Source: Escherichia coli (GTDB taxonomy: Bacteria > Pseudomonadota > Gammaproteobacteria > Enterobacterales > Enterobacteriaceae). From it: a DNA stretch of 64,000 nt. The notes below the pieces were generated by a model. It worked only from the letters and a program-made list of their open reading frames with translations, made no database searches and had not been told where the DNA came from. The DNA is taken from NCBI RefSeq assembly GCF_003790525.1, contig NZ_CP033635.1; one strand, written 5' to 3'. Within the stretch, counting starts at the first letter, position 1. The number at the start of each line of letters is the position of its first letter. Both the position numbers and the translations under genes were made by a program. Shown one piece after another: positions 1 through 64,000 of the stretch.

Positions 1-244
1 GGCCGACATCTTCTAACGCAAGGGCTAACGTACAGACTTTCGAGATGGATTCCAGCGCAAAGCGGTAATCACAGTCACCCGCACTATAGACGTTGCCATC
101 GCTGGTCACGATAGCCACTGCCGCCAGTTGACCAGGTACATTCGCCAGAAAGGGAATGTAATCGGCATTTTGTCCGCCGTTAAGTGAGTGAAATTGGGTG
201 TAAGCCTGATCCACTGCCTGCTGTAATTTGTTTGCATCTAACAT
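1..244 (-). CDS. glsA: Glutaminase 1 (GlsA/YbaS), N-terminal 81 codons only; gene continues past the window start
   Basis: Reverse-strand ATG at 242-244 with upstream GGAG; translation MLDANK...FALESISKVCTLALALEDVG matches the E. coli YbaS N-terminus; divergent from copA. Confidence 0.8.
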   Translation of the reverse strand, partial: MLDANKLQQAVDQAYTQFHSLNGGQNADYIPFLANVPGQLAAVAIVTSDGNVYSAGDCDYRFALESISKVCTLALALEDVG

Positions 245-435
245 CTTTTGTTAACTCCTTTTTATAGATGCGGGAGGTAATTCCTCACCCCGGTGCCGAT
301 TTTCAGGCATCCTGATTTAACTTAGCACCCGCAACTTAACTACAGGAAAACAAAGAGATAAATGTCTAATCCTGATGCAAATCGAGCCGATTTTTTAATC
401 TTTACGGACTTTTACCCGCCTGGTTTATTAATTTC

Positions 436-466
436 TTGACCTTCCCCTTGCTGGAAGGTTTAACCT
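436..466 (+). promoter_or_regulatory. copA promoter with CueR (MerR-family) operator: -35 TTGACC, 19-bp spacer carrying the dyad CCTTCC-N7-GGAAGG, -10 TAACCT
   Basis: Dyad 440-458 lies exactly in a 19-bp spacer between -35 (436-441) and -10 (461-466), about 40 nt upstream of the copA ATG; typical MerR-type architecture. Confidence 0.75.
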
Positions 467-506
467 TTATCACAGCCAGTCAAAACTGTCTTAAAAGGAG
501 TGTTTT

Positions 507-3011
507 ATGTCACAAACTATCGACCTGACCCTGGACGGCCTGTCCTGCGGTCACTGCGTTAAACGCGTGAAAGAAAGTCTCGAACAGCGCCCGGATGTTG
601 AGCAGGCGGATGTGTCTGTCACTGAAGCGCACGTTACCGGGACTGCCAGTGCAGAACAGCTGATCGAAACCATCAAACAAGCGGGTTATGACGCATCTGT
701 AAGCCACCCAAAGGCTAAACCGCTGGCGGAGTCATCAATCCCGTCGGAAGCACTGACAGCGGTTTCTGAGGCGCTTCCGGCAGCGACCGCCGATGACGAT
801 GACAGCCAGCAGTTGCTGCTGAGCGGCATGAGCTGCGCCAGCTGTGTCACCCGCGTACAAAATGCGCTGCAAAGCGTACCGGGCGTCACTCAGGCACGGG
901 TAAACCTGGCGGAGCGTACTGCGCTGGTGATGGGCAGTGCCTCCCCACAAGATTTAGTGCAGGCGGTGGAAAAAGCGGGCTACGGTGCGGAAGCGATTGA
1001 AGATGACGCGAAACGCCGTGAGCGCCAGCAAGAAACCGCCGTCGCTACGATGAAGCGCTTCCGCTGGCAGGCGATTGTCGCACTGGCGGTGGGTATCCCG
1101 GTGATGGTCTGGGGGATGATCGGCGATAACATGATGGTCACCGCCGACAACCGCAGCCTGTGGTTGGTTATCGGCCTGATAACCCTGGCGGTAATGTTTT
1201 TCGCCGGCGGGCATTTTTACCGCAGCGCATGGAAAAGCCTGCTGAACGGTGCAGCGACGATGGATACGCTGGTGGCGCTGGGTACTGGCGTGGCGTGGCT
1301 CTATTCGATGAGCGTCAACCTGTGGCCGCAGTGGTTCCCGATGGAAGCGCGACATCTTTACTATGAAGCCAGTGCGATGATTATCGGTCTGATCAATCTC
1401 GGCCATATGCTGGAAGCGCGCGCACGTCAGCGTTCTTCTAAGGCGCTGGAGAAATTACTCGATTTAACCCCACCGACGGCGCGCCTGGTCACCGACGAAG
1501 GTGAAAAAAACGTGCCGCTGGCAGATGTTCAGCCAGGTATGTTACTGCGCCTGACGACCGGCGACCGTGTGCCGGTAGATGGTGAGATTACTCAAGGCGA
1601 AGCGTGGCTGGATGAAGCGATGCTGACGGGCGAACCTATCCCGCAGCAAAAAGGCGAAGGCGATAGCGTCCATGCCGGGACAGTGGTACAGGACGGCAGT
1701 GTGCTGTTTCGTGCCAGTGCGGTCGGCAGCCATACTACGCTGTCACGGATCATTCGCATGGTGCGCCAGGCCCAGAGCAGCAAGCCTGAAATCGGCCAAC
1801 TGGCGGATAAAATCTCAGCCGTATTTGTGCCGGTAGTAGTGGTTATTGCGCTTGTCAGTGCGGCAATCTGGTATTTCTTTGGTCCGGCACCGCAGATTGT
1901 CTATACCCTGGTGATTGCCACCACGGTGCTGATTATTGCCTGTCCGTGTGCGCTGGGACTGGCGACGCCGATGTCGATTATTTCGGGCGTCGGGCGGGCG
2001 GCTGAGTTTGGCGTGCTGGTACGGGACGCCGACGCGCTGCAACGCGCCAGTACGCTCGATACCGTAGTGTTCGATAAAACCGGGACGCTGACCGAAGGTA
2101 AACCGCAGGTTGTCGCAGTGAAAACGTTTGCTGATGTTGATGAAGCGCAGGCATTGCGTCTGGCGGCGGCACTGGAGCAAGGTTCCAGCCATCCGCTGGC
2201 ACGAGCGATCCTCGATAAAGCAGGCGATATGCAGCTGCCGCAGGTCAACGGTTTCCGCACATTGCGCGGGCTGGGCGTGAGCGGTGAAGCTGAAGGTCAT
2301 GCGTTATTGCTGGGCAATCAGGCGCTGTTAAATGAGCAACAGGTTGATACCAAAGCTATCGAAGCGGAGATTACTGCTCAGGCATCGCAAGGGGCAACGC
2401 CTGTGCTGCTGGCGGTTGACGGGAAAGCGGTAGCCCTGCTGGCTGTACGCGATCCATTGCGTAGTGATAGCGTGGCGGCGCTGCAACGCCTGCATAAAGC
2501 GGGATATCGTCTGGTGATGTTGACCGGGGATAACCCAACCACCGCCAATGCGATCGCCAAAGAAGCCGGGATTGATGAGGTGATCGCCGGGGTGCTGCCG
2601 GACGGTAAAGCCGAAGCGATTAAACGCCTGCAAAGTGAAGGACGTCAGGTGGCAATGGTGGGCGACGGCATTAACGACGCGCCAGCGCTGGCTCAGGCGG
2701 ATGTCGGTATTGCGATGGGTGGCGGCAGTGATGTTGCCATTGAAACCGCGGCGATTACCCTGATGCGCCATAGCCTGATGGGTGTTGCGGATGCGCTCGC
2801 GATTTCCCGCGCAACGCTGCGCAATATGAAGCAGAACCTGCTCGGTGCGTTTATCTACAACAGCATTGGTATTCCGGTCGCCGCCGGTATTTTGTGGCCG
2901 TTCACCGGTACGCTGCTTAACCCGGTGGTTGCCGGAGCGGCAATGGCGCTCTCGTCGATTACCGTAGTGAGTAACGCCAACCGGTTGCTGCGGTTTAAAC
3001 CGAAGGAATAA
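507..3011 (+). CDS. copA: Cu(I)-translocating P1B-type ATPase CopA (834 aa)
   Basis: ORF track 834 aa; two N-terminal heavy-metal-binding motifs ([16 protein letters not shown]), membrane CPC motif, DKTGT phosphorylation site, GDGINDAP hinge; AAAGGAG SD upstream. Confidence 0.97.
707..718 (+). other. copA: Programmed -1 ribosomal frameshift site inside copA (slippery heptamer C CCA AAG, then GGC TAA in the -1 frame), giving the 70-aa CopA(Z) metallochaperone
   Basis: Heptamer at 707-713 is in the X XXY YYZ register for the copA frame (codons 68-69 Pro-Lys); the -1 frame stops two codons later at 716-718, directly after the first HMA domain. Confidence 0.6.
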
Positions 3012-3059
3012 GTATGTCATTGCGGATGCGCTGCTTTAGGGTGGCGCATCTGGCATCGA

Positions 3060-3195
3060 CGCATGCCTGCCGGATGCGGCATAAACGCCTTATCCGGCCT
3101 ACGATTCAGGCACAGGGTTGTAGGCCTGATAAGACGCGTAAGCGTCGCATCAGGCAATGGTGCTCGGATGCCGGATGCCGGATGCGGCGATGTTT
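3060..3195. repeat. REP/BIME cluster (at least two inverted REP units plus a partial unit with a duplicated CCGGATG)
   Basis: GCCTGCCGGATGCGGC...CGCCTTATCCGGCCTAC and TAGGCCTGATAAGACGCG...CGTCGCATCAGGCA palindromic units typical of E. coli REP, in the copA-ybaP intergenic region. Confidence 0.8.
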
Positions 3196-3314
3196 TGGCA
3201 TTACGCGACCTTTTTGCACGTTTTCCCCGGCGTGCCAAATATTTAATCCGTCCCAACTCCATTTGCGCCATCCCTCACCGCGCGCTAGCATGATATTTCA
3301 CAAAGGGAGGTCGT

Positions 3315-4109
3315 ATGGATCTGTTGTACCGGGTAAAAACGCTTTGGGCCGCGCTGCGCGGTAATCATTACACCTGGCCTGCTATCGATATCTCTCTTCC
3401 CGGCAATCGCCATTTTCATCTGATCGGCAGTATTCATATGGGTAGCCACGATATGGCTCCCCTGCCCACCCGTTTGCTCAAAAAGCTCAAAAACGCCGAT
3501 GCGCTGATCGTCGAGGCGGATGTTTCCACCAGCGATACGCCTTTTGCTAATTTGCCTGCCTGCGAGGCGCTGGAAGAGCGCATTAGCGAGGAGCAACTCC
3601 AAAACCTGCAGCACATTAGCCAGGAGATGGGCATTTCTACCTCACTCTTTTCTACCCAACCGCTGTGGCAAATCGCGATGGTTCTTCAGGCGACGCAGGC
3701 ACAAAAACTGGGGCTCCGGGCAGAATATGGTATCGATTACCAGCTATTGCAGGCGGCGAAGCAACAACATAAACCCGTGATTGAACTGGAAGGGGCAGAA
3801 AACCAGATTGCCATGTTGCTCCAGCTCCCTGACAAAGGACTGGCACTGCTGGACGATACGCTGACCCACTGGCACACCAATGCACGGTTGCTGCAACAAA
3901 TGATGAGCTGGTGGCTGAATGCACCGCCGCAAAATAATGAAATAACGCTGCCCAATACGTTCAGTCAGTCGCTGTACGATGTGCTGATGCATCAGCGAAA
4001 TCTCGCCTGGCGGGATAAATTACGCGCCATGCCGCCGGGGCGATATGTGGTCGCGGTCGGTGCACTACACCTGTATGGAGAAGGGAATTTGCCGCAAATG
4101 TTGCGCTAA
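3315..4109 (+). CDS. ybaP: TraB/GumN-family protein YbaP (264 aa)
   Basis: ORF track 264 aa with GGAGG SD upstream; sequence recognised as E. coli YbaP. Confidence 0.85.
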   Translation: MDLLYRVKTLWAALRGNHYTWPAIDISLPGNRHFHLIGSIHMGSHDMAPLPTRLLKKLKNADALIVEADVSTSDTPFANLPACEALEERISEEQLQNLQHISQEMGISTSLFSTQPLWQIAMVLQATQAQKLGLRAEYGIDYQLLQAAKQQHKPVIELEGAENQIAMLLQLPDKGLALLDDTLTHWHTNARLLQQMMSWWLNAPPQNNEITLPNTFSQSLYDVLMHQRNLAWRDKLRAMPPGRYVVAVGALHLYGEGNLPQMLR

Positions 4110-4191
4110 AAAAATGGCCAATATCGCTATTGGCCCGTCAAAGAGGAATTTCATTTTTTTATTATTATGCCGTCACTTTAAGCGACGGTGT
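4108..4191 (-). ncRNA. chiX: ChiX (MicM/SroB/RybC) small regulatory RNA, 84 nt
   Basis: Reverse complement reads ACACCGTCGCTTAAAGTGACGGCATAATAATAAAAAAATGAAATTCCTCTTTGACGGGCCAATAGCGATATTGGCCATTTTTTT, i.e. the ChiX sequence with its GC hairpin and 7-U tail; convergent with ybaP. Confidence 0.85.
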
Positions 4192-4297
4192 AACTCGATT
4201 GTCGCTCAATCTCACCATCCTGCCAATACTCTTAGGCAAGATGACTCTTTTTTTTGGACCGCCATCAGGCGTATGCTTGCTTCGTTTTTTTGTTTAA

Positions 4298-4792
<495 letters not shown>

Positions 4793-4797
4793 GCATT

Positions 4798-4827
4798 GTG
4801 CCGGATGCAAATATCCGGCACTTTCGG
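4798..4827. terminator. Putative bidirectional terminator hairpin between convergent ybaK and ushA
   Basis: 9-bp perfect stem GTGCCGGAT/ATCCGGCAC with 6-nt loop, followed by TTTCGG; sits between the two stop codons (4790-4792 and 4829-4831). Confidence 0.5.
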
Positions 4828-4828
4828 A

Positions 4829-6481
4829 TTACTGCCAGCTCACCTCACCTTTCGGTTCATAAACACTCACATCCAGCGGCGAGCTTTTCTGGATATACGC
4901 TTTAAGCACTTCGGCATCAATAAAGCCGGTATTCACATAGCCCGGTTTGTTATCAAGGCGCGGATAGCCATCACCGCCGGTGGCATTGAAGTTTAATGTC
5001 GCCATACGATAAGTTTTCGCCGGATCGACCGGTTCGCCTTTGATTTTAAGGTCGTCCAGTTTGCCGCCTTTCGCCACAAAGCTAACGTTAGCAAATTGCG
5101 GGTAGGCACCTGAATCTGGCTTCATCTGCGCGACGGCGGTCAGGTAATCAATCACCTCTTTCCCGGTCATGTCGGCATACACCACCACATTGCCGAATGG
5201 CTGCACTTTCAGCACGTTTTTATAGCTGATATCGCCTGCTTCGATAGAATCACGAATTCCGCCTCCACTCATCACCGCAAAGTCAGCACCAGTGCGATCC
5301 ATTTGGGCTGCCAGAATTAACCGCCCCATATTGGTCTGTACAAAACGCACTTTGTCACGATCGCCTTCCAGACGACCATTGGTTTCGCCTATTTTCACTT
5401 CCAGCTGCGCTTTGCCTTTGTTCTGGAACGGCGATAACAGCGAGATCATTTGCTGGTTTTCAGCGATTTCAGGAGTGTAAAGCACGCGCTCGCTTTTCCC
5501 GTCTTCCCAGGTCACTTTCTTCTTCAGGTTCACCGGAATCAGCTGGTAGTTAACCATTTTCATTTCGCCATTACGAAACTCAAAATCAGCCCGTCCCACG
5601 TATTTGCCCCACTCATGCGCCTGCACAATCCAGATGCCGTTTTGTTGATCCGGTTTGCATGGCGTACCTGGCACGTAATCGACCTGTTTTTTGTTTTCTG
5701 CCGCCATGCAGACCGGATCTTGCGAGTGACCACCAACGATCATCGCCAGCGATCCGGCAGGCAGCGCGCGCGCCATCTCCACATCGCCCGGTGCGTTAGA
5801 GCCGTGCTCACCATTGTCGTAATGCCCCATATGGGTCGCCGCGATAATAATGTCTGGCTTTTCTGTCTGTTGCAGCTCCTGAATCACCAGCTTCGCTTCA
5901 TCGGCGGGCTTACGGAACTCAATATCGGTGAAGTTTTCTGGGTTGCCTAACTTCGCTGTATCATCCGTCGTCAGGCCAATAACGGCAATTTTCAGATCCT
6001 GACGCTTAAACAGCGCCCATGGTTTAAACAGGCGCTCGCCGGTACTTTTCTGGTAGATATTGGCAGAAAGTAACGGGAACTTTGCCCACTTTTCCTGCTG
6101 GCGTAATACGGTGAGCGGGTTATCAAATTCATGATTACCGATTGCCATCGCATCGTAGCCCACCAGATTCATGCCGCGAAAATCAGGTTCGGCATCCTGT
6201 AAGTCAGACTCGGGCACGCCAGTGTTAATGTCACCACCGGAAAGTAGCAGCACGCTACCGCCTTCAGCCGCAACCTCTTTGCGGATACCATCTACCAGCG
6301 TTTTTTGCGCCGCCAGACCATATTCGCCATATTCATTGCGCCAAAAATGCCCATGATGATCATTGGTATGCAGAACTGTAATTTTGTAGGTTTTATCCTG
6401 CTCATACGCCAGAGCAGCTTCACTCGCCAGTGTAAATGTGGTTAACAGTGCTAACGCCACGCCCCGCTGCAATAATTTCAT
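4829..6481 (-). CDS. ushA: Periplasmic UDP-sugar hydrolase / 5'-nucleotidase UshA (550 aa)
   Basis: ORF track 550 aa; N-terminal signal peptide, metallophosphatase motifs (HTNDHHG, GNHEFD). Confidence 0.95.
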   Translation of the reverse strand: MKLLQRGVALALLTTFTLASEAALAYEQDKTYKITVLHTNDHHGHFWRNEYGEYGLAAQKTLVDGIRKEVAAEGGSVLLLSGGDINTGVPESDLQDAEPDFRGMNLVGYDAMAIGNHEFDNPLTVLRQQEKWAKFPLLSANIYQKSTGERLFKPWALFKRQDLKIAVIGLTTDDTAKLGNPENFTDIEFRKPADEAKLVIQELQQTEKPDIIIAATHMGHYDNGEHGSNAPGDVEMARALPAGSLAMIVGGHSQDPVCMAAENKKQVDYVPGTPCKPDQQNGIWIVQAHEWGKYVGRADFEFRNGEMKMVNYQLIPVNLKKKVTWEDGKSERVLYTPEIAENQQMISLLSPFQNKGKAQLEVKIGETNGRLEGDRDKVRFVQTNMGRLILAAQMDRTGADFAVMSGGGIRDSIEAGDISYKNVLKVQPFGNVVVYADMTGKEVIDYLTAVAQMKPDSGAYPQFANVSFVAKGGKLDDLKIKGEPVDPAKTYRMATLNFNATGGDGYPRLDNKPGYVNTGFIDAEVLKAYIQKSSPLDVSVYEPKGEVSWQ

Positions 6482-6698
6482 ACTTCTCTCCCTGACCTGA
6501 TTTCAACGTGTTGAAAAATAGTATGACGCGACATCATAGACAAGTCTGCGTCCGGTGAAGATAAATCTGCATCCAGATTAGAAATTCTGTATTCAGCGTT
6601 GAGACTTCCTTCAGGCGACGCATACAGGTATGTTAGTCGGGTAATAATCACAAATAAGATCATTCTTTACATCGCAACCCTGAAAAAGTGACTTTCCT

Positions 6699-7919
6699 AT
6701 GGCAATGAGTGAACAAACCCAGCCTGTGGCGGGCGCGGCTGCGTCAACGACCAAGGCCCGAACATCGTTTGGTATTTTAGGTGCTATCAGCCTCTCACAT
6801 CTGCTGAACGACATGATCCAATCGCTGATTCTGGCGATTTATCCGCTGCTTCAGTCAGAGTTTTCTCTGACATTTATGCAGATTGGCATGATAACCCTCA
6901 CCTTCCAGCTCGCCTCTTCGCTACTGCAACCGGTGGTCGGTTACTGGACCGATAAATATCCGATGCCGTGGTCGTTGCCAATTGGCATGTGCTTTACCTT
7001 AAGTGGTCTGGTGCTGCTTGCGCTGGCGGGCAGTTTTGGCGCAGTTCTGCTGGCGGCGGCGCTGGTCGGTACCGGTTCATCGGTCTTTCATCCGGAATCT
7101 TCTCGCGTGGCCCGTATGGCTTCCGGCGGGCGGCATGGCCTGGCGCAATCTATCTTTCAGGTCGGCGGCAACTTTGGCAGTTCCCTGGGCCCCTTGCTGG
7201 CGGCGGTGATTATCGCGCCTTATGGTAAAGGCAACGTTGCCTGGTTTGTGCTTGCGGCACTGCTGGCGATCGTGGTGTTGGCGCAAATCAGCCGTTGGTA
7301 CTCGGCACAGCACCGAATGAATAAAGGAAAACCCAAAGCGACGATTATCAATCCACTGCCGCGTAACAAAGTGGTACTGGCGGTCAGCATTCTGTTAATC
7401 CTCATTTTCTCGAAATATTTCTATATGGCGAGCATCAGCAGCTATTACACCTTTTATCTGATGCAAAAATTCGGATTATCTATCCAGAATGCTCAGCTTC
7501 ATCTGTTTGCCTTCCTGTTTGCCGTTGCGGCAGGTACGGTGATCGGCGGGCCTGTAGGGGATAAAATTGGGCGGAAATATGTGATTTGGGGCTCTATCCT
7601 CGGCGTTGCGCCGTTTACGCTGATTTTACCCTACGCCAGCCTGCACTGGACGGGGGTTTTAACGGTGATTATTGGATTTATCCTCGCTTCGGCATTCTCT
7701 GCCATTCTGGTCTACGCTCAGGAGCTGCTTCCGGGACGTATCGGTATGGTTTCTGGACTCTTTTTCGGTTTTGCTTTTGGCATGGGAGGTCTGGGAGCGG
7801 CAGTTCTGGGGCTTATCGCCGATCACACCAGCATCGAGTTAGTCTATAAAATCTGTGCTTTCCTGCCACTATTGGGGATGTTGACCATATTCCTGCCTGA
7901 TAACCGGCATAAAGACTGA
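6699..7919 (+). CDS. fsr: MFS transporter Fsr (fosmidomycin resistance), 406 aa
   Basis: ORF track 406 aa; 12-TM MFS-like hydrophobic profile; position between ushA and ybaL as in E. coli. Confidence 0.9.
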   Translation: MAMSEQTQPVAGAAASTTKARTSFGILGAISLSHLLNDMIQSLILAIYPLLQSEFSLTFMQIGMITLTFQLASSLLQPVVGYWTDKYPMPWSLPIGMCFTLSGLVLLALAGSFGAVLLAAALVGTGSSVFHPESSRVARMASGGRHGLAQSIFQVGGNFGSSLGPLLAAVIIAPYGKGNVAWFVLAALLAIVVLAQISRWYSAQHRMNKGKPKATIINPLPRNKVVLAVSILLILIFSKYFYMASISSYYTFYLMQKFGLSIQNAQLHLFAFLFAVAAGTVIGGPVGDKIGRKYVIWGSILGVAPFTLILPYASLHWTGVLTVIIGFILASAFSAILVYAQELLPGRIGMVSGLFFGFAFGMGGLGAAVLGLIADHTSIELVYKICAFLPLLGMLTIFLPDNRHKD

Positions 7920-7926
7920 TTTCATT

Positions 7927-7960
7927 GCAGCCAAAGGCAAACTTTGGCTGCATCGTTTTA
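7927..7960 (+). terminator. Putative intrinsic terminator after fsr
   Basis: 10-bp stem GCAGCCAAAG/CTTTGGCTGC with 5-nt loop, 8 nt after the fsr stop, followed by ATCGTTTTA (weak T tract). Confidence 0.5.
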
Positions 7961-8156
7961 CAGTCGCCATAAGCCTTTCCTCTGTTAAACCGCCTTCAGT
8001 TTTCCGATCCGTGCTTTTTTTGCAGCTAATTCCATTTTTCTGCAAAATTCAACAATTATTCATAAACATCATCAATGAAATTGTCATAAACTATTACCTG
8101 TAATTTTGGTTTTCCCGGCCAAAAATGGACAATAACCACCAGGAAAAGGAGACGGA

Positions 8157-9833
8157 ATGCATCACGCCACCCCGCTTATCACCACCATTGTTGGCGGCCT
8201 TGTGCTCGCCTTTATCCTCGGCATGCTGGCCAATAAACTACGTATTTCTCCTCTGGTGGGATATCTGTTAGCGGGTGTGCTGGCAGGACCATTCACTCCG
8301 GGCTTTGTTGCCGATACCAAGCTTGCGCCGGAACTGGCTGAACTGGGCGTCATTCTGTTGATGTTTGGCGTGGGTCTGCACTTTTCGCTGAAGGATTTGA
8401 TGGCGGTAAAGGCCATCGCCATTCCCGGTGCGATCGCCCAGATAGCCGTGGCGACGCTGCTGGGTATGGCGCTCTCCGCCGTGCTGGGCTGGTCGTTAAT
8501 GACCGGTATCGTGTTCGGCTTATGCCTTTCCACCGCCAGTACCGTGGTGTTACTGCGCGCACTTGAAGAACGGCAATTAATAGACAGTCAGCGTGGGCAA
8601 ATCGCCATCGGTTGGTTGATTGTGGAAGACCTGGTAATGGTTCTGACGCTGGTGTTGCTGCCCGCAGTGGCAGGAATGATGGAACAAGGCGATGTGGGCT
8701 TTGCCACTCTTGCTGTCGATATGGGGATCACCATCGGCAAGGTGATCGCATTTATCGCCATTATGATGCTGGTAGGTCGCCGTCTGGTGCCGTGGATTAT
8801 GGCACGTAGCGCAGCAACCGGTTCCCGTGAGCTGTTTACCCTGTCGGTGCTGGCGCTGGCGTTAGGGATTGCCTTTGGTGCGGTGGAGCTGTTTGATGTC
8901 TCCTTTGCACTCGGTGCGTTCTTTGCCGGGATGGTACTGAACGAGTCTGAACTGAGTCACCGTGCCGCCCACGATACGCTGCCATTGCGCGACGCGTTTG
9001 CGGTGCTGTTTTTTGTCTCCGTCGGGATGTTGTTTGATCCGTTAATTCTGATTCAGCAACCGCTGGCAGTGCTGGCGACGCTGGCGATTATTCTGTTTGG
9101 TAAGTCGTTAGCCGCGTTTTTCCTGGTGCGACTGTTTGGTCACTCCCAACGTACGGCATTAACTATCGCCGCCAGCCTGGCGCAAATTGGTGAGTTCGCG
9201 TTTATCCTGGCGGGACTGGGCATGGCGCTGGATCTGTTGCCGCAAGCCGGGCAGAACCTGGTACTGGCAGGGGCGATTTTGTCGATTATGCTCAACCCGG
9301 TCCTGTTTGCGCTGCTGGAGAAATATCTGGCGAAGACCGAAACGCTGGAAGAGCAGACGCTGGAAGAGGCTATCGAAGAAGAGAAGCAGATCCCAGTGGA
9401 TATTTGCAACCATGCGCTACTGGTAGGTTACGGTCGTGTAGGCAGCCTGCTGGGGGAGAAATTGCTCGCCTCTGATATTCCGCTGGTGGTGATTGAGACG
9501 TCACGAACCCGTGTTGATGAACTGCGAGAGCGCGGGGTCCGCGCAGTATTGGGCAATGCGGCGAACGAAGAAATTATGCAACTGGCGCATCTGGAATGTG
9601 CAAAATGGCTGATCCTGACGATTCCCAACGGTTATGAAGCGGGCGAGATTGTGGCATCTGCCCGCGCGAAAAATCCGGATATTGAGATTATCGCCCGCGC
9701 CCATTATGACGATGAAGTGGCGTATATCACGGAACGTGGTGCGAATCAGGTAGTGATGGGTGAGCGTGAAATTGCTCGTACTATGCTGGAACTGCTGGAA
9801 ACACCACCGGCGGGTAAAGTGGTGACGGGGTAA
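8157..9833 (+). CDS. ybaL: CPA2-family cation/proton antiporter YbaL with C-terminal TrkA-N (RCK) domain, 558 aa
   Basis: ORF track 558 aa; multi-TM N-terminus plus GYGRVG Rossmann-type motif in the C-terminal domain. Confidence 0.9.
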   Translation: MHHATPLITTIVGGLVLAFILGMLANKLRISPLVGYLLAGVLAGPFTPGFVADTKLAPELAELGVILLMFGVGLHFSLKDLMAVKAIAIPGAIAQIAVATLLGMALSAVLGWSLMTGIVFGLCLSTASTVVLLRALEERQLIDSQRGQIAIGWLIVEDLVMVLTLVLLPAVAGMMEQGDVGFATLAVDMGITIGKVIAFIAIMMLVGRRLVPWIMARSAATGSRELFTLSVLALALGIAFGAVELFDVSFALGAFFAGMVLNESELSHRAAHDTLPLRDAFAVLFFVSVGMLFDPLILIQQPLAVLATLAIILFGKSLAAFFLVRLFGHSQRTALTIAASLAQIGEFAFILAGLGMALDLLPQAGQNLVLAGAILSIMLNPVLFALLEKYLAKTETLEEQTLEEAIEEEKQIPVDICNHALLVGYGRVGSLLGEKLLASDIPLVVIETSRTRVDELRERGVRAVLGNAANEEIMQLAHLECAKWLILTIPNGYEAGEIVASARAKNPDIEIIARAHYDDEVAYITERGANQVVMGEREIARTMLELLETPPAGKVVTG

Positions 9834-9840
9834 ACGGTGG

Positions 9841-9950
9841 TTGCCGGATAATAGGCGCGGATATGTAGGCCTGATAAGACGCGCCAGCGTCGCATCAGGC
9901 ATTGAGAGCAAAATGCCAGATGCGGCGTGAACGCCTTATCTGGCCTACGA
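9841..9950. repeat. REP/BIME cluster between convergent ybaL and gsk
   Basis: GTAGGCCTGATAAGACGCGCCAGCGTCGCATCAGGC and GCCAGATGCGGCGTGAACGCCTTATCTGGCCTAC REP units. Confidence 0.8.
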
Positions 9951-9962
9951 ACCGACGATAAC

Positions 9963-11267
9963 TTAACGATCCCAGTAAGACTCTTCCAGGCTGTCTTCAC
10001 GCTCCGGCAAGCCGCGCGTTAAACGAGGTGAATGCTGGTTCAGTACCTGATAGCTCACACGGTTAGCATATTTACACACCTGCGCTAACGATGAATAAGT
10101 TAACCAGGTGAATTTATGTTTGCTGGAGTTTGGTACGTTGCTACGGTGGTAGCTGTTGGCGGTAATGTCATGCAGCAACGCTGCCAGTGCGCCATCTCCT
10201 GCTCCGTTGGTATTCATGATTTTTTCCGGCCCGCCCATGTACGGCGCAATGTGCGAATAGACACGCAGCGGATTCTGGCAATCCTTGTGGCGCATGGCGC
10301 GGCTAAACTCATACTGGTTAAATTCCGCTATAGCACCCGGCAGCAGCGGATGCTGGGTTTTACGTTTCGCTTCGTCTTCGGTAAAGCCCGCCATATACAA
10401 GCCGATTGGCCCGGCGGTGCACAGCACCAGATCAACCCAGTCCAGCGCCTTGTCAGATGCCAACAACGGATCGCTTTCTCCGGTCAACGCTTCGGCTTCA
10501 TCTTCGTTCATCGCAAGGATAGAGACGTGGTCTTTGAGGAATTGCTGCCACCACTGCGGATTCTCGGCAATGACAAACTTGGTGCCCAGCGTCAGCACCA
10601 CCGGTACGTTATATTTCTTCGCGTACTCAATGGCTTTCATAGTTGCTTCCGGCATGGGTTCACCCGGCTTGCAACGCACCAGATAAGAGGTGAGAACCAG
10701 AGCCGAGGCTCCGGCAATCACATCTTCCGGAATACTTTCAGCCCGCAGCTGGTTCATGTGGCCGGGGCTGATAGCAAAGGTACGTTCCCCGGACTCGCCA
10801 ATCAGCGTAAAGCAACGACCAATCGGGCCATCCACGCCTTGTAGATAGTTAAGATCGGTACGGCTGGAGGTATTACACAGGTAACGATAGGCATAGCTGC
10901 CAATTTCAATATTGCTGCACATCACACCCAGCAGCACCGAACGGTCGTCCGCGAGCACCGAGTAGTTGTGCATGGTGTTGCCAATGGTGCCACCCGCAAA
11001 CTGATGGGTAATCAGGTTTTTCTGTTTTAGTTCCTGATAAAGCGCTTCGGCTACGTCATCCTCAATCACCAGTGAATGCCCGGCGCTTAATCCATAACGC
11101 TCAATGAATTCATCATCCACTTTCGCTTCAATATCGACCAGCGTTTGATCGATACCCACTACCCAGGCAGCGCTGGTTTCGTTTTCTGGCTGGAATTGCT
11201 GAAGCAGCGGATCGCGTGCATTTACGGGGAAGTAATGTTTGGATTTACGTTTACCGGGAAATTTCAT
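9963..11267 (-). CDS. gsk: Inosine-guanosine kinase Gsk (434 aa)
   Basis: ORF track 434 aa; PfkB-family sugar/nucleoside kinase sequence recognised. Confidence 0.93.
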   Translation of the reverse strand: MKFPGKRKSKHYFPVNARDPLLQQFQPENETSAAWVVGIDQTLVDIEAKVDDEFIERYGLSAGHSLVIEDDVAEALYQELKQKNLITHQFAGGTIGNTMHNYSVLADDRSVLLGVMCSNIEIGSYAYRYLCNTSSRTDLNYLQGVDGPIGRCFTLIGESGERTFAISPGHMNQLRAESIPEDVIAGASALVLTSYLVRCKPGEPMPEATMKAIEYAKKYNVPVVLTLGTKFVIAENPQWWQQFLKDHVSILAMNEDEAEALTGESDPLLASDKALDWVDLVLCTAGPIGLYMAGFTEDEAKRKTQHPLLPGAIAEFNQYEFSRAMRHKDCQNPLRVYSHIAPYMGGPEKIMNTNGAGDGALAALLHDITANSYHRSNVPNSSKHKFTWLTYSSLAQVCKYANRVSYQVLNQHSPRLTRGLPEREDSLEESYWDR

Positions 11268-11418
11268 GGTTGTTTTTACGGGTGGTTAACTGAGCGGCGA
11301 ATGTTAACACAATCTGACGGGAGCGCGCGAGATGCAGCCAGTTTCAATATCAGCAGGCGGGATCGCATTTTCATGGCAGTGGTTCCTTACAATGACGTAA
11401 TTTGAAAGGAGTTTTTGC

Positions 11419-12378
11419 ATGAAGCCGGAAAACAAATTACCCGTTCTGGACCTTATTTCTGCTGAAATGAAGACCGTTGTGAATACTCTTCAGCCGGATT
11501 TACCGCCCTGGCCCGCAACGGGAACGATTGCTGAGCAACGACAGTATTACACGCTTGAGCGCCGATTCTGGAATGCGGGCGCTCCAGAAATGGCAACCAG
11601 AGCTTACATGGTTCCAACAAAATATGGGCAGGTGGAAACACGTCTCTTTTGTCCGCAGCCAGATAGTCCGGCGACGCTATTTTATTTGCATGGCGGCGGT
11701 TTTATTCTCGGCAATCTCGATACCCACGATCGCATCATGCGCCTGCTGGCAAGCTACAGCCAATGTACGGTGATTGGCATTGATTACACCCTTTCACCTG
11801 AAGCGCGTTTTCCGCAAGCGATAGAGGAAATTGTGGCTGCCTGTTGTTATTTCCACCAGCAGGCGGAGGATTATCAAATCAATATGTCCCGCATTGGCTT
11901 TGCCGGTGATTCCGCAGGTGCCATGCTGGCGCTCGCCAGTGCGTTGTGGTTGCGTGATAAACAGATCGATTGCGGTAAAGTTGCGGGCGTTTTGCTGTGG
12001 TATGGGCTTTACGGATTACGGGATTCCGTGACTCGTCGTCTGTTGGGCGGTGTCTGGGATGGCTTAACGCAACAGGATTTACAGATGTATGAAGAGGCGT
12101 ATTTAAGCAACGACGCGGACCGCGAGTCGCCGTATTACTGCCTGTTTAATAATGATCTCACTCGCGAAGTCCCGCCCTGTTTTATTGCCGGGGCGGAGTT
12201 CGATCCGCTGCTGGATGACAGCCGTCTGCTTTACCAGACGTTAGCGGCGCATCAGCAGCCCTGCGAGTTCAAACTCTACCCAGGCACGCTGCACGCCTTT
12301 TTGCATTATTCACGGATGATGAAAACCGCCGACGAGGCTCTTCGCGACGGCGCTCAGTTCTTTACCGCTCAGCTTTAG
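11419..12378 (+). CDS. aes: Acetyl esterase Aes (319 aa), alpha/beta hydrolase
   Basis: ORF track 319 aa; HGGGF oxyanion motif and GDSAG nucleophile motif. Confidence 0.93.
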
Positions 12379-13337
12379 CGATACGCGGCAACAAGATTAG
12401 CCATCATTTCGATATGTTCTGGCGTGGCATTAAGCGCCGGAATATATTCATATTTTTTCCCGCCCGCACCGAGGAAGACCTCACGGTTTTGCTCGGCAAT
12501 CTCTTCCAGCGTCTCCAGACAATCCGCAGCAAAGCCCGGGCACATCACCTGAATATGACCTACGCCTTTTTCTCCGAGCATTTTCAGCGTTTCGTCGGTA
12601 TAAGGCATCAGCCAGGGTTCCCGCCCAAAGCGCGACTGAAAGGTCATCATCACTTTTTCCGGTGCCATCTCCAGTGCGGAAGCCAGTTCGCGAGTCGTTG
12701 TGCGGCAATGTTGCGGATAATCATCGCCTTCATCTGCATAACGCTGGGGAATGCCATGATAAGAGAGCAACAGCAGATCCGGTTCGCCATGTTTGGCAAA
12801 AGAAGCGCGTACGCTGTTCGCCAGTGCATTAATATAATCGTGGTTATCGGCGTAATCACGAATAAACGATATCCCCGGAATGCTACGTTTGCGCGCCAGA
12901 ATTCGCGCCAGTTCATCCCATACCGCACCGACAGTTGAACAGGAGTATTGCGGATAAAGCGGCAGCACCACAATATGATCTACATGCTCTGCCAGAAGTT
13001 CATCTACGGCGCTTTCCAGTGATGGCGAGCCGTAGCTCATTCCCAGCGCTACGGGCGTCTCCGGTAAACGTTGTGCCAGCGCCTGCTGTTGCTGGCGGCT
13101 GTAAACCATCAGCGGCGAGCCACCTTCCATCCAGACAGAGGCATACAGCTTCGCCACACGCGGCGAGCGCAGCGGCAAAATCACGCCGCGCAGCAACGGC
13201 CACCATAACAACCGTGAGGTATCAACCACGCGTCTGTCGCTTAAAAATTGTTTCAGATAGCGTTTTACCGCTTCAGGTGTGGGGGCATCGGGCGTACCCA
13301 GGTTTGCCAGCAGGATACCGGTTTTAGTCTGACGCAT
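12375..13337 (-). CDS. hemH: Ferrochelatase HemH (320 aa)
   Basis: ORF track 320 aa; ferrochelatase sequence recognised; 3' end overlaps the aes stop by 4 bp (convergent). Confidence 0.95.
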
Positions 13338-13468
13338 TACCGCCTCTTATCGATTCAACTTGTTGATAATTGTAGCGGAAAAGTGAAGAAGAAGAACTAA
13401 TTGCTGTGAGAGGTATTGCCTGAGGAGGATGAGCAGACCTGCCCGAAAGCAGATCTGCTGCGGCTTGA

Positions 13469-14185
<717 letters not shown>

Positions 14186-14249
14186 TCAAGAAAGGCACCT
14201 GGGGCTGAAACGGTTAATGGCGAGATAATTTGCGGAAAGTGCAGATGAT

Positions 14250-14288
14250 GAAAAGAAAAATGCCGGATGACACAAAGGTCATCCGGCA
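14250..14288 (-). terminator. Intrinsic terminator of htpG
   Basis: 11-bp stem TGCCGGATGAC/GTCATCCGGCA 6 nt after the htpG stop, followed on the transcribed strand by a T-rich run (TTTTTCTTTT). Confidence 0.65.
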
Positions 14289-14293
14289 TGACA

Positions 14294-16168
14294 TCAGGAA
14301 ACCAGCAGCTGGTTCATACGACGAATAAACAGGTTCGGATCTTCCAGCGTGCCGCGTTCTGCCAGCAGCGCCTGATCCAGCAGCAGTTCTACCCACTCGC
14401 TGAACTTGGCTTCATCTTCAGTATCTGCCGCACGTTTCACCAGTACGTGATCCGGGTTCAGTTCGAAGATGTATTTCACTTCCGGCACTTTCTGGCCCGC
14501 TGCGGCAAACAGTTTCGCTATCTGGGTGCTCATTTCGTCCGCGTCGGTAGAGACAATCGCTGGCGTATCGGTCAGACGGTGAGTCAGACGGACATCTTTC
14601 ACGCGCTCGCCGAGCAGGGCTTTCACACGGTCGATGAACGGAGTCAGTGCTTTCTCCGCTTCTTTCGCGCTCTCATCAACTTCGTCAGCCAGTTTTTCCA
14701 GCGACTCGTCAACTTTAGACACAGACTGGAACGGTTTACCGTCGAACTCAGTCAGATAGTTCATCATCCACTCATCGATGCGGTCGGAAAGCAGCAGAAC
14801 TTCGATGCCTTTCTTACGCAGCAGTTCCAGGTGCGGGCTGCTCTTCGCTGCCGCATAGCTGTCTGCGGTGATGTAGTAGATTTTCTCCTGCCCTTCTTTC
14901 ATGCGGGAAACGTAGTCTTCCAGAGATACGGTCTGCGCAGAAGAATCGGTATGGGTAGAAGCAAAACGCAGCAATTTGGCGATCGCTTCCTGGTTAGCGA
15001 AATCTTCCGCCGGACCTTCTTTCAGTACCAGGCCAAACTGTTGCCAGAAGGTCTGGTATTTTTCCGCGTCGTCTTTCGCCAGTTTTTCCAGCATTTGCAG
15101 CACACGCTTGGTCAGCGCATTGCGCAGGTTACGCGTTACCGTGCTGTCCTGGAGGATTTCACGGGAAACGTTCAGCGGCAGATCGCTGGAGTCAATCAGA
15201 CCACGCACGAAGCGCAGATAGTTCGGCATGAACTGTTCTGCGTCGTCCATGATGAACACACGCTGGACGTACAGTTTCAGTCCGTGTTTATGATCGCGGT
15301 TCCACATATCCCACGGAGCCTGGGACGGAATGTACAGCAGGCTGGTGTACTCCTGCTTACCTTCAACGCGGTTGTGGCTCCAGGTCAGCGGATCGTTAAA
15401 GTCGTGGGCGATGTGTTTGTAGAACTCTTTGTACTCTTCATCGGTGATTTCCGACTTGTTACGAGTCCACAGCGCCTGCGCTTTGTTGATTTTCTCCCAG
15501 GAGATAACGGTTTCGCCGTCTTTCTCTTCGCGTTTTTCGATCTCTACCGGCAGCGCGATATGGTCGGAGTATTTGCTGATGATGGAACGCACGCGCCAGT
15601 CATCGAGGAACTCGTCTTCGCCTTCACGCAGATGCAGGGTGATTTCAGTACCACGATCTTCTTTGGTGATATCGGCAACGGTGTATTCACCTTCGCCAGC
15701 CGATTCCCAGAAGACGCCATTTTCTGGTTTTTCGCCTGCCGCGCGAGTACGCACGGTCACTTTGTCGGCCACGATAAACGCAGAGTAGAAACCAACACCA
15801 AACTGACCGATCAGCTGGCTGTCTTTCGCCTGGTCAGAACCCAGGGATTCGAGGAATGATTTGGTGCCGGATTTAGCGATAGTCCCCAGATGGTCAATCA
15901 CTTCGTCGCGGGTCATCCCCACGCCGTTATCGGAGATGGTCAGCGTGCGCTTGTCTTTATCGAAAGAGACACGAACGCGCAGTTCGCCATCACCTTCGTA
16001 CAGGTCCGGGTTAGAGAGCGCGCGGAAACGCAGCTTGTCCGCCGCATCGGAGGCGTTAGAGATAAGCTCACGCAGGAAGATTTCTTTATTGGAATAGAGA
16101 GAATGGATCATCAGGTGCAGAAGCTGTTTCACTTCTGACTGAAAACCACGAGTTTCTTGTCCTTTCAT
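14294..16168 (-). CDS. htpG: Chaperone HtpG (Hsp90), 624 aa
   Basis: ORF track 624 aa; GHKL ATPase N-domain sequence recognised. Confidence 0.97.
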
Positions 16169-16217
16169 GTAGGTCTACCTCAATAATGCCATTTTAAGGT
16201 TAAAAACAGGATGAGGG

Positions 16218-16250
16218 AGAGATGGGGACAAGGGAGAATAATTTCAAGCG
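16218..16250 (-). promoter_or_regulatory. sigma32 heat-shock promoter of htpG
   Basis: Transcribed strand reads CTTGAAA-N14-CCCCATCT about 45 nt upstream of the htpG ATG; matches the sigma32 consensus. Confidence 0.65.
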
Positions 16251-16277
16251 AGAGCAGGTGATCCTGCTCTCGTTTGC

Positions 16278-16882
16278 TTAAAAACGAATCTTATGACGCC
16301 CGGCAAGGGAGTGTGACAGCGTGGTGCCATCGACCATTTCCAGTTCGCCGCCAACCGGTACGCCATGAGCGATTCGGCTGGCTTCCACGTCATATTGCGC
16401 ACAAAGCTCGGCAATGTAGTTAGCGGTAGCTTCACCTTCAACCGTGGGATTGGTGGCGAGGATCACTTCAGTGATTTTTTCCTCTGCCAGACGCTGTTCC
16501 AGACGATCAAGGCCGATATCATCCGGACCGATGCCGTCCAGCGGTGACAGATGCCCCATCAACACAAAATAACGACCTGAAAACTGCCCCGTCTGCTCAA
16601 TGGCGTAAATGTCCGCCGGACTCTCCACCACGCAGATTTGACCGTTTTCCTGACGACGCGGATTCGAACAGATGTTACAGACTTCCTGTTCGGTGAAGGT
16701 GCGGCAATCGGCGCAGTGGCCGATTTCCGACATCGCCCGGGTGAGCGCCTGCGCCAGACGCATCCCGCCGCTACGATCGCGCTGAAGCAGCGTGAACGCC
16801 ATACGCTGCGCCGACTTCGGGCCAACGCCCGGCAGACAGCGCAGTGCTTCCATAAGCTGTGTTAACAGCGGGCTGGTTTGCA

Positions 16883-16883
<1 letters not shown>
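16278..16883 (-). CDS. recR: Recombination protein RecR (201 aa)
   Basis: ORF track 201 aa; C4 zinc-finger (CxxC...CxxC) and Toprim-domain sequence. Confidence 0.95.
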
Positions 16884-17227
<344 letters not shown>

Positions 17228-17264
17228 TCACGTTAAGGATGACGAACGTAAGCTGTGCTTACGA

Positions 17265-19196
17265 TCAAATGGGGCGGATACTTTCTTCATCCAGCTCCGC
17301 ATCGAAGAATCGACGCAGGGTCTGAATATTATTATCCGCAATAATGGACTCGCGCGCCTGCGCAAGTTTTTCTTCGTATATCGCCTGACGCCATTCCAGC
17401 GGCGTACGCACCGCGGGATTATCATCTTCAACGATAGTCAGTTCAACCGTTGAACCTTTTAACGTGCTCAACGCTTCAGCCAGTTTTTGCTGTGCGCCGC
17501 GGTTGTTCAAATGCCGCTGAGAGGAGCGCAAATGCAGACATACTGCGTTGTCGCTCTCCTCTTTCCAGGCATTTAACGCCACCTGTTCGACCAGTTTTGG
17601 TAGCGAAAGTTGACTCACCTGAGCCGCCCACGGGTCGCGCTCAATGGCTTCTGCCGCCAGCTTCGCCGCCAGTTCCGGCGTTTTTTCATGTTCCAGCGCT
17701 TTTTTCAGCGCCTTCGGCGTGGCGACCACTTCTTTTTGCTGCATCACTGGAGTGGTCGCCTTCCAGCGATACGCTTCTTTTTTGGCTGGCGCTTTTTCCA
17801 GCGCCGATGGCACCGGGCGCGCCTGAACGCGATCGGTGACCGAAGCCAGTCTTTCCAGCGCAGCGTTATTCACCGGCCGCGCGCGGGTAGCGGCTGCCGG
17901 TTCACTCTTTTTTGCTTTGGTTGCTCCCTGCACGCGCTGCAACTGCTGGCGCGCCGCCAGCACCTGGCTGGTGGTTTCCGGGAGCGGTACAGTCGGTGCC
18001 TGCTGCGGCGCTGATTGCGGTTGCGGCGGCACCTGGGTTGGCGTCATTACTGCCGTTGGCGCAACGGGCGCAAAGGACTGGCGTGGCACTTCTGGCTCAG
18101 GCAGAGGCATACGCGGATGGAACGCCAGCGCGCGCAGCAGCGTCATCTCAACGCCCATGCGGCGGTCCGGCGCATACGGTAATTCTTTGCGACCAATCAA
18201 CAGCGTTTGATAGTAAAGCTGAATATCCGTCGGCGGTATGGTACGCGCCAGTTCACGCATCCGCAGCTCGATGGCGGCCATGTCGTTGCCAAGTGCAGCA
18301 GGCGAAAGTTGTACCATCGCAATACGATGCAACAAACCGAGCATTTCCACCAGCAACGCTTCCCACTCGATACCACGGGCAGCAGCTTCATTAATTAGCG
18401 CCATTACGCGCTCGCCGTTGGCCTCGACCATCGCTTCAACCAGCGACAACGCCTGATCGTCGTCAAGCGTACCCAGCATCGCACTGACGGCCTGGGTTGA
18501 AACCTGGCCGTCACCGCTGGCAATCGCCTGGTCGGTCAGACTTAAGGCATCTCGCAAGCTGCCTTCAGCGGCGCGCGCCAGTAATTGCAACGCCCGCGGC
18601 TCGTGAGCGATATGTTCTTCGTTGAGGATGTGCTCAAGCTGATGGCGAATTTGCTCGACATCCAGCGCCTTGAGATGGAATTGCAGACAGCGCGACAAAA
18701 TCGTCACCGGCAATTTCTGCGGATCGGTCGTCGCCAGCAGAAACTTAACGTGCTCCGGCGGCTCTTCAAGGGTTTTTAACAGTGCGTTAAAGCTGTGGCG
18801 CGACAGCATATGCACTTCGTCGATGAGATAAACTTTGAAACGACCACGCGCCGGAGCGTACTGGACGTTATCCAGCAGGTCGCGAGTGTCTTCAACTTTA
18901 GTACGCGAGGCGGCGTCGATTTCAATCAGATCGACAAAGCGCCCCTGCTCGATTTCACGACAGTTATCGCACACGCCGCACGGCGTCGCGGTAATGCCGG
19001 TTTCGCAGTTTAGCCCCTTCGCCAGCAGTCGGGCGATAGAGGTTTTTCCGACGCCACGGGTACCGGAAAAAAGATAAGCATGATGAATACGCCCTAACGA
19101 CAAGCCGTTCGCCAGTGCGGTCAGCACATGTTCCTGGCCGACGACGTCAGCAAAGGTTTGTGGGCGCCATTTTCGGGCTAAGACCTGATAACTCAT
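17265..19196 (-). CDS. dnaX: DNA polymerase III subunits tau (full length, 643 aa) and gamma (via frameshift)
   Basis: ORF track 643 aa; AAA+ Walker A GTRGVGKT; contains the known frameshift heptamer. Confidence 0.97.
   Translation of the reverse strand: MSYQVLARKWRPQTFADVVGQEHVLTALANGLSLGRIHHAYLFSGTRGVGKTSIARLLAKGLNCETGITATPCGVCDNCREIEQGRFVDLIEIDAASRTKVEDTRDLLDNVQYAPARGRFKVYLIDEVHMLSRHSFNALLKTLEEPPEHVKFLLATTDPQKLPVTILSRCLQFHLKALDVEQIRHQLEHILNEEHIAHEPRALQLLARAAEGSLRDALSLTDQAIASGDGQVSTQAVSAMLGTLDDDQALSLVEAMVEANGERVMALINEAAARGIEWEALLVEMLGLLHRIAMVQLSPAALGNDMAAIELRMRELARTIPPTDIQLYYQTLLIGRKELPYAPDRRMGVEMTLLRALAFHPRMPLPEPEVPRQSFAPVAPTAVMTPTQVPPQPQSAPQQAPTVPLPETTSQVLAARQQLQRVQGATKAKKSEPAAATRARPVNNAALERLASVTDRVQARPVPSALEKAPAKKEAYRWKATTPVMQQKEVVATPKALKKALEHEKTPELAAKLAAEAIERDPWAAQVSQLSLPKLVEQVALNAWKEESDNAVCLHLRSSQRHLNNRGAQQKLAEALSTLKGSTVELTIVEDDNPAVRTPLEWRQAIYEEKLAQARESIIADNNIQTLRRFFDAELDEESIRPI
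17907..17913 (-). other. dnaX: dnaX programmed -1 ribosomal frameshift heptamer (A AAA AAG) producing the gamma subunit
   Basis: Reverse complement of 17907-17913 is AAAAAAG, in register with dnaX codons 428-430 (AKKSEPAA context); GC-rich hairpin-capable sequence follows. Confidence 0.85.
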
Positions 19197-19324
19197 TGGC
19201 AGGCTCTGAAACGCTGGAAGGTGGATTCACGAGGGGGTAATGCTAACACAGCCCCGTCAGAACGGCGAGGCTGAATGCACATCTTGTGCTGTCCGTAGCG
19301 TGGGCAGCACAAGACTGGCGATAA

Positions 19325-19876
19325 TTAATGGCCCGGGAACGGGACAAGGCTGTAGCTGGTAATGCCCTGTTTTTCGAGACGCTGCTCGCCGCCGAGATCG
19401 AACAGGTTGATAATGAACGCAGCGTCAGCTACTTCACCACCCAGACGACGGATCAGTTTAACGGTCGCTTCGATAGTGCCGCCGGTTGCCAGCAGATCGT
19501 CCACCACCAGAACTTTGTCGCCCGGTTTGATGGCATCAACGTGGATTTCCAGCTGATCGGTGCCGTATTCCAGGTCGTAAGTTTCACTGATGGTTTCACG
19601 CGGCAGTTTGCCCGGTTTACGGACCGGTACAAAGCCAACGCCCAGACCCAGAGCTACCGGAGCGCCAAACAAGAAGCCACGCGCTTCGGTGCCGACAACT
19701 TTGGTAATGCCCGCATTTTTGTAACGCTCAACCAGCAAGTCGATGCTGAGAGCGTAAGCTTTCGGGTCTTCCAGTAAGCTGGTGACATCACGGAAAAGAA
19801 TGCCGGGTTTTGGGTAGTCCTGAATGCTTTTGATGCTATTTTTGAGATACTCAAGCTGCTGTGCAGTCGCGGTCAT
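19325..19876 (-). CDS. apt: Adenine phosphoribosyltransferase Apt (183 aa)
   Basis: Track ORF 201 aa; start taken as [16 protein letters not shown]; PRTase PRPP-binding motif [13 protein letters not shown]. Confidence 0.93.
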
Positions 19877-20028
19877 AAGTGTATGCCTGCTTGTTACGGT
19901 GGTACTCACGGCGCGTTTTAAACGTATCAAAAGTAACAGTTGTTTAACCTTTGACCGCCTGCGCCTGTGCTCGAAAACGCCAGAATGTACTGGCTGTACG
20001 CAATAATTGCAACTGCGATTGTTGTGCT

Positions 20029-20406
20029 TCAGTGCTTTTCTTGCTTTTCATCAATCACCGGAATTCGCCACATATAAAAAAGCAAACAGGCGAGAATTAC
20101 CAGCAACATGATGCGCACCCATGGCATCTGGACGAACCACAGAGAAATGGCAAACGTGAGCAAAATAAGCAAAATCGCCCGCGGTTTGACGCCGCGCGGC
20201 ATCGCATGATGTTTCTGCCAGAAACGTAGATAGCTGCCAAACCATGAGCGGTACAGCAACCAGGCGTGAAAGCGCGGGGAAGAACGGGCAAAGCACCAGG
20301 CCGCCAGCAGGATAAACGGCGTCGTCGGTAATACCGGTAATACCACGCCCAGCGTACCCAGCACTACCGCCAGCCAGCCAATGATGATTAAAATGATTCG
20401 TTGCAT
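20029..20406 (-). CDS. ybaN: Inner-membrane protein YbaN (DUF454), 125 aa
   Basis: ORF track 125 aa; hydrophobic, position upstream of apt as in E. coli. Confidence 0.85.
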
Positions 20407-20475
20407 ATTGAGTGTTGTCAGCTTACAGAGTTGCTACTTTAGCATAACAATTATCATTTTCATTGAGGTCTTATC

Positions 20476-21003
20476 GTGAAAACCGCCCTGCTGCTGGAAA
20501 AACTGGAAGGACAGCTCGCCACGCTGCGTCAGCGTTGTGCCCCGGTAGCGCAATTTGCCACGCTAAGTGCCCGTTTTGACAGGCACCTTTTTCAGACCCG
20601 TGCGACAACACTACAGGCTTGTCTCGATGAGGCGGGCGATAATCTGTCTGCGCTTCGTCATGCCGTTGAGCAACAGCAACTGCCGCAAGTGGCCTGGCTG
20701 GCGGAACATCTGGCGGCGCAACTGGAGGCTATAGCGCGTGAAGCCACAGCCTGGTCGCTACGCGAGTGGGACAGTGCGCCACCGAAAATTGCCCGCTGGC
20801 AGCGTAAACGTATTCAGCATCAGGATTTTGAGCGGCGGCTACGTGAGATGGTTGCCGAACGTCGAGCCCGCCTGGCGCGGGTGACCGATCTCGTGGAACA
20901 GCAAACGCTGCATCGTGAAGTGGAAGCCTATGAAGCGCGCCTGGCACGCTGCCGCCATGCGCTGGATAAAATCGAAAACAGGCTAGCGCGTTTAACCCGC
21001 TAG
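20476..21003 (+). CDS. priC: Primosomal replication protein PriC (175 aa), GTG start
   Basis: ORF track 175 aa starting at GTG 20476; PriC sequence recognised; divergent from ybaN. Confidence 0.88.
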
Positions 21004-21016
21004 CAATGGAGAAAGT

Positions 21017-21178
21017 ATGTCACTGGAAAATGCCCCTGACGATGTCAAACTGGCTGTCGATTTGATTGTACTGCTGGAAGAAAATCAGATCCCAGCCCGC
21101 ACCGTGCTGCGCGCGCTGGATATTGTAAAGCGTGATTATGAAAAGAAGTTACAGAGCGATGATGAGGCGGAAAAGTGA
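21017..21178 (+). CDS. ybaM: Small protein YbaM (DUF2496), 53 aa
   Basis: ATG 21017 to TGA 21176-21178, 13 nt after the priC stop; translation [53 protein letters not shown]; below the ORF-track size cut-off. Confidence 0.75.
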
Positions 21179-21229
21179 GAAATAAATGGGGTCGCTAAAT
21201 GTCCCCTAAGATTGCGGGCAAACGCAAAA

Positions 21230-21332
21230 CTGCCTGATGCGCTACGCTTATCAGGCCTACACCGCTCCTGCAATATATTGAATTCTTGCGGTTTCGTAGG
21301 CCGGATAAGGCGGTCACGCCGCATCCGGCATG
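21230..21332. repeat. REP/BIME cluster between convergent ybaM and mscK
   Basis: TGCCTGATGCGCTACGCTTATCAGGCCTAC and GTAGGCCGGATAAGGCGGTCACGCCGCATCCGGCA REP units. Confidence 0.8.
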
Positions 21333-21389
21333 AACAACGCGCACTTTGTCAGTAATCTCGGGGCAACTAAATGTCGCCCCCTTTGGTTA

Positions 21390-24300
21390 TTACCCTACCG
21401 CTGGTGTCGGATCGTCGCCTTTGTAGTCGCGTTTGACTTCCGTCACCTCATCGCCCTTCTCGTTGTGCAGATGCACTTCAAGCTGGTTAAAGGCAATGTT
21501 GATGTCGTTTTCACGGCACAGCTGATCGATAGTACGGTTCAGCTCATCGACAGTACGGCTACGGTCACGCAGTTCACGCACATACAGACGCAGCTCATGA
21601 TCCAACGTGCTGGCACCAAACGCCGTAAAGAAGACTTCCGGCATTGGTTCGTGCATCACCCTTGGGTGCTCAGTCGCCGCCTTCAGTAATACTTTACGCA
21701 CTTTTTCCAGATCGGAGCCATAGGCCACGCCGAGACGGATCACCAGACGCGTAGTCGTGTCAGTCAACGACCAGTTGATCAGACGCTCGGTAACAAACGC
21801 TTTGTTCGGGATGATCACTTCTTTGCGATCGAAATCGGTAATCGTTGTCGCACGAATACGGATCTTACTTACCGTCCCCGAGAAGCTACCAATGGTTACC
21901 GTATCGCCAATGCGCACCGGACGTTCGAACAGAATGATCAAACCGGAGACGAAGTTACCGAAAATTTCTTGTAAACCAAAACCAAGACCTACGGATAATG
22001 CTGCCGCCAGCCACTGGAGTTTATCCCAAGAGACGCCCAGCGATCCGAACACCGTCATCGCACCAACGGCAATAATGATGTAGTTAAGGATGGTAGTAAT
22101 GGCATACGACGCGCCCTGGCGCATATTCAATCGCGAGAGCACCAGCACTTCCAGCAAACCAGGCAGGTTGCGAATCAACGCCCAGGCCACCATTGAGGCG
22201 ATAATCGCAAACAACAGACTGCCCATGGTGACGTTTTTCACCACCGCAGCACCAGCTTCAGTACCGTTGTAATGCCAGAGCGTAATGCTGTCGAGATAGC
22301 TGAACACGGTGATCAAATCGGACCAAATTGCCCAGAACATGACACCGAACAGCGCAAACATCAGCAACATGGTAATACGCAGCGTCTGCTGGTTAACTTG
22401 CTCCAGTGCAATGGTGGGTTCTTCCGGCGGTTCGGCACCTTCTGCGCCCTCTTTCACCAGATTCTGCCGACGCGCCAGCGCACGACGCCAGGCGATACGC
22501 CGCGCCGCTACGCTTAAGCCGCGCAATACCGTCTGGTACAGCAGGTTCCAGATGATCACCAAATAAACGGTTTCAATCCAACGCCCGGAGAGGCGCAGCG
22601 TGGTGTAGAAATAACCCGTGGCGGTCAGCACCATCAACGCAATCGGGATAATCGACAGTACGGTAATGGTGACCAGTCGCATGGTGTGCGACTCTTTATC
22701 ACGCCAGCTTTCGCGGCACATCGGCCACACCAGGAAGGCAATCAGCAGCAAGTTGAAGAAAATCATCGCCTGCCCCAGCACATCATCCATCAGATGCAGC
22801 GGGGAAAGTTCTGCCACCACAGACCAGAAATGGATAGGCAGCAATGCGAGACTGATGCGGACAATTTGCCGACGCCAGTGGCTGGTCTGCTGTTCCGGCA
22901 TGCCGAAGTGACGCACGGCAACGCCGTTTTTCTCCAACACTTTCCAGCACAGGCCAAACACCAGCCAGAAAATCGCCAGTTTTTTACTGAACGACCATAG
23001 CAGTTCGCTGATGTTGAGCTGCATGGTCAACAGAATCAGGCCAACCGCGAGAATAATCAGGCACACCGGCAGCGCACGGATCAGGTCGATAAGGATCGCT
23101 TTTGGTGTGTTGAGCTGGCTGTCGTTACGCAGGGAACCCACAGCGGAAGCCAGTTTTTGTTGATACGCTTTCAGCCAGCCCAGACGCCAGTGGATCAGCC
23201 CGGCAATCAACAGCAGCGGCAAACCAGCGAGGAAAGCGATAAAAACGGCAGGCCAGGCTTTTTCCCAGTTCACCGTGATTTTCATCGACTTAAATTCATC
23301 TTTCAGGCTTTGCGGGAACGCTTTGATCCAGTTCCAGTCCATTGGACGGTTACTGTTCACCCAAAAGATTTGCTGAGTCAGGATGGATTTCAGGTTTTTC
23401 GACACACTCATTAACTGCTGCTGGTTGATTTGCAGGTTAATGGCCATCATCAATTGGTTACCCAACTGTTTGTTAAGCTGATCCAGCAATTCGCGACGCA
23501 TATCAACCACTTGCAATAATGCATCGTGAACTTCGCTGTTGACTTCGTTGGTGTGACCTTCTTCCAGTTTGTTGACGAACGCATCGCTCTGGAAGAGTGC
23601 ATCACGCTGCTGGTTAACTTCAAACTGTTCGAGACGCAAATCCGCGATGCGGTTGGTCATGTTTTCCAGTTCATCCGCCGAGGGCAGCGTTTGTTGTTGC
23701 TGGTAAAGGATACGAGACAACAGCAGGCTGCCCTTCAGGACGGCAATCTGCTCTTTAATATTGCGTTCCGATTGCAGCGCCCGCTCCAGCCAGTTTTTGA
23801 CTTTAATGTTTTGCTGCATCAACTGATTACCGTTTTCAGTCGCGGTAATCAGACGCTGACTTAACTGCTGGTTAATTTCCAGTTCCTGCTTCACCAGCGG
23901 ATTAGCCTGAATACGCGCGGCTTCATCCGGGGAGACGGCCTCCTGCGCCGTTTGTTCGGTTAAAGTCAGGCGCTTGCTGTTTACCGCTTCTTGCAACAGC
24001 TGCAACTGGTGCTCCAGACGGGCGCTGTTCGCCGTCACGTAATCCCGTTGCTTTTGCAAGGTATCCTGTAAGACTGTGTTTCCTTCCAGGCTTTTACGCT
24101 GCTGGTCAATCTCCGCATTCAGCAACGCCTGCTGGGCCTGCATTAACACTTTCTGGCTGGGACGTAAGGCAGTCTCGCCGACATCAGTCCCATCCAGACG
24201 ACTGCGAATTTGTTGCAGCTGCTGCGAAGCGTTATACATCGCATTTTGCACGCGTTCGGGCTGCGTCTGTAACGAAACCAGCTGGCTGTTATAAGACGCC

Positions 24301-24752
24301 AGATCGTTTTGTGCGTTTTGCAAATCGTCCAGCGCCTGGGCAACGCGAGTTTCCAGCTGGCGCAACGAAAGCGTGCTCAGAATTTTGCGCGTTTCTTCGT
24401 CATTATCGACATCGCTAAGTGCTGTTAACGCTGCGGTCGCCTGACGCATTTTTTCCGGCGCTTCAGCGACTTTTTGCCGTAGCTGAACTGTCTCTTCTTT
24501 TACGCGATCGATTTTATCGAGGGTGGCTAATGTATCTGTCAGATCCTGCTGCACCAGTTTGTCCTGAGCAGAAAGATCTTTTTGTTTATTCAGTGAGTCA
24601 AGTTGTGCCTGCAGGTCCGCTTTTGTCGGCAGATCACCATTCGATGACGCCCGCGCAAACGCCGTGTTCTGGCATAACAAGACAAAAACAAAAGCAATAA
24701 ATGCTGAAAAAACAAAATGCCGTGATCGTTTGTAATACTGGAACATAGTCAT
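21390..24752 (-). CDS. mscK: Potassium-dependent mechanosensitive channel MscK (KefA), 1120 aa
   Basis: ORF track 1120 aa; signal peptide, long coiled-coil periplasmic region, multi-TM domain and C-terminal MscS-like domain. Confidence 0.95.
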   Translation of the reverse strand: MTMFQYYKRSRHFVFSAFIAFVFVLLCQNTAFARASSNGDLPTKADLQAQLDSLNKQKDLSAQDKLVQQDLTDTLATLDKIDRVKEETVQLRQKVAEAPEKMRQATAALTALSDVDNDEETRKILSTLSLRQLETRVAQALDDLQNAQNDLASYNSQLVSLQTQPERVQNAMYNASQQLQQIRSRLDGTDVGETALRPSQKVLMQAQQALLNAEIDQQRKSLEGNTVLQDTLQKQRDYVTANSARLEHQLQLLQEAVNSKRLTLTEQTAQEAVSPDEAARIQANPLVKQELEINQQLSQRLITATENGNQLMQQNIKVKNWLERALQSERNIKEQIAVLKGSLLLSRILYQQQQTLPSADELENMTNRIADLRLEQFEVNQQRDALFQSDAFVNKLEEGHTNEVNSEVHDALLQVVDMRRELLDQLNKQLGNQLMMAINLQINQQQLMSVSKNLKSILTQQIFWVNSNRPMDWNWIKAFPQSLKDEFKSMKITVNWEKAWPAVFIAFLAGLPLLLIAGLIHWRLGWLKAYQQKLASAVGSLRNDSQLNTPKAILIDLIRALPVCLIILAVGLILLTMQLNISELLWSFSKKLAIFWLVFGLCWKVLEKNGVAVRHFGMPEQQTSHWRRQIVRISLALLPIHFWSVVAELSPLHLMDDVLGQAMIFFNLLLIAFLVWPMCRESWRDKESHTMRLVTITVLSIIPIALMVLTATGYFYTTLRLSGRWIETVYLVIIWNLLYQTVLRGLSVAARRIAWRRALARRQNLVKEGAEGAEPPEEPTIALEQVNQQTLRITMLLMFALFGVMFWAIWSDLITVFSYLDSITLWHYNGTEAGAAVVKNVTMGSLLFAIIASMVAWALIRNLPGLLEVLVLSRLNMRQGASYAITTILNYIIIAVGAMTVFGSLGVSWDKLQWLAAALSVGLGFGLQEIFGNFVSGLIILFERPVRIGDTVTIGSFSGTVSKIRIRATTITDFDRKEVIIPNKAFVTERLINWSLTDTTTRLVIRLGVAYGSDLEKVRKVLLKAATEHPRVMHEPMPEVFFTAFGASTLDHELRLYVRELRDRSRTVDELNRTIDQLCRENDINIAFNQLEVHLHNEKGDEVTEVKRDYKGDDPTPAVG

Positions 24753-24879
24753 GATGAATGAAGGTTTCTGAACCTGAAGAACGACCTGAAAAAGTCAAAC
24801 CGCAAGAATATCACGACGCAGTGAACCAGAATAGCAACGACGAAAATGTCCAGGAAAAATCCTGGAGTCAGATTCAGGG

Positions 24880-25527
24880 TTATTCGTTAGTGGCAGGATT
24901 ACGAAGCGTGGGGCACAGGAGATACATCTCCAGTAAGATGGCGACGTAATCGCGGGCTTCTTTTTTAAGATCAAAAGATTGCGGGGCAAAGAGCCAGTTT
25001 TCCATCAGGCCGGAAATATAGCCGCGCATAATAATTGCTGCGCGACGCGTCATTAAATCCGCAGGCAACATTTTCGCTTCAATACAATGTTTTAACGTTT
25101 GTTCTATACGGTCATAACTTTCCAGACAGAGATTACGTTGTGCCTGTTGCACAACAGCCATTTCTCCGACAAATTCGCATTTGTGGAATATAATCTCCAT
25201 CAATAATCGACGCCGTTCTTCTGTCACCGTGGATTCAAGAACATGAATTAATATCTCTCTTAATACTGAGAGTGGATCGCCAGGGAATTTTGCCTGATAC
25301 TCAAGCTCTAGTTCACCAATATTGGATTCTGACAGTTCCCAGATCTCACTGAACAAATCCGACTTGTCTTTAAAATGCCAGTAGATTGCACCGCGCGTAA
25401 CGCCAGCTGCTTTTGCAATCTCGCCCAGCGAGGTGGATGATACCCCCTGCTGTGAGAAAAGACGTAGAGCCACATCGAGGATGTGTTGGCGCGTTTCTTG
25501 CGCTTCTTGTTTGGTTTTTCGTGCCAT
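24880..25527 (-). CDS. acrR: TetR-family repressor AcrR (215 aa)
   Basis: ORF track 215 aa; N-terminal TetR HTH; divergent from acrA. Confidence 0.95.
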
Positions 25528-25555
25528 ATGTTCGTGAATTTACAGGCGTTAGATT

Positions 25556-25579
25556 TACATACATTTGTGAATGTATGTA
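25556..25579. promoter_or_regulatory. AcrR operator, 24-bp perfect palindrome TACATACATTTGTGAATGTATGTA in the acrR-acrA divergent promoter region
   Basis: Perfect inverted repeat read directly at 25556-25579, between the acrR start (25527) and the acrA start (25669). Confidence 0.8.
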
Positions 25580-25668
25580 CCATAGCACGACGATAATATA
25601 AACGCAGCAATGGGTTTATTAACTTTTGACCATTGACCAATTTGAAATCGGACACTCGAGGTTTACAT

Positions 25669-26862
25669 ATGAACAAAAACAGAGGGTTTACGCCTCTGGC
25701 GGTCGTTCTGATGCTCTCAGGCAGCTTAGCCCTAACAGGATGTGACGACAAACAGGCCCAACAAGGTGGCCAGCAGATGCCCGCCGTTGGCGTAGTAACA
25801 GTCAAAACTGAACCTCTGCAGATCACAACCGAGCTTCCGGGTCGCACCAGTGCCTACCGGATCGCAGAAGTTCGTCCTCAAGTTAGCGGGATTATCCTGA
25901 AGCGTAATTTCAAAGAAGGTAGCGACATCGAAGCAGGTGTCTCTCTCTATCAGATTGATCCTGCGACCTATCAGGCGGCATACGACAGTGCGAAAGGTGA
26001 TCTGGCGAAAGCCCAGGCTGCAGCCAATATCGCGCAATTGACGGTGAATCGTTATCAGAAATTGCTCGGTACTCAGTACATCAGTAAGCAAGAGTACGAT
26101 CAGGCTCTGGCTGATGCGCAACAGGCGAATGCTGCGGTCACTGCGGCGAAAGCTGCCGTTGAAACTGCGCGGATCAATCTGGCTTACACCAAAGTCACCT
26201 CGCCGATTAGCGGTCGCATTGGTAAGTCGAACGTGACAGAAGGCGCATTGGTACAGAACGGTCAGGCGACTGCGCTGGCAACCGTGCAGCAACTTGATCC
26301 GATCTACGTTGATGTGACCCAGTCCAGCAACGACTTCCTGCGCCTGAAACAGGAACTGGCAAATGGCACGCTGAAACAAGAGAACGGCAAAGCCAAAGTG
26401 TCGCTGATCACCAGTGACGGCATTAAGTTCCCGCAGGACGGTACGCTGGAATTCTCTGACGTTACCGTTGATCAGACCACCGGGTCTATCACCCTACGCG
26501 CTATCTTCCCGAACCCGGATCACACTCTGCTGCCGGGTATGTTCGTACGTGCGCGTCTGGAAGAAGGGCTTAATCCAAACGCTATTTTAGTCCCGCAACA
26601 GGGCGTAACCCGTACGCCGCGTGGCGATGCCACCGTACTGGTGGTTGGCGCGGATGACAAAGTGGAAACCCGTCCGATCGTTGCAAGCCAGGCTATCGGC
26701 GATAAGTGGCTGGTGACAGAAGGTCTGAAAGCAGGCGATCGCGTAGTAATAAGTGGGCTGCAGAAAGTGCGTCCTGGTGTCCAGGTAAAAGCACAAGAAG
26801 TTACCGCTGATAATAACCAGCAAGCCGCAAGCGGTGCTCAGCCTGAACAGTCCAAGTCTTAA
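25669..26862 (+). CDS. acrA: Multidrug efflux periplasmic adaptor AcrA (397 aa), lipoprotein
   Basis: Track ORF starts 36 nt upstream; start taken as MNKNRGFTPLAVVLMLSGSLALTGC (lipobox). Confidence 0.95.
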   Translation: MNKNRGFTPLAVVLMLSGSLALTGCDDKQAQQGGQQMPAVGVVTVKTEPLQITTELPGRTSAYRIAEVRPQVSGIILKRNFKEGSDIEAGVSLYQIDPATYQAAYDSAKGDLAKAQAAANIAQLTVNRYQKLLGTQYISKQEYDQALADAQQANAAVTAAKAAVETARINLAYTKVTSPISGRIGKSNVTEGALVQNGQATALATVQQLDPIYVDVTQSSNDFLRLKQELANGTLKQENGKAKVSLITSDGIKFPQDGTLEFSDVTVDQTTGSITLRAIFPNPDHTLLPGMFVRARLEEGLNPNAILVPQQGVTRTPRGDATVLVVGADDKVETRPIVASQAIGDKWLVTEGLKAGDRVVISGLQKVRPGVQVKAQEVTADNNQQAASGAQPEQSKS

Positions 26863-26881
26863 CTTAAACAGGAGCCGTTAA

Positions 26882-30034
<3,153 letters not shown>

Positions 30035-30051
30035 TACAACGTGTAATCACT

Positions 30052-30076
30052 AAGGCCGCGCAAGCGGCCTTTTTTA
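30052..30076 (+). terminator. Intrinsic terminator after acrB
   Basis: GGCCGC-GCAA-GCGGCC hairpin followed by TTTTTT, 20 nt after the acrB stop. Confidence 0.75.
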
Positions 30077-30579
30077 TGCATAACCTACGAACATTAAGGA
30101 GTCATTGAACCACCAACTCAGGATCTCATACGAAAACCAGTATTAAACACGTATAAAATTCATAAAAAATACTGATTGTTAGTTAATTTATATTAAGTAG
30201 CGCTAATAGATTTAATAATCCATAATCATTTAGAGGCTATTCTTAATTATTTGCGGTAATTCTTTATTCATTCCTCGGTTATTACGTCATATTCAGAGCA
30301 ATCCTGGTATTAGTGTTACCAATTTCATCTGGCGATAATCCTGAAATGTTATGAACAGTTCGAGCAAACTGCTTTTACCTGCTGCGGGTTAGTGCTAGTA
30401 TGAAAAAGTAAGTCCTGTCCCGCTTCCTTCCTAATTGTAATTTTTCGTAATAATGCGATGAAAACCTGCAAAGAGTGGCTTATAGTTAAGCTAACAAACG
30501 AGAGGGCAAGTCCAGGTCAGTAAGTTTTTTCCATCCCGAAAGGTGTCCGTTAGTTCAACCGCTAAGAAGGGGACGAGTT

Positions 30580-30954
30580 ATGGATGAATACTCACCCAAA
30601 AGACATGATATCGCACAGCTTAAGTTTCTCTGTGAAACCCTGTATCATGACTGTCTTGCAAACCTTGAAGAAAGCAATCATGGCTGGGTTAACGACCCAA
30701 CCTCGGCGATCAACCTCCAGTTGAATGAACTGATTGAGCATATTGCGACTTTCGCACTTAATTACAAAATTAAGTATAATGAAGACAATAAGCTCATTGA
30801 GCAGATCGACGAATATCTGGATGACACCTTTATGTTGTTCAGCAGTTATGGTATTAATATGCAGGATCTCCAAAAATGGCGGAAGTCAGGTAATCGACTA
30901 TTCCGTTGTTTTGTCAATGCGACGAAAGAGAATCCTGCGAGTTTATCTTGTTAG
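30580..30954 (+). CDS. tomB: Hha toxicity modulator TomB (YbaJ), 124 aa
   Basis: ORF track 124 aa; immediately upstream of hha. Confidence 0.88.
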
Positions 30955-30979
30955 AATTATTACAACCATGGGTAGAAGT

Positions 30980-31198
30980 ATGTCCGAAAAACCTTTAACG
31001 AAAACCGATTATTTAATGCGTTTACGTCGTTGCCAGACAATTGACACGCTGGAGCGTGTTATCGAGAAAAATAAATACGAATTATCAGATAATGAACTGG
31101 CGGTATTTTACTCAGCCGCAGATCACCGCCTCGCCGAATTGACTATGAATAAACTGTACGACAAGATCCCTTCCTCAGTATGGAAATTTATTCGCTAA
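30980..31198 (+). CDS. hha: Haemolysin expression-modulating protein Hha (72 aa), H-NS co-regulator
   Basis: ATG 30980 within the longer track frame; translation [72 protein letters not shown]. Confidence 0.92.
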
Positions 31199-31369
31199 TA
31201 AATAATTGGCTTTCGGAGCTATAACCAGCTGTTTATTAAGAATTTTATACTTTATCGCCATGAAGGCATACCCTATGTGATCTTCATCACACAGACGTAA
31301 TGGGAACGTTCTCTTCACTGACTTTTCGTCTTACTGTGTTGCCGCATTTTCAGCAACCGGAGGTCAGTA

Positions 31370-31921
31370 ATGAGCACAGAAAAAGAAAAGATGATTGCTG
31401 GTGAGTTGTATCGCTCGGCAGATGAGACGTTATCTCGCGATCGCCTGCGCGCTCGTCAGCTTATTCACCGATACAATCATTCCCTGGCGGAAGAGCACAC
31501 ATTACGCCAGCAAATTCTCGCTGATTTATTCGGTCAGGTGACAGAGGCTTATATTGAGCCAACGTTTCGCTGTGATTATGGCTATAACATTTTTCTCGGC
31601 AATAATTTTTTCGCCAACTTCGATTGCGTGATGCTTGATGTCTGCCCTATTCGCATCGGTGATAACTGTATGTTGGCACCAGGCGTTCATATCTACACGG
31701 CAACACATCCCATCGACCCTGTAGCACGTAATAGCGGTGCTGAACTGGGGAAACCCGTCACCATCGGTAATAACGTCTGGATTGGCGGACGCGCGATCAT
31801 TAACCCTGGTGTGACCATTGGTGATAACGTCGTGGTAGCCTCAGGTGCAGTTGTCACAAAAGATGTCCCGGACAACGTTGTCGTGGGCGGTAATCCAGCC
31901 AGAATAATTAAAAAATTGTAA
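31370..31921 (+). CDS. maa: Maltose O-acetyltransferase Maa (183 aa), hexapeptide-repeat acyltransferase
   Basis: ORF track 183 aa; left-handed beta-helix hexapeptide repeats ([25 protein letters not shown]). Confidence 0.93.
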
Positions 31922-32036
31922 CCAGTTTTTCGCAACTGTTATGCAAAATCGTGGCAAATCTGTTACTTTCCCTCTACTATTCCCACGTTAAAATAGGGTG
32001 TTCCCTGGAAAGTTGCAGATACCACGAAGGCAAACG

Positions 32037-32507
32037 ATGACCGAAATACAACGCCTGCTGACCGAAACGATTGAGTCTCTGAATACCCGCGAAAAACGCG
32101 ACAACAAACCCCGCTTTAGTATCAGTTTTATCCGTAAACATCCGGGGCTATTTATCGGTATGTATGTTGCTTTTTTTGCCACCCTGGCGGTGATGTTGCA
32201 GTCCGAAACGCTTTCAGGCTCTGTCTGGCTACTGGTGGTATTATTTATCCTGCTAAATGGTTTCTTCTTTTTCGATGTCTACCCACGCTACCGCTATGAA
32301 GATATCGACGTGCTGGATTTCCGCGTTTGCTATAACGGCGAATGGTACAACACGCGCTTTGTACCTGCCGCGCTGGTTGAAGCCATCTTGAACTCTCCGC
32401 GTGTCGCGGATGTTCATAAAGAACAACTGCAAAAAATGATCGTCCGTAAAGGTGAACTGTCTTTTTACGATATTTTTACCCTCGCTCGCGCCGAATCAAC
32501 ATCTTAA
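32037..32507 (+). CDS. ylaC: Inner-membrane protein YlaC (156 aa)
   Basis: Track ORF 169 aa; start taken as [15 protein letters not shown]; two predicted TM helices. Confidence 0.85.
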
Positions 32508-32664
32508 GTTAGGGTTACATACCAGGCGTAAAGCTCTGCGCCTGGTCAAATGACAACGTTCGTTTCCACCCATCACTTCATGAAATCCCGGCTCTACCTC
32601 CTTATCTCCTGCCAGCCTTTTTCCACAATCAGATATACTTTCCCTACACTGTGTTAATAAGGAT

Positions 32665-34221
32665 ATGCTGGTGAGAACACGACATCTGGTCGGCCTTATT
32701 TCGGGAGTACTGATTCTTTCAGTATTGCTGCCTGTCGGCTTAAGCATCTGGCTGGCCCATCAGCAGGTAGAAACATCATTTATTGAAGAGCTGAATACGT
32801 ATTCCTCCCGCGTCGCTATTCGGGCCAATAAGGTGGCGACACAAGGGAAAGATGCGCTGCAAGAGCTGGAAAGATGGCAAGGCGCTGCCTGTAGCGAAGC
32901 CCATCTCATGGAAATGCGTCGGGTATCTTACAGTTATCGCTATATTCAGGAAGTGGTTTATATCGATAACAACGTTCCCCAGTGTTCGTCTCTGGAGCAT
33001 GAAAGCCCGCCCGATACCTTCCCCGAGCCAGGTAAAATTTCGAAAGATGGTTATCGTGTCTGGTTAACATCGCATAACGATTTAGGCATTATCCGTTACA
33101 TGGTCGCCATGGGAACGGCACATTATGTCGTCATGATCGACCCCGCTTCCTTTATTGATGTCATTCCCTATAGCTCATGGCAAATTGATGCCGCCATTAT
33201 TGGCAATGCCCATAACGTTGTGATAACCAGCAGTGATGAAATTGCTCAGGGAATTATTACCAGACTACAAAAAACACCCGGTGAGCATATCGAAAATAAT
33301 GGAATCATTTACGATATCCTGCCCTTACCGGAGATGAATATTTCGATCATCACCTGGGCTTCAACGAAAATGTTGCAGAAAGGCTGGCATCGGCAAGTCT
33401 TTATTTGGTTACCGTTCGGGTTGGTGATTGGCCTGCTGGCAGCGATGTTTGTGCTGCGTATTTTGCGCCGTATCCAGTCACCGCATCATCGGCTGCAGGA
33501 TGCTATCGAAAATCGTGATATTTGCGTGCACTATCAGCCGATTGTCTCCTTAGCCAATGGCAAAATTGTCGGTGCTGAGGCACTGGCGCGCTGGCCGCAG
33601 ACAGACGGTAGTTGGTTGTCACCAGATAGTTTTATTCCGCTGGCACAGCAAACGGGGCTTTCTGAGCCGTTGACGCTACTGATTATAAAAAGTGTCTTTG
33701 AAGATATGGGCGACTGGCTGCGTCAGCATCCGCAGCAGCATATTTCGATCAATCTTGAATCCACCGTGCTCACCTCGGAAAAAATCCCGCAATTGCTGCG
33801 TGAAATGATCAATCACTATCAGGTTAATCCCAGACAGATCGCGCTTGAACTCACTGAACGCGAGTTTGCCGATCCGAAAACCAGCGCCCCGATAATTTCT
33901 CGCTACCGGGAGGCGGGCCATGAAATTTATCTCGATGATTTTGGTACGGGGTATTCAAGTTTAAGCTATTTACAGGATCTGGATGTCGACATTCTGAAGA
34001 TCGATAAATCTTTCGTTGATGCGCTGGAATATAAAAATGTCACGCCACATATCATCGAAATGGCAAAAACACTGAAACTGAAAATGGTAGCGGAGGGAAT
34101 CGAAACCAGTAAACAAGAAGAGTGGCTACGTCAGCATAGCGTGCACTACGGCCAGGGCTGGCTCTACAGCAAGGCATTACCGAAAGAGGATTTCTTACGC
34201 TGGGCCGAGCAACATTTGTGA
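32665..34221 (+). CDS. pdeB: c-di-GMP phosphodiesterase PdeB (YlaB), CSS-motif sensor plus EAL domain
   Basis: ORF track 518 aa; N-terminal TM and periplasmic sensor, C-terminal EAL domain (EALAR, DDFGTGYSS); start may be the ATG at 32665 or the GTG at 32671. Confidence 0.9.
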   Translation: MLVRTRHLVGLISGVLILSVLLPVGLSIWLAHQQVETSFIEELNTYSSRVAIRANKVATQGKDALQELERWQGAACSEAHLMEMRRVSYSYRYIQEVVYIDNNVPQCSSLEHESPPDTFPEPGKISKDGYRVWLTSHNDLGIIRYMVAMGTAHYVVMIDPASFIDVIPYSSWQIDAAIIGNAHNVVITSSDEIAQGIITRLQKTPGEHIENNGIIYDILPLPEMNISIITWASTKMLQKGWHRQVFIWLPFGLVIGLLAAMFVLRILRRIQSPHHRLQDAIENRDICVHYQPIVSLANGKIVGAEALARWPQTDGSWLSPDSFIPLAQQTGLSEPLTLLIIKSVFEDMGDWLRQHPQQHISINLESTVLTSEKIPQLLREMINHYQVNPRQIALELTEREFADPKTSAPIISRYREAGHEIYLDDFGTGYSSLSYLQDLDVDILKIDKSFVDALEYKNVTPHIIEMAKTLKLKMVAEGIETSKQEEWLRQHSVHYGQGWLYSKALPKEDFLRWAEQHL

Positions 34222-34261
34222 ATTTTAGGGCTGACGGCACGCCGCACAGCCCGTCCGCTAC

Positions 34262-34615
34262 CTACTCGTCGATGATTGATTCGAATCCACCATAGATCAT
34301 TCGCTTGCCGTCAAACGGCATGGACTCGCCGAACTCTTTCATCCGTGGGTCCGACATCATCTTTTGATTAGCAGCGTCGCGGACCTCTTTTGAAGGGTAT
34401 TCAATCCAGCTAAAGACAACCTCTTCATTCTCTTCAGCTTTTACCGCCATACGAAAATCGGTCACTTTGCCATCCGGTACATCGCTGGCCCAGCATTCGA
34501 CAATACGAAGCGCGCCAAACTCTTTAAACAATGGCGCGGCCTTAGCGGCCATTTCCCGATAGGCATCCTTTTTATCGGCAGGAACGGCAACAACAAAACC
34601 ATCAACATACTTCAT
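34262..34615 (-). CDS. ybaA: DUF1428 protein YbaA (117 aa)
   Basis: ORF track 117 aa; position between pdeB and ffs. Confidence 0.85.
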   Translation of the reverse strand: MKYVDGFVVAVPADKKDAYREMAAKAAPLFKEFGALRIVECWASDVPDGKVTDFRMAVKAEENEEVVFSWIEYPSKEVRDAANQKMMSDPRMKEFGESMPFDGKRMIYGGFESIIDE

Positions 34616-34725
34616 CAGACATACCTCCGAAGCGTACTGCGCAGCCAGACAATTCTTGCGACGTCAGTTGTGGTTAAAGTTTAGCCATGTTGGGATTTTT
34701 TGACGAAACGGTGGGAGGCAGAAAT

Positions 34726-34839
34726 GGGTGGGGGCCCTGCCAGCTACATCCCGGCACACGCGTCATCTGCCTTGGCTGCTTCCTTCCGGACCTGACCTGG
34801 TAAACAGAGTAGCGTTGCGGGAGAACCAACAGAGCCCCC
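34726..34839 (-). ncRNA. ffs: 4.5S RNA (signal recognition particle RNA), 114 nt
   Basis: Reverse complement reads GGGGGCTCTGTTGGTTCTCCCGCAACGCTACTCTGTTTACCAGGTCAGGTCCGGAAGGAAGCAGCCAAGGCAGATGACGCGTGTGCCGGGATGTAGCTGGCAGGGCCCCCACCC, the E. coli 4.5S RNA. Confidence 0.95.
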
Positions 34840-34915
34840 ATTGAGAGCGTTGAGAACCAACGCGCAGGCGCATTATCACTGCTGCCCCAGCTAATTGCAA
34901 CCCATTGCGTGCCGG

Positions 34916-35305
34916 ATGCTGGTTTCTTGCGCAATGCGACTTCACTCGGGCGTTTTTCCAGATTATGCTGAAAAATTACCTCAGGAAGAAAAGATGGAAA
35001 AAGAAGATTCATTTCCCCAACGCGTCTGGCAAATCGTCGCCGCTATTCCCGAAGGCTATGTCACCACTTACGGTGATGTGGCGAAACTGGCAGGATCGCC
35101 CCGCGCCGCGCGCCAGGTGGGCGGTGTGTTAAAGCGTCTCCCTGAAGGCAGCACCTTGCCCTGGCACCGGGTGGTTAATCGCCACGGCACAATTTCGCTA
35201 ACCGGACCGGATTTACAGCGTCAACGACAGGCATTACTGGCAGAAGGTGTGATGGTATCGGGAAGCGGGCAAATCGACTTGCAGCGTTATCGCTGGAACT
35301 ACTAA
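34916..35305 (+). CDS. atl: DNA base-flipping protein Atl (YbaZ), alkyltransferase-like, 129 aa
   Basis: Track ORF 136 aa; start taken at ATG 34916; MGMT-like C-terminal domain without the catalytic cysteine context (TYGDVAKLAGSPRAARQVG). Confidence 0.85.
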   Translation: MLVSCAMRLHSGVFPDYAEKLPQEEKMEKEDSFPQRVWQIVAAIPEGYVTTYGDVAKLAGSPRAARQVGGVLKRLPEGSTLPWHRVVNRHGTISLTGPDLQRQRQALLAEGVMVSGSGQIDLQRYRWNY

Positions 35306-35327
35306 CCCTCTCCGGGCGGAGAGGGTT
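35304..35327. terminator. Hairpin between convergent atl and ybaY (putative bidirectional terminator)
   Basis: 10-bp perfect stem AACCCTCTCC/GGAGAGGGTT with GGGC loop between the two stop codons; no strong U tract on either side. Confidence 0.45.
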
Positions 35328-35335
35328 AACTGCGC

Positions 35336-35908
35336 TTAATATTGCGTAGGAGCTGGAACTGCCGAAGACGGATTCACCTGAGTTGGTGAAGTCGAAGGTA
35401 CGGTAGTCGTTGCGCCACCGCTGGCCTGAACCGGCACGGCGGTTTGCTGCACCGGCACCAATGTCAGGTCGGCTTTAGTTCCGCCCTGGTTGATCACCGG
35501 CTGAACGGTATCGGTAATAAATACCAGTTTGTCATTCACGGTAATCGCCGCACTCAACAGAATACGCGCATTCGGCTGAACATCTGCCGGGTTAAATGGC
35601 AGAACAAAGCTGAATGGTGACTGTTTACCTTCGGTACGCACCGCTTTCTGCGCCAGCACTTTTGACGGTGCATCGGCTAACGACGCGTCAGAAAGTGTCA
35701 CGGTCAGCACGGCATCAGGCGGCAGTGCGACTTTCTGACGGATCCAAACGGTACCGGAGACATTCGGTTGCTGGATAGCAGGTTGTTGTGTTGCTGAAAT
35801 AGACGTATTTGCAGCCGGTGCTGGCGTCTGAATATCCGCGCTTTTATCTGCGCAAGCCGCCAACGCAATCGCAACCGCTAAACCACTGGCCATGTGCACG
35901 AGTTTCAT
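35336..35908 (-). CDS. ybaY: Lipoprotein YbaY (190 aa)
   Basis: ORF track 190 aa; signal peptide with lipobox LAAC. Confidence 0.88.
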   Translation of the reverse strand: MKLVHMASGLAVAIALAACADKSADIQTPAPAANTSISATQQPAIQQPNVSGTVWIRQKVALPPDAVLTVTLSDASLADAPSKVLAQKAVRTEGKQSPFSFVLPFNPADVQPNARILLSAAITVNDKLVFITDTVQPVINQGGTKADLTLVPVQQTAVPVQASGGATTTVPSTSPTQVNPSSAVPAPTQY

Positions 35909-36125
35909 TCTCTTCTCCTTATTATCAATGCACCAGCGGGCTAACTTTCCTCGCCGGAAGAGTGGTTAACAAAATAGTAACGTCAACAAGTGTGGCACAC
36001 ATCACGCATTTCTGCCTGTAATTAGCCCGTAATTCAGACCATTGCACCCATCGGACCAGTGGCAAATTTGCGTTATACTCAACTCACTTTGGCTTGCTGC
36101 GGCAGCTTTGTTACTGGAGAGTTAT

Positions 36126-36986
36126 ATGAGTCAGGCGCTAAAAAATTTACTGACATTGTTAAATCTGGAAAAAATTGAGGAAGGACTCTTTCGCGGCCAG
36201 AGTGAAGATTTAGGTTTACGCCAGGTGTTTGGCGGCCAGGTCGTGGGTCAGGCCTTGTATGCTGCAAAAGAGACCGTCCCTGAAGAGCGGCTGGTACATT
36301 CGTTTCACAGCTACTTTCTTCGCCCAGGCGATAGTAAGAAACCGATTATTTATGATGTCGAAACGCTGCGTGACGGTAACAGCTTCAGCGCCCGCCGGGT
36401 TGCTGCTATTCAAAACGGCAAACCGATTTTTTATATGACGGCCTCTTTCCAGGCACCAGAAGCGGGTTTCGAACATCAAAAAACAATGCCGTCCGCGCCA
36501 GCGCCTGATGGCCTGCCTTCGGAAACGCAAATCGCCCAATCGCTGGCGCACCTGCTGCCGCCAGTGCTGAAAGATAAATTCATCTGCGATCGTCCGCTTG
36601 AAGTCCGTCCGGTGGAGTTTCATAACCCACTGAAAGGGCACGTCGCAGAACCGCATCGTCAGGTGTGGATCCGCGCAAATGGTAGCGTGCCGGATGATCT
36701 GCGCGTTCATCAGTATCTGCTCGGTTACGCTTCTGATCTTAACTTCCTGCCGGTAGCTCTACAGCCGCACGGCATCGGTTTTCTCGAACCAGGAATTCAG
36801 ATAGCGACCATCGACCATTCCATGTGGTTCCATCGCCCGTTTAATTTGAATGAATGGCTGCTGTATAGCGTGGAGAGCACCTCGGCGTCCAGCGCACGCG
36901 GCTTTGTGCGCGGTGAGTTTTATACTCAGGACGGCGTGCTGGTTGCCTCGACCGTTCAGGAAGGGGTAATGCGTAATCACAATTAA
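36126..36986 (+). CDS. tesB: Acyl-CoA thioesterase II TesB (286 aa)
   Basis: Track ORF 314 aa; start taken as [20 protein letters not shown] at ATG 36126. Confidence 0.93.
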
Positions 36987-37025
36987 AAAAATAGCCGGAG
37001 GTGAAAACCGTCCGGCTGTTTTTTG
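36985..37025. terminator. Bidirectional intrinsic terminator shared by convergent tesB and amtB
   Basis: A7 run, stem AGCCGGA/TCCGGCT with 11-nt loop, then T6 run, between the tesB stop and the amtB stop. Confidence 0.7.
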
Positions 37026-37034
37026 CAGTGCTTG

Positions 37035-38321
37035 TTACGCGTTATAGGCATTCTCGCCGTGGCTGTTGACGTCCAGCCCTTCTCGCTCCTGTTCTTCCGG
37101 TACACGCAGACCAACCGTCAGATCCGCCAGTTTGTAGCCAATAAACGCCACCACACCGGACCAGACGATCGTAATGGCGATGCTTTCCAGCTGTACCAGC
37201 AACTGATGGCCCATCGTCACACCTTCAGCGAAGCCCACGCCGCCCAGCGAGCTGGCGGCAAAAATCCCGGTCATGATACAGCCGACAATGCCACAAACGC
37301 CGTGCACACCGAAAACATCGCAGGGATCATCCACCCGCAGCAAACGTTTGAGCATGGTAACGCCCCACAAGCCCGCCAGACCAGCTACCACGCCGATAAT
37401 CAACGCGCCGCCAACCCCAATGTAGCCACAGGCTGGCGTCACGCCGACCAGACCGGCAATCGCGCCAGAACACGCTCCCAGCAGTGAAGGCTTACCGCGC
37501 AGCGCCCATTCACCGAAGATCCAGCCAAGAATTGCTGCCGCCGTTGCGACCACAGTATTCACAAATGCCAGTGCTGCGATTTCATTCGCCGTGCCCGCTG
37601 ACCCGGCGTTAAAGCCAAACCAACCGATATAGAGAATGGCAGTCCCGGTGAAGACCATCGGCAGGTTGTGCGGTTTAAACGCCTCTTTGCCGAAGCCCAC
37701 GCGTTTGCCTATCAGATACGCGCCCACCAGACCGGCGATTGCGGCGTTAATGTGCACCACCGTGCCACCCGCGAAATCCAGTGCACCGTGAGAAGCCAGC
37801 AAACCGCCGCCCCAGACCATATGCGCAATCGGAATGTAGGAGAGCGTCAGCCATACCACCACGAAAATCAACACAGCTGAGAAGCGGATTCGTTCCGCCA
37901 GTGCTCCAACTATCAAGCCTACGGTAATGCAGGCAAACGATCCCTGAAACGCTACGTGGATATACTGATAAATGCTGCCCATCACCGCCGTCAGTTCGAT
38001 GTTTTTCAGCATCAACCAGTTAATGTTGCCGAAGAAGTTGTTTCCCTCACCAAACGCCAGCGAGTAACCGTAAACCACCCAGAGAATACAGACCAGTGCA
38101 AACGTCACCGTCACCTGCGTCAGCATCGACAGCACGTTTTTGCCGCGAATCAACCCACCGTAAAACAGGGCAATCCCCGGAATAGTCATAAACAGCACCA
38201 GCGCAGTACAAATCATCATAAACGCATTGTCGGCTTTATCGGCCACCGCAGGTGCAGCCATTACCAGTCCCGGCAGCATCGCCAGTGAAGCAAGCCCAGT
38301 TTTTATCGTCGCTATCTTCAT
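37035..38321 (-). CDS. amtB: Ammonium transporter AmtB (428 aa)
   Basis: ORF track 428 aa; signal peptide plus 11-TM Amt/MEP family sequence. Confidence 0.97.
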   Translation of the reverse strand: MKIATIKTGLASLAMLPGLVMAAPAVADKADNAFMMICTALVLFMTIPGIALFYGGLIRGKNVLSMLTQVTVTFALVCILWVVYGYSLAFGEGNNFFGNINWLMLKNIELTAVMGSIYQYIHVAFQGSFACITVGLIVGALAERIRFSAVLIFVVVWLTLSYIPIAHMVWGGGLLASHGALDFAGGTVVHINAAIAGLVGAYLIGKRVGFGKEAFKPHNLPMVFTGTAILYIGWFGFNAGSAGTANEIAALAFVNTVVATAAAILGWIFGEWALRGKPSLLGACSGAIAGLVGVTPACGYIGVGGALIIGVVAGLAGLWGVTMLKRLLRVDDPCDVFGVHGVCGIVGCIMTGIFAASSLGGVGFAEGVTMGHQLLVQLESIAITIVWSGVVAFIGYKLADLTVGLRVPEEQEREGLDVNSHGENAYNA

Positions 38322-38350
38322 TTTTCGTTCCTGTTGCTGTGTGCCAGAGA

Positions 38351-38689
38351 TTACAGCGCCGCTTCGTCGGCTTCGCCGGTACGAATACGAATGACGCGTT
38401 GCAATTCAGCGACGAAGATTTTGCCGTCGCCAATTTTTCCGGTGTAAGCCGCCTTACTGACGATATCAATCACTTCATCGAGTTGGTCATCAGCAATCGC
38501 CACATCAATTTTTACTTTTGGCAGGAAGTTGACGCTGTATTCCGCCCCCCGGTACAGCTCGGCATGCCCTTTCTGACGCCCGAAACCTTTCACTTCGGTG
38601 ACGGTCAGGCCCTGAATACCAATGGAAGATAACGCTTCACGAACGTCTTCCAGCTTGAATGGTTTGATTATCACGGTCACCAGCTTCAT
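38351..38689 (-). CDS. glnK: Nitrogen regulatory protein PII-2 GlnK (112 aa)
   Basis: Track ORF 158 aa; start taken as MKLVTVIIKPFKLEDVREAL (ATG 38687-38689, GGAGG SD); T-loop RGAEY. Confidence 0.95.
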   Translation of the reverse strand: MKLVTVIIKPFKLEDVREALSSIGIQGLTVTEVKGFGRQKGHAELYRGAEYSVNFLPKVKIDVAIADDQLDEVIDIVSKAAYTGKIGDGKIFVAELQRVIRIRTGEADEAAL

Positions 38690-38740
38690 AGATCCCCTCC
38701 GGTCAGAATTCGGTAATGGTTCTGCTACACGAAGAAGGTA

Positions 38741-38757
38741 TTGCAAGCGGTGTGCCA
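38741..38757 (-). promoter_or_regulatory. sigma54 (-24/-12) promoter of glnK-amtB
   Basis: Transcribed strand reads TGGCAC-ACCGC-TTGCA, a perfect sigma54 consensus about 50 nt upstream of the glnK ATG. Confidence 0.8.
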
Positions 38758-38804
38758 GAAATGAAAAACGAGAAAGAGAGCAGGAAGTTAAGAAGATTGA
38801 AAAT

Positions 38805-38860
38805 GAAAACGCACTATGACAGTGCACAGTGCGTTACATTATTGCACCAACGATGAAATA
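38805..38860 (-). promoter_or_regulatory. Putative NtrC enhancer sites upstream of the glnK sigma54 promoter
   Basis: Palindromic GCACTATGACAGTGC (38811-38825) and TTGCACCAACG half-site-like sequence 55-100 bp upstream of the -24/-12 element. Confidence 0.45.
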
Positions 38861-38869
38861 TTGCGCTAT

Positions 38870-42416
<3,547 letters not shown>

Positions 42417-42445
42417 GCGTTGTGTCCTGACCTGATTCTGGATAT

Positions 42446-42904
42446 TTATTCGATGGGTAAAGAAGTGGTGTATTTAATCTGTTCCATCGCGAAGCTGGAA
42501 GTGACGTCCGACAGCCCCGGCACGCTGTTTACCAGACGCTTATAAAACTCGTCGTAGCGTTTCATGTCGGCAACCTGGACGCGCATCAGATAATCGTATT
42601 CACCGGCCATGCGCCAGAACCCCAGCACTTCTGGCATTTCGGTAACCACCGTGACAAAGCGGCAATACCATTCGCTGCTGTGATGTTGCGTTTTTATCAG
42701 CACAAAGGCGGTCAGGCCGAGGCCTATTTTTTCCGGATCCAGCAGGGCGACTTTGCCGATAAGGATACCGTCGTCCTCCAGCCGTTTCAGACGCTTCCAG
42801 CAGGGGGTGGTTGTCAGATTAACGGCTTCAGCCAGTGCCTGCAAAGAGAGGGTGCAATCCTGCTGTAGCAAGGCCAGCAGCTTACGGTCAATTTTATCTA
42901 ACAT
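42446..42904 (-). CDS. decR: Lrp/AsnC-family transcriptional regulator DecR (YbaO), 152 aa
   Basis: Track ORF 228 aa; start taken as [31 protein letters not shown] (AsnC HTH), ATG at 42902-42904. Confidence 0.88.
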
Positions 42905-43056
42905 AGCCCTTCCACAGAGAATTTTTTTCTCTTTTAATTCTATTTTAAAGGTGAAATCGCGACAATTTATTCTGTGCGGTTTAAGCACCACGGCACAAAA
43001 TGACAAATTCAACGCAAAAAAAACCGGGCAATTGCCCGGTGCTGGAAGGGATCTCG

Positions 43057-43875
43057 TTATTCGGGGGAATAAGGTAGATGTGGATAGTCCAGCCAGTGCG
43101 TCAAATAGTGAGAGACAGCCTGATTTCGGCAATGTCCAATCACCGGTAAATGCGGGAGCTCCGCGCGCAGTTGCGGCATCGCATTGCCCATAATAAATCC
43201 GCTACCGACACTGCCTAACATTTCGCGATCGTTCATCGCATCACCAAAGGCCATGCAATCGCGTAACGATAAACCTAAATGTTGGGTCAGCACCGTCAAT
43301 GCAGCGCCTTTATTGCAGCCCACCGGCAGCACTTCGAGGCAATCCGTGGCGGAAAAACATAAATGTGCACGCTCGCCTAATGCTTCGTATAGCTGGATCT
43401 GCAAGCGTGTAAGATCGTCGTGATCGCCACAGAAGCAGATCTTGGTGACGCTGCCGAGTGGCATTTTTTTGACATCGATTATCTGATAACGAAAACCGCT
43501 ATAGACAAATGCCTGCAACAACGCAGGGATCTCTTTCCCGGTAAACCAACCGTCGTCATTGAAGATATGCATGCTGGCTCGGGTATCCCATTGCTGATAC
43601 AGCACCAGCTCCGCGACATCCGCAGGTAAATCATCACGATGTAAAAGTTCACCTTCCAGAGAATGCACGCGCGTTCCGTTGCCAGTAATCAAATATGCAT
43701 CCAGCGATAGCGCCCCGAGAATATGCTGCATCTCCAGCGCATGACGCCCCGTGGCAAAAGTGAGGGTAATGTCGCGTTCACGCAGCCGCGCCAAAGTAGA
43801 GAGGGTTTTCTCACCTAAATGATGGTCAGGCATCAATAAAGTGCCATCCATATCAAATGCTGCCAGACGAGCCAT
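43057..43875 (-). CDS. cof: HMP-PP phosphatase Cof (HAD superfamily), 272 aa
   Basis: Track ORF 276 aa; start taken as [14 protein letters not shown] (HAD motif I DxDGT). Confidence 0.9.
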
Positions 43876-43974
43876 TTCTTTCTCCACTCTGTGACACGGT
43901 TAATTGTGATTGAGTATCACCTGATATATACGGAAGTAATAGTGAATAGTTAAATAATATTGTTCCGGGTTTAT

Positions 43975-45675
43975 ATGCGACTGCTCAACCGTCTTAACCA
44001 GTATCAACGTCTGTGGCAACCTTCCGCCGGAAAGCCGCAAACCGTCACCGTCAGCGAACTGGCCGAACGCTGTTTTTGCAGCGAACGCCATGTTCGTACG
44101 CTGTTGCGTCAGGCACAGGAGGCGGGATGGCTGGAGTGGCAGGCGCAGTCAGGACGCGGAAAGCGCGGACAATTACGCTTTCTGGTCACGCCAGAATCGC
44201 TACGCAATGCGATGATGGAACAGGCGCTGGAAACCGGAAAGCAGCAAGATGTGCTGGAGCTGGCGCAACTGGCCCCAGGTGAGCTGCGCACTCTGTTACA
44301 GCCGTTTATGGGCGGACAATGGCAAAACGATACGCCCACGTTGCGTATTCCCTACTATCGCCCGCTCGAACCGCTACAACCGGGCTTTTTGCCCGGCCGT
44401 GCCGAGCAGCATCTGGCCGGGCAGATATTTTCCGGCCTGACCCGCTTCGATAATAATACCCAGCGCCCGATTGGCGATTTAGCGCATCACTGGGAAACCT
44501 CTACTGACGGGTTACGCTGGGATTTTTATCTTCGCTCAACCTTACACTGGCATAACGGCGATGCAGTAAAAGCCTCCCACTTACACCAGCGGTTATTGAT
44601 GCTGTTACAACTGCCAGCACTGGATCAATTATTTATTAGCGTGAAGCGTATTGAAGTCACCCATCCGCAGTGTCTGACCTTCTTTTTACATCGCCCCGAT
44701 TACTGGCTTGCGCACCGGCTGGCGAGCTATTGCAGCCATCTGGCGCATCCGCAATTCCCCCTGATCGGCACGGGTCCTTTTCGCTTAACACAATTCACAG
44801 CGGAACTGGTGCGCCTGGAAAGCCATGATTATTACCATTTACGTCATCCGCTGCTTAAAGCGGTTGAGTACTGGATAACTCCGCCGCTTTTCGAAAAAGA
44901 TTTGGGAACCAGTTGTCGGCATCCCGTGCAAATCACCATCGGCAAACCGGAGGAGCTGCAACGGGTCAGCCAGGTCAGTAGTGGCATCAGTTTAGGTTTT
45001 TGCTATTTAACGTTGCGCAAAAGTCCCCGACTGTCCCTCTGGCAGGCGCGAAAAGTGATCTCCATTATTCATCAATCCGGTTTATTACAAACGTTAGAAG
45101 TCGGAGAAAACCTGATCACCGCCAGTCATGCATTACTGCCAGGCTGGACTATTCCGCAATGGCAAGTACCGGATGAGGTCAAACTACCGAAAACCTTGAC
45201 GCTGGTTTATCACCTACCGATAGAACTTCATACCATGGCAGAACGTCTACAGGCGACACTGGCAGCGGAAGGCTGTGAACTCACAATTATTTTTCATAAC
45301 GCAAAAAACTGGGACGACACGACCCTACTGGCACACGCAGACCTCATGATGGGCGACAGATTAATTGGCGAAGCACCGGAATATACCCTGGAGCAATGGC
45401 TGCGTTGCGATCCACTGTGGCCACATGTTTTCGACGCTCCAGCATATGCACATTTGCAATCGACACTGGACGCGGTGCAAGTAATGCCTGATGAGGAAAA
45501 CCGATTTAATGCCCTGAAAGCGGTTTTTAGCCAGTTAATGGCAGACGCGACGCTGACGCCGCTATTCAACTATCACTATCGCATTAGTGCCCCTCCCGGC
45601 GTGAACGGTGTGCGACTGACACCGCGCGGCTGGTTTGAATTTACCGAAGCCTGGCTTCCCGCGCCGTCGCAATGA
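43975..45675 (+). CDS. ybaE: Solute-binding-protein-like protein YbaE (566 aa)
   Basis: Track ORF 571 aa; start taken at ATG 43975 (MRLLNRLNQYQ). Confidence 0.85.
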   Translation: MRLLNRLNQYQRLWQPSAGKPQTVTVSELAERCFCSERHVRTLLRQAQEAGWLEWQAQSGRGKRGQLRFLVTPESLRNAMMEQALETGKQQDVLELAQLAPGELRTLLQPFMGGQWQNDTPTLRIPYYRPLEPLQPGFLPGRAEQHLAGQIFSGLTRFDNNTQRPIGDLAHHWETSTDGLRWDFYLRSTLHWHNGDAVKASHLHQRLLMLLQLPALDQLFISVKRIEVTHPQCLTFFLHRPDYWLAHRLASYCSHLAHPQFPLIGTGPFRLTQFTAELVRLESHDYYHLRHPLLKAVEYWITPPLFEKDLGTSCRHPVQITIGKPEELQRVSQVSSGISLGFCYLTLRKSPRLSLWQARKVISIIHQSGLLQTLEVGENLITASHALLPGWTIPQWQVPDEVKLPKTLTLVYHLPIELHTMAERLQATLAAEGCELTIIFHNAKNWDDTTLLAHADLMMGDRLIGEAPEYTLEQWLRCDPLWPHVFDAPAYAHLQSTLDAVQVMPDEENRFNALKAVFSQLMADATLTPLFNYHYRISAPPGVNGVRLTPRGWFEFTEAWLPAPSQ

Positions 45676-45739
45676 ATAGCTGGTCCGGGTTAATCGCAGG
45701 CGTTACCATAACGCTTTTATTGTTCAAGCAGGATTATCT

Positions 45740-46435
45740 ATGAAACGTGCTGTCGTTGTGTTCAGTGGAGGCCAGGATTCCACCACCTGTCTGGTGCAGG
45801 CATTACAACAATATGATGAAGTCCATTGCGTGACGTTCGATTACGGTCAGCGACATCGCGCAGAAATCGACGTGGCACGCGAACTGGCGCTGAAACTGGG
45901 GGCACGCGCGCATAAGGTTCTTGATGTAACGCTGCTCAACGAGCTGGCGGTCAGCAGCCTGACGCGTGACAGCATTCCAGTGCCTGATTATGAACCTGAA
46001 GCTGATGGCATCCCGAATACGTTTGTCCCTGGGCGTAATATTTTGTTCCTGACACTGGCGGCAATATATGCGTATCAGGTAAAAGCAGAAGCGGTGATTA
46101 CCGGCGTCTGCGAAACGGATTTCTCCGGCTACCCGGATTGCCGCGATGAGTTTGTGAAAGCACTAAACCATGCCGTCAGTTTAGGCATGGCGAAAGATAT
46201 TCGTTTTGAAACGCCGCTGATGTGGATTGATAAAGCGGAAACCTGGGCGCTGGCAGATTATTACGGCAAGCTGGATTTAGTCCGTAACGAAACGCTGACC
46301 TGCTATAACGGCATTAAAGGCGACGGTTGCGGTCATTGTGCGGCATGTAATTTACGCGCCAACGGTTTGAATCATTATCTGGCCGATAAACCGACGGTGA
46401 TGGCAGCGATGAAGCAGAAAACCGGGTTGAATTAA
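45740..46435 (+). CDS. queC: 7-cyano-7-deazaguanine synthase QueC (231 aa)
   Basis: ORF track 231 aa; PP-loop SGGQDS and C-terminal zinc-binding cysteines (CxxC...C). Confidence 0.95.
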
Positions 46436-46449
46436 TTATTCCGGGTGTC

Positions 46450-46474
46450 GCCGGATGCGGCTTGAGCATCCGGC
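46450..46474. terminator. Hairpin between convergent queC and fadM (putative bidirectional terminator, REP-like)
   Basis: 9-bp perfect stem GCCGGATGC/GCATCCGGC with 7-nt loop; no clear U tract. Confidence 0.4.
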
Positions 46475-46486
46475 ACCACAAAACGT

Positions 46487-46885
46487 TTACTTAACCATCT
46501 GCTCCAGCTTTTCGCGCAATTCCCCTTCCAGAGCTAATGCTTTCTGCGTTTTAAGATCAATACAAACAAACGTAATAAGCGCATCCGCTACTACCTGCCC
46601 TTCCGGCTCCAGTGTAATGACCTGGCTTAAGATGCCACTTTTACCGTTTAATTGCTGCAACTGACTGGTAATAGTTAACAGGTCGCTTAATACCGCCGGG
46701 CGACGATAGTTAATATTGATATTGACCACGACGAAGGCGATGTTATGGGCCGTCATCCACTGAAAACTGTCGCTATTTTCCAACCCATCCCAGCGGGCTT
46801 CTTCGAGAAATTCAAGGTAGCGGGCGTTGTTTACGTGCTGGTAAACGTCGAGATGATATCCACGAACTTTGATTTGTGTTTGCAT
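46487..46885 (-). CDS. fadM: Long-chain acyl-CoA thioesterase FadM (YbaW), 132 aa
   Basis: ORF track 132 aa; hotdog-fold thioesterase sequence. Confidence 0.9.
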   Translation of the reverse strand: MQTQIKVRGYHLDVYQHVNNARYLEFLEEARWDGLENSDSFQWMTAHNIAFVVVNININYRRPAVLSDLLTITSQLQQLNGKSGILSQVITLEPEGQVVADALITFVCIDLKTQKALALEGELREKLEQMVK

Positions 46886-46938
46886 AGCGCAATAACCTTA
46901 CGTTGTTTTTATAAAAACTGTTATAAGTACAGAGGTCA

Positions 46939-49384
<2,446 letters not shown>

Positions 49385-49575
49385 GGTGTAACAACACTCC
49401 GCTGTAGATGACTGTGTACCTCACGCAACGTATCGATGCGCGCAAAGGCCTATTGTGACAAGAAACGGGGGCAATTGTCAGCCCACAAGACGCAGAAAGT
49501 CACCGATTACAAATAAAAAAGGCACATCAGTAGATGCGCCCTTGAACTTCGTCACATCCCCACTGGGGACAACGC

Positions 49576-49848
49576 TTAGTTTACCGCGTCTTTCAGTGCT
49601 TTACCTGCACGGAAGCTCGGTACTTTAGCGGCAGCGATGGTGATCTCTTTACCGGTCTGCGGGTTGCGGCCAGTACGGGCAGCACGCTCTTTAACGGCAA
49701 AAGTACCAAAACCTACCAGTGCTACATCATCCCCTTCTTTCAGAGATTCAGTTACGGAAGCAATAATAGCATCTAACGCACGGCCAGCCGCAGCTTTAGA
49801 GATATCAGCCCCTGCAGCAATCTTGTCGATCAATTGAGATTTATTCAC
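49576..49848 (-). CDS. hupB: DNA-binding protein HU-beta (90 aa)
   Basis: ORF track 90 aa; [38 protein letters not shown] family sequence. Confidence 0.97.
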
Positions 49849-49987
49849 TCTTCTCTTCCTCTTTATAATTTATATCGCACTTGAATCCTTCAAGGTACGA
49901 ACGCGCAGCAGTTATATCAGGCCAGCCATCCCCTTACAACACCCCTTAATAAGGGCAAGCCCAATCCGCCATCTAACTTAGCGAGAC

Positions 49988-50032
49988 AAAAAAAGGCTGG
50001 CAAGTCCGAATTAGCCTGCCAGCCCTGTTTTT
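49988..50032 (-). terminator. Intrinsic terminator of lon
   Basis: GGCTGGCA...TGCCAGCC stem about 30 nt after the lon stop, flanked by an A7 run (U tract on the lon transcript) and a T6 run. Confidence 0.7.
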
Positions 50033-50056
50033 ATTAGTGCATTTTGCGCGAGGTCA

Positions 50057-52411
50057 CTATTTTGCAGTCACAACCTGCATGCCAGACGGTTCATTTTGCA
50101 GCGCCAGAGTCAGAACTTCCTCAATGCGTTTCACAGGATGAATATCCAGATCGGCAATTACGTTGTCAGGAATCTCTTCCAGATCGCGTTTATTTTCGAA
50201 CGGAATTAACACTGTTTTAATCCCGCCGCGATGCGCTGCCAGTAGTTTTTCTTTCAAACCACCGATAGGCAGTACCTGACCACGCAGAGTGATCTCACCG
50301 GTCATTGCCACATCGGCACGAACCGGGTTACCGGTCAGGCAAGAAACCAGCGCGGTGCACATAGCAATACCGGCACTCGGACCATCTTTCGGCGTCGCAC
50401 CTTCCGGTACGTGGACGTGGATGTCGCGTTTTTCATAAAAATCAGGGTTGATCCCCAGTTTTTCCGCACGCGCACGAACCACCGTTAACGCCGCCTGAAT
50501 GGACTCCTGCATCACTTCGCCAAGCGATCCGGTATAGGTCAGTTTGCCTTTACCCGGAACGCACGCGGTTTCAATGGTCAGCAAGTCACCGCCCACTTCC
50601 GTCCACGCCAGACCAGTTACCTGACCGACACGGTTTTCGTTATCCGCGCGACCATAGTCGAAACGCTGAACACCGAGATAGTCATGCAGGTTATCGCCGT
50701 TAATTTCGATATGTTTTAATGACTTATCGAGCAGTAACTGCTTAACCGCTTTGCGACACAGTTTGGAGATTTCACGCTCCAGACCACGCACGCCCGCCTC
50801 ACGGGTGTAGTAACGAATAATGCCGATAATGGCGCTATCGTCGACGGTCAGCTCACCTTTTTTCAGTGCATTACGTTCAATCTGCTTCGGCAGCAGGTGA
50901 CGTTTGGCGATGTTCAGTTTTTCATCTTCGGTATAACCGGAGAGGCGAATCACTTCCATACGATCCAGCAGCGGTGCCGGAATGTTCATGGAGTTCGACG
51001 TCGCGACAAACATCACGTCGCTAAGGTCGTAATCCACTTCCAGGTAGTGGTCGCTGAACGCTACGTTCTGCTCTGGATCCAGCACTTCAAGCAGTGCGGA
51101 AGCCGGATCGCCTCGCATGTCAGAAGACATTTTGTCGATCTCATCGAGCAGGAACAGCGGGTTTTTCACGCCCACTTTCGCCATTTTCTGGATCAGTTTA
51201 CCCGGCATAGAACCGATGTAAGTACGGCGGTGACCACGGATTTCCGCTTCATCACGCACGCCGCCCAGCGCCATACGGACATATTTACGCCCGGTGGCTT
51301 TGGCGATGGACTGCCCCAGGGACGTTTTACCTACCCCCGGTGGCCCTACCAGGCAGAGGATCGGTCCCTTGATTTTGTTGACACGGCTTTGAACCGCAAG
51401 ATACTCAAGGATGCGATCTTTCACGCGCTCCAGACCATAATGGTCGGTATCAAGGATTTCCTGCGCCTGACGCAGGTCTTTTTTGACCTTGCTACGCGCA
51501 TTCCACGGTACCTGTACCATCCAGTCGATATAACCACGCACTACGGTCGCTTCTGCCGACATCGGAGACATCATTTTCAGCTTCTGCAACTCTGCTTCCG
51601 CTTTCTCTTTTGCCTCTTTCGGCATTTTCGCCGCGTCGATTTTGCGCTTCAGGGCTTCGTTTTCGTCCGGCGCGTCGTCCATTTCACCGAGTTCTTTCTG
51701 AATAGCTTTCATTTGCTCGTTCAGATAGTACTCACGCTGGGATTTCTCCATCTGCTTTTTAACACGGTTGCGAATGCGTTTCTCAACCTGCAGCAGATCG
51801 ATTTCCGATTCCATCATTGCCATCAGATATTCCAGACGTTCGTTAACGTCGGACATCTCCAGAACGGACTGTTTGTCAGCCAGTTTCAGCGGCATATGTG
51901 CAGCAATGGTATCCGCCAGACGCGCCGGATCGTCGATGCTATTCAGCGACGTCAGCACTTCTGGTGGAATTTTTTTGTTCAGCTTGATGTAGCCTTCGAA
52001 CTGGCTGATTGCAGTACGCACCAGCACTTCCTGTTCCCGCTCATCAATGGTCGGCGACTCCAGATACTCCGCCTTCGCAGAAAAGTGTTCGCCATTGTCA
52101 GAGAGCGCAGAAATACGCGCGCGCTGTAACCCCTCGACCAGCACTTTGACGGTGCCGTCAGGCAGTTTCAGCATCTGCAATATAGAGGCCACGGTCCCGA
52201 CGGTGAAAAGATCGTTTACACCCGGCTCATCCGTTGAAGCTTCTTTCTGCGCGACCAGCATAATTTTTTTATCATGGTCCATCGCCGCTTCCAGACAACG
52301 GATAGATTTTTCCCGCCCGACAAATAAGGGGATGACCATGTGCGGATAAACCACCACATCGCGCAGCGGCAATACGGGGATTTCAATGCGTTCAGAACGC
52401 TCAGGATTCAT
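50057..52411 (-). CDS. lon: ATP-dependent protease Lon (784 aa)
   Basis: Track ORF 799 aa; start taken as [23 protein letters not shown] (ATG 52409-52411); Walker [10 protein letters not shown]; protease active site DGPSAG. Confidence 0.97.
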
Positions 52412-52493
52412 AGAGCTCTCTCTTAGTTTAATTTCCGCCAGGTAATCAGATGACACGACTGTGCTTCACGCCATCTATTAACATGTACGTCAG

Positions 52494-52524
52494 TATATGG
52501 GGATGTTTCCCCCACATTCAACGC
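52494..52524 (-). promoter_or_regulatory. sigma32 heat-shock promoter of lon
   Basis: Transcribed strand reads GTTGAAT-N13-CCCCATAT about 75 nt upstream of the lon ATG. Confidence 0.65.
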
Positions 52525-52536
52525 CGAGAATAGAGG

Positions 52537-52570
52537 AAAAATTAAAGGGGAGATAAAATCCCCCCTTTTT
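52537..52570 (-). terminator. Putative terminator after clpX
   Basis: Short GC stem GGGGA/TCCCC with 7-nt loop followed on the transcribed strand by TTTAATTTTT, 30 nt after the clpX stop. Confidence 0.5.
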
Positions 52571-52598
52571 GGTTAACTAATTGTATGGGAATGGTTAA

Positions 52599-53873
52599 TT
52601 ATTCACCAGATGCCTGTTGCGCTTCCGGCTTGCCATAAATCAGCAACGGCTTGCTTTGACCATCAATTACCGATTCGTCGATAACCACTTTTTCGACGTC
52701 TTCCATGGACGGCAGATCGTACATGGTATCGAGCAGTGCGGCTTCTACGATGGAACGCAGGCCACGGGCACCGGTTTTACGCGCCATCGCTTTCTTAGCG
52801 ATAGCATCCAGCGCCTCGTCACGGAATTCCAGATCCACACCTTCCAGATTAAACAGCGCCTGATACTGCTTGGTCAGGGCGTTTTTCGGCTCTTTGAGGA
52901 TCTGAATCAGAGCTTCTTCGCTCAGTTCATTCAACGTTGCGACAACCGGCAGACGACCAATGAACTCAGGGATCAGACCAAACTTGATCAGATCTTCCGG
53001 TTCAACCTGCGCCAGCAGTTCACCTTCGCTTGCTTTGTCGGACTTCGCTTTTACCGTCGCGCCAAAACCAATGCCGGAACCGGTTTCTACTCGATGGGAA
53101 ATCACTTTATCCAGACCGGCAAACGCACCGCCACAGATAAACAGGATCTTAGAGGTATCAACCTGCAAGAATTCCTGCTGCGGATGTTTACGCCCACCTT
53201 GCGGCGGAACAGCAGCTACCGTACCTTCGATCAGTTTTAACAGTGCCTGCTGTACGCCTTCACCGGAAACGTCTCGGGTAATGGACGGGTTGTCTGACTT
53301 ACGAGAAATCTTGTCAATTTCATCGATGTAGACAATCCCGCGCTGCGCTTTCTGTACGTCGTAATCGCACTTCTGCAACAGCTTCTGAATGATGTTTTCA
53401 ACGTCTTCGCCCACATAACCGGCTTCGGTCAGCGTGGTTGCGTCAGCCATGGTGAACGGAACGTCCAGCAGGCGCGCCAGCGTTTCGGCCAGCAGCGTTT
53501 TACCGGAACCGGTCGGACCGATCAGCAGAATGTTACTTTTGCCCAACTCGACGCCATTGCTGGTATCTCCGTTGCGCAGACGTTTGTAGTGGTTGTATAC
53601 CGCGACCGCCAGCACTTTTTTCGCCTGTTCCTGACCGATAACGTAATCGTCCAGGTGGTTGCGAATTTCATGCGGCGTCGGTAGCGCACTGCGTTCACGA
53701 TGCGGTGCAACTTCTTTAATCTCTTCGCGAATGATGTCGTTACATAAATCAACACATTCGTCGCAGATATACACGGATGGACCGGCAATCAGCTTGCGCA
53801 CTTCATGCTGGCTTTTGCCGCAAAAAGAGCAATACAGCAATTTGCCTGAGCCATCTTTGCGTTTATCTGTCAT
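52599..53873 (-). CDS. clpX: ATP-dependent Clp protease ATPase subunit ClpX (424 aa)
   Basis: ORF track 424 aa; N-terminal zinc-binding CSFCGK...C...C; Walker A GPTGSGKT. Confidence 0.97.
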
Positions 53874-53998
53874 GGGTCAAAACCTCTTCTTTGTTCTTTG
53901 TGCCGCACACGACGACGCAAATGCCATTCTCAGGCGCAAGCCGCTTACAGCGTTGTGCCGCCCTGGATAAGTATAGCGGCACAGTTGCGCCTCTGGCA

Positions 53999-54622
53999 TC
54001 AATTACGATGGGTCAGAATCGAATCGACCAGACCGTATTCCACCGCTTCAGGGGCGGAAAGGAAGCGATCGCGCTCGGTATCACGTTCAATCTGTTCTAA
54101 TGATTGACCCGTATGAAGCGCCATAAGTTCATTCATGCGCCCTTTAACTTTCAGAATTTCACGGGCATGAATTTCGATATCGGTCGCCTGGCCCTGGTAG
54201 CCGCCCAACGGCTGGTGAATCATCACGCGCGAATTCGGCAGGCAGAAACGTTTACCTTTTGCCCCTGCAGTCAGCAAGAAAGCGCCCATCGAGGCCGCCT
54301 GGCCCATACAGATGGTGCTGACATCAGGCTTGATAAACTGCATGGTGTCATAGATAGACATCCCGGCAGTAATCACCCCGCCTGGAGAGTTAATGTACAG
54401 ATAGATATCTTTTTCTGGGTTTTCTGCTTCCAGGAACAGCATCTGCGCCACAATCAGGTTAGCCATGTGGTCTTCAACCTGGCCAGTCAGAAAAATGACG
54501 CGTTCCTTAAGTAGACGAGAATAGATATCAAAAGAGCGCTCACCTCGTGAGGTCTGTTCAATGACCATCGGCACCAGCGCCATATGGGGTGCAAAGTTAT
54601 CTCGTTCGCCGCTGTATGACAT
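53999..54622 (-). CDS. clpP: ATP-dependent Clp protease proteolytic subunit ClpP (207 aa)
   Basis: ORF track 207 aa; catalytic Ser context GQAASMGA. Confidence 0.97.
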
Positions 54623-54697
54623 TTCCGTCTCCTGGATAAAATTGAAAAAACCTGCTGTACCGATTGTAACCTTATGGACGGATTATCAGCTAGTCCC

Positions 54698-54733
54698 TGT
54701 GTTATGGGTACGGCATCACCATATTTCAAGCAT
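54698..54733 (-). promoter_or_regulatory. sigma32-type promoter of clpP-clpX
   Basis: Transcribed strand reads CTTGAAA-N15-CCCATAAC about 70 nt upstream of the clpP ATG. Confidence 0.55.
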
Positions 54734-54801
54734 AACAATCTTTTGTTGTTACGCTAACACCGAAAGAGGCTTTTCGCACGGTTCCATGCAAAATTCATGA
54801 C

Positions 54802-54833
54802 AAAAAAAAGCCCACCACCTGGCGGTGACGGGC
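54802..54833 (-). terminator. Intrinsic terminator of tig
   Basis: Imperfect GC-rich hairpin GCCCGTCACC...GGTGGTGGGC followed on the transcribed strand by T8, 35 nt after the tig stop. Confidence 0.65.
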
Positions 54834-54867
54834 CTTTGTGCGAATTTAGCGCGTTATGCTGCGTAAA

Positions 54868-56175
<1,308 letters not shown>

Positions 56176-56426
56176 TCAAAAAATCACAGTGCTCGGTCAA
56201 CTCTTACCCCGCAAGCACAGGTTGTTGGCTTCGCGGAACCGGGATGTTCTTATAATCAATCACATTCCCTGTTACCAGAATCATCCCGAAAGCATTCAAA
56301 TAGGACGCGGCATTATAGCGGCATCACTTTTATGAGTCGAGAACGGTTATTGCGCGCTGTCGCGTATTTTTTCACAATTCCCGGGCAATTTTCGTCTGAA
56401 TGCTGGGCAAAAAGCGCAAAATCCAG

Positions 56427-56452
56427 ACAAAACAAAACGGCCCGCAGGCCGT
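56427..56452 (-). terminator. Putative intrinsic terminator of bolA
   Basis: ACGGCC-CGCA-GGCCGT hairpin followed on the transcribed strand by TTTGTTTTGT, about 58 nt after the bolA stop. Confidence 0.55.
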
Positions 56453-56509
56453 TTTTCATAAAATCTTTAGCAACATACTGGAAAAGCGCCGACAGTTGCA
56501 AATGCGTTT

Positions 56510-56827
56510 TTACGCGATGCTTCCTGCTCCACGACAGGGAGGAGAGGCAAAGACGGTGTCCTGCAACCCTTCCCACTCCTTAATAGTGTAAGTATGCAGA
56601 GCCAGCGCATGAACGGTAGTAGAGAGTTCCTCCGCTAAAGTACTGTAAATCATTCGATGACGATTCAGAAAACGTTCACCCGTAAAACGATCGCTGACCA
56701 GCACAACTTTAAAATGGCTTTCAGAGCCGGCTGGGACATTGTGACGATAGCTTTCATCCACTACTTCGAGGAATACGGGTTGGAACGCCGCCCTTAATTT
56801 TTCTTCTATCCGCTCACGTATCATCAT
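56510..56827 (-). CDS. bolA: Morphogene/stress regulator BolA (105 aa)
   Basis: Track ORF 116 aa; start taken as [17 protein letters not shown] at ATG 56825-56827. Confidence 0.9.
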
Positions 56828-57131
56828 GAAATATCTCCTCCGACAACGCTGAGATGTCATCCATCCCTTTAAATACTAGCCGCTTTTACCGTTTCCATTG
56901 CAGCTTAACAACAAATATTTAGGTTTCGTCCTGGTTTTTCCGTCAAGCGTATGAAGTTTACTGATTTAAAGATTGAAACACAGGCCTCGCATCAGCGTTT
57001 CTTTTACCAGGGGCGATTATTTCGTCAACATGATGAATTTACATGCCTTACCCACTTCCCCTCGCCGTTGGCAATGTTATGATGGCGGGAATTTTTACCA
57101 AACACGCTTAAGAGTCTCTGAGAGCCCGAAC

Positions 57132-57710
57132 ATGTTCAAAAAAATCCTCTTCCCGTTAGTTGCTCTGTTTATGCTTGCAGGATGCGCAAAACCGCCAACA
57201 ACTATTGAAGTTTCACCGACGATAACACTGCCACAGCAGGATCCAAGCCTGATGGGCGTCACCGTAAGCATTAATGGTGCCGATCAGCGTACCGATCAGG
57301 CGCTGGCAAAAGTCACCCGCGATAATCAAATCGTTACCCTGACCGCCTCCCGCGATCTGCGTTTCCTGCTGCAAGAAGTGCTGGAAAAACAGATGACCGC
57401 GCGTGGTTACATGGTTGGTCCGAATGGCCCGGTTAATCTGCAAATCATCGTTAGCCAACTGTATGCTGACGTGTCCCAGGGCAACGTGCGCTATAACATC
57501 GCCACCAAAGCGGATATCGCTATCATCGCTACCGCGCAGAATGGCAACAAAATGACCAAAAACTATCGTGCCAGCTACAACGTTGAAGGTGCGTTCCAGG
57601 CCTCCAACAAAAATATCGCCGATGCGGTTAACAGTGTGCTGACCGATACCATCGCTGATATGTCTCAGGACACCAGCATCCACGAATTCATCAAGCAGAA
57701 CGCGCGTTAA
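57132..57710 (+). CDS. yajG: Lipoprotein YajG (192 aa)
   Basis: Track ORF starts upstream; start taken as MFKKILFPLVALFMLAGC (lipobox) at ATG 57132. Confidence 0.88.
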   Translation: MFKKILFPLVALFMLAGCAKPPTTIEVSPTITLPQQDPSLMGVTVSINGADQRTDQALAKVTRDNQIVTLTASRDLRFLLQEVLEKQMTARGYMVGPNGPVNLQIIVSQLYADVSQGNVRYNIATKADIAIIATAQNGNKMTKNYRASYNVEGAFQASNKNIADAVNSVLTDTIADMSQDTSIHEFIKQNAR

Positions 57711-57753
57711 TTTCTGCCCTCTGGCCCGGTGCAAGTCGGGCCTGTAGACGCCC

Positions 57754-59229
57754 ATGTCCAGTCAATATTTACGTATTTTTCAACAGCCGCGTTCAGCCAT
57801 ATTGCTGATTCTGGGTTTTGCTTCCGGGCTACCGCTCGCCCTGACATCCGGCACCTTACAGGCCTGGATGACGGTCGAGAATATCGATCTTAAAACCATT
57901 GGTTTCTTCTCTCTGGTAGGCCAGGCTTACGTTTTTAAATTCCTCTGGTCACCACTGATGGACCGCTACACGCCCCCATTTTTCGGGCGGCGGCGCGGTT
58001 GGCTGCTCGCCACGCAAATTCTGTTATTAGTCGCCATTGCGGCGATGGGTTTTCTCGAACCAGGCACCCAGCTCCGCTGGATGGCGGCACTGGCGGTGGT
58101 GATCGCTTTTTGCTCTGCCTCCCAGGATATTGTCTTCGATGCGTGGAAAACCGATGTGCTCCCGGCAGAAGAACGTGGTGCGGGCGCGGCAATCAGCGTG
58201 CTGGGTTACCGTTTAGGGATGCTGGTTTCCGGCGGCTTAGCCCTGTGGCTGGCAGATAAATGGCTGGGCTGGCAGGGCATGTACTGGTTGATGGCGGCGC
58301 TGTTGATCCCCTGTATTATCGCGACGTTGCTTGCACCAGAACCCACCGACACCATTCCTGTGCCCAAAACGCTGGAACAAGCGGTTGTTGCACCTCTGCG
58401 CGATTTCTTTGGTCGCAATAATGCCTGGCTTATTTTGCTTCTTATCGTGCTGTATAAGCTGGGCGACGCATTCGCTATGAGCCTGACAACCACGTTTTTG
58501 ATTCGCGGCGTCGGGTTTGATGCGGGTGAAGTAGGCGTGGTTAACAAAACGCTTGGCTTACTGGCGACCATTGTTGGCGCATTGTACGGTGGGATTTTGA
58601 TGCAGCGCCTGTCGCTGTTCCGTGCACTGCTGATTTTCGGCATTTTACAAGGTGCATCTAACGCCGGTTACTGGCTGCTGTCGATTACTGATAAGCATCT
58701 CTACAGCATGGGTGCAGCCGTCTTTTTCGAAAACCTCTGTGGCGGGATGGGTACATCAGCCTTTGTCGCGCTGTTAATGACGCTGTGTAATAAGTCATTT
58801 TCCGCTACTCAATTTGCCCTGCTCTCAGCGCTTTCTGCTGTAGGGCGAGTTTATGTCGGCCCCGTGGCGGGTTGGTTTGTTGAAGCACACGGCTGGTCGA
58901 CATTCTATCTGTTCTCCGTCGCCGCTGCCGTACCAGGGCTTATTTTACTGCTGATTTGTCGCCAGACGCTTGAATATACACGAGTAAATGACAACTTTAT
59001 CTCCCGTACCGAATATCCGGCAGGTTATGCCTTTGCCATGTGGACACTGGCGGCGGGCGTCAGCCTGTTGGCCGTGTGGTTACTGCTGTTGACGATGGAC
59101 GCGCTGGATTTGACGCACTTCTCTTTCCTGCCTGCTCTGCTGGAAGTCGGGGTTTTAGTCGCCCTTTCTGGCGTCGTGCTTGGTGGTTTACTGGATTATC
59201 TGGCGCTACGAAAAACGCATCTGACGTAA
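57754..59229 (+). CDS. ampG: Anhydromuropeptide permease AmpG (491 aa), MFS
   Basis: ORF track 491 aa; multi-TM MFS profile; 43 nt downstream of yajG. Confidence 0.95.
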   Translation: MSSQYLRIFQQPRSAILLILGFASGLPLALTSGTLQAWMTVENIDLKTIGFFSLVGQAYVFKFLWSPLMDRYTPPFFGRRRGWLLATQILLLVAIAAMGFLEPGTQLRWMAALAVVIAFCSASQDIVFDAWKTDVLPAEERGAGAAISVLGYRLGMLVSGGLALWLADKWLGWQGMYWLMAALLIPCIIATLLAPEPTDTIPVPKTLEQAVVAPLRDFFGRNNAWLILLLIVLYKLGDAFAMSLTTTFLIRGVGFDAGEVGVVNKTLGLLATIVGALYGGILMQRLSLFRALLIFGILQGASNAGYWLLSITDKHLYSMGAAVFFENLCGGMGTSAFVALLMTLCNKSFSATQFALLSALSAVGRVYVGPVAGWFVEAHGWSTFYLFSVAAAVPGLILLLICRQTLEYTRVNDNFISRTEYPAGYAFAMWTLAAGVSLLAVWLLLLTMDALDLTHFSFLPALLEVGVLVALSGVVLGGLLDYLALRKTHLT

Positions 59230-59685
59230 TCTGTAAATATTATTTAGCTGTAGTAATCACTCGCCGTAATTATTACGGCTAAATAAACATCAGCATCGCT
59301 TATTAATATTTGTTCTTTTGTGCGGCTTAGCGTCTGGAAATTATTGACGCTATTTATGAATTCTATTTTTCTTACACGATTCAGCAAATGAGTCTTTATT
59401 TTCTCACTACCAAGTTGTCACCTTAATGATAATTATTTGTTAAATAATTGTTTTATTTCGCATTGGTTATACCAATTGCCCGCCCAGACTCCTTCTGCAC
59501 TCCCCTTTTGTTATAACGCCCTTTTGCAACAGCTTCTTAAAATCAATCCGATATGTTTTGCAACATATGTGACCTGGAAGCCAAATCCAAGTAACAGGAA
59601 TTTAATCATGTTTACAGTAATGTAACCTTCCCGTAAAATGCCCACACACTTTAAACGCCACCAGATCCCGTGGAATTGAGGTCGT

Positions 59686-60636
<951 letters not shown>

Positions 60637-60645
60637 AGGGGTTGA

Positions 60646-63582
<2,937 letters not shown>

Positions 63583-63593
63583 GAGCGGCGGTT

Positions 63594-64000
63594 ATGATGT
63601 TTAAGCAATACCTGCAAGTAACGAAACCAGGCATCATCTTTGGCAACCTGATCTCGGTGATTGGGGGATTCCTGCTGGCCTCAAAGGGCAGCATTGATTA
63701 TCCCCTGTTTATCTACACGCTGGTTGGGGTGTCACTGGTTGTGGCGTCGGGTTGTGTGTTTAACAACTACATCGACAGGGATATCGACAGAAAGATGGAA
63801 AGGACGAAGAATCGGGTGCTGGTTAAAGGCCTGATCTCTCCTGCTGTCTCGCTGGTGTACGCCACCTTGCTGGGTATTGCTGGCTTTATGCTGCTGTGGT
63901 TTGGCGCGAATCCGCTGGCCTGCTGGCTGGGGGTGATGGGCTTTGTGGTTTATGTCGGCGTCTACAGCCTGTACATGAAACGCCACTCGGTCTACGGCAC
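63594..64000 (+). CDS. cyoE: Heme O synthase (protoheme IX farnesyltransferase) CyoE, N-terminal part; continues past the window end
   Basis: ATG 63594, translation [32 protein letters not shown]...; UbiA-family D-rich motif [18 protein letters not shown]; no stop within the window. Confidence 0.9.

Follow-up and report, generated by a model that had tools for sequence, protein, structure and literature searches.

A CueR operator built into the 19-bp spacer of the copA promoter in a 64-kb stretch of the Escherichia coli chromosome

The glsA–copA region and its core promoter

Our study examined a promoter near the left end of a 64,000-nucleotide stretch of Escherichia coli DNA (contig NZ_CP033635.1; this whole stretch is referred to as the window). 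The promoter lies between glsA, a minus-strand gene that starts at 244 and continues past the left edge of the window, and copA, which occupies 507–3011 on the plus strand and encodes an 834 aa Cu(I)-exporting P1B-type ATPase. The copA assignment was drawn from the open reading frame list, the RefSeq annotation and NCBIfam, in which the reading frame matched the equivalog family NF007952 (CopA) with 1748 bits (cut-off 1316). A 501-base segment surrounding the site was matched in 5422 of 5426 complete E. coli genomes, where the annotated features were again glsA and copA, and a 57-bp core (424–480) was identical in 5352 of those 5422. Over the first 25 kb of the window (1–25000), a small group of genomes that includes strain SMS-3-5 was matched at 100.0 % identity, and identity of ≥99 % was reached in only 33 genomes. 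Five structured RNA elements elsewhere in the window matched Rfam at gathering score, namely sroB/ChiX (4108–4191, minus strand), naRNA4 (9868–9945, minus), the DnaX ribosomal frameshift element (17868–17932, minus), 4.5S (SRP) RNA (34735–34831, minus) and sraA (52483–52578, plus), and none of the five is unexpected in this part of the E. coli chromosome.

The gene for the presumed regulator, cueR, was not found in the 64-kb window by tblastn with CueR. In K-12, copA on the minus strand is followed by three plus-strand genes, glsA, ybaT and cueR, in that order. In E. coli SMS-3-5, cueR begins approximately 2.1 kb past the position of the window's first base, immediately after ybaT and a small pseudogene remnant. 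The placement of cueR beyond glsA and ybaT, outside the window, which had been proposed in the first-pass annotation of this DNA, agrees with the order seen in both genomes and with the negative tblastn search, with the qualification that in some strains an island of approximately 26 kb separates ybaT from cueR. In one such strain, 7/2 (NZ_CP023820.1), this block occupies 3532–29110 of the stretch examined and carries a frameshifted TolC-family gene, a 20.8-kb gene for a BapA-related adhesin (siiEA), a type I secretion ATPase and an HlyD adaptor.

The transcription start of copA was taken from the genome-wide data of Kim et al. 2012 (PMC3415461, supplementary file 2), which place it at NC_000913.2 510635 on the minus strand with 95 reads and a 32-nt 5′UTR. 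The upstream string listed for this start, TTTATTAATTTCTTGACCTTCCCCTTGCTGGAAGGTTTAACCTTTATCACA, ending in ...TTGACCTTCCCCTTGCTGGAAGGTTTAACCTTTATCACA, was matched by the window over 51 nt, and mapping through the K-12 alignment placed the start at the A at 474 on the plus strand. This position rests on one genome-wide data set, and a primer-extension position could differ by approximately 1 nt. Alignment with K-12 further delimited a 5′UTR of 33 nt (474–506, plus strand), with the Shine–Dalgarno sequence AAGGAG at 495–500. The UTR is one nucleotide longer than the 32 nt of K-12, as the window has AAAA at 493–496, just 5′ of the Shine–Dalgarno sequence, where K-12 has AAA; this extra A is the sole difference from K-12 across the whole glsA–copA intergenic region. 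On the glsA side, the same table lists a weak start (2 reads) at window position 314 on the minus strand. A terminator-like stem, TCAGGCATCCTGA, with a T-rich tail was seen on the plus strand at 303–315, overlapping that start.

Within copA, a −1 frameshift heptamer, C CCA AAG, was observed at 707–713 on the plus strand, after which the −1 frame reads GGC TAA (707–718 in all). The product of this frameshift is the 70 aa copper chaperone CopA(Z), annotated in K-12 as a joined two-piece coding sequence (511168..511379). Owing to this programmed frameshift, the CueR promoter drives two products.

The core promoter was read directly as a 31-mer, TTGACCTTCCCCTTGCTGGAAGGTTTAACCT, at 436–466, all of its elements being on the plus strand. 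The −35 hexamer is TTGACC (436–441), which matches TTGACA at five of six positions and is the same in K-12 and in PcueO. The −10 hexamer is TAACCT (461–466), which retains the conserved T1, A2 and T6 but is poor, with three matches of six. Between the two lies the spacer TTCCCCTTGCTGGAAGGTT (442–460), which by direct count is 19 bp long and so exceeds the 17-bp optimum by 2 bp. The hexamer coordinates and the 19-bp count given in the first-pass annotation were thus correct on direct reading. The mapped start also agrees with the proposed −10: TAACCT occupies −13 to −8 relative to 474, so that seven bases intervene before the start, itself the eighth nucleotide after the hexamer, as is normal for sigma-70. 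A start that did not fit this hexamer had been named as grounds for abandoning the reading.

The spacer carries a dyad, which the repeat finder reported as a perfect ACCTTCC-N7-GGAAGGT at 439–459 (centred on 449 and assigned to neither strand), with the 7-nt arms ACCTTCC at 439–445 and GGAAGGT at 453–459, 7 nt apart. Its core, CCTTCC (440–445)-N7-GGAAGG (453–458), spans 440–458. The dyad had been described earlier as filling the spacer; its presence was confirmed, but it does not lie wholly inside the spacer, as the core arms overlap the −35 hexamer by 2 bp and the 7-nt arms overlap it by 3 bp (439–441). On the other side, the core ends 2 bp short of the −10 hexamer (458 to 461), and the 7-nt arms end 1 bp short of it. 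A smaller palindrome, AAGGTT-T-AACCTT, was also observed at 455–467, where it overlaps both the −10 hexamer and the right arm of the operator. Enterobacter, Superficieibacter and Citrobacter sp. Cu233 keep this palindrome, but E. albertii and C. werkmanii (TTTACCCTT) have it disrupted, and it probably arises incidentally from the elements next to it.

Correspondence with K-12 PcopA, and upstream elements

Pairwise alignment found the 31-mer to be identical to K-12 MG1655 (NC_000913.3 511449..511419, minus strand). Alignment with the published copA promoter had been suggested as a check on the first reading, and all 31 of 31 bases were the same, dyad included. Furthermore, window positions 436–462 are the published 27-bp CueR-binding copA oligonucleotide, 5′-TTGACCTTCCCCTTGCTGGAAGGTTTA-3′, the promoter DNA that served for gel-shift and EPR work with CueR (PMC9004249). 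Three features of PcopA were given in the cryo-EM work on the CueR transcription activation complex (PMC8169799): the spacer measures 19 bp, the inverted repeat shares 3 bp with the −35, and 2 bp separate the core CCTTCC-N7-GGAAGG from the −10. The layout in the window agrees with all three. Comparative genomics has given the CueR/HmrR site a consensus of ACCTTCCC-(5)-TGGAAGGT and treats a spacer of 19 bp as obligatory (PMC1526738); the window site conforms to both the consensus and the spacer rule.

The window promoter is therefore like K-12 PcopA in all 31 core base pairs, in the gene downstream and in gene order, and differs in its strain background, the closest complete genomes to the window including SMS-3-5, and in the one extra A of the intergenic region, which falls downstream of the start. 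Taken together, we regard it as almost certain that window 436–466 is the core PcopA of Escherichia coli, with a CueR operator set into the 19 bp of its spacer. As this DNA does not differ from that of K-12 PcopA, the CueR mechanism described for K-12 was accepted for this promoter with high confidence.

Upstream of this core, a perfect match to the CpxR-box consensus GTAAA-N5-GTAAA (GTAAAAGTCCGTAAA; motif source PMC9600279) lies at 401–415 on the minus strand, 21–35 bp upstream of the −35. It is the single match in the 64 kb, where 0.11 were expected, and on its motif this putative box is a probable second input to the promoter. A broader proposal is that CueR is one of two comparable inputs, with CpxR at 401–415 contributing materially to copA transcription through the same core promoter, and here we judge the chances to be about even. 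In addition to the motif, this proposal draws on a report that CpxR regulates copA, the copA transcript being lower in cpxA and cpxR mutants (PMC11005409), and on a screen of CpxRA in which copA was up approximately 2-fold (PMC9600279). Against it, conservation of the box does not extend to E. albertii or the other enterobacteria, and a prophage-bearing strain, described below, keeps the core promoter but has the box displaced from it by approximately 34.5 kb. Moreover, an input from CpxR complements the CueR explanation and does not exclude it.

The strain in question, 24A16CRGN010, carries a P2-family prophage of approximately 34.5 kb between glsA and copA, inside the promoter itself (NZ_CM148325.1 4024000–4067000, with junctions near 7826 and 42396 of that stretch). 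A 20-bp core, CTTGACCTTCCCCTTGCTGG, which corresponds to window positions 435–454 and covers the −35 hexamer together with the left arm and the centre of the CueR operator, was duplicated at both junctions. PcopA is thereby rebuilt intact on the copA side, where everything upstream of the −35 is phage DNA, while the glsA side retains an orphan half-operator and the CpxR box is separated from the promoter by the whole prophage. The glsA-side junction was found in 6 of 5426 complete E. coli genomes, mostly chicken isolates, and the prophage is absent from the window. No free phage with a matching attP was matched in the phage collection searched, and a literature search on this integration site returned nothing relevant. 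The duplication makes CTTGACCTTCCCCTTGCTGG a candidate bacterial attachment core for P2-family temperate phages as well as a part of the promoter, a reading that we hold to be no more and no less probable than its contrary. If it is true, lysogeny would keep CueR control of copA and rewire the upstream inputs to the gene.

A further strain, 33-6 (NZ_CP050031.1; 2470–2690 of the stretch examined), showed the same breakpoint within the operator, …CTTGCTGG|GAGGATCTC…, followed by different DNA, with an IS1 and a phage tail-fibre gene on the glsA side. Another element, now degraded, may thus have entered at this site.

Related promoters and other readings of the dyad

In place of a CueR weight matrix, a comparison with PcueO and a cross-species sample of the dyad were used. 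PcueO, the promoter of the multicopper oxidase gene and the second target of CueR, reads TTGACC-TTCCCGTAAGGGGAAGGAC-TATGCT in K-12 with a spacer of 19 bp. It shares with the window promoter the TTGACC, the spacer length and CCTTCC-N7-GGAAGG in an identical register, and differs in the centre of the dyad (CGTAAGG, compared to CCTTGCT here), in an asymmetric seventh arm position (GGAAGGA) and in its −10 hexamer (TATGCT, compared to TAACCT).

The cross-species scan used the bare pattern ACCTTCC-N7-GGAAGGT, demanding neither a −35 nor a −10, on prokaryotic genomes with one genome per species, and returned at least 122 sites in at least 120 stretches of DNA. Because the dyad arms were the search pattern they are conserved by construction, and the independent evidence lies in the flanking −35 and −10 bases only. 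Among the matches listed, TTG stood directly 5′ of the dyad on one side at 49 of 122 sites, where approximately 3.8 were expected. TAnnnT followed at a 19-bp spacing in 24 of these 49 TTG-bearing sites and in none at 15–18 or 20–22 bp, again among the matches listed. A CopA or CueR homologue was located within 1 kb of 37 of the 49 listed sites with TTG, compared to 3 of the 73 listed sites that lacked it. Many of the alphaproteobacterial sites had CAnnnT or GAnnnT at the −10 position instead of TAnnnT.

Alignment of the enterobacterial members (E. albertii, Citrobacter, Enterobacter, Superficieibacter and Pantoea) revealed a conserved island, CTTGACCTTCCCC...GGAAGGTTTA..CTT, between flanks that had diverged and could not be aligned. 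In Enterobacter, Superficieibacter, a Pantoea metagenome-assembled genome and Photobacterium, the start codon of cueR is on the opposite strand, approximately 34 bp away from the dyad. The two genes, copA and cueR, thus make up a divergon of the mer type with a single operator between them, and ybbJ follows. These divergons, and the HmrR/ActP-type promoters of alpha- and betaproteobacteria, resemble the window promoter in having the dyad, TTGACC and the 19-bp register upstream of a CopA homologue. They differ in arrangement, as the divergon genera use one operator for both genes, whereas in Escherichia glsA (with ybaT in E. coli) occupies the cueR side. In E. albertii, glsA likewise flanks the operator on the upstream side, and the DNA examined ends within that gene. 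In agreement with the divergon arrangement, copA (KPN_00464) and cueR (KPN_00465) are consecutive in Klebsiella, for which the table lists no glsA or ybaT ortholog (PMC3415461 supplement), and a copA–cueR divergon without ybaS and ybaT has been described in Salmonella (PMC1526738).

The wider MerR family raises the question of whether the dyad could be the operator of another E. coli paralogue (ZntR, SoxR or MlrA) and not of CueR. PmerT of Tn21/Tn501, controlled by MerR, and PzntA, controlled by ZntR, also hold a dyad in a 19–20-bp spacer and are served by dual repressor/activators that activate through bending and undertwisting of the DNA (PMC1526738, PMC9909328); by description, they differ from PcopA in their half-sites, in the metal sensed and in their target genes. 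As a dyad in a long spacer is common to all metal- and redox-sensing MerR regulators, with spacers of 19–20 bp (PMC1526738), the architecture alone cannot name the regulator. The half-site does so more directly, ACCTTCC/GGAAGGT being the CueR/HmrR signal (PMC1526738), and CueR binding studies, as well as the cited CueR–DNA crystal structures 4WLW and 4WLS, have employed the same DNA. In addition, deletion of PcopA together with PcueO abolished the CueR–DNA FRET signal in vivo (PMC9396075), and the gene downstream is a Cu(I) pump, neither ZntA nor SoxS. We therefore consider control by a paralogue very improbable.

A chance palindrome in an ordinary, weak constitutive promoter, with no regulatory role, would be in keeping with the poor −10 hexamer (3/6 matches), with the commonness of short palindromes in this intergenic region as reported by the repeat finder, and with a generic sigma-70 scan of window 200–560, which called no promoter. 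The last of these is not counter-evidence to the reading as PcopA, as the scanner permits spacers of 16–18 bp only and a promoter with a 19-bp spacer falls outside that range; an over-long spacer is the very feature by which MerR-type promoters are defined. The composite pattern TTGACCTTCC-N7-GGAAGG-NN-TANNNT occurred once in the 64-kb window and, even with one mismatch permitted, in 0 of 100 dinucleotide-preserving shuffles, and its absence from the shuffles excludes chance. The sequence is also identical to an experimentally bound CueR site, its register is shared by PcueO, its linkage to copA and cueR across species is strong among the matches listed, and its core is near-invariant in 5422 genomes. 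The chance reading is effectively refuted, and we give it negligible probability. The exact core dyad has one copy in the window; relaxing it to ≤2 mismatches gave four matches in total, compared to 1.81 expected, and the additional CueR-like sites at 16681, 31169 and 50400 were dropped, their frequency being at chance level.

Finally, the inverted repeat could, with its seven perfect pairs and 7-nt loop, fold in a transcript as a terminator or attenuator hairpin instead of serving as a DNA operator, but this reading was rejected as having next to no probability, as the dyad at 439–459 is upstream of both the copA start at 474 and the leftward glsA start at 314 and so belongs to neither mapped transcript. 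In addition, a run of T is lacking after the dyad, which was also absent from the output of the terminator scan.

CueR control of copA

For the reading as CueR-controlled PcopA, the statements on binding, copper induction and distortion are taken from the K-12 literature on the identical sequence (PMC8169799, PMC9004249, PMC8827015, PMC9396075). By analogy, CueR, a MerR-family homodimer, would sit on the dyad on the face of the DNA opposite RNA polymerase, whether metal-free or metal-bound. Without Cu(I), the two extra base pairs of the spacer would place the −35 and −10 hexamers at too great a distance and approximately 70 degrees out of phase, and it is because of this distance and phase that the sigma-70 holoenzyme would bind poorly, as is described for PcopA in the absence of CueR; apo-CueR would maintain the repressed state. 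On binding Cu(I), Ag(I) or Au(I), CueR would adopt a form in which it kinks the spacer at its centre and undertwists it there. The distance between the hexamers may thereby be shortened to the value for a 17-bp promoter, approximately 55 Å, so that sigma-70 could engage both, and one DNA-binding domain of CueR would help to stabilize the complex by touching the non-conserved region of sigma-70. The position of the box is critical in the published work: moving it 1 bp upstream moderately lowered CueR-dependent activation, and moving it 1 bp toward the −10 almost abolished it (PMC8169799). Transcription would then proceed from window position 474 to give CopA and, through the −1 frameshift at 707–713, CopA(Z), while the CpxR box at 401–415 may add an input from envelope stress.

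The CueR-dependent copA promoter is already known, and there is nothing new in finding it here. The worth of the present analysis lies only in the correct annotation of this promoter, the model example of the MerR-type promoter activated by DNA distortion, and it advances no open question. Its outcome also shows that the first-pass annotation had recognized a genuine regulatory architecture in the bare sequence. As a by-product, it has drawn attention to rare lysogens that carry a P2-family prophage within this promoter with the core promoter preserved. For the organism, PcopA lets E. coli turn on its cytoplasmic Cu(I) export pump, together with CopA(Z), at vanishingly low concentrations of free copper.

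Follow-up and report, generated by a model that had tools for sequence, protein, structure and literature searches.

The programmed −1 ribosomal frameshift cassette of Escherichia coli copA: comparative evidence and a model of its downstream pseudoknot

The copA locus and its reading frames

The first large gene of the window (the whole stretch of 64,000 nt of E. coli DNA that was analysed) was found to be copA, the zero-frame product of which is a Cu(I)-exporting ATPase with a Pfam domain order of two HMA domains, E1-E2_ATPase and Hydrolase (HAD). In the copA region the window shows 100% identity to E. coli CE10, SMS-3-5 and further strains, and 95–99% identity to the majority of 5,421 complete E. 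coli genomes. At the identical CE10 locus the gene is annotated as copA and is flanked by glsA and ybaP, the same neighbours as in K-12. The features of the locus are listed in Table 1.

Upstream of copA, a −35 hexamer (TTGACC, 436–441) and a −10 hexamer (TAACCT, 461–466) are separated by a spacer of 19 bp, and a 7-7-7 dyad is present (ACCTTCC/GGAAGGT, 439–445 and 453–459). A standard sigma-70 scan, which allows spacers of 16–18 nt, returned no match at this promoter, as is expected because of the MerR-type spacer of 19 bp. We take the operator to be that of CueR on the basis of established knowledge. Control of copA by CueR is known (Outten et al. 2000, as cited in PMC6747150), and under such control both products of the gene would therefore be made when copper rises.

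Codons 67, 68 and 69 of copA are CAC (705–707), CCA (708–710, Pro) and AAG (711–713, Lys), and because of these codon positions the CCCAAAG sequence falls in the X XXY YYZ register. As in a canonical −1 frameshift cassette, this is the zero-frame register of a translated ORF. Translation from position 707 reads P K G followed by a stop (CCC AAA GGC TAA), and the recoded product, CopA(Z), would run from M1 to H67-P68-K69-G70 and end in SHPKG. It consists of a single HMA domain (PF00403, E-value 8.4e-14, residues 8–62) carrying a CxxC motif, which is the composition of a CopZ-like chaperone, and its sequence relatives in the PDB include CopZ chaperones (such as 6ff2 and 1cpz) and metal-binding domains of Cu-ATPases. 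Binding and delivery of Cu(I), or protection alongside CopA, have been ascribed to CopA(Z) (PMC6771820, PMC6747150). A sequence-only reading of this DNA had placed the heptamer in the correct register at codons 68–69, had the −1 frame ending after one more codon (GGC, then TAA) and had equated the 70-aa product with the first metal-binding domain; it was borne out on each of these points.

Table 1. Positions of the copA features in the window, with the basis on which each was assigned
Feature	Position	Strand	Basis or remark
copA promoter with CueR-type operator	436..466	+	Hexamers read from the sequence; dyad by inverted-repeat search
Shine-Dalgarno sequence AAGGAG	495..500	+	Read from the sequence; 6 nt 5' of the copA ATG
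copA zero-frame CDS	507..3011	+	ORF; 834 aa, Cu(I)-exporting P1B-type ATPase with two N-terminal HMA domains
CopA(Z) recoded ORF, 70 aa	507..718	+	Zero frame 507..713, −1 slip, then 713..718 (GGC TAA)
CxxC metal-binding motif C14-G-H-C17 of the first HMA domain	546..557	+	Translation; inside the HMA match
Slippery heptamer C CCA AAG (P68, K69)	707..713	+	Sequence and conservation
Spacer between heptamer and stem 1, 6 nt, holding the −1 stop	714..719	+	From heptamer and stem 1 coordinates
−1 frame stop TAA	716..718	+	Translation from 707
Predicted stem 1, 5' arm	720..729	+	Core CCGCUG 720–725, extension 727–729
Predicted stem 2, 5' arm, GUCGGAAGC	743..751	+	In the single-sequence minimum-free-energy fold
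Predicted stem 1, 3' arm	753..762	+	Core CAGCGG 757–762, extension 753–755
Predicted stem 2, 3' arm, GCUUCCGGC	773..781	+	In the single-sequence minimum-free-energy fold

Over approximately 620–900 the window matches MG1655 base for base, that is from about 90 nt 5' of the heptamer to about 190 nt 3' of it. Within 480–900 the only departures from MG1655 are an additional A in the 5' UTR, a pair of synonymous changes (codons 1–40) and V38 here for I38 in K-12. K-12 copA is the same gene with the same heptamer, codons and −1 stop, and the differences are allelic only. In the K-12 RefSeq record copA (b0484) is given two coding sequences, one for the ATPase and one joined from two pieces and named "soluble Cu(+) chaperone" (YP_009518752.1, 511168..511379). 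The latter spans 211 nt from start to end, which corresponds to 507..718 of the window and to an end at 718, so that the locus agrees in orthology and position both with b0484 and with its chaperone CDS. For the identical locus in CE10, PGAP lists the ATPase only, without a chaperone CDS.

Alignment of the window with CE10, SMS-3-5 and, over the ~620–900 interval, K-12 showed the heptamer to be undisrupted. The proposed match to the recoding event reported for E. coli copA is upheld by this identity of the cassette with that of K-12 and by the shared end at 718, and the further claim that one gene gives two products is supported by the joined K-12 CDS, by the literature and by the comparative tests described below.

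Conservation of the frameshift region

The heptamer is not above chance by itself, with five copies of CCCAAAG in the window compared with 8.2 ± 2.7 in shuffled sequences. Only the copA copy lies in the slippery register within a real long ORF; the other four are in the wrong register or within a spurious antisense ORF. A second in-register heptamer in copA, A AAA AAC at 1505, was rejected as a functional site as it was found in only three of 58 orthologues. Conservation and context put the copA site far above chance.

Among E. coli genomes, the 99-nt cassette sequence (700–798) was found exactly in 5,320 of 5,422, compared with 802 of 5,416, 673 of 5,422 and 120 of 5,408 for control 99-mers at 560–658, 900–998 and 2000–2098, respectively. 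The 40-mer at 690–729 was exact in 5,381 of 5,422 genomes, with one mismatch somewhere within it in 41.

An ortholog scan using one genome per species yielded 79 loci, 61 of them from Enterobacterales and 18 from more distant species. All 61 Enterobacterales loci carry CCCAAAG or CCCAAAA in register, with the −1 stop exactly one codon on in every case. The genera represented include Escherichia, Citrobacter, Enterobacter, Pantoea, Erwinia, Serratia, Pectobacterium, Dickeya, Yersinia, Photorhabdus, Xenorhabdus, Hafnia, Edwardsiella and Budvicia, along with others. The motif was absent from the 18 loci outside Enterobacterales, a small and biased sample that sets no taxonomic limit.

Codon-level counts were made on 58 full-length copA orthologues. 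Codon 67 is represented by 11 different codons, all of which end in C (58/58), and is followed by CCA at codon 68 (58/58) and by AAG (36 orthologues) or AAA (22 orthologues) at codon 69. Codon 70 is NNT in all 58 while specifying six different amino acids, and codon 71 always starts with AA or GA, again with a varying amino acid; a UAA or UGA is therefore always present in the −1 frame. Codon 72 is CCG throughout (58/58). The third positions are thus held to bases that preserve the heptamer and the −1 stop alike, whereas the amino acids vary, a pattern that selection at the protein level cannot produce.

Synonymous variation was measured as the fraction of differing codons among orthologue pairs sharing the amino acid. 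The 15 lowest 9-codon windows along the 834 codons all lie within codons 65–92, with values of 0.15–0.22 compared with a gene mean of 0.52. These codons correspond to nt 699–782, i.e., the heptamer and the predicted downstream structure. At codons 55–66 the value is ~0.59, slightly above the gene mean, and no conserved RNA-level signal was seen upstream of the heptamer by this measure. The residues directly upstream of the frameshift site differ between genera, and the nascent-chain effect that has been reported for this site has no obvious conserved sequence correlate in the orthologue data. Conservation beyond coding need was thus found in both of the forms considered, suppression of synonymous variation and covariation (see below), and the comparisons confirm strong purifying selection on the cassette as RNA.

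The position of the cassette relative to the metal-binding domains was also noted. The whole cassette, with CCCAAAR, the −1 stop after one further codon and the pseudoknot of stems 1 and 2 modelled below, is shared by every Enterobacterales copA locus retrieved, and in each it sits directly before the last, membrane-proximal metal-binding domain. The predicted product is a two-HMA chaperone of 139–150 aa in Serratia, Pectobacterium, Brenneria, Dickeya, Yersinia, Photorhabdus, Xenorhabdus, Hafnia, Edwardsiella and Budvicia diplopodorum, and a protein of 206 aa with three HMA domains in Budvicia aquatica. That a cassette conserved across the order gives multi-HMA chaperones in other Enterobacterales is a suggestion of roughly even standing, and it may already be described.

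A pseudoknot model for the downstream RNA

Inspection of the orthologue sequences downstream of position 713 suggested an H-type pseudoknot, predicted to begin 6 nt after the heptamer and thus within the ~5–9 nt at which a stimulatory structure would be looked for. The pairing is our own model and may differ from the published one. Stem 1 would be formed by a core and an extension, with the position between them (726/756) usually unpaired. Stem 1 with its extension was evaluated at −11.1 kcal/mol and stem 2 at −14.2 kcal/mol.

Pair counts were made on an alignment of 62 sequences (60 distinct). Standard pairs occupy 88.7% of the alignment cells, as against 17–47% when the 3' partners are slid by 1–3 columns. 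Changes on both sides of a pair (compensatory changes) were observed in 11 of the 19 pairs, including seven of the nine in stem 2. Those in stem 1 include C723-G759 to U-A in five Pantoea-type sequences, C720-G762 to A-U in Erwinia persicina and U724-A758 to C-G in Pantoea sp. 1.19. None of 500 shuffles reached the observed pairing or covariation score, although these counts are uncorrected for relatedness and are not true probabilities; the slid-partner control, which keeps relatedness, points in the same direction.

RNAalifold, which is blind to pseudoknots, returned the stem 1 core by itself. A nested fold of 714–800, computed with a tool that does not model pseudoknots, showed no extra stability compared with shuffles (z = −0.86). 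A scan of 300–1100 against Rfam 15 gave chance-level matches only, the best of which reached 14.5 bits where the gathering score is 44. The lack of an Rfam family says nothing about the reality of the element.

Interpretation and comparison with known systems

Taken together, the site almost certainly serves the programmed −1 ribosomal frameshift by which E. coli copA gives rise to CopA(Z), and no observation contradicted this reading. The frameshift is already published and annotated, so that the site is genuine without being new. The K-12 copA/CopA(Z) −1 frameshift is reportedly the subject of Meydan et al. 2017 (Mol Cell 65:207) and Drees et al. 2017 (Mol Microbiol 106:635). In a 2016 review of recoding, copA is described as having been flagged by ribosome profiling, with efficient −1 frameshifting giving a 70-aa putative chaperone (PMC5009743). 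Frameshifting dependent on the heptamer has been reported for the identical K-12 sequence (PMC9548414, PMC7558416), as has a drop in ribosome density on E. coli copA (Loughran et al., PMC9548414), and copA, dnaX and prfB are the only three chromosomal frameshifts of E. coli that are well characterised (PMC10861913). The event is taken as established in several other publications (PMC6182138, PMC10187127, PMC6771820, PMC10861913, PMC6747150).

In the mechanism proposed here, ribosomes on the copper-inducible copA mRNA would reach the heptamer with the P site over CCA (P68) and the A site over AAG (K69), where a fraction of them, probably holding tRNA-Pro and tRNA-Lys, would slip one base back to pair with CCC and AAA. 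The pseudoknot 6 nt past the heptamer would resist unwinding at the mRNA entry channel, impede translocation and so favour the slip, to which the nascent chain would also contribute according to the literature. Shifted ribosomes would read GGC, stop at the UAA of 716–718 and release the 70-aa soluble first HMA domain, and unshifted ribosomes would make the 834-aa Cu(I) pump. The sequence anatomy and the selection acting on it are shown by the present analysis; the occurrence of the frameshift, its efficiency and the copper protection afforded by its product are taken from the literature; the exact pairing of the pseudoknot and the tRNAs that slip are what we infer.

It could be supposed that the heptamer arose by chance in a linker where no meaningful shifting takes place, its conservation being due to protein constraint on H-P-K-x-x-P-L. 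The lack of enrichment of CCCAAAG in the window would agree with this, as would the conservation of the zero-frame P-K..P-L residues, and a few X XXY YYZ heptamers are expected by chance in a gene of 834 codons, of which the one at 1505 is a second example. However, the 1505 heptamer is not conserved, unlike the site at 707, and protein constraint does not account for the third positions that are fixed in 58 of 58 orthologues (NNC at codon 67, NNT at codon 70, and the prolines as CCA and CCG). It is likewise at odds with the gene-wide synonymous minimum at codons 65–92 and with the compensatory pair changes in both predicted stems, and a frameshift on the identical K-12 sequence has been published and annotated. 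On account of the third-position pattern, the synonymous minimum and the covariation, a chance heptamer under protein constraint is effectively refuted and is improbable in the extreme. Slippage of the RNA polymerase at the C3A3 run shares with ribosomal slippage the property of giving a −1 product from a homopolymeric tract. However, known sites of transcriptional slippage need much longer homopolymer runs (reviewed in PMC5009743), and those at the copA site are just 3 + 3 nt. In addition, a conserved pseudoknot 6 nt downstream, as predicted here, is a hallmark of ribosomal −1 frameshifting, and the literature places the copA event on the ribosome. A frame change made during transcription is accordingly unlikely at copA, and its probability is close to nil.

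A different origin for the short MBD1 protein would be a truncated copA transcript or proteolysis of CopA as the main source, in place of slippage. Drees et al. (2017; cited in PMC7558416) name 'differential transcript formation' in their title next to frameshifting, and the pseudoknot or hairpin region could in principle be a processing or pause site. However, no intrinsic-terminator-like site was found by the terminator scan on the + strand near 700–800, and no U run follows stem 2. Given the result of the scan, we reject termination of the transcript as the principal way in which the short product is made. Moreover, neither a truncated mRNA nor proteolysis would select a −1 stop one codon past the heptamer in 61 of 61 taxa. 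Such a main route is therefore very improbable; a short transcript could be an addition to frameshifting, not a replacement for it.

With programmed ribosomal frameshifting as the preferred reading, copA can be compared with other systems. The stimulators in dnaX are an upstream Shine-Dalgarno-like element and a stem-loop, whereas the stimulator in copA is predicted to be a pseudoknot, and the P-site codon is AAA in dnaX and CCA in copA. In other respects the two are alike, both being chromosomal −1 shifts (A AAA AAG in dnaX, giving gamma/tau) with AAG in the A site, decoded by the single E. coli tRNA-Lys, with a downstream RNA structure and with a −1 stop that closely follows the shift and yields a truncated functional product (PMC10861913, PMC6771820). 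CopA(Z) also resembles the stand-alone chaperones of the CopZ/Atox1 type in being ~70 aa long with a single HMA domain and a CxxC motif. However, CopZ is encoded by a separate gene, whereas recoding sets CopA(Z) free as the first domain of the pump (PMC10187127, PMC6747150).

For human ATP7B, an orthologous Cu-ATPase, the proposed frameshift site is likewise CCCAAAG, as given by an oligonucleotide sequence (PMC9548414). That companion claim, the only one that Loughran et al. dispute, has been refuted on the grounds that there was no drop in ribosome density, no synonymous-site conservation and a variable heptamer, and that the reporter result was an artefact (PMC9548414). Unlike ATP7B, copA shows suppressed synonymous variation as well as an invariant heptamer, the two sequence-based properties in question.

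The present analysis contributes independent confirmation from comparative data, a pairing model of the pseudoknot supported by covariation, and the observation that automated annotation of this strain leaves out the second product. The copA locus encodes a membrane Cu(I) pump together with a soluble copper chaperone, which matters mainly for annotation, and the recoding that gives CopA(Z) explains the presence of a CopZ-type chaperone in E. coli without a copZ gene.

Allele and annotation of the chaperone product

The chaperone-coding part of copA in the window was found to differ from that of the E. coli MG1655 (K-12) reference by one amino acid, codon 38 encoding valine (GTC; V38) rather than the isoleucine (ATC; I38) of K-12, and by two synonymous changes. 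One additional A is also present directly 5' of the Shine-Dalgarno sequence (window TTAAAAGGAG compared with K-12 TTAAAGGAG). The copA locus of E. coli CE10 (L001, NC_017646.1) is identical to window positions 400–3100. No chaperone CDS was found in the PGAP annotation of this locus, the sole entry being "copper-exporting P-type ATPase CopA", whereas the joined chaperone CDS is annotated in the K-12 RefSeq record. The missing CDS is an annotation gap, one which extends across nearly all of the non-K-12 genomes listed.

Second heptamer and the copA-ybaP spacer

Another in-register slippery heptamer, A AAA AAC, occurs further into copA and opens a -1 ORF of 26 codons. As only three of the 58 full-length Enterobacterales orthologues have it, this heptamer most likely arose by chance.

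Downstream of copA, ybaQ (b0483), which is annotated at the corresponding position in the K-12 RefSeq record, is missing from the 303 bp spacer preceding ybaP. Comparison with K-12 by blastn indicated that ~370 bp of K-12 sequence is absent here, the sole stretch left being ~64 nt (87.5% identity) around the copA-facing end of ybaQ. Likewise, no gene is annotated between copA and ybaP in CE10. The spacer carries several REP-like motifs (see table).

Positions of features in copA and its flanking regions
Feature	Position	Location
Additional A	494	window, 5' of copA
Codon 38	618	copA
Second heptamer, A AAA AAC	1505–1511 (codons 334–335)	copA
Spacer	3012–3314	between copA and ybaP
REP-like motif GCCGGATG	3069 and 3170	copA-ybaP spacer
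REP-like motif GCCTGATAAG	3124	copA-ybaP spacer
REP-like motif CATCAGGC	3148	copA-ybaP spacer
In-frame TAA region	2812–2842	Erwinia persicina locus (L038)
Stem 1 hairpin region	2810–2850	Mixta locus (L040)
Heptamer of extra-HMA copA	~3007–3013	each full-flank locus

Atypical loci in Erwinia and Mixta

The copA of Erwinia persicina CFBP8797 has a zero-frame TAA eight codons past the heptamer, reading TCA TAA TCT where its relatives have TCA GAA TCT. Beyond this stop the frame is intact again, and stem 1 carries a compensatory A-U pair. The gene may be a pseudogene or the TAA a sequencing error; alternatively, this strain may make the chaperone alone from that start.

In Mixta sp. Marseille-Q2659, stem 1 forms a perfect hairpin of 10 bp (CCGCUGUCAG / CUGACAGCGG) whose loop is 14 nt long, and the region between its strands contains no arm of stem 2. 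The stimulator of this locus thus resembles a plain stem-loop and not a pseudoknot. The zero frame of this copA stops after 333 amino acids.

Longer predicted products in other Enterobacterales

An extra N-terminal HMA domain was identified in copA of Serratia, Brenneria, Pectobacterium, Photorhabdus, Dickeya, Budvicia, Edwardsiella, Yersinia, Xenorhabdus and Hafnia (loci L036, L041, L043–L047, L049–L052, L054, L055 and L060–L062). The conserved frameshift site is positioned after the second HMA domain in these genes, and the predicted -1 product is therefore 139–150 aa in length with two CxxC motifs. For Budvicia aquatica (L050), a product of 206 aa containing three HMA domains is predicted.

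Follow-up and report, generated by a model that had tools for sequence, protein, structure and literature searches.

In K-12-type Escherichia coli, ybaQ lies between copA and ybaP and encodes an XRE-type regulator of about 113 amino acids; in the 64-kb stretch of E. coli DNA analyzed here (hereafter, the window), the same two genes are separated by 303 bp, from the copA stop (3011) to the ybaP start (3315). An earlier note on this DNA attributed the difference to non-acquisition or loss of ybaQ, the latter possibly mediated by the REP palindromes that occupy part of the interval. The question, then, is whether ybaQ was ever present at this locus and, if so, how it disappeared and whether the REPs played any part. 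Here, we conclude with high confidence that the interval is a deletion scar at a polymorphic higB-1/ybaQ toxin-antitoxin (TA) locus, where ybaQ was lost without involvement of the REPs, and that the scar arose once and has probably spread by recombination.

Anatomy of the copA-ybaP interval

The window is 100% identical to the chromosome of E. coli SMS-3-5 (NC_010498.1) across the region compared (2800-3600), and the RefSeq gene order in that record is copA, ybaP, ybaK, ushA, with no gene between copA and ybaP. AML001_par, the ybaQ of which is 100% identical to that of an MG1655 record, was used as the K-12-type comparator; its copA-ybaP interval spans 794 bp and contains ybaQ on the opposite strand, convergent with copA and divergent from ybaP. 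The order ybaP-ybaQ-copA that the earlier note gave for K-12 is correct in K-12-type genomes, and its report that ybaQ is missing here is borne out by both the ORFs and the RefSeq annotation of NC_010498.1. Alignment of the window with the K-12-type allele and with MRY15-131 resolved the interval and its borders into the following features.

507..3011, plus strand: copA, an 834-aa ORF for the copper-exporting P-type ATPase (RefSeq copA in NC_010498.1); left flank
3024..3051, no strand assigned: hairpin with a 12-bp stem just past the copA stop codon, detected by RNA folding, with no T-run after the stem
3069..3102, minus strand: REP unit 1, with inverted repeat I6 (3069-3080/3087-3098) and the GTAG head GTAGGCCGGATAAG at 3089-3102 (-)
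3120..3155, plus strand: REP unit 2, with inverted repeats I1 and I4 (I4 at 3124-3137/3142-3155) and the GTAG head GTAGGCCTGATAAG at 3120-3133 (+)
3165..3189, no strand assigned: third REP, decayed to (CGGATGC)3 plus GGCG, with its 3' half deleted (32 bp compared with WL297) and its 5' stem expanded, as delineated by alignment of SMS-type alleles
3190..3200, no strand assigned: spacer leading from the REP array to the ybaQ stop codon, common to K-12-type alleles (alignment)
3201..3256, minus strand: ybaQ pseudogene remnant of 56 bp, comprising the stop codon and about 18 C-terminal codons
3253..3260, no strand assigned: deletion junction, with the break at 3256/3257, where GTCCCAA on the ybaQ side meets CTCC of the ybaP upstream region
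3257..3314, plus strand: ybaP upstream region, 58 bp, near-identical in all alleles examined, with the ribosome-binding site AAGGGAGG at 3303-3310
3315..4109, plus strand: ybaP, an ORF of the TraB/GumN family (Pfam TraB_PrgY_gumN, E 1e-43; RefSeq annotation); right flank

The 56-bp remnant opens on the complement of the ybaQ stop codon, which is as far from the common spacer as it is in K-12. Nucleotides 1-44 of ybaQ, counted from the stop codon, align to 3201-3243 with 88.6% identity (blastn against the 64-kb window, E 2.5e-5 to 8e-8), the exact 12-mer AATCCGTCCCAA at 3245-3256 matches ybaQ at 12 of 12 positions, and residues 89-111 of YbaQ align to 3265-3209 in a tblastn search. Compared with the corresponding 69 bp of K-12, the remnant lacks 1 bp at one site and 12 bp, in frame, at another, and carries five substitutions; these five substitutions and two indels could have accumulated by decay after the deletion or could reflect an origin in a divergent lineage. 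The syntenic homology to ybaQ at the nucleotide level thus amounts to a pseudogene fragment, which annotation pipelines could flag as such. Nothing of the helix-turn-helix part is left: an intact HTH_3 (XRE-type) antitoxin ORF of about 113 aa is absent from the interval, and a Pfam search of the interval ORFs gave no match and no helix-turn-helix domain, compared with an HTH_3 match at E 3e-11 for K-12 YbaQ. The earlier description of the interval ORFs as REP-derived frames devoid of helix-turn-helix character holds with respect to the missing domain but not with respect to origin, given that about 20 first codons of the 84-aa minus-strand ORF (3271..3017) come from ybaQ and not from a REP. 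Similarly, REP palindromes are indeed present, but they do not make up the whole interval, as had been stated: REP-derived sequence is confined to about 3069-3189, or some 120 of the 303 bp.

The two recognizable REP units, which we tentatively read as Y-type (unit 1) and Z2-type (unit 2) on the basis of consensus sequences rather than a curated model, are homologous to the first and second REP of the K-12 array, respectively. They are arranged head-to-head across a 17-nt linker and so form a BIME; the GTAG heads (GTAGGCCKGATAAG) are at 3089-3102 (-) and 3120-3133 (+), the inverted repeats I6 and I4 are 83-86% complementary, and the region folds with z = -6.2. Chance alone would put 0.01 GTAG REP heads in the 64-kb window; six were found, grouped as pairs near 3.1, 9.9 and 21.3 kb. 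The 3.1-kb pair is extragenic and is bordered by the 3' ends of copA and of the former ybaQ. The other two inverted pairs, also BIMEs, span 9865-9948 and 21247-21309. At the copA-ybaP locus, the REP copy number varies between strains from 0 to 5; in the K-12 array, the REP pair is amplified in tandem to five units and resembles BIME-2. Within the decayed third REP, the heptamer (CGGATGC)n (3165-3185) is present in three copies in SMS-3-5, four in CE10, five in Z0117EC0005 and two each in K-12 and WL297, and behaves as a small variable-number repeat that differs among otherwise identical alleles.

On the copA side of the array, the 3024-3051 hairpin sequence is kept in K-12, RM8385, MRY15-131, E2348/69 and TC_EC10 and, overall, in all allele types but one, in alleles with or without REPs and with or without ybaQ. 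It likely serves as a 3'-end stem-loop for the convergent copA and ybaQ transcripts. Beyond the right border, the sroB (ChiX/MicM) sRNA gene is intact between ybaP and ybaK (4108-4191, minus strand; Rfam RF00368, 82 bits), untouched by the deletion.

The deletion junction and competing explanations

Compared with K-12/RM8385-type alleles, 352 bp are missing from the interval, namely, ybaQ codons 1 to about 91 along with the promoter/operator of the gene (the main text of the preprint by Gao et al. gives no binding motif for YbaQ). The deletion has one endpoint at a GTCCCAA within ybaQ and the other at a GTCC(C)CAA that precedes the ybaP start by 58 bp and reads GTCTCCAA in K-12 and GTCCCCAA in RM8385 and E2348/69. 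The direct repeat at the endpoints, identical in 7 of 8 nt, is short and imperfect, a configuration that fits deletion by replication slippage or by microhomology-mediated illegitimate recombination. The ancestral allele would have been K-12-like, with the copA 3' hairpin, a REP/BIME array, ybaQ converging on copA and the ybaQ promoter facing ybaP. A single 352-bp deletion between the short direct repeats would then have taken ybaQ codons 1 to about 91 and the promoter/operator, leaving the 3' stump, which either decayed later or came from a diverged allele, and sparing the ribosome-binding site and the proximal upstream region of ybaP. Under this scenario, the REP array pre-existed and subsequently went through changes of its own, with truncation of the third REP and expansion of the heptamer.

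The REPs invite a different account, in which either REP units recombined and removed ybaQ or the gene had never arrived, with the REP/BIME cluster filling its place. REPs do lie in the interval, and the arrays at this locus demonstrably rearrange, as witnessed by the range of copy numbers, the truncated third REP and the varying heptamer. The ybaQ 3' remnant, however, sits in place, at the syntenic position, so the gene was lost rather than never acquired, and the non-acquisition considered in the earlier note is excluded. REP-mediated loss, the other suggestion, finds no support either and is rejected because K-12 has the same array next to an intact ybaQ and because 67 bp separate the junction (3256/3257) from the nearest REP-derived base. 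Neither endpoint, one in ybaQ and the other upstream of ybaP, is a REP, although REP units flanking ybaQ were what the earlier note proposed to look for at the junction. Moreover, the array, with the same borders, accompanies intact ybaQ in both K-12 (five units) and RM8385 (one unit), MRY15-131 and E2348/69 carry ybaQ without any REP, and TC_EC10 has lost ybaQ in an allele that has no REP. We therefore consider an origin of the gap through REPs, or through failure to acquire ybaQ, very unlikely.

The extent of the deletion can also be parsed differently, as a single event of about 420 bp at ATT microhomologies that brought ybaQ '...CCAAATATT' up against the upstream '...ACATT|AAACAAGTCCCCAACTCC' and was followed by several substitutions, in which case 3244-3256 would derive from the ybaQ promoter region. 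A permissive blastn search indeed extends the match to the K-12 upstream region back to 3241 (93% over 75 nt, with one gap). Against this parse, the 12 nt at 3245-3256 are exact in ybaQ, their assignment to the upstream region costs about four substitutions and one indel in 18 nt, and the minus-strand ORF holds the YbaQ frame over the 12-bp gap (GRI-KYLARR compared with GRIETVAEYLARR). The longer deletion is less parsimonious than the 352-bp one, and we regard it as improbable. As for the SMS-3-5 record being an artefact of assembly or sequencing, faulty records of this locus do exist, such as the homopolymer noise in the toxin gene of HS-02, but the junction is common to 44 independent complete genomes, 29 of which match at 100% over 125 bp, so that the chance of an artefact is negligible.

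Alleles of the locus and probable spread of the scar

A 352-bp deletion at this site could coexist with a copy of the module elsewhere. In the 64-kb window, blastn detected no higB-1/ybaQ-like DNA outside the locus, and a tblastn search with YbaQ, which the earlier note recommended for the whole source genome and which was run here on the same window, returned the residues 89-111 at the remnant and nothing else credible. No similarity to the HigB-1 toxin (PF05015) gene was found anywhere in the window or, at blastn sensitivity, in the SMS-3-5 chromosome. The chromosome was covered by a DNA query that combined the TA operon with mscK, which matched two places, the same number as mscK alone; in the ybaQ-positive control ST648, the count rose from two with mscK alone to three with the combined query. 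At the DNA level, to which this search was confined, a second higB-1/ybaQ copy is absent from the SMS-3-5 chromosome. When E. coli plasmids were searched in the same manner, addition of the higB-1/ybaQ operon to the mscK query lifted the number of matching places from 5 to 98, and the number of records with a best match of 60-80% identity from 6 to 96. Diverged relatives of the module are probably plasmid-borne.

The frequency of the different alleles was surveyed in 5,426 complete E. coli genomes, with presence defined as at least 80% coverage and absence as no match at all.

ybaQ present: 4,831 genomes (89%)
ybaQ absent: 592 genomes (10.9%)
Toxin gene upstream of ybaQ: 1,266 genomes (23%); 100 aa, Pfam HigB-like_toxin, E 2.7e-32 for the MRY15-131 copy
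SMS-3-5-type junction in one piece: 44 genomes, including CE10, found with a 125-bp junction-spanning query
MLI121-type replacement allele: 347 genomes
TC_EC10-type scar: at most 188 genomes, an upper bound from which E2348/69-like genomes are not separated, as the search joins two 30-bp pieces across ybaQ

The characterization of ybaQ as an orphan antitoxin-like regulator in the earlier note is accurate for K-12 but not for the species, given the 1,266 genomes in which a HigB-like toxin gene precedes ybaQ. The TC_EC10 type has a 171-bp, REP-less interval in which a stump of 22 bp from ybaQ runs directly into the orphan-type promoter region; in the MLI121 type, the interval consists of 428 bp of unrelated sequence, including a dispersed repeat of about 270 bp. 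Both types are independent of the SMS-3-5 type, so that ybaQ has been lost in E. coli through at least three independent alleles.

The repeat in the MLI121-type allele (1747-2017 of the extracted MLI121 locus) is also found in a K-12-like genome, where aqpZ and lysO flank it (1501-1771 of the extracted locus); it is unannotated and present in 2-8 copies per genome at about 94% identity. A search of the MLI121-type replacement sequence against Rfam yielded no match for this repeat and only sroB/chiX downstream of ybaP. HS-02 was rejected for comparison, as homopolymer noise fills its toxin region: in NZ_CP172818.1 (2100-2400 of the extracted locus), long runs of T, G and A, a sequencing or assembly artefact, give rise to a spurious 'hypothetical protein' and a lengthened ybaQ.

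The history of the SMS-3-5-type scar was examined in six sampled carriers. SMS-3-5, CE10, Z0117EC0005, WL297, 2013C-4282 and RMDEC465 have an identical junction and the same remnant indels, which implies that the deletion happened once. The third, degenerate REP is still there in WL297, 2013C-4282 and RMDEC465, and is cut by 32 bp in SMS-3-5, CE10 and Z0117EC0005. Between SMS-3-5 and Z0117EC0005, the interval differs by one substitution and a repeat-number indel, compared with 95 differences in 1500 positions of the copA flank and 40 in 1400 on the ybaP side. Such near-identity of the interval between flanks that differ by 3-6% indicates that the scar allele, now present in at least two such backgrounds, has probably moved between them by short-patch homologous recombination. 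The flanks of SMS-3-5 and CE10 are almost identical to those of MRY15-131, which has the full TA module and no REP (21 differences in 1500 positions and 2 in 1400), and the similarity of SMS-3-5 to MRY15-131 breaks at approximately the copA stop codon.

Over the last 1,500 bp of copA, SMS-3-5 and MRY15-131 differ by 21 mismatches, and a single 100-bp bin (about 2312-2411) accounts for 12 of them, which suggests a small mosaic or recombination patch. In WL297, a DUF6896-domain gene (3330-3370 of the extracted locus) is located downstream of ybaK where other genomes have ushA, and both flanks, copA and ybaP, differ by 4-6.5% from those of every other allele sampled; this genome may represent an outlying lineage.

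In the lineage of SMS-3-5 and CE10, which we take to belong to phylogroup F, the scar most probably replaced an intact higB-1/ybaQ module rather than forming in place, a direction of transfer that we hold with moderate confidence, drawn as it is from about ten sampled genomes. The opposite course, deletion in place in this lineage followed by export to the Z0117EC0005, WL297 and RMDEC465 backgrounds, has an appreciable, if minor, chance of being correct. It accounts equally for a near-identical interval across divergent flanks, which shows transfer but not its direction. It is harder to reconcile with flanks that match the REP-less, full-TA MRY15-131 around a scar that has a K-12-like REP array, with the match breaking near the copA stop, and with the greater allele diversity in the divergent group, where the older three-REP forms (WL297, RMDEC465) and a derived form (Z0117EC0005) are both found.

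Consequences and relation to known systems

The copA-ybaP locus of SMS-3-5 encodes no YbaQ regulator and no HigB-1 toxin, and copA and ybaP are now co-directional neighbours with only the hairpin and the REPs between them. A terminator scan of 2950-3400 yielded one weak terminator-like site, not above the number expected by chance, and did not call the 3024-3051 hairpin; a promoter scan of the same region found none at the scan threshold, and together the scans favour no particular regulatory assignment. A possible weak sigma-70 promoter before ybaP, below that threshold, consists of TTGCGC (3263-3268), a 17-nt spacer and TAGCAT (3286-3291). With no convincing intrinsic terminator or promoter called, read-through from copA to ybaP is possible, so that transcription from the copper-induced copA might extend into ybaP and affect its expression.

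The scar can also be viewed, tentatively and with considerable doubt on our part, as a natural cure of a chromosomal addiction module, that is, a TA-less patch of about 300 bp that was made once in a divergent lineage and repeatedly imported, for example, by SMS-3-5/CE10, displacing an active higB-1/ybaQ module with an essential ybaQ. If true, this would mean that the module is selected against or that cells tolerate losing it abruptly, with copper-inducible read-through from copA to ybaP as a side effect. Beyond annotation and population genetics, the significance of the locus is small: this is a real deletion with a recognizable stump, and the additions are the three or more independent losses of ybaQ, the occurrence of one scar allele across divergent flanks, which neatly illustrates how a toxin-antitoxin cassette is removed through short-patch recombination, and a pseudogene fragment to annotate.

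The presence/absence polymorphism of higB-1/ybaQ has already been published, and the SMS-3-5 case is ordinary strain variation, as the earlier note had it and as the 592 of 5,426 complete genomes without ybaQ attest. Rousset et al. (bioRxiv 10.1101/2020.05.25.114553) reported that ybaQ is essential in B2 and F strains with higB-1 upstream, that YbaQ represses higB-1, that most phylogroups are without higB-1 and that phylogroup D has lost the two genes; the MLI121-type allele may correspond to this last loss. The HigB-HigA type II TA system that they described occupies the same copA-ybaP site, with lineages that have both genes, the antitoxin only (most, including K-12) or neither. The window differs in having only the 56-bp ybaQ 3' stump and no toxin gene; whereas Rousset et al. 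report presence of the module in B2 and F, the scar allele of SMS-3-5 and CE10 is a distinct one, of which we found no description. K-12 YbaQ is listed as a solitary antitoxin in RASTA-Bacteria (PMC2374986), and the K-12-type allele from which the scar descended, with a REP array next to ybaQ and no higB-1, was of the same kind, but SMS-3-5 is without even the orphan antitoxin. The REP units conform to the REP/BIME elements of E. coli in being GTAG-headed imperfect palindromes of about 35 nt that are extragenic between 3' ends, paired in inverted orientation across a short linker and variable in copy number between strains; the third unit differs in having degenerated into a variable-number 7-bp repeat, and the array is otherwise unexceptional.

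Follow-up and report, generated by a model that had tools for sequence, protein, structure and literature searches.

In Escherichia coli the small RNA gene chiX and the protein-coding gene ybaP converge so tightly that the last bases of the RNA lie within the stop codon of the protein. This arrangement raises the question of whether the contact has consequences for either gene, i.e. whether the hairpin at the end of ChiX also terminates ybaP, and whether the overlap reflects a selected coupling of the two genes or a by-product of packing. The locus was analysed in a stretch of 64,000 nucleotides from E. coli (contig NZ_CP033635.1), hereafter the window, and all positions refer to the window unless MG1655 is named. 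Taken together, the data are best described by a reading in which the RNA is ChiX, the hairpin terminates chiX only, and the overlap of 2 nt is most simply a by-product of packing. We assign a probability of about 0.9 to this joint reading. The locus in itself matters little, as ChiX is among the best-studied enterobacterial sRNAs.

Identity and surroundings of chiX

A covariance-model search of the whole window against Rfam 15 (cmscan) returned a match to RF00368 (sroB, the Rfam name for ChiX/MicM/RybC) at positions 4191 to 4108 on the minus strand. The score of 82.1 bits lies well above the gathering threshold of 44 (E = 1.8e-10), and the match spans model positions 1–83 of 83 without truncation, as expected for a member of the ChiX family. 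The original prediction had placed an intact ChiX of 84 nt at 4108–4191 on the minus strand and proposed an Rfam search as a check; the search recovered exactly this interval. Moreover, the sequence is fully identical to chiX of K-12 MG1655, and the agreement extends over window positions 4066–4330, which cover the 3′ end of ybaP, chiX and the start of ybaK and equal MG1655 at every base. The MG1655 RefSeq annotation lists the ncRNA chiX (b4585) at 507204..507287 on the plus strand, 84 nt in length, and ybaP (b0482) at 507286..508080 on the minus strand. Thus, 4108–4191 is chiX (SroB/MicM/RybC), a well-characterised Hfq-dependent sRNA whose identity rests on the Rfam match, the identity to b4585 and K-12 Term-seq data (see below), and its overlap with ybaP is already contained in the reference annotation and is nothing new. 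The ChiX of MG1655 (b4585; RF00368) has the same 84 nt, the same flanks, the same 2-nt overlap with ybaP, and the same terminator and seed.

Of 5426 complete E. coli genomes, 5422 contain the 151-nt stretch around chiX as a single copy, 4936 of them with at least 99% identity. In genomes annotated with PGAP the sRNA is not listed, and ybaP is the only feature found under the match to the chiX region. This fits the earlier remark that a six-frame view of open reading frames would miss the RNA.

The gene convergent with chiX, ybaP, occupies 3315..4109 on the plus strand according to both the ORF list and the RefSeq annotation, and encodes a protein of 264 amino acids. A scan of YbaP against NCBIfam gave no family match, and its name and its assignment to the TraB/GumN family rest on the RefSeq annotation. 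The stop codon TAA at 4107..4109 (plus strand) is likewise given by the ORF list and by the RefSeq annotation of the identical locus, and the convergent orientation that had been predicted agrees with the reading frames of the window as well as with the MG1655 annotation. On the other side, ybaK lies divergent from chiX at 4313..4792 on the plus strand; it is annotated as Cys-tRNA(Pro) deacylase and matches NCBIfam NF007951 with 329.9 bits. Further outward, copA (507–3011, plus strand) precedes ybaP, and ushA (4829–6481, minus strand) follows beyond ybaK. ChiX therefore sits in the intergenic region between ybaP and ybaK on the strand opposite to both genes, as it does in MG1655, and the same placement and orientation were found in at least 110 other Enterobacterales loci. 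The literature also gives ybaK and ybaP as the genes flanking ChiX. Since ybaK lies downstream of ybaP on the same strand, chiX is antisense within a co-directional ybaP–ybaK spacer, an aspect absent from the earlier description.

Upstream of ybaP, the window differs from MG1655. In K-12, copA and ybaP are separated by ybaQ, a gene for an antitoxin-like regulator of the HigA family; positions 3012–3314 of the window lack this gene, and the gap between copA and ybaP is 303 nt long compared to 794 nt in MG1655. This contiguous junction is likewise present in 1543 of the 5426 complete E. coli genomes, e.g. in SMS-3-5, and a repeat found in a median of three copies per genome makes up part of the copA–ybaP spacer. 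The RNA and its immediate flanks show no difference between the two strains, and the absence of ybaQ leaves chiX untouched.

Structure, seed and 3′ end of ChiX

The 84-nt RNA folds with a free energy of −24.1 kcal/mol (z = −3.9 relative to dinucleotide shuffles) and can be divided into five parts, all on the minus strand. A 5′ stem-loop of 8 bp with a UAA loop (nt 4–22, 4170..4188) appears in both the minimum free energy and the centroid fold. It is followed by an A/U-rich linker, CAUAAUAAUAAAAAAAUGAAAU (nt 23–44, 4148..4169), which is mostly unpaired in the centroid fold, with nt 33–40 pairing with the U tail. The third part is the seed UCCUCUUUGACG (nt 45–56, 4136..4147), the complement of the chiP 5′ UTR and the chbBC spacer. 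The terminator hairpin GGCCAAUAGCGAUAUUGGCC (nt 57–76, 20 nt, 4116..4135) is supported by a terminator scan, by the fold and by covariation; the scan gives a stem of 8 bp with four GC pairs and a loop of 4 nt. A single A (A77, T4115 on the plus strand) separates the stem from the U7 tail (U78–84, 4108..4114), and the 3′ end of the RNA at 4108 is given by the sequence, by Term-seq and by the MG1655 annotation. The RNA thus ends in an intrinsic terminator with a 3′ tail of at least seven U, the module bound by Hfq.

Two of these elements were followed across 107 distinct homologues among the matches listed (see below for the underlying search). RNAalifold on a MAFFT alignment recovered the terminator stem and did not recover the 5′ hairpin. 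In the terminator stem, compensatory changes were found at two of the six pairs predicted by the consensus, among the matches listed, where 17 sequences (one pair) and 4 sequences (the other pair) have G–C in place of A–U. As the sequence of the 5′ hairpin varies too much for the MAFFT alignment, this hairpin was folded for each homologue individually; a hairpin of at least 5 bp formed in 104 of the 107, comprising 92 different sequences (again among the matches listed). The linker is A-rich in all homologues among these matches, and in the E. coli RNA CAUAAUAAUAAAAAAAUGAAAU may represent the stretch expected of a Class II Hfq-binding sRNA.

In this respect, ChiX resembles several known sRNAs. 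SgrS and RyhB, as well as the Class II sRNAs CyaR and McaS, likewise carry a stem-loop with at least seven U behind it at their 3′ ends, and the single-stranded A-rich stretch of ChiX is what a Class II sRNA would be expected to have. Unlike these four, ChiX is constitutive and is controlled mainly by decoy or sponge RNAs rather than by regulation of its promoter. ChiX has been described as a constitutive Class II sRNA that contacts both the proximal and the distal face of Hfq (bioRxiv 10.1101/2021.05.11.443692).

The seed was compared with the target sequences of K-12, as both targets lie outside the window. The 12 nt of UCCUCUUUGACG are a perfect complement of CGUCAAAGAGGA, located just upstream of the K-12 chiP (ybfM) AUG, and CUCUUUGACGGG, i.e. 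the seed shifted by three bases, is perfectly complementary to CCCGUCAAAGAG in the spacer between chbB and chbC, the decoy of ChiX. RNAduplex on whole sequences returned inflated, loop-rich duplexes, and the contiguous 12-nt cores alone were used as evidence. The pairing of ChiX with chiP is backed by compensatory mutations, Rho-dependent polarity in chiPQ is enhanced by ChiX, and both the chbBC spacer and ChiZ act as sponges of the RNA (PMC7815308). Transcription of chiX ends at the intrinsic terminator formed by the hairpin at 4135–4116, one A and U7, and the single-stranded seed pairs with the ribosome-binding region of the chiP (chitoporin) mRNA. Through this pairing ChiX blocks chiP translation and promotes Rho-dependent polarity and decay, and during growth on chitosugars ChiX in turn is titrated by the chbBC spacer transcript and ChiZ. 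The Hfq dependence, the repression of targets and the sponging are taken from the literature; identity, structure, position of the 3′ end, seed complementarity and conservation of the overlap are results of the present analysis.

At the 5′ side, a promoter scan identified a candidate sigma-70 promoter on the minus strand at 4198..4226 (TTGGCA, a spacer of 17 nt, GACAAT), with a −10 hexamer that ends 6 nt before the 5′ end of the RNA at 4191. The match is weak, with 9 of 12 consensus positions, and the 600 nt scanned would be expected to contain about one match of this kind by chance. Directly upstream lies the motif TTGAGCGACAAT, which is kept across Enterobacteriaceae. On these sequence grounds, a sigma-70-type promoter at about 4226–4198 probably drives chiX.

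The experimental data on chiX all stem from K-12, which is identical to the window strain in this sequence. In each of the three growth conditions studied by Term-seq (Adams et al. 2021, PMC7815308), a 3′ end was placed at MG1655 507287 on the plus strand, scoring 445279, 552306 and 955394; the authors class it as primary for chiX, lying antisense to ybaP. As MG1655 507287 corresponds to window position 4108, ChiX ends on its last U, within the stop codon of ybaP. The 3′-end mapping that had been proposed alongside the original prediction is therefore available for K-12, where it yields a very strong end precisely at this base. Further downstream, published DirectRNA-seq in the presence and absence of bicyclomycin revealed a Rho-dependent region antisense within ybaP at MG1655 507468 (about window position 3927, minus strand), about 181 nt past the end of ChiX. 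Across this region the read count drops from 1492 to 22 in the absence of bicyclomycin, and from 2100 to 115 in its presence. The presence of a Rho-dependent stop inside antisense ybaP indicates that a small fraction of chiX transcription escapes the ChiX terminator.

The overlap of chiX and ybaP can confuse the assignment of reads, and some pipelines label ChiX reads as ybaP 3′ UTR. In a RIL-seq study, for example, “ybaP.EST3UTR was considered to be ChiX” (PMC10954441). Similarly, gene callers that forbid overlaps may mis-set the boundaries of chiX or ybaP.

Termination on the ybaP strand

In E. coli, bidirectional terminators are known from convergent gene pairs, and the original prediction had suggested that one hairpin could serve both directions. 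In this case the hairpin at 4116–4135 would end chiX on the minus strand and ybaP on the plus strand. The locus shares several features with such pairs, namely a single hairpin region, the lack of a spacer between chiX and ybaP, and an A tract on one side. A palindromic hairpin can in principle form on either strand, and the centroid fold of the plus strand retains a stem of 7 bp. The plus-strand hairpin, however, is preceded by A7 and followed by CGTCAAAGAGG (as RNA, CGUCAAAGAGG), with one T/U in ten bases and thus no U tract, and a U-rich tract is present on one strand rather than on both. Consistently, the only call for this hairpin in the terminator scan is on the minus strand.

The composition of the plus-strand flank is constrained by the RNA on the other strand. 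As it is antisense to the seed of ChiX, which occurs in at least 120 Enterobacterales genomes, the flank cannot turn U-rich; no U tract can evolve at this position because ChiX would be destroyed. Hence, chiX–ybaP differs from bidirectional terminators in that the U tract and the mapped 3′ end are confined to one strand and the other flank is occupied by the antisense of the seed. In addition, the ybaP stop codon lies 6 nt from the stem, and a terminating ribosome would presumably cover the 5′ arm of the hairpin.

Published 3′-end data point in the same direction. No Term-seq 3′ end is listed on the ybaP strand across MG1655 506900–507499, and the K-12 Term-seq tables hold 507287 (+) only, to be read with the proviso that ybaP may be too weakly expressed to pass the threshold and that a 3′ end could be hidden by this low expression. 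The SMRT-Cappable-seq supplements (PMC6131387) contain neither ybaP, ybaK nor chiX, and thus hold no information on operons or 3′ ends at this locus. A literature search for ChiX together with bidirectional terminators returned an unrelated synthetic terminator only. Based on the plus-strand sequence, the terminator scan and the published Term-seq data, the bidirectional terminator was rejected and is regarded as highly unlikely; this part of the original prediction finds no support, as the plus strand has no U tract, the scan call is restricted to the minus strand, and the Term-seq data show no end on the ybaP strand.

If ybaP were read through, the transcribing polymerase would meet RNA polymerases that start from the chiX promoter. 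As a separate observation, a weak terminator-like site was found on the plus strand at 4266–4289, between the chiX promoter and the start of ybaK, with a stem of 5 bp followed by CTTCGTTTTT. This site could end ybaP read-through or could be a chance occurrence; the scan of the region gave four sites where 0.8 are expected.

Conservation of the overlap between ybaP and the U tail

On the plus strand, the U7 tail of ChiX corresponds to a run of seven A at 4108–4114, and the TAA at 4107–4109 shares exactly two nucleotides with it, 4108–4109. The contact without any spacer, as originally described, is evident from the window sequence and from the MG1655 annotation alike. Species-representative genomes were scanned with a ChiX core pattern, AAATTCCTCTTTGACNGGCC, which yielded at least 120 loci; as the loci were collected with this pattern, the invariance of their seed carries no weight as evidence. 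The matches listed include Escherichia, Salmonella, Citrobacter, Enterobacter, Klebsiella, Kluyvera, Serratia, Yersinia, Rahnella, Pantoea, Erwinia, Hafnia, Proteus and others. YbaP was located at each locus by tblastn and extended in frame to its stop codon. Among the matches listed, 116 loci (115 Enterobacterales genomes and the window) carry ybaP convergent downstream of chiX.

In 88 of these 116 loci, among the matches listed, the ybaP TAA falls on the last two U of the tail (−2), as in the window, a count that is inflated by shared ancestry since loci rather than evolutionary events on a tree were counted. Four of the 116 loci listed, from Pantoea, end in a TGA that overlaps by one base (−1), and in another four of the 116 listed the reading frame extends 17 nt into the hairpin (−17). 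One locus of the 116 listed reaches 87 nt into chiX (−87), and the remaining 19 of the 116 show a spacer of 3–230 nt between ybaP and the U tract. The protein tails are far less uniform than the position of the stop. In the 88 loci with the −2 arrangement among the matches listed, the YbaP tail after the conserved HLYG motif varies between 9 and 13 residues and ends in 45 different terminal hexapeptides. Thus, among these matches, the stop codon stayed on the U tract while the tail of the protein changed.

The four −17 loci (L041, L048, L066 and L094) carry a G in place of the A that follows the U tract, and here the ybaP reading frame continues through the A run with the tail ...QKNGQ*. These loci belong to Enterobacter sp. 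ENT03, an Enterobacteriaceae metagenome-assembled genome, Phytobacter and Kosakonia. Only six of the 19 spacer loci listed have an A directly after the U tract; this A is thus tied to the stop codon and not to ChiX. In Phytobacter massiliensis, the locus at −87, the in-frame extension of 87 nt across chiX might be due to a frameshift, or else arise artificially from where the tblastn match ended.

Two explanations of the conserved overlap were considered. In the first, the U tail would be fixed by termination and Hfq binding; together with the following A it would spell TAA on the opposite strand, and ybaP would simply run to this first in-frame stop. In the second, the overlap would be selected, either because read-through RNA from ybaP, or from ybaP and ybaK, would act as a cis-antisense sponge of ChiX, or because head-on transcription from the strong chiX promoter would insulate ybaK by blocking read-through from ybaP, a form of transcriptional interference. 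Such a coupling draws on the fact that any ybaP transcript that continues past its stop codon would be perfectly complementary to ChiX, an RNA known to be controlled by sponges. Furthermore, ybaP and ybaK are co-directional with antisense chiX between them in all loci examined, and 88 of the 116 loci listed keep the overlap despite the variable YbaP tail; an overlap of this kind is conserved from Escherichia to Serratia, Yersinia and Pantoea. Read-through of chiX into antisense ybaP does occur, where it is stopped by Rho about 181 nt downstream (see above). Conversely, the data examined report no transcript on the ybaP strand across chiX, and the level of ChiX was constant across nutrient and growth conditions in a global study (bioRxiv 10.1101/2024.06.20.599902). 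In addition, 19 of the 116 loci listed have spacers of 3–230 nt with ChiX intact, so that the tight overlap is dispensable. The papers found to name both ChiX and ybaP do so in annotation or as flanking genes only, with no regulation described and no experiment that links ybaP to ChiX. The strong conservation of the exact overlap is compatible with either explanation; selected coupling is considered very improbable.

The simplest reading is that the U tail and the A behind it supply the first in-frame stop of ybaP, and that the overlap is a by-product of packing. Its conservation across species is new here, but a modest addition to what is known of this RNA. It offers a minor example of the way in which constraint on an sRNA terminator can determine where an adjacent reading frame stops.

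Outside the 116 loci, Proteus faecis (L065) and Proteus cibi (L091) carry a ChiX-like core with a terminator and lack a downstream ybaP; in P. cibi, ybaK lies about 2.8 kb away. Accordingly, the synteny is broken in Proteus. A match of the 19-base core pattern in a metagenome-assembled genome labelled Candidatus Lindowbacteria (L060) has no T run after it, and probably arose by chance, as about two such matches are expected in a collection of this size, or through contamination.

Besides chiX, the Rfam search of the window located further RNA elements. The sRNA sraA (RF02029) was matched over its full length at 52483–52578 on the plus strand with 106.7 bits. Three others lie on the minus strand, namely the dnaX element for programmed −1 ribosomal frameshifting (RF00382, 17868–17932, 96.8 bits), the nucleoid-associated ncRNA naRNA4 (RF02564, 9868–9945, 81.1 bits), and the gene of the 4.5S/SRP RNA (RF00169, 34735–34831, 68.1 bits).

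Follow-up and report, generated by a model that had tools for sequence, protein, structure and literature searches.

A genuine but ordinary four-base-pair overlap between the convergent aes and hemH genes of Escherichia coli, with a candidate 3′-end hairpin inside hemH

The aes-hemH junction

The genes aes and hemH, which encode an esterase and the last enzyme of haem synthesis, respectively, are well-known E. coli genes located on opposite strands. In the 64,000-nt stretch of E. coli DNA analysed here (GCF_003790525.1, NZ_CP033635.1; hereafter the window, with positions counted from its first nucleotide), aes (acetyl esterase, 319 aa) occupies positions 11419-12378 of the plus strand and ends with the stop codon TAG at 12376-12378, and hemH (ferrochelatase, 320 aa) occupies 12375-13337 of the minus strand and ends with TAA, the reverse complement of 12375-12377. 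The neighbouring genes gsk (9963-11267), adk (13469-14113) and htpG (14294-16168) are all on the minus strand, and the orientation of the window is the reverse complement of that usual for K-12. Read directly, positions 12370-12380 are CAGCTTTAGCG; the aes frame ends in GCT CAG CTT TAG, and the hemH frame, on the minus strand, ends in TAT CGC TAA. With stop codons counted, the two coding sequences (CDSs) share 4 bp at 12375-12378 (TTAG, or CTAA on the other strand), consisting of the third base of aes Leu319, the two bases common to both stop codons (12376-12377), and the third base of hemH Arg320. The sequence and the ORF list thus reproduce exactly the overlap and the stop coordinates of the original prediction, which had been made from the sequence alone.

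That prediction also named the circumstance under which the overlap would dissolve, namely a different true stop for either gene, arising for example from a sequencing error. Such an artefact, with one of the genes ending elsewhere, is now barely conceivable. A 130-bp query across the junction found the junction DNA in 5423 of 5426 complete E. coli genomes, with both genes annotated, and a sequencing error is therefore excluded; the identical junction sequence occurs, moreover, in independent Escherichia species and in Citrobacter sedlakii. Each protein aligns with its NCBIfam equivalog profile from one end to the other, Aes matching PRK10162 (acetyl esterase) over its full length (631 bits, residues 1-319) and HemH matching TIGR00109 (ferrochelatase) over residues 1-319 of 320 (448 bits), and the crystallised Aes chain (PDB 4KRX/4KRY) has residue 319 as its last. 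RefSeq annotates the same 4-bp overlap both in E. coli SMS-3-5 (NC_010498.1, 100% identical to the window) and in K-12 MG1655 (hemH 498055-499017, aes 499014-499973). On these grounds, sequencing or annotation error was rejected as the source of the overlap.

Two further features of the neighbourhood were observed. The adk-hemH spacer measures 131 bp in SMS-3-5 (window 13338-13468) and 235 bp in K-12 (positions 2821-3055 of the K-12 locus, L002), the adk-proximal parts being unrelated. The K-12 spacer contains a GC-rich palindromic repeat-like element together with a hairpin and U-run (AGGCCGGATATTCATTCGGCCTTTT), the SMS-3-5 spacer contains a different hairpin without a U-run, and a published Term-seq 3′ end at K-12 position 497939 falls within the K-12 spacer. 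A 530-aa ORF antisense to htpG (14267-15859, plus strand), which emerges from the mechanical ORF listing, is a typical shadow ORF.

A recognised class of convergent overlaps

Overlaps of 4 bp form a recognised modal class among convergent gene pairs, and the jump in frequency at this length is caused by four tetramers, namely CTAA, TTAA, CTAG and TTAG (Lillo and Krakauer 2007, PMC2174442). Because each such YTAR tetramer provides a stop codon on each strand, and because 4 bp is the modal length, the aes/hemH overlap is not more than would be expected by chance. The junction has the properties of this class, with four shared nucleotides, the tetramer TTAG (TAG when read on one strand, TAA on its complement), stop codons that are both true gene ends, and a terminator position that must fall within the partner CDS; it differs from the class in nothing of substance, and is one of the 58 (PMC2174442) to 75 (Huvet and Stumpf, PMC4161906) convergent overlaps that E. 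coli has by published counts. In a pair of this kind, the partner's CDS is the only place left for a Rho-independent terminator, and such terminators were predicted for 23 of 116 genes so arranged (PMC2174442); embedding of this sort is both possible and frequent (PMC2174442; PMC12288877). Within the window, aes/hemH is the only overlap among eight convergent junctions, the other seven having gaps of 30-211 bp.

The coding cost of the arrangement is small. The genetic code permits T or C at position 12375, which preserves the aes Leu codon and gives a hemH stop of TAA or TAG, and G or A at position 12378, which gives an aes stop of TAG or TAA and preserves the hemH Arg codon. The mutual constraint is thus minimal, comprising two shared wobble positions with two bases allowed at each, and the aes/hemH overlap is a genuine but ordinary, already annotated arrangement.

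The junction in related bacteria

The junction was compared across relatives by an Aes search of genome contigs, which gave eight loci, and, for the wider genera, through a protein database and contig look-ups. Escherichia, Salmonella, Citrobacter, Pseudocitrobacter, Trabulsiella and Shimwellia all share the gene order ybaL-gsk-aes-hemH-adk-htpG; aes is located elsewhere, away from hemH, in [Enterobacter] lignolyticus and Edwardsiella. Where the two genes are adjacent, the distance between their ends (negative values denoting overlaps, in bp) is -4 with TTAG in E. coli, three other Escherichia lineages and C. sedlakii; -4 with TTAA in Salmonella, where Aes has 323 aa and both proteins have different C-terminal tails; 0 in a Citrobacter metagenome-assembled genome; +1 in Trabulsiella; +2 in C. 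amalonaticus; -15 in Pseudocitrobacter; -23 in Shimwellia; and -26 in E. marmotae and also in E. coli GmF052, a 13-bp deletion being responsible. In GmF052, this deletion shifts the aes frame to give an Aes of 322 aa (ending FFSDRLQQD) and a 26-bp overlap with hemH instead of 4 bp, and the deletion allele is polymorphic within E. coli. The Aes tails are variable (FFTAQL, FFMARIKTPR, FFTQQINALR, FFTRQLR, FFSNRLQPD), the HemH end is steadier, and HemH orthologues keep a length of 320 aa. The comparison indicates that tight packing is conserved with a drifting aes stop and that the exact extent of overlap (+2 to -26 bp) is not, so that the 4-bp overlap itself does not look like an object of selection.

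The 13-bp deletion, equivalent to window positions of about 12357-12375, was seen in GmF052 (locus L020, 1190-1230), E. marmotae (L012) and E. albertii (L010), and 241 of the 5423 E. coli genomes, in which less than 80% of the 130-bp junction query was covered, may carry the same allele. In E. albertii NBRC 107761 (L010, 2501-3461), aes is frameshifted, with an ORF that stops after 224 aa, and is probably a pseudogene in that strain; hemH is intact. In both genomes in which aes was found apart from hemH, [Enterobacter] lignolyticus (L013, 3688-4080) and Edwardsiella tarda (L014, 1595-2041), it is adjoined by a gene for a CaiF/GrlA-family regulator.

The end of the hemH transcript

Because there is no intergenic DNA, the formation of each transcript 3′ end is displaced into the CDS of the partner gene. 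The original prediction had proposed that each transcript must enter the other gene, which holds on this ground for both strands and agrees, for the hemH-sense strand, with published bicyclomycin data on Rho. It had also stated that neither gene has room for a terminator of its own, and this needs amending: intergenic DNA is indeed lacking, but signals may be embedded in the codons of the partner, for which a candidate in hemH (hairpin 1) is described below.

A Rho termination region has been reported at K-12 position 499332 (plus strand), annotated as ‘antisense aes’, with a Rho score of 4.07 (p = 6e-10) and with upstream/downstream reads of 79/24 in untreated cells and 422/522 with bicyclomycin (Adams et al. 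2021, PMC7815308). This coordinate, a coarse one taken from coverage windows of 800 nt, falls some 315 nt beyond the hemH stop, at the equivalent of window position ~12060. A C-rich, G-poor rut-like tract is present here in the hemH-sense RNA, antisense to aes (11920-12125, minus strand; +250 to +455 nt past the hemH stop), with C rising to 0.41 and G falling to 0.13. Its C-G excess is maximal in the 78-nt window starting at +313 nt, which ranks at the 99.91st percentile when every window of either strand of the 64 kb is considered, and this composition peak coincides with the published Rho region. An untranslated, C-rich and G-poor RNA segment of ~80 nt, as expected of a rut site, is therefore found at the site of Rho action. 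Taken with the published Rho data, which establish the Rho dependence, this means that hemH-sense transcription extends across roughly the last third of aes before Rho halts it, with the C-rich tract as the putative rut site.

The same study reported a second Rho region at K-12 position 498060 (plus strand; equivalent to window ~13332), at the very start of hemH, with a Rho score of 4.02 and p of 1e-17 (PMC7815308). This region implies that Rho limits read-through from adk into hemH, and, together with the rise in upstream reads upon bicyclomycin treatment, that part of the signal at 499332 is adk read-through.

A second candidate signal on the hemH-sense strand is hairpin 2, a GC-rich, bulged 10-bp stem (12351-12325) followed by UUUCAUCAUC (12315-12351 in all, minus strand), which lies 24-60 nt past the hemH stop and is antisense to aes codons ~300-311. 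Its fold (-17.4 kcal/mol, z -1.3) is not significant, it is conserved only within Escherichia, and its terminator discriminant d of about -10 is below threshold. The codon alignment gave no synonymous suppression in the corresponding region of aes, and no Term-seq 3′ end mapped under three conditions falls at the hairpin (Adams et al., PMC7815308). Hairpin 2 is therefore weak as a conserved hemH terminator, a role for which it was rejected, and is at best a weak intrinsic terminator.

A strand-specific hairpin past the aes stop

On the opposite strand, the aes-sense RNA is predicted to form a 15-bp stem-loop, hairpin 1 (12411-12448, plus strand), which begins 33 nt past the aes stop and covers hemH codons 297-309. 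It is followed by the U-rich tail CAUAUUUUUU (12449-12458), complementary to hemH codons Gly293-Lys294-Lys295-Tyr296; hairpin and U-run together lie 33-80 nt past the aes stop, across hemH codons 294-309. The minimum free energy of hairpin 1 is -21.1 kcal/mol (z -5.4; none of 200 shuffles folded as stably), compared with -8.3 kcal/mol (z -0.9) on the opposite strand, where the fold is weak because several of the stem pairs are G-U pairs available on the aes-sense strand only. The hairpin is within the top 0.36% of 44-nt windows in the 64 kb, passes a permissive terminator-like scan, and is one of eight strong hairpin-plus-U-run sites in the 128 kb of both strands, three others of which are at the 3′ ends of tig, lon and htpG. 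Immediately downstream of it is a C-rich, G-poor rut-like tract of the aes-sense RNA, antisense to hemH (12431-12630, plus strand; peak 78-nt window 12497-12574), with a C/G ratio of up to 2.15 and a maximal C-G excess of 0.218 (99.69th percentile, both strands).

The scan for hairpins followed by U-runs also returned sites elsewhere in the window. The antisense strand of the annotated dnaX programmed-frameshift element (a hairpin and A-rich slippery site, ~17860-17915, plus strand) gives a strong false-positive ‘terminator’ score. Strong sites at ~36529 (minus strand; ~500 nt past amtB, within tesB antisense) and ~21130 (minus strand; ~260 nt past mscK, within rsmS antisense) may be further partner-embedded terminators.

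Hairpin 1 is present from Escherichia to Salmonella and Trabulsiella and is lost in Shimwellia despite the kept gene order, and its U-run decays outside Escherichia and Salmonella. Synonymous variability, computed from 15 genomes for 308 windows of 13 codons along hemH (mean 0.400, sd 0.063), reaches its minimum of 0.212 in the window that covers the hairpin; this window ranks 5th of 308 when one genome per genus is used. The stem codons TAT ATT CCG GCG and CCG GAA CAT ATY are nearly invariant, and the loop codons vary freely. The stem codons CCG, GCG, GAA, CAT and ATT are also common ones in enterobacteria, so codon bias combined with a conserved peptide (YIPALN..PEHI) could explain part of the synonymous signal. 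In an alignment of 16 sequences, 95.4% of stem cells are paired, and the stem substitutions are mostly G-U to A-U or U-G to C-G changes, which keep the pair on the aes-sense strand; one E. coli allele (GmF052, strain 131) has a C-A mismatch in the stem. The same 16 sequences contain almost no covariation, with one double change and an observed score reached by 33 of 500 shuffles, and covariation therefore provides no proof of the hairpin.

As an intrinsic terminator, hairpin 1 has the stable stem-loop past the stop codon, and falls short in its U-tract and discriminant score. The U-run begins 4 nt past the AU-rich base of the stem, and the discriminant d is about -18 here, -11 in K-12 and -30 for the GmF052 allele, compared with +39 and +46 for the controls htpG and tig and with -8 for lon. 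Adams et al. 2021 (PMC7815308) give no curated Term-seq 3′ end within K-12 498800-499399 under three conditions and no Rho region covering hemH on the aes-sense strand; low expression of both genes may be the reason for the absent Term-seq ends. The TERMITe supplements mention neither aes nor hemH. A search of Rfam (window 11000-14500, E-value threshold 1) returned no known RNA family at the junction, and a sigma-70 scan of 11000-14400 returned no promoter-like site and therefore no sign of an internal antisense promoter. Hairpin 1 is thus a weakly scoring terminator candidate without a mapped 3′ end, and the odds that it forms or protects the aes 3′ end are about even.

Bidirectional intrinsic terminators between convergent genes were reportedly described by Ju et al. 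in 2019. Such terminators resemble the aes-hemH case in involving two convergent genes and a stem-loop close to their boundary (Wang et al. 2022, bioRxiv 10.1101/2022.10.23.513370), but hairpin 1 folds well on one strand only, has a U-run on one side only, and is located inside hemH rather than between the genes, and a bidirectional terminator was rejected for these reasons. Another comparison is with the steady-state 3′ ends of mRNAs terminated by Rho, in which a stable stem-loop is succeeded at once by a rut site (Dar and Sorek 2018, PMC6061677). The hemH transcript resembles Rho-dependent ends in having a bicyclomycin-sensitive region where antisense RNA that is not translated spans an extreme C>G tract (PMC6061677, PMC7815308). 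The aes transcript is likened to them by its base composition and predicted fold, with a candidate stem-loop directly followed by a C>G tract; its stem-loop differs in being next to a U-run, which is absent from typical Rho-type ends (PMC6061677).

Transcript overlap at the junction

The pair hemH-aes is explicitly listed among the 165 convergent excludons of MG1655, with transcript overlap in at least 50% of 58 RNA-seq samples (ExcludonFinder 2025, PMC12288877). The criterion applied, that of overlapping transcript boundaries, is satisfied almost automatically here because the CDSs themselves overlap. Transcript overlap as such is the norm, since an overlap, averaging 286 nt, was found for 276 of 370 convergent E. 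coli operons, irrespective of whether their CDSs overlap (Conway et al. 2014, PMC4161252). The likeness to convergent excludons is thus one of anatomy, in that the transcript 3′ ends are complementary, an overlap that follows from the CDS overlap; the defining property of excludons is mutually exclusive expression through interference or RNase III (PMC12288877, PMC4161252), and the literature searched contained no data on reciprocal expression or RNase III processing for hemH-aes. Two other overlapping convergent E. coli pairs, dnaQ-rnh and ilvA-ilvY (cited in PMC4161252), have been studied since the 1980s; they share overlapping convergent transcription and termination with hemH-aes and, unlike it, have been dissected experimentally. 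Regulatory interference at hemH/aes is no more than a possibility.

Alternative readings and proposed explanation

Two alternatives bear on how much function should be assigned to the junction. The more serious of them concerns hairpin 1, which might be not an RNA element but an accidental quasi-palindrome, arising from the HemH peptide Y-I-P-A...T-P-E-H-I and preferred codons, with aes transcription ended solely by Rho or by diffuse read-through. This is a real contender, if somewhat the less probable account. It is consistent with the near absence of covariation, the common codons of the stem, the sub-threshold discriminant score, the lack of a Term-seq peak (Adams et al.), and the disappearance of the hairpin from Shimwellia with gene order kept, and the terminator-like score of the dnaX frameshift hairpin antisense illustrates how readily false positives arise within the window. 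It accounts poorly for a synonymous variability that is the lowest of 308 hemH windows while the loop codons are free, for the strand asymmetry of -21.1 versus -8.3 kcal/mol, for the observation that in 14 of 16 sequences every stem substitution keeps the aes-sense pair, and for a position exactly where an aes 3′ end is expected.

At the other extreme, selection might have shaped the overlap for regulation, as a functional convergent excludon; strong transcription of hemH would silence aes, and vice versa, through polymerase collision and/or RNase III cleavage of the duplex. Presence of the pair in the E. coli excludome, conservation of the spacer-less packing in at least six genera, and the published data placing hemH-sense RNA over ~300 nt of aes antisense all speak for this proposal, and collisions between RNA polymerases meeting head-on, at positions set by a stem-loop, are an established mechanism by which transcription ends at convergent pairs (bioRxiv 10.1101/2022.10.23.513370). 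Against it, the excludon listing is trivial for overlapping CDSs, 75% of convergent E. coli operons overlap anyway, the extent of overlap varies (+2 to -26 bp), also among E. coli strains, and aes lies apart from hemH in [Enterobacter] lignolyticus and Edwardsiella. To our knowledge, there is no functional link between haem synthesis and Aes. A selected device of this kind is therefore unlikely, and the same low probability attaches to its stronger form, in which the hairpin at 12411-12448 is a selected dual-coding RNA element and the spacer-less junction is kept as a regulatory excludon, so that strong hemH transcription lowers aes through polymerase collision or duplex cleavage. Peroxide stress is an example of a condition with strong hemH transcription.

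The preferred explanation, to which a probability of roughly three in four is assigned as a whole, is near-neutral drift of stop codons in a packed convergent pair of housekeeping genes, with transcript 3′ ends displaced into the partner, by Rho for hemH and with the help of the hairpin for aes. On this explanation, aes and hemH would have been packed end to end since before the divergence of Escherichia, Salmonella, Citrobacter and Shimwellia, and their overlap, with two wobble positions shared, would be nearly costless. Transcription of hemH would pass the weak hairpin and U-tract of hairpin 2, and the RNA, untranslated past the stop codon, would be terminated by Rho ~300 nt into aes antisense, at the C-rich, G-poor tract. 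Transcription of aes would enter the last ~27 codons of hemH, where hairpin 1, its U-run and the C-rich tract most likely form the aes 3′ end, hairpin 1 presumably serving as an intrinsic terminator of low strength or, if Rho ends the transcript, as the stem-loop that protects it. The aes and hemH mRNAs would then share a complementary stretch of ~80 nt at the minimum and several hundred nt at the most, as is typical of convergent E. coli operons.

Implications

The CDS overlap, the transcript overlap and the Rho dependence of the hemH-sense RNA are all already on record, and the junction presents nothing new in kind. Statistical descriptions of this class of overlap date back to the 2000s. 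The modest addition made here is a strand-specific hairpin in the last codons of hemH, where synonymous change is suppressed. If validated, hairpin 1 would be another example of a terminator or 3′ stabiliser embedded in the CDS of a convergent partner, and would call for caution when the 3′ end of hemH or aes is recoded or deleted.

Follow-up and report, generated by a model that had tools for sequence, protein, structure and literature searches.

A hairpin without a U tract lies between recR and the directly abutting sigma32 promoter of htpG in Escherichia coli

The window, by which we mean the whole 64-kb stretch of Escherichia coli DNA analysed here, carries dnaX, ybaB, recR and htpG in that order, 5′ to 3′, on its minus strand. 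The 241 bases around the recR-htpG junction can be matched in 5424 of 5426 complete E. coli genomes, many of them at 100%, and the annotation underneath is that of recR and htpG. Published MG1655 coordinates (x) were converted as window = 16278 - (x - 495010), anchored on the end of recR at 495010 and the start of htpG at 495120.

19196-17265, minus strand: dnaX
16278-16883, minus strand: recR coding sequence, 201 aa, with its TAA stop at 16280-16278 (open reading frame list and RefSeq annotation, 100% match; 494405-495010 in MG1655)
16213-16169, minus strand: htpG 5′ UTR
14294-16168, minus strand: htpG coding sequence, 624 aa

An Rfam search at E ≤ 1 returned no family at the recR-htpG junction; its matches were a sub-threshold STnc460 and the programmed -1 frameshift element of dnaX (17932-17868, minus strand; RF00382, 96.8 bits).

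Immediately downstream of the recR stop codon, the transcribed strand can be folded into a stable hairpin.

16249-16272, minus strand: hairpin CGAGAGCAGG-AUCA-CCUGCUCUCG, 10-bp stem, -18.9 kcal/mol
16272-16263, minus strand: 5′ arm of the hairpin
16262-16259, minus strand: loop AUCA
16258-16249, minus strand: 3′ arm of the hairpin

The initial annotation had described a shorter stem at 16251-16270, lying 8 nt after the recR stop. On direct reading its coordinates are exact for an 8-bp core (AGAGCAGG/CCTGCTCT, at 16270-16263 and 16258-16251), which a C-G and a G-C pair lengthen to 10 bp. The core starts at the eighth nucleotide past the stop, with 7 nt between stop and core and 5 nt (GCAAA) between the stop and the full stem. 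A 61-nt context folds at -22.6 kcal/mol, against -9.1 ± 2.4 kcal/mol for shuffled sequences (z = -5.6), and none of 200 shuffles equalled it. The hairpin sequence occurs as a single copy in the window and once per E. coli genome, which rules out a repeat or mobile origin. An identical copy of the 46-mer comprising the hairpin and the -35 element that follows it is carried by 5410 of 5413 E. coli genomes.

Intrinsic terminators are recognised by a stable GC-rich stem-loop, a U-rich tract of about 7-9 nt and an in vivo RNA 3′-end just downstream of the stem. The recR hairpin has the stem-loop and, in published Term-seq data, the RNA end, and it lacks the tract. The first 8 nt past the stem (CUUGAAAU) contain three U, and seven of the nine bases 3′ of the stem are A or U. 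A consensus terminator scan, which requires at least 5 T of 8, left the site uncalled on both strands, in agreement with the earlier remark that the hairpin has no U tract. In contrast, the same scan does pick up the canonical terminator of htpG at 14289-14260.

14260-14289, minus strand: htpG canonical terminator, a 12-bp stem followed by UUUUCUUUUC

The recR stop-codon context UUUUAAGC (16283-16276) is complementary to GCUUGAAA in the -35 region (16249-16242), and with these bases the predicted hairpin grows to 17 pairs. This extended lower stem is 84.6% paired in the 17-species alignment described below, with 0 compensatory changes and a G-C pair in only 4 of the 17 species. We regard it as unsupported. 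Other functions constrain both sides, and the complementarity probably reflects no more than a chance match of the Phe-stop codons to TTGAAA.

The hairpin and the htpG promoter meet without a gap, as had been proposed. Position 16248, the base that follows the 10-bp stem, is the first base of the -35 element, and the CG that precedes CTTGAAA is part of the stem.

16242-16248, minus strand: -35 element CTTGAAA, first base directly after the stem
16220-16227, minus strand: -10 element CCCCATCT, 14 nt past the -35 element

CTTGAAA-N14-CCCCATCT is the classical htpG heat-shock promoter, which was reportedly defined by Cowing et al. in 1985 and is said to have been revisited by Nonaka et al. in 2006. 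The initial annotation called it near-consensus. It is a perfect match at 14 of 14 specified bases (16248-16220), and the sole one in 64 kb, where 0 were expected. A sigma32 promoter is recognised by a -35 CTTGAA(A) and a -10 CCCCATNT separated by about 13-15 nt, a start 6-8 nt downstream of the -10, and RpoH occupancy with stress induction; all of these can be found at htpG, the last two in literature data only. The two elements begin 21 nt apart, an offset that is the same across orthologues, and GCTTGAA is invariant in the 17-species alignment. With a -35 consensus of CTTGAA and dnaK P1 reading CTTGAAG-N13-CCCCATTT (PMC10216364), the htpG promoter differs from dnaK P1 in a spacer that is 1 nt longer.

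The htpG transcription start has been mapped by SMRT-Cappable-seq to 495075, or window 16213 on the minus strand, 7 nt past the -10 element (Yan et al., 2018; PMC6131387, supplementary files 3 and 4). The start is consistent with the element; a mismatch between the two, which the initial annotation had named as grounds for discarding its reading, did not appear. By ChIP-exo there is one predominant RpoH site at htpG, and the promoter is induced along with those of dnaK, ibpA and groS. The mapped start and the single RpoH site bear out the suggestion of an independent heat-shock promoter for htpG. A second sigma32 promoter (htpG1/htpG2 in the literature) was also considered and rejected: no other credible match lies within 16150-16500, and the single ChIP-exo site agrees.

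Published transcript maps place an RNA 3′-end at the hairpin. In the Term-seq data of Adams et al. (2021), the end 495042(+) is classified as “primary, recR” with 1798 reads (PMC7815308, supplementary file 1, LB at OD 0.4); of the three growth conditions only this one lists it, and the read count is modest. The table gives 50 nt, the end and 10 nt, a layout checked on chiX and sgrS, and the flanking sequence is that of this hairpin.

16246, minus strand: recR RNA 3′-end (MG1655 495042), between ...CUCGCUU and GAAA, 3 nt past the stem (Term-seq, coordinates converted)

Other “primary” ends in the same data lie 4-5 nt past GC stems that have no U run, at panD (146275) and can (141973; PMC7815308), so the architecture of the recR end is not unusual. 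The TERMITe supplements contain no recR or htpG entry, and a full-text literature search with the promoter and hairpin sequences gave no match.

The SMRT-Cappable-seq units agree with an end at recR (Yan et al., 2018; PMC6131387). They comprise apt-dnaX-ybaB-recR (start 491310), dnaX-ybaB-recR (start 492054) and ybaB-recR (starts 493875 and 493964), and all units from these four upstream starts stop at recR. Downstream, htpG and htpG-adk units both begin at 495075; the htpG transcript end at 497033 (window 14255) falls within the terminator U tract, and some transcripts run on into adk. A promoter that feeds the ybaB-recR transcripts ending at the hairpin can be found 5 nt upstream of the published start 493875 (window 17413).

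17418-17446, minus strand: sigma70-like promoter TTGAAC-17-GATAAT, inside the dnaX 3′-end

No unit joining recR (b0472) to htpG (b0473) is included in the SMRT-Cappable-seq list, an absence of limited power given that recR transcripts are rare and that read-through stopping inside htpG goes unscored. It is nonetheless meaningful, because the protocol selected for long RNAs, the longest read defines the unit when the end is undefined, and read-through of at least 5% was seen at about 75% of E. coli termination sites, with more of it at poorer U tracts (PMC6131387).

We also compared the junction across species. A RecR scan of species-representative genomes yielded 80 loci, from Escherichia to Vibrio. 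A short recR-htpG spacer was found in 35 of the 80 and in one further truncated locus, all of them from Enterobacteriaceae or Erwiniaceae. At the short-spacer loci the -35 element starts 28-31 nt past the recR stop (41 nt in one case). A hairpin of -11 to -21.5 kcal/mol fills the gap between stop and -35 in all 35 species and in the truncated locus, and its 3′ arm ends at, or overlaps, the C of CTTGAAA. The number of U in the 8 nt past the stem is two to four across the 35 species. Stem sequences are unrelated between genera (GAGAGCAGG, GGAGGCAG, GGGGGCA, ACGGCACG, GCCGGCGTT and GCTGATGTT).

Covariation was assessed on a gapless, structure-blind MAFFT alignment of 17 Enterobacteriaceae. Compensatory changes were present in nine of the ten stem pairs and 94.7% of cells were paired, against 42-55% when the stem partners were slid by 1-3 columns; none of 500 shuffles reached the observed covariation score. 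The sense RNA hairpin is more stable than its antisense counterpart in 22 of 35 species (mean -16.7 vs -15.4 kcal/mol, uncorrected for phylogeny). Judged from sequence comparison, the hairpin is selected as a sense-strand RNA structure and not as a sequence motif, because covariation accompanies unrelated stem sequences and stability is greater on the sense strand.

Other Enterobacterales families (Yersinia, Serratia, Pectobacterium, Photorhabdus, Morganella) have 50-200 nt between the recR hairpin and the -35 element. A classical U tract follows the hairpin in Pectobacterium, Morganella, Arsenophonus, Proteus, Budvicia and Acerihabitans, and the hairpin is U-less in Dickeya, Serratia and other long-spacer relatives. 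In Vibrionaceae, a textbook A-tract/stem/U-tract terminator follows recR, and htpG lies elsewhere. The simplest history suggested by this distribution would be that recR originally ended in an intrinsic terminator which, in the Enterobacteriaceae-Erwiniaceae lineage, came to lie tightly against the promoter of htpG. In Enterobacteriaceae, the stem is preceded by a conserved CAAAC and followed by a conserved GCUUG, which may be what is left of the A-tract and U-tract flanks.

We interpret the junction as the meeting point of two adjacent transcription units: the hairpin would be the 3′-end element of recR-containing transcripts, and htpG a separate sigma32 unit. We put the probability of this reading at roughly 80%. 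The recR hairpin is on this account a non-canonical terminator or an exonuclease stop, and the 3′-end was most likely formed by non-canonical intrinsic termination. We favour intrinsic termination because the ancestral terminator was probably intrinsic, the tail is A/U-rich, no Rho signal has been reported and no co-transcripts have been seen. The lack of a U tract and the failure of the consensus scan to call the site count against it. In the mechanism we envisage, the GC-rich stem would form in the nascent RNA 5 nt past the recR stop, and the A/U-rich -35 region CUUGAAAUU would make the RNA:DNA hybrid behind it in place of a U run. With the -35 element substituting for a U tract in this way, RNA polymerase would terminate at the hairpin rather than further downstream. 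The released or trimmed recR RNA would end at ...GCUU. The 3-nt overhang is closer to the stem than the nascent termination point, which suggests at least some exonuclease trimming. The sigma32 promoter begins at the next base after the stem and would give rise to a separate htpG mRNA from window 16213.

The mapped end could also be a product of trimming throughout. Polymerase would then pass the hairpin, Rho would load on C-rich promoter and leader RNA and terminate downstream, and exonucleases would trim the transcript back to a protective hairpin, leaving the CUU overhang. This fits a stem that has no U tract and a 3′-end only 3 nt from it, as well as the U-less hairpins after recR in long-spacer relatives such as Dickeya and Serratia. 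It also follows the general model of Dar and Sorek (2018; PMC6061677). With 22 C and 9 G, the 78 nt past the hairpin (16248-16171, minus strand) reach the 97.6th percentile of the window for a C-rich, G-poor composition and so fit a Rho-loading site, from which downstream termination and trimming to the hairpin may follow. Against it, the table of Rho termination regions of Adams et al. contains no recR or htpG entry, recR transcripts being rare (PMC7815308, supplementary file 2). Translation of htpG, moreover, starts 78 nt past the mapped end and would hinder Rho, and the clear U tracts of the outgroups point to an intrinsic terminator as the ancestral element. On balance we consider this route a serious rival, if somewhat doubtful. 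As a separate observation, the composition of 16248-16171 is mostly due to the sigma32 -10 element, the spacer and the leader.

A leaky hairpin, which would let a substantial share of dnaX-ybaB-recR transcripts enter htpG and supply HtpG independently of sigma32, is suggested by the missing canonical U tract and by the frequency of read-through in E. coli, and was close to the partial read-through originally proposed for this junction. The maps do not support that proposal, with the Term-seq end 3 nt past the stem (PMC7815308) and no b0472-b0473 unit despite the longest-read rule and the size selection (PMC6131387); read-through at a low level, or of a kind that stops inside htpG, is possible. 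Moreover, any read-through RNA might be poorly translated. The transcribed promoter contains CCCUCA, which spans the htpG start and can pair with UGAGG, the Shine-Dalgarno sequence of htpG. Over 33 species, the predicted unpaired probability of the Shine-Dalgarno is 0.04 in read-through RNA, as opposed to 0.34 in RNA from the native start and 0.16 when the promoter segment is shuffled. We therefore find substantial leakage unlikely. The palindrome might instead act on the other strand, as an antisense terminator for transcripts leaving htpG, or as DNA, by forming a cruciform or binding a protein and so modulating the sigma32 promoter. The plus-strand stem is followed by TTTGCTTA (16273-16280), in which 5 of 8 bases are T, a better tail than that of the sense strand, and the upstream CAAAC is conserved in Enterobacteriaceae. 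However, pairing has been kept while the stem sequence has not, which argues against a sequence-specific protein site; the G-U pairs favour stability of the sense RNA in the 22 of 35 species noted above; and Erwiniaceae do not have a T-rich antisense tail. The Term-seq tables show no opposite-strand 3′-end near 4950xx (PMC7815308), and the terminator scan calls the site on neither strand. An antisense or DNA-level role is on these grounds very improbable, and we reject it.

The junction could in principle also serve as a dual-use insulator, in which the -35 element would act as a weak-hybrid terminator tail and the CCCUCA pairing would silence translation of any read-through RNA that escapes. 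Built on predicted folding, this is a speculative idea that we rate as improbable. The pairing is untestable by covariation because CCCUCA and UGAGG are both nearly invariant. A 7-bp complement between the promoter spacer and htpG codons 3-5 (CUUGUCC/GGACAAG) is not conserved in other species and was attributed to chance.

The htpG leader itself has some further features. The block AAATGGCATTGTTGAGGT in the 5′ UTR (16200-16176, minus strand) is strongly conserved across Enterobacteriaceae, and Rfam gave no match there. In the native E. coli leader, a predicted ACCUUAA/UUGAGGU pairing occludes the Shine-Dalgarno (unpaired probability 0.01). If this folding prediction holds, the 5′ UTR pairing could be thermometer-like.

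The recR hairpin resembles E. coli intrinsic terminators in its GC-rich 10-bp stem-loop just past a stop codon and in an RNA 3′-end a few nucleotides past the stem, and a textbook hairpin and U tract occupy the orthologous position in Vibrio, Proteus, Morganella and Arsenophonus. Unlike them, it has no U run, and its tail CUUGAAAUU coincides with the -35 hexamer of the promoter that follows. With the protective 3′ stem-loops of Rho-terminated transcripts (Dar and Sorek, 2018), it shares a 3′-end at the foot of a U-less stable hairpin and C-rich, G-poor RNA downstream. It differs from them in that a translated gene lies 78 nt downstream and that the tables of Adams et al. contain no bicyclomycin-sensitive region for recR or htpG. 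The promoter is like other sigma32 heat-shock promoters in its perfect CTTGAAA and CCCCATNT, its start 7 nt past the -10, its RpoH occupancy and its joint induction. Compact terminator-promoter junctions of co-directional bacterial genes likewise place end and start signals on adjacent or overlapping bases, but the recR-htpG abutment is exact (0-1 nt) and conserved in the sampled Enterobacteriaceae and Erwiniaceae.

All features of the junction have already been mapped in E. coli K-12; the covariation across families and the gapless contact add neat detail without making the element a new type. Beyond annotation the junction matters little, as it comprises a mapped dnaX-ybaB-recR end and a classical htpG promoter in the best-studied bacterium. 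It does offer a clean natural example of a covariation-supported, U-less 3′-end hairpin packed on the next promoter, which scanners based on U tracts miss and which is relevant to terminator prediction. Anyone cloning the htpG promoter to sense heat or burden should be aware that the terminator-like recR hairpin immediately precedes its -35 element. The recR and htpG units share DNA at a compacted junction and little or no RNA. Should the insulator idea prove true, HtpG would be made strictly from sigma32-initiated mRNA, and the sampled Enterobacteriaceae and Erwiniaceae would be fixed for the use of a -35 element as a terminator tail.

Follow-up and report, generated by a model that had tools for sequence, protein, structure and literature searches.

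The window analysed here is a stretch of Escherichia coli DNA of 64,000 nucleotides (64 kb) whose minus strand carries dnaX, together with the signals of a programmed ribosomal frameshift inside the gene. The features of the locus, each with the evidence behind its assignment, are as follows.

17265–19196, minus strand: zero-frame open reading frame of dnaX, encoding tau, 643 amino acids plus stop (list of open reading frames; identity to strain SMS-3-5; Pfam)
17902–19196, minus strand: gamma coding region, codons 1–430 in frame 0 with a −1 shift at 17907 (script; gamma coding sequence of K-12)
17924–17929, minus strand: internal Shine-Dalgarno-like stimulator AGGGAG (sequence; positions 4–9 of the RF00382 model; PMC5389563)
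17907–17913, minus strand: slippery heptamer A_AAA_AAG (register by script)
17902–17904, minus strand: UGA stop in the −1 frame, which ends gamma (script)
17872–17901, minus strand: stimulatory stem-loop (RNAfold; Rfam consensus structure; conservation in Enterobacterales)
17868–17932, minus strand: complete DnaX ribosomal frameshifting element (Rfam RF00382; RefSeq sequence_feature)

Pfam assignments divide the DnaX protein of the window into a DNA_pol3_delta2/AAA module (residues 20–178), a lid (182–230), gamma domain III (232–358), tau domain IV (417–498) and tau domain V (500–640). The shift at codon 430 falls after domain III and early in tau domain IV, and a slip at this position between domains would thus remove exactly the tau-specific functions.

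The slippery heptamer AAAAAAG occupies positions 17913–17907 on the minus strand, inside dnaX, as read from the sequence and by script. Codon 428 (GCA) contributes its third base as the first A (nucleotide 1284 of the open reading frame), and codon 429 (AAA, 17912–17910) and codon 430 (AAG, 17909–17907) supply the rest. Relative to the zero frame, the heptamer is thus in the X_XXY_YYZ register that is prone to shifting, read as A_AAA_AAG. The run itself contains only six A residues (C AAAAAA G). Within 18020–17780 the minus strand reads GTG CAG GGA GCA ACC AAA GCA AAA AAG AGT GAA CCG and continues directly with GCA GCC GCT ACC CGC GCG CGG CCG GTG AAT, and the protein around the heptamer is RVQGATKAKKSEPAAATRAR (short form ATKAKKSEPAA). 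A spacer of 10 nt (17923–17914, CAACCAAAGC) separates AGGGAG from the heptamer. By script, a −1 slip after codon 430 leads to GAG (17907–17905) and then to UGA (17904–17902), giving a predicted gamma of 431 amino acids with the C-terminus ...KAKKE, where the −1 frame contributes the tail 'E*'. The original prediction had placed the heptamer at 17907–17913 on the minus strand, in register with dnaX codons 428–430 and in an AKKSEPAA context, and it was right on each of these points; alignment to the E. coli dnaX recoding region also returned the heptamer in register with the gene. The span proposed for the site, 17890–17920, holds in part: it takes in the heptamer and the −1 stop but, of the hairpin, only the 5' arm, and it omits the Shine-Dalgarno-like sequence at 17929–17924 as well as the 3' arm, which reaches 17872. 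The full element, 17868–17932, is slightly wider.

The identity of this element is established by comparison with characterized dnaX genes. The RF00382 covariance model matches with 96.8 bits (gathering score, 35 bits) and E = 1.9e-21 over model positions 1–65 of 65, and a scan of the whole window with Rfam recovered the same match at 17868–17932. The dnaX gene of the window shares 100% nucleotide identity with that of E. coli SMS-3-5, in whose RefSeq record the same 65 nt are already annotated as 'DnaX frameshifting element' and the gene product as 'DNA polymerase III subunit gamma/tau'. Identity to K-12 MG1655 is 98.1% (36 differences in 1932 nt), with M578T as the sole amino-acid change. 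No substitution relative to K-12 falls within nucleotides 1135–1379 of the open reading frame, and the 65-nt cassette (nucleotides 1265–1329) shows 0 differences from K-12 MG1655, so that it is base for base the cassette used in the published K-12 experiments; for the same reason, the Shine-Dalgarno spacing in K-12 is also 10 nt. The K-12 element (RF00382) thus agrees with that of the window in heptamer and register, in having AGGGAG at −10 and the hairpin at +5, in GAG-UGA, and in host gene and codons 428–431, without any difference inside the element. In the RefSeq record of K-12 MG1655, gamma is annotated as a separate coding sequence of two joined pieces, terminated by the equivalent UGA at nucleotide 1295 of the open reading frame. 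Across the species, the cassette is found at 99% identity or higher in 5372 of 5423 complete E. coli genome records (65-nt alignment). Over the whole dnaX gene, no more than 30 of 5424 complete E. coli genomes reach at least 99% identity, and the rarity of this allele indicates that the window comes from a minority lineage of the species. The element is almost certainly the dnaX tau/gamma −1 frameshift cassette, which is known and already annotated, and it is intact in the window.

Downstream of the heptamer, the transcript folds into a bulged stem-loop of 11 bp that begins 5 nt 3' of the slippery sequence. In this structure, a lower stem of 6 bp is followed by a bulged A, an upper stem of 5 bp that has two bulges, and a loop of 5 nt. 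Folding of this region had been suggested as a check for the stimulatory structure, and it returned the known bulged hairpin with an energy of −18 to −19.7 kcal/mol; the isolated hairpin was calculated by RNAfold at −18.0 kcal/mol (z −2.06, with z scores to about −2.35 over this range). The pairing that RNAfold proposed independently is the same as that of the Rfam consensus structure. In a wider context of 86 nt, the fold energy (z −0.71) is not distinguishable from that of shuffled sequences, a result of the general ease with which GC-rich coding sequence folds. As the folding-energy signal is weak, support for the hairpin comes from the covariance model, from conservation across species and from published experiments. 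Its first paired base, 17901, lies at +12 from the first P-site nucleotide, 17912, and this position matches the 11–12 nt geometry described for hairpin-induced pausing (PMC7282821).

Conservation of the hairpin was examined in other genomes, one per species, by scanning for the pattern AGGGAG-N10-AAAAAAGAGTGA, in which the hairpin was left free. With the Shine-Dalgarno-like sequence, its distance from the heptamer, the heptamer itself and the −1 stop all set by the pattern, the matches (at least 120 loci) say nothing on the conservation of these fixed parts. At least 77 of the loci are dnaX genes of Enterobacterales with the heptamer in register at approximately codon 430, in genera that include Citrobacter, Enterobacter, Kosakonia, Pluralibacter, Pantoea, Erwinia, Mixta, Serratia and Buttiauxella. 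Among the matches listed, 67 distinct cassettes were present including that of the window, and a stem at the same offset was found in 66 of the 67, that is, in 65 of the 66 others; the folding energies of 66 folded cassettes, again among the matches listed, ranged from −17.4 to −30.4 kcal/mol with a median of −21.5. In an alignment of 40 Enterobacterales cassettes, pairing holds in 98.1% of the cells of the 8-pair core stem, compared with 20–58% in slid controls in which the partners were moved by 1–3 columns, and the covariation score observed in this 40-sequence alignment was reached by no shuffle. The pair closing the hairpin is A-U in 24 of these 40 sequences and G-C in 14, and one Mixta species has replaced an internal G-C by A-U. 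Compensatory double changes occur at only two of the eight core pairs, and they probably reflect few evolutionary events. The sequences compared are phylogenetically related, and the region is protein-coding.

Other Enterobacterales dnaX cassettes carry the lower stem CCGGC/GCCGG at the same offset as the window, whereas the upper stem differs between genera: Escherichia and Citrobacter use GCCGC/GCG-GC with a 5-nt loop, while Enterobacter, Pantoea and Serratia use GCGC/GCGC with a loop of 5–8 nt. The region with these two upper-stem registers corresponds to alignment columns 44–59, equivalent to 17894–17879 of the window, and the 6-bp lower stem is nearly invariant. The sole cassette without the hairpin, out of the 67 distinct ones among the matches listed, belongs to Candidatus Pantoea persica (locus L054, 3006–3033, minus strand). 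Here the Shine-Dalgarno sequence, the heptamer and the −1 stop are kept and the canonical hairpin is lost through a short deletion, seen in the protein alignment as a gap of 5 residues that follows KKSEPAA. The efficiency of frameshifting in this organism may be reduced.

The same scan also returned loci outside dnaX. In Collinsella, at least 35 loci (e.g., locus L005, 2457–2484, plus strand) have the identical AGGGAG-N10-A_AAA_AAG-GAG-TGA arrangement of 28 nt, located at the beginning (5' end) of the gene for the primary sigma-70 factor, in which Pfam finds regions 1.1 to 4. In these genes, AGGGAG is the Shine-Dalgarno sequence of initiation, and the heptamer forms codons 2–4, in the slippery register and with an immediate −1 stop. 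A search for a hairpin after the Collinsella motif found none (fold of −5.3 kcal/mol, z +1.56). As starts of a sigma-70 gene that lack a hairpin, these loci were rejected as dnaX elements; the motif is probably a coincidence, amplified by an over-sampled genus. Other matches outside dnaX number at least 8; with 18 bases specified, about 9 would arise by chance in 2 x 298 Gb, a similar number.

Among model systems for −1 frameshifting in bacteria, dnaX is the classic one. In E. coli, 50% of the ribosomes translating it slip into the −1 frame and end translation one codon further on (PMC5009743), and the fractions given in the literature are about 50% in vivo and up to about 80% in vitro. The signals responsible are the A AAA AAG heptamer, the upstream Shine-Dalgarno sequence AGGGAG and the downstream hairpin, and their contributions have been separated by mutation: efficiency falls to about 2% when the heptamer is changed to G AAG AAG, to about 20% when the hairpin is deleted, and to about 50% when the Shine-Dalgarno sequence is mutated (PMC5389563). 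The signal is cis-acting and self-contained in reporter constructs (PMC5389563). The AAG codon is shift-prone because the only tRNA-Lys of E. coli, with the anticodon UUU, pairs better with AAA (PMC5009743). No tRNA genes were found in the 64-kb window.

Applied to the gene of the window, this mechanism would proceed as follows. A ribosome positioned at A_AAA_AAG would hold one tRNA-Lys in the P site, paired with AAA, and another in the A site, paired with AAG, while the hairpin located 5 nt downstream, at the entry channel for mRNA, would slow translocation and AGGGAG, 10 nt upstream, would pair with the 3' end of 16S rRNA. In a large fraction of ribosomes, both tRNAs would then re-pair one base back, on AAA AAA. 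The shifted ribosomes would read GAG and stop at UGA, releasing a gamma protein of 431 amino acids that comprises clamp-loader domains I–III, whereas those that remain in frame would complete the 643-amino-acid tau, adding domain IV, which binds DnaB, and domain V, which binds polymerase alpha. Both slippage and its efficiency in the window are transferred here from the experiments on the identical K-12 cassette. On the same basis, the gene would be expected to produce both tau and gamma, in a ratio of about 1:1.

A bare heptamer is not unusual in this DNA, and this is the point from which a chance origin could be argued, in which A_AAA_AAG would be an accidental run of lysine codons without recoding in this strain, for example because the signal has been inactivated by an undetected change elsewhere. 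The 64-kb window contains 21 copies of AAAAAAG (14.3 ± 3.8 expected from shuffles), three of them within dnaX by script. The register and surroundings of the copies speak against this reading. Twelve of the 21 fall in long open frames, and the A_AAA_AAG register belongs to the dnaX copy at 17913–17907 alone, which is likewise unique in having AGGGAG 10 nt 5', a −1 stop one codon on and a strong hairpin 5 nt 3'. The other 11 long-frame copies are all in the AAA_AAA_G register, a distribution that agrees with selection against slippery sites arising by accident in the genes of E. coli. Together with the identity of the full cassette to K-12, the strength of the RF00382 match (E = 1.9e-21) and the self-contained, cis-acting nature of the signal in reporters (PMC5389563), this makes a chance origin extremely unlikely.

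Two other routes to gamma are known from bacteria, and each has been considered for this gene. The gamma protein of Caulobacter crescentus is produced by proteolytic cleavage of tau (PMC5009743), so alternatives to frameshifting do exist, and if E. coli gamma were also formed by proteolysis, the heptamer and its flanks would be incidental. Such a reading would leave unexplained the conserved Shine-Dalgarno sequence, heptamer, −1 stop and hairpin and their exact spacing across Enterobacterales, and it is opposed by the 50% shift with a stop one codon on that is described for E. coli (PMC5009743), in a cassette identical to that of the window. Moreover, detection by mass spectrometry of K-12 gamma carrying a C-terminal Glu431, a residue encoded only in the −1 frame, is reported in primary literature as cited by PMC5009743. 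Proteolysis as the source of gamma is accordingly given hardly any credence here. In Thermus thermophilus, gamma arises by transcriptional slippage (PMC5009743), and RNA polymerase slipping in an analogous manner along the A run could in principle take the place of ribosomal slippage in E. coli. The run in the window, however, has 6 A residues, compared with productive runs of 9 A or T (PMC5009743), and the conserved RNA hairpin and the AGGGAG sequence complementary to the anti-Shine-Dalgarno are signals directed at the ribosome. In addition, the frameshift is reproduced when defined dnaX mRNAs are translated in vitro (PMC5389563). Slippage by the polymerase is thus likewise exceedingly improbable. 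Among the results obtained, no data contradict the explanation by a ribosomal frameshift cassette.

The two other heptamers of dnaX, at 17783–17777 and 17705–17699, were considered as tandem-slippery sites and rejected, both being in the AAA_AAA_G register. The copy at 17783–17777 (minus strand, in tau domain IV) is followed directly 3' by a 13-bp hairpin at 17774–17738, with an energy of −19.2 kcal/mol and a z score of −4.4, and none of 200 shuffles folded as well. This fold occurs only in Escherichia, namely in the window, in E. albertii and in one other locus labelled E. coli; outside the genus, the 3' arm of the hairpin lies on an amino-acid stretch that varies between genera, and the median energy of the region among the 73 segments compared is −9.5 kcal/mol. 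As a fold restricted to Escherichia with its 3' arm on a variable stretch, this second hairpin was rejected as part of the conserved signal. That the heptamer and its hairpin constitute a second, minor site of pausing or low-level recoding is very unlikely; if this were true, a third and so far undescribed DnaX isoform would exist in Escherichia, formed by a −1 shift and terminated 12 codons further on.

Transposases of the IS3 family, such as that of IS911, often use the same kind of heptamer as dnaX for their −1 shift, with an upstream Shine-Dalgarno stimulator and a downstream structure, and an upstream stimulator of this type is present in an estimated 56% of IS elements (PMC5009743). In the IS3 family, the shift fuses two open reading frames into a longer protein, whereas in dnaX it truncates the product one codon later; the downstream structure of the transposase signals can be a three-way junction (PMC5009743), while the dnaX stimulator is a simple bulged hairpin. 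The dnaX genes of T. thermophilus and C. crescentus reach the same outcome, tau and gamma from one gene (PMC5009743), by mechanisms that do not fit the anatomy of the gene in the window, namely polymerase slippage on a long A run in the former and proteolysis in the latter.

Elsewhere in the window, four Rfam families score above their gathering thresholds: sraA sRNA (52483–52578, plus strand), sroB sRNA (4108–4191, minus strand), naRNA4 (CssrE; 9868–9945, minus strand) and the small SRP RNA (ffs; 34735–34831, minus strand). All are expected features of an E. coli genome. A match to STnc460, a Salmonella sRNA, at the 3' end of dnaX (17325–17414, minus strand) reached 26 bits (E 0.046), below the gathering score of 70, and was taken as chance.

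An intact dnaX signal is an expected and ordinary feature of an E. coli genome and adds no new knowledge in itself; its significance lies in how the gene is to be read. The practical point of the original prediction, namely that the element is a recoding signal and should not be mistaken for a pseudogene lesion or a mutation hotspot, stands. Flags for a frameshift error, a pseudogene or a cryptic internal start would be wrong for the heptamer, the Shine-Dalgarno sequence within the gene and the −1 stop. The correct annotation of dnaX is that of a gene with a recoding signal and two products, tau of 643 amino acids and gamma of 431 amino acids.

Follow-up and report, generated by a model that had tools for sequence, protein, structure and literature searches.

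Background

AcrAB-TolC is the main multidrug efflux pump of Escherichia coli, and lesions in acrR or in its operator raise the expression of the pump. Within the TetR family, TetR-tetO is the case of one dimer on a 15-bp palindrome, and QacR is the case of two dimers on one long inverted repeat, from which they are released by the cationic substrates of the pump. The QacR-IR1 site is cited in PMC8053128 (ref 59), according to which MtrR of Neisseria gonorrhoeae recognises MCRTRCR-N4-YGYAYGK through residues T11, R44, G45, Y48, W49 and H50.

For AcrR itself, a binding site has been printed in PMC9769551 and PMC10597343. Both papers credit it to Su, Rutherford & Yu 2007, and PMC10597343 describes it as two 10-bp inverted repeats with a 4-bp spacer, for which dimer-of-dimers binding is suggested. 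AcrR shifts an acrAB promoter fragment in electrophoretic mobility shift assays (EMSA; PMC9769551), and both divergent RNAs are repressed by AcrR in vitro (PMC12825309 Fig. 2b). That 2026 study regards the acrR/acrA region as a bidirectional promoter named PacrA/acrR. Known AcrR ligands in the literature are ethidium, proflavine and rhodamine 6G. The acrAB marbox has been placed in the first 20 nt of acrR, and it is required for full acrAB activation once AcrR is inactivated (PMC11642870). In addition, the paralogue EnvR/AcrS is described as a user of the AcrR palindrome (PMC9780535, PMC6790063), and in Salmonella alternate-base mutations in both arms abolish EnvR binding (PMC9780535).

The AcrR operator

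The whole stretch of E. coli DNA that was analysed, 64,000 nucleotides (64 kb) in length, is called the window here. The 24-mer TACATACATTTGTGAATGTATGTA was found exactly where the first-pass annotation had put it, in the gap between acrR and acrA (Table 1). It is identical at 24 of 24 positions to the AcrR-binding site printed in PMC9769551 and PMC10597343. The annotation had expected AcrR to bind here and had named a mismatch to the experimentally defined site as the observation that would speak against this; the alignment contained zero mismatch, and the products of acrR, acrA and acrB all reached the equivalog cut-offs of their families. On this identity, the 24-bp element in the bidirectional acrR/acrAB promoter of E. 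coli is almost certainly the operator to which the TetR-family repressor AcrR binds. That AcrR binds and represses in the present strain would follow from the identity to the K-12 fragment that was used in EMSA and in vitro transcription. The operator is already known and published, and it is wild-type and ordinary here.

Table 1. Positions in the window of the features of the acrR-acrAB region
Feature	Position	Strand	Basis or remark
acrR, TetR-family repressor, intact	24880-25527	-	215/215 aa identical to K-12; NF007949
Marbox ATGGCACGAAAAACCAAACA for MarA/SoxS/Rob, first 20 nt of the acrR CDS	25508-25527	-	PMC11642870 and consensus match
acrA -35, TTTACA, overlaps left arm	25554-25559	+	Promoter scan and Table S2 of PMC12825309
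Predicted operator of AcrR (and EnvR/AcrS): arm 10 bp, centre 4 bp, arm 10 bp	25556-25579	.	Exact match to the published site
Left arm TACATACATT, includes half-site ACATACA (25557-25563)	25556-25565	.	
Centre TGTG, not self-complementary	25566-25569	.	
Right arm AATGTATGTA, includes half-site TGTATGT (25572-25578)	25570-25579	.	
acrR transcription start, A, within the operator	25572	-	Table S2 of PMC12825309
acrA -10, TACCAT, overlaps right-arm end	25578-25583	+	Promoter scan and Table S2 of PMC12825309
acrR -10, TATGGT, shares bases with acrA -10	25579-25584	-	Table S2 of PMC12825309
acrA transcription start, G	25589	+	Cappable-seq, Table S2 of PMC12825309
acrR -35, CTGCGT, weak	25602-25607	-	'acrR up' mutation, Table S2 of PMC12825309
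acrA, periplasmic adaptor, 397 aa, ATG at 25669	25669-26862	+	NCBIfam equivalog; T104A vs K-12
acrB, RND permease, 1049 aa	26885-30034	+	NCBIfam equivalog; V129I vs K-12 and SMS-3-5

The site had been called a perfect 24-bp palindrome, which holds for the two 10-bp arms (10/10 complementary) and fails for the centre: TGTG reads CACA on the other strand, so that 20 of the 24 positions are symmetric. The 24-mer occurs once in the window even when up to 3 mismatches are allowed (0/100 shuffles), with no second AcrR site at that threshold. As a bare inverted repeat the operator is only moderately unusual in the window, in which six distinct perfect repeats (arms of at least 10 bp, spacer of at most 8) were found against about 0.5 expected; none of the other five is AT-rich or lies in a divergent promoter region. 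The significance of the operator stems from its identity to the published site and its conservation, not from symmetry statistics.

The other five perfect repeats are GC-rich with arms of 10-12 bp (7926-7952, 14261-14288, 16249-16272, 35303-35328 and 46931-46955). They are located just beyond the gene ends of fsr, htpG/adk, recR/htpG, ybaZ and fadM/ybaV, and are probably intrinsic terminators or REP-type hairpins.

A role of the AcrR repeat as a nucleic-acid hairpin, i.e. a terminator, an RNA regulatory stem or a cruciform, has practically no chance of being right, even if the 24-mer folds as single-stranded DNA at -7.3 kcal/mol (z = -5.2). The 24-mer is never transcribed whole, since the acrA transcript starts downstream of it and the acrR transcript takes in no more than its left 17 nt (25556-25572). 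The arms contain 20% G+C and are followed by no T-run, the terminator scan made no call at the 24-mer, and an Rfam scan of the whole window returned no family in the acrR-acrA region. The hairpin or terminator role was excluded on these grounds.

Genes and promoters around the operator

The repressor gene diverges from the pump operon, acrR running leftwards from 25527 and acrA rightwards from 25669, as the first-pass annotation had it, with the operator in between. AcrR, the cognate repressor, is intact with a TetR-type HTH; it scored 419 bits against the NCBIfam equivalog NF007949 (cut-off 271), and its best PDB match was 2QOP/3BCG over the full length 1-215 (E 1.6e-141). AcrA and AcrB were likewise above their equivalog cut-offs. 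The proposal that operator and acrR are intact was borne out by comparison with K-12: the AcrR protein is identical at 215 of 215 residues with one synonymous difference in the gene, and the 141-bp intergenic region is 100% identical (141/141). Residue R45, known from clinical R45C mutants, is wild-type. The AcrR protein, the marbox and the intergenic region with its 24-mer are thus those of the K-12 acrAB/acrR promoter, which shows no difference at the site. The host itself is phylogroup-F-like, and over the window its identity to K-12 is about 98%.

The longest K-12-identical stretch in the 64 kb is also found here (24943-25978, 1035 bp, against a mean divergence of 1.7%), taking in the intergenic region together with most of acrR and 309 nt at the start of acrA. 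A second low-divergence valley of 1006 bp was observed in the tig-bolA region (55990-56996).

The promoter elements and the cappable-seq starts are K-12 data from Table S2 of PMC12825309, which could be mapped onto the identical sequence of the window with zero mismatch, and an independent promoter scan recovered the same acrA -35 and -10 hexamers. In the same Table S2, the 'acrA down' mutation alters exactly the -35 hexamer TTTACA, and the 'acrR up' mutation changes CTGCGT to TTGACA. The operator extends from -33 to -10 of the acrA promoter, taking in the -35 hexamer, all of the spacer and the beginning of the -10, and at the same time from -7 to +17 of the acrR promoter, where it covers the beginning of the -10, the transcription start and positions +1 to +17. 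With the K-12 starts, the divergent transcripts begin 17 bp apart, inside the 10-23 bp around a shared -10 that is expected of a bidirectional promoter, and TACCAT and TATGGT overlap at 25578-25584. Core promoter elements of both genes are therefore overlapped by the operator, which accounts for the repression of both transcripts by AcrR in vitro.

Marbox

A marbox was to be looked for next to the operator according to the first-pass annotation, and one is present on the minus strand: it occupies the first 20 nt of acrR, which correspond to -81 to -62 of the acrA promoter. The 20-bp consensus AYnGCACnnWnnRYYAAAYn, reportedly from Martin et al. 1999, gave one match in 64 kb, ATGGCACGAAAAACCAAAC at 25509-25527 (-), opening with the acrR start codon (0/100 shuffles). 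Repressor gene, operator, promoters and marbox are all wild-type in sequence in the window.

Conservation of the operator in E. coli

For conservation within the species, 5426 complete E. coli genomes were searched with a 271-bp query (25450-25720) spanning the acrR-acrA intergenic region. The query was matched in 5423 of them and gave no match at all in the other 3. The operator with 10 nt on each side was exact in 5363/5426 genomes, and a variant operator with the centre TATG was exact in 20. The acrR CDS was in one piece (at least 80% coverage) in 5386 genomes and grossly disrupted in about 37, and it was at least 99% identical in 5311/5423.

In E. coli Z1323CEC0008, from chicken, an IS481-family element was seen in the acrR-acrA intergenic region (locus 1963-3048). 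The break, at about 25548/25549 of the window, parts the marbox from the acrA promoter and leaves operator and acrR intact, and the annotated transposase ORF continues into the operator region. The acrR-acrA region was also met in two plasmid-labelled records among the E. coli matches.

Conservation in other species

The pattern TACATACATT-N4-AATGTATGTA was searched in one genome per species and matched at least 120 genomes; since this set was chosen by exact arms, it shows the co-occurrence of arms and helix and not how often the arms vary. At least 114 other species have exact arms beside an AcrR homologue. Such a homologue starts near the site in 115 of the 120 matches listed, mostly at 28-30 bp and at most at 344 bp; these homologues always read away from the site, with an AcrA homologue on the opposite side. 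The matches listed include many genera of Enterobacterales, Aeromonas, one alphaproteobacterium and several Betaproteobacteria (Acidovorax, Ottowia, Comamonas, Polaromonas, Silvimonas and Herbaspirillum).

Nineteen full-length distant AcrR homologues among those listed are 35-43% identical overall, with 62% identity in the DNA-binding domain (residues 1-66) and 27% in the ligand domain. The recognition helix TRGAIYWHF together with T12 is invariant in the 114 homologues listed, apart from one Y49T. Operator arms and AcrR recognition helix evidently travel together across large distances.

No TetR gene is near the exact arms in Thomasclavelia cocleata, Clostridium neonatale and Pseudidiomarina, and these matches were set aside as probably unrelated. 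In a Fulvivirga MAG, an AcrR-like N-terminus lies 15 bp from an exact-arm site. A 467-bp contig assigned to 'Prolixibacteraceae JC049', with an AcrR that is 82% identical, seems to be contamination from an enterobacterium. The exact-arm loci of these outliers are L015 (2314-2337), L054 (410-433), L082 (157-180), L081 (896-919) and L083.

The promoter elements are conserved as well. Among the 88 Enterobacterales loci from the matches listed, the flanks GATT and CCATAGCA, in which the -35, the -10 and the shared -10 are located, show a conservation of about 80-90% or more, and the CCATAGCA flank reaches at least 90%. Both flanks are outside the search pattern. In the same 88 species, from the matches listed, the bases CCAT of the acrA -10 are at least 90% conserved, as is the acrR -10 TATGGT. 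The marbox consensus was found in 70 of the 88 loci from the matches listed.

It could be supposed that the site is conserved only for its bidirectional core promoter elements, with the dyad symmetry being incidental: the operator does overlap the acrA -35/-10, the acrR -10 and the acrR start, and bidirectional promoters are pseudo-symmetrical by nature (PMC12825309). This is very improbable, since most of the 24 bp belong to the -35/-10 spacer, whose individual bases are not read by RNA polymerase, and since the arms are exact in Aeromonas and Betaproteobacteria despite a different flanking promoter sequence. The invariance of the AcrR recognition helix alongside the arms speaks against it too, and so do EMSAs showing direct protein binding (PMC9769551, PMC9780535).

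A further block, ATAATATAAACGCAGCAATGGGTTTAT (25593-25619), also outside the search pattern, is about 90% conserved in the 88 Enterobacterales species listed. Within it are the weak acrR -35 and, spanning +10 to +31 of the acrA mRNA, the imperfect repeat ATAAACGCA/TGGGTTTAT. The fold of the acrA leader RNA (25589-25671) was not significant (z = -0.7), so the conservation of this block is not explained by RNA structure.

Binding geometry

AcrR is homologous to MtrR (E 2.4e-32), for which DNA complexes have been solved; MtrR regulates globally and AcrR mostly locally. All six DNA-contact residues of MtrR are present in AcrR one position later, as T12, R45, G46, Y49, W50 and H51. The outer half-sites ACATACA and TGTATGT of the AcrR site fit the MtrR half-site at 7 of 7 positions (PMC8053128), with the difference that the perfect half-sites are 8 bp apart in the AcrR site and 4 bp apart in MtrR sites. 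Two overlapping 18-mers, 25557-25574 and 25561-25578, fit the MtrR consensus at 1 and 2 mismatches. With up to 2 mismatches permitted, this degenerate consensus shows no enrichment in the window, with 18 matches against 26 expected. Taken alone, the matches of the inner half-sites are thus weak, and the MtrR consensus serves here to interpret the operator without being counted as evidence for it.

The centre was left free by the search pattern and reads Y-R-Y-G in 90 of the 111 species-loci listed, which are phylogenetically related; its third position is a pyrimidine in 105/111 and its fourth a G in 106/111 of the loci listed. The asymmetry of the half-sites is conserved too, the inner half-site on the acrA side being the stronger. 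The YRYG centre weakly hints at inner half-sites read by a second dimer, or at a need for flexible pyrimidine-purine steps.

The stoichiometry of AcrR on the operator and the assignment of half-sites are inferred: each AcrR dimer would pair a perfect outer half-site, ACATACA or TGTATGT, with an imperfect inner one, through MtrR-like contacts of T12, R45, G46, Y49, W50 and H51. On this tentative reading, to which we give a little less than an even chance, the centre may be non-neutral, and the 24-mer would be two overlapping MtrR-type 7-N4-7 sites offset by 4 bp, written in an unusually frozen AcrR-operator code. If this is true, the AcrR recognition code would be common to Enterobacterales, Aeromonas and Betaproteobacteria while the ligand domain drifts to about 27% identity. 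For AcrR the PDB holds the apo structures 2QOP/3BCG and the Salmonella structure 3LHQ only, and no AcrR-DNA complex.

QacR-IR1 of Staphylococcus aureus resembles the AcrR site as a long inverted repeat over a multidrug-pump promoter, and two dimers have been proposed for AcrR as well; however, the half-sites are unrelated, IR1 is 28 bp long, and the complex has been solved for QacR and not for AcrR. TetR-tetO shares with AcrR the family, the divergent repressor gene, the operator over the promoters and the ligand-induced release, but has short operators that each bind one dimer, two of them in tandem, and responds to a single specific inducer.

Proposed mechanism and the role of EnvR

Bound AcrR, as the two dimers suggested in the literature, would keep RNA polymerase off both promoters, presumably by steric exclusion. 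Ligands would enter the C-terminal pocket of AcrR and lower its affinity for DNA. MarA, SoxS or Rob could activate at the marbox, 29 bp left of the operator and inside the acrR start, and the paralogue EnvR/AcrS may use the same palindrome as AcrR.

A close case for EnvR is the acrAB palindrome of Salmonella, which is bound by AcrR and EnvR and in which the mutated bases T29 to T37 and A44 to A52 correspond to the arms TACATACATT and AATGTATGTA at the same acrR/acrA position (PMC9780535); it differs from the present case in species, and the arm-mutation experiment was done with EnvR. It might be asked whether the site is chiefly an operator of EnvR (AcrS), the repressor encoded beside acrEF, with AcrR secondary. 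EnvR has a higher affinity than AcrR for the acrAB promoter and represses it more strongly on overexpression, and mutation of the palindrome abolishes EnvR binding; on the other hand, envR expression is negligible in laboratory conditions and envR deletion is without effect (all PMC9780535). The coupling of the site at a fixed distance to a divergent acrR homologue in 115 of the 120 species-loci listed, and the repression of both RNAs by AcrR in vitro (PMC12825309), also make a chiefly EnvR-directed site improbable. Sharing of the site with EnvR is a refinement of the AcrR explanation, not a replacement.

Deletion of acrR alone barely shifts MICs (PMC12825309 Table 1; PMC9780535 Table 2), and AcrR is a modulator only.

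Significance for efflux

The first-pass annotation had taken the intact operator and acrR to argue against derepressed efflux. This stands for the local layer of acrR and operator and not beyond it, with marR, soxR, rob and further regulators located outside the window. Intact acrR and operator are only weakly informative, because this state is common to more than 99% of complete E. coli genomes. The wild-type locus rules out one local route to efflux overexpression in the present strain, and is silent on activation driven by MarR, SoxR or Rob, which matters more.

The invariant arms and helix (in at least 114 species), the YRYG centre and the reading as overlapping sites may aid structural work on AcrR-DNA and the design of synthetic AcrR switches. 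These comparative by-products are refinements of known biology and not a discovery.

Other features of the window

The window is the reverse complement of about 447-511 kb of K-12, to which it is about 98% identical. It is colinear with strain SMS-3-5 (NC_010498.1 475601-539600, reverse complement), with 4 differences in 64,000 bases, at 4497, 13981, 14519 and 27269. Three of these SNPs are nonsynonymous (YbaK V62A, HtpG M550I and AcrB V129I) and the one in adk is silent. Residue 129 of AcrB (codon 129, at 27269) presumably lies between the distal-pocket residues S128 and E130. The 61-mer allele carrying V129I was exact in 295/5402 E. coli genomes, the listed examples being O157-type; V129I is therefore a natural polymorphism, which recurred in or was recombined into the present lineage.

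Lon (50060-52411) is identical to that of K-12 at 784 of 784 residues. The ybaQ gene is absent at about 3178-3250, where a 561-bp segment of K-12 is replaced by about 70 bp beside REP-like GCCGGATGC units, and SMS-3-5 is likewise without a ybaQ annotation at the corresponding place. Five Rfam matches above the gathering score were obtained: sroB (ChiX, 4108-4191), naRNA4 (9868-9945), the DnaX frameshift element (17868-17932), SRP RNA (34735-34831) and sraA in the clpX/lon gap (52483-52578), all of which are expected for such a region of E. coli.
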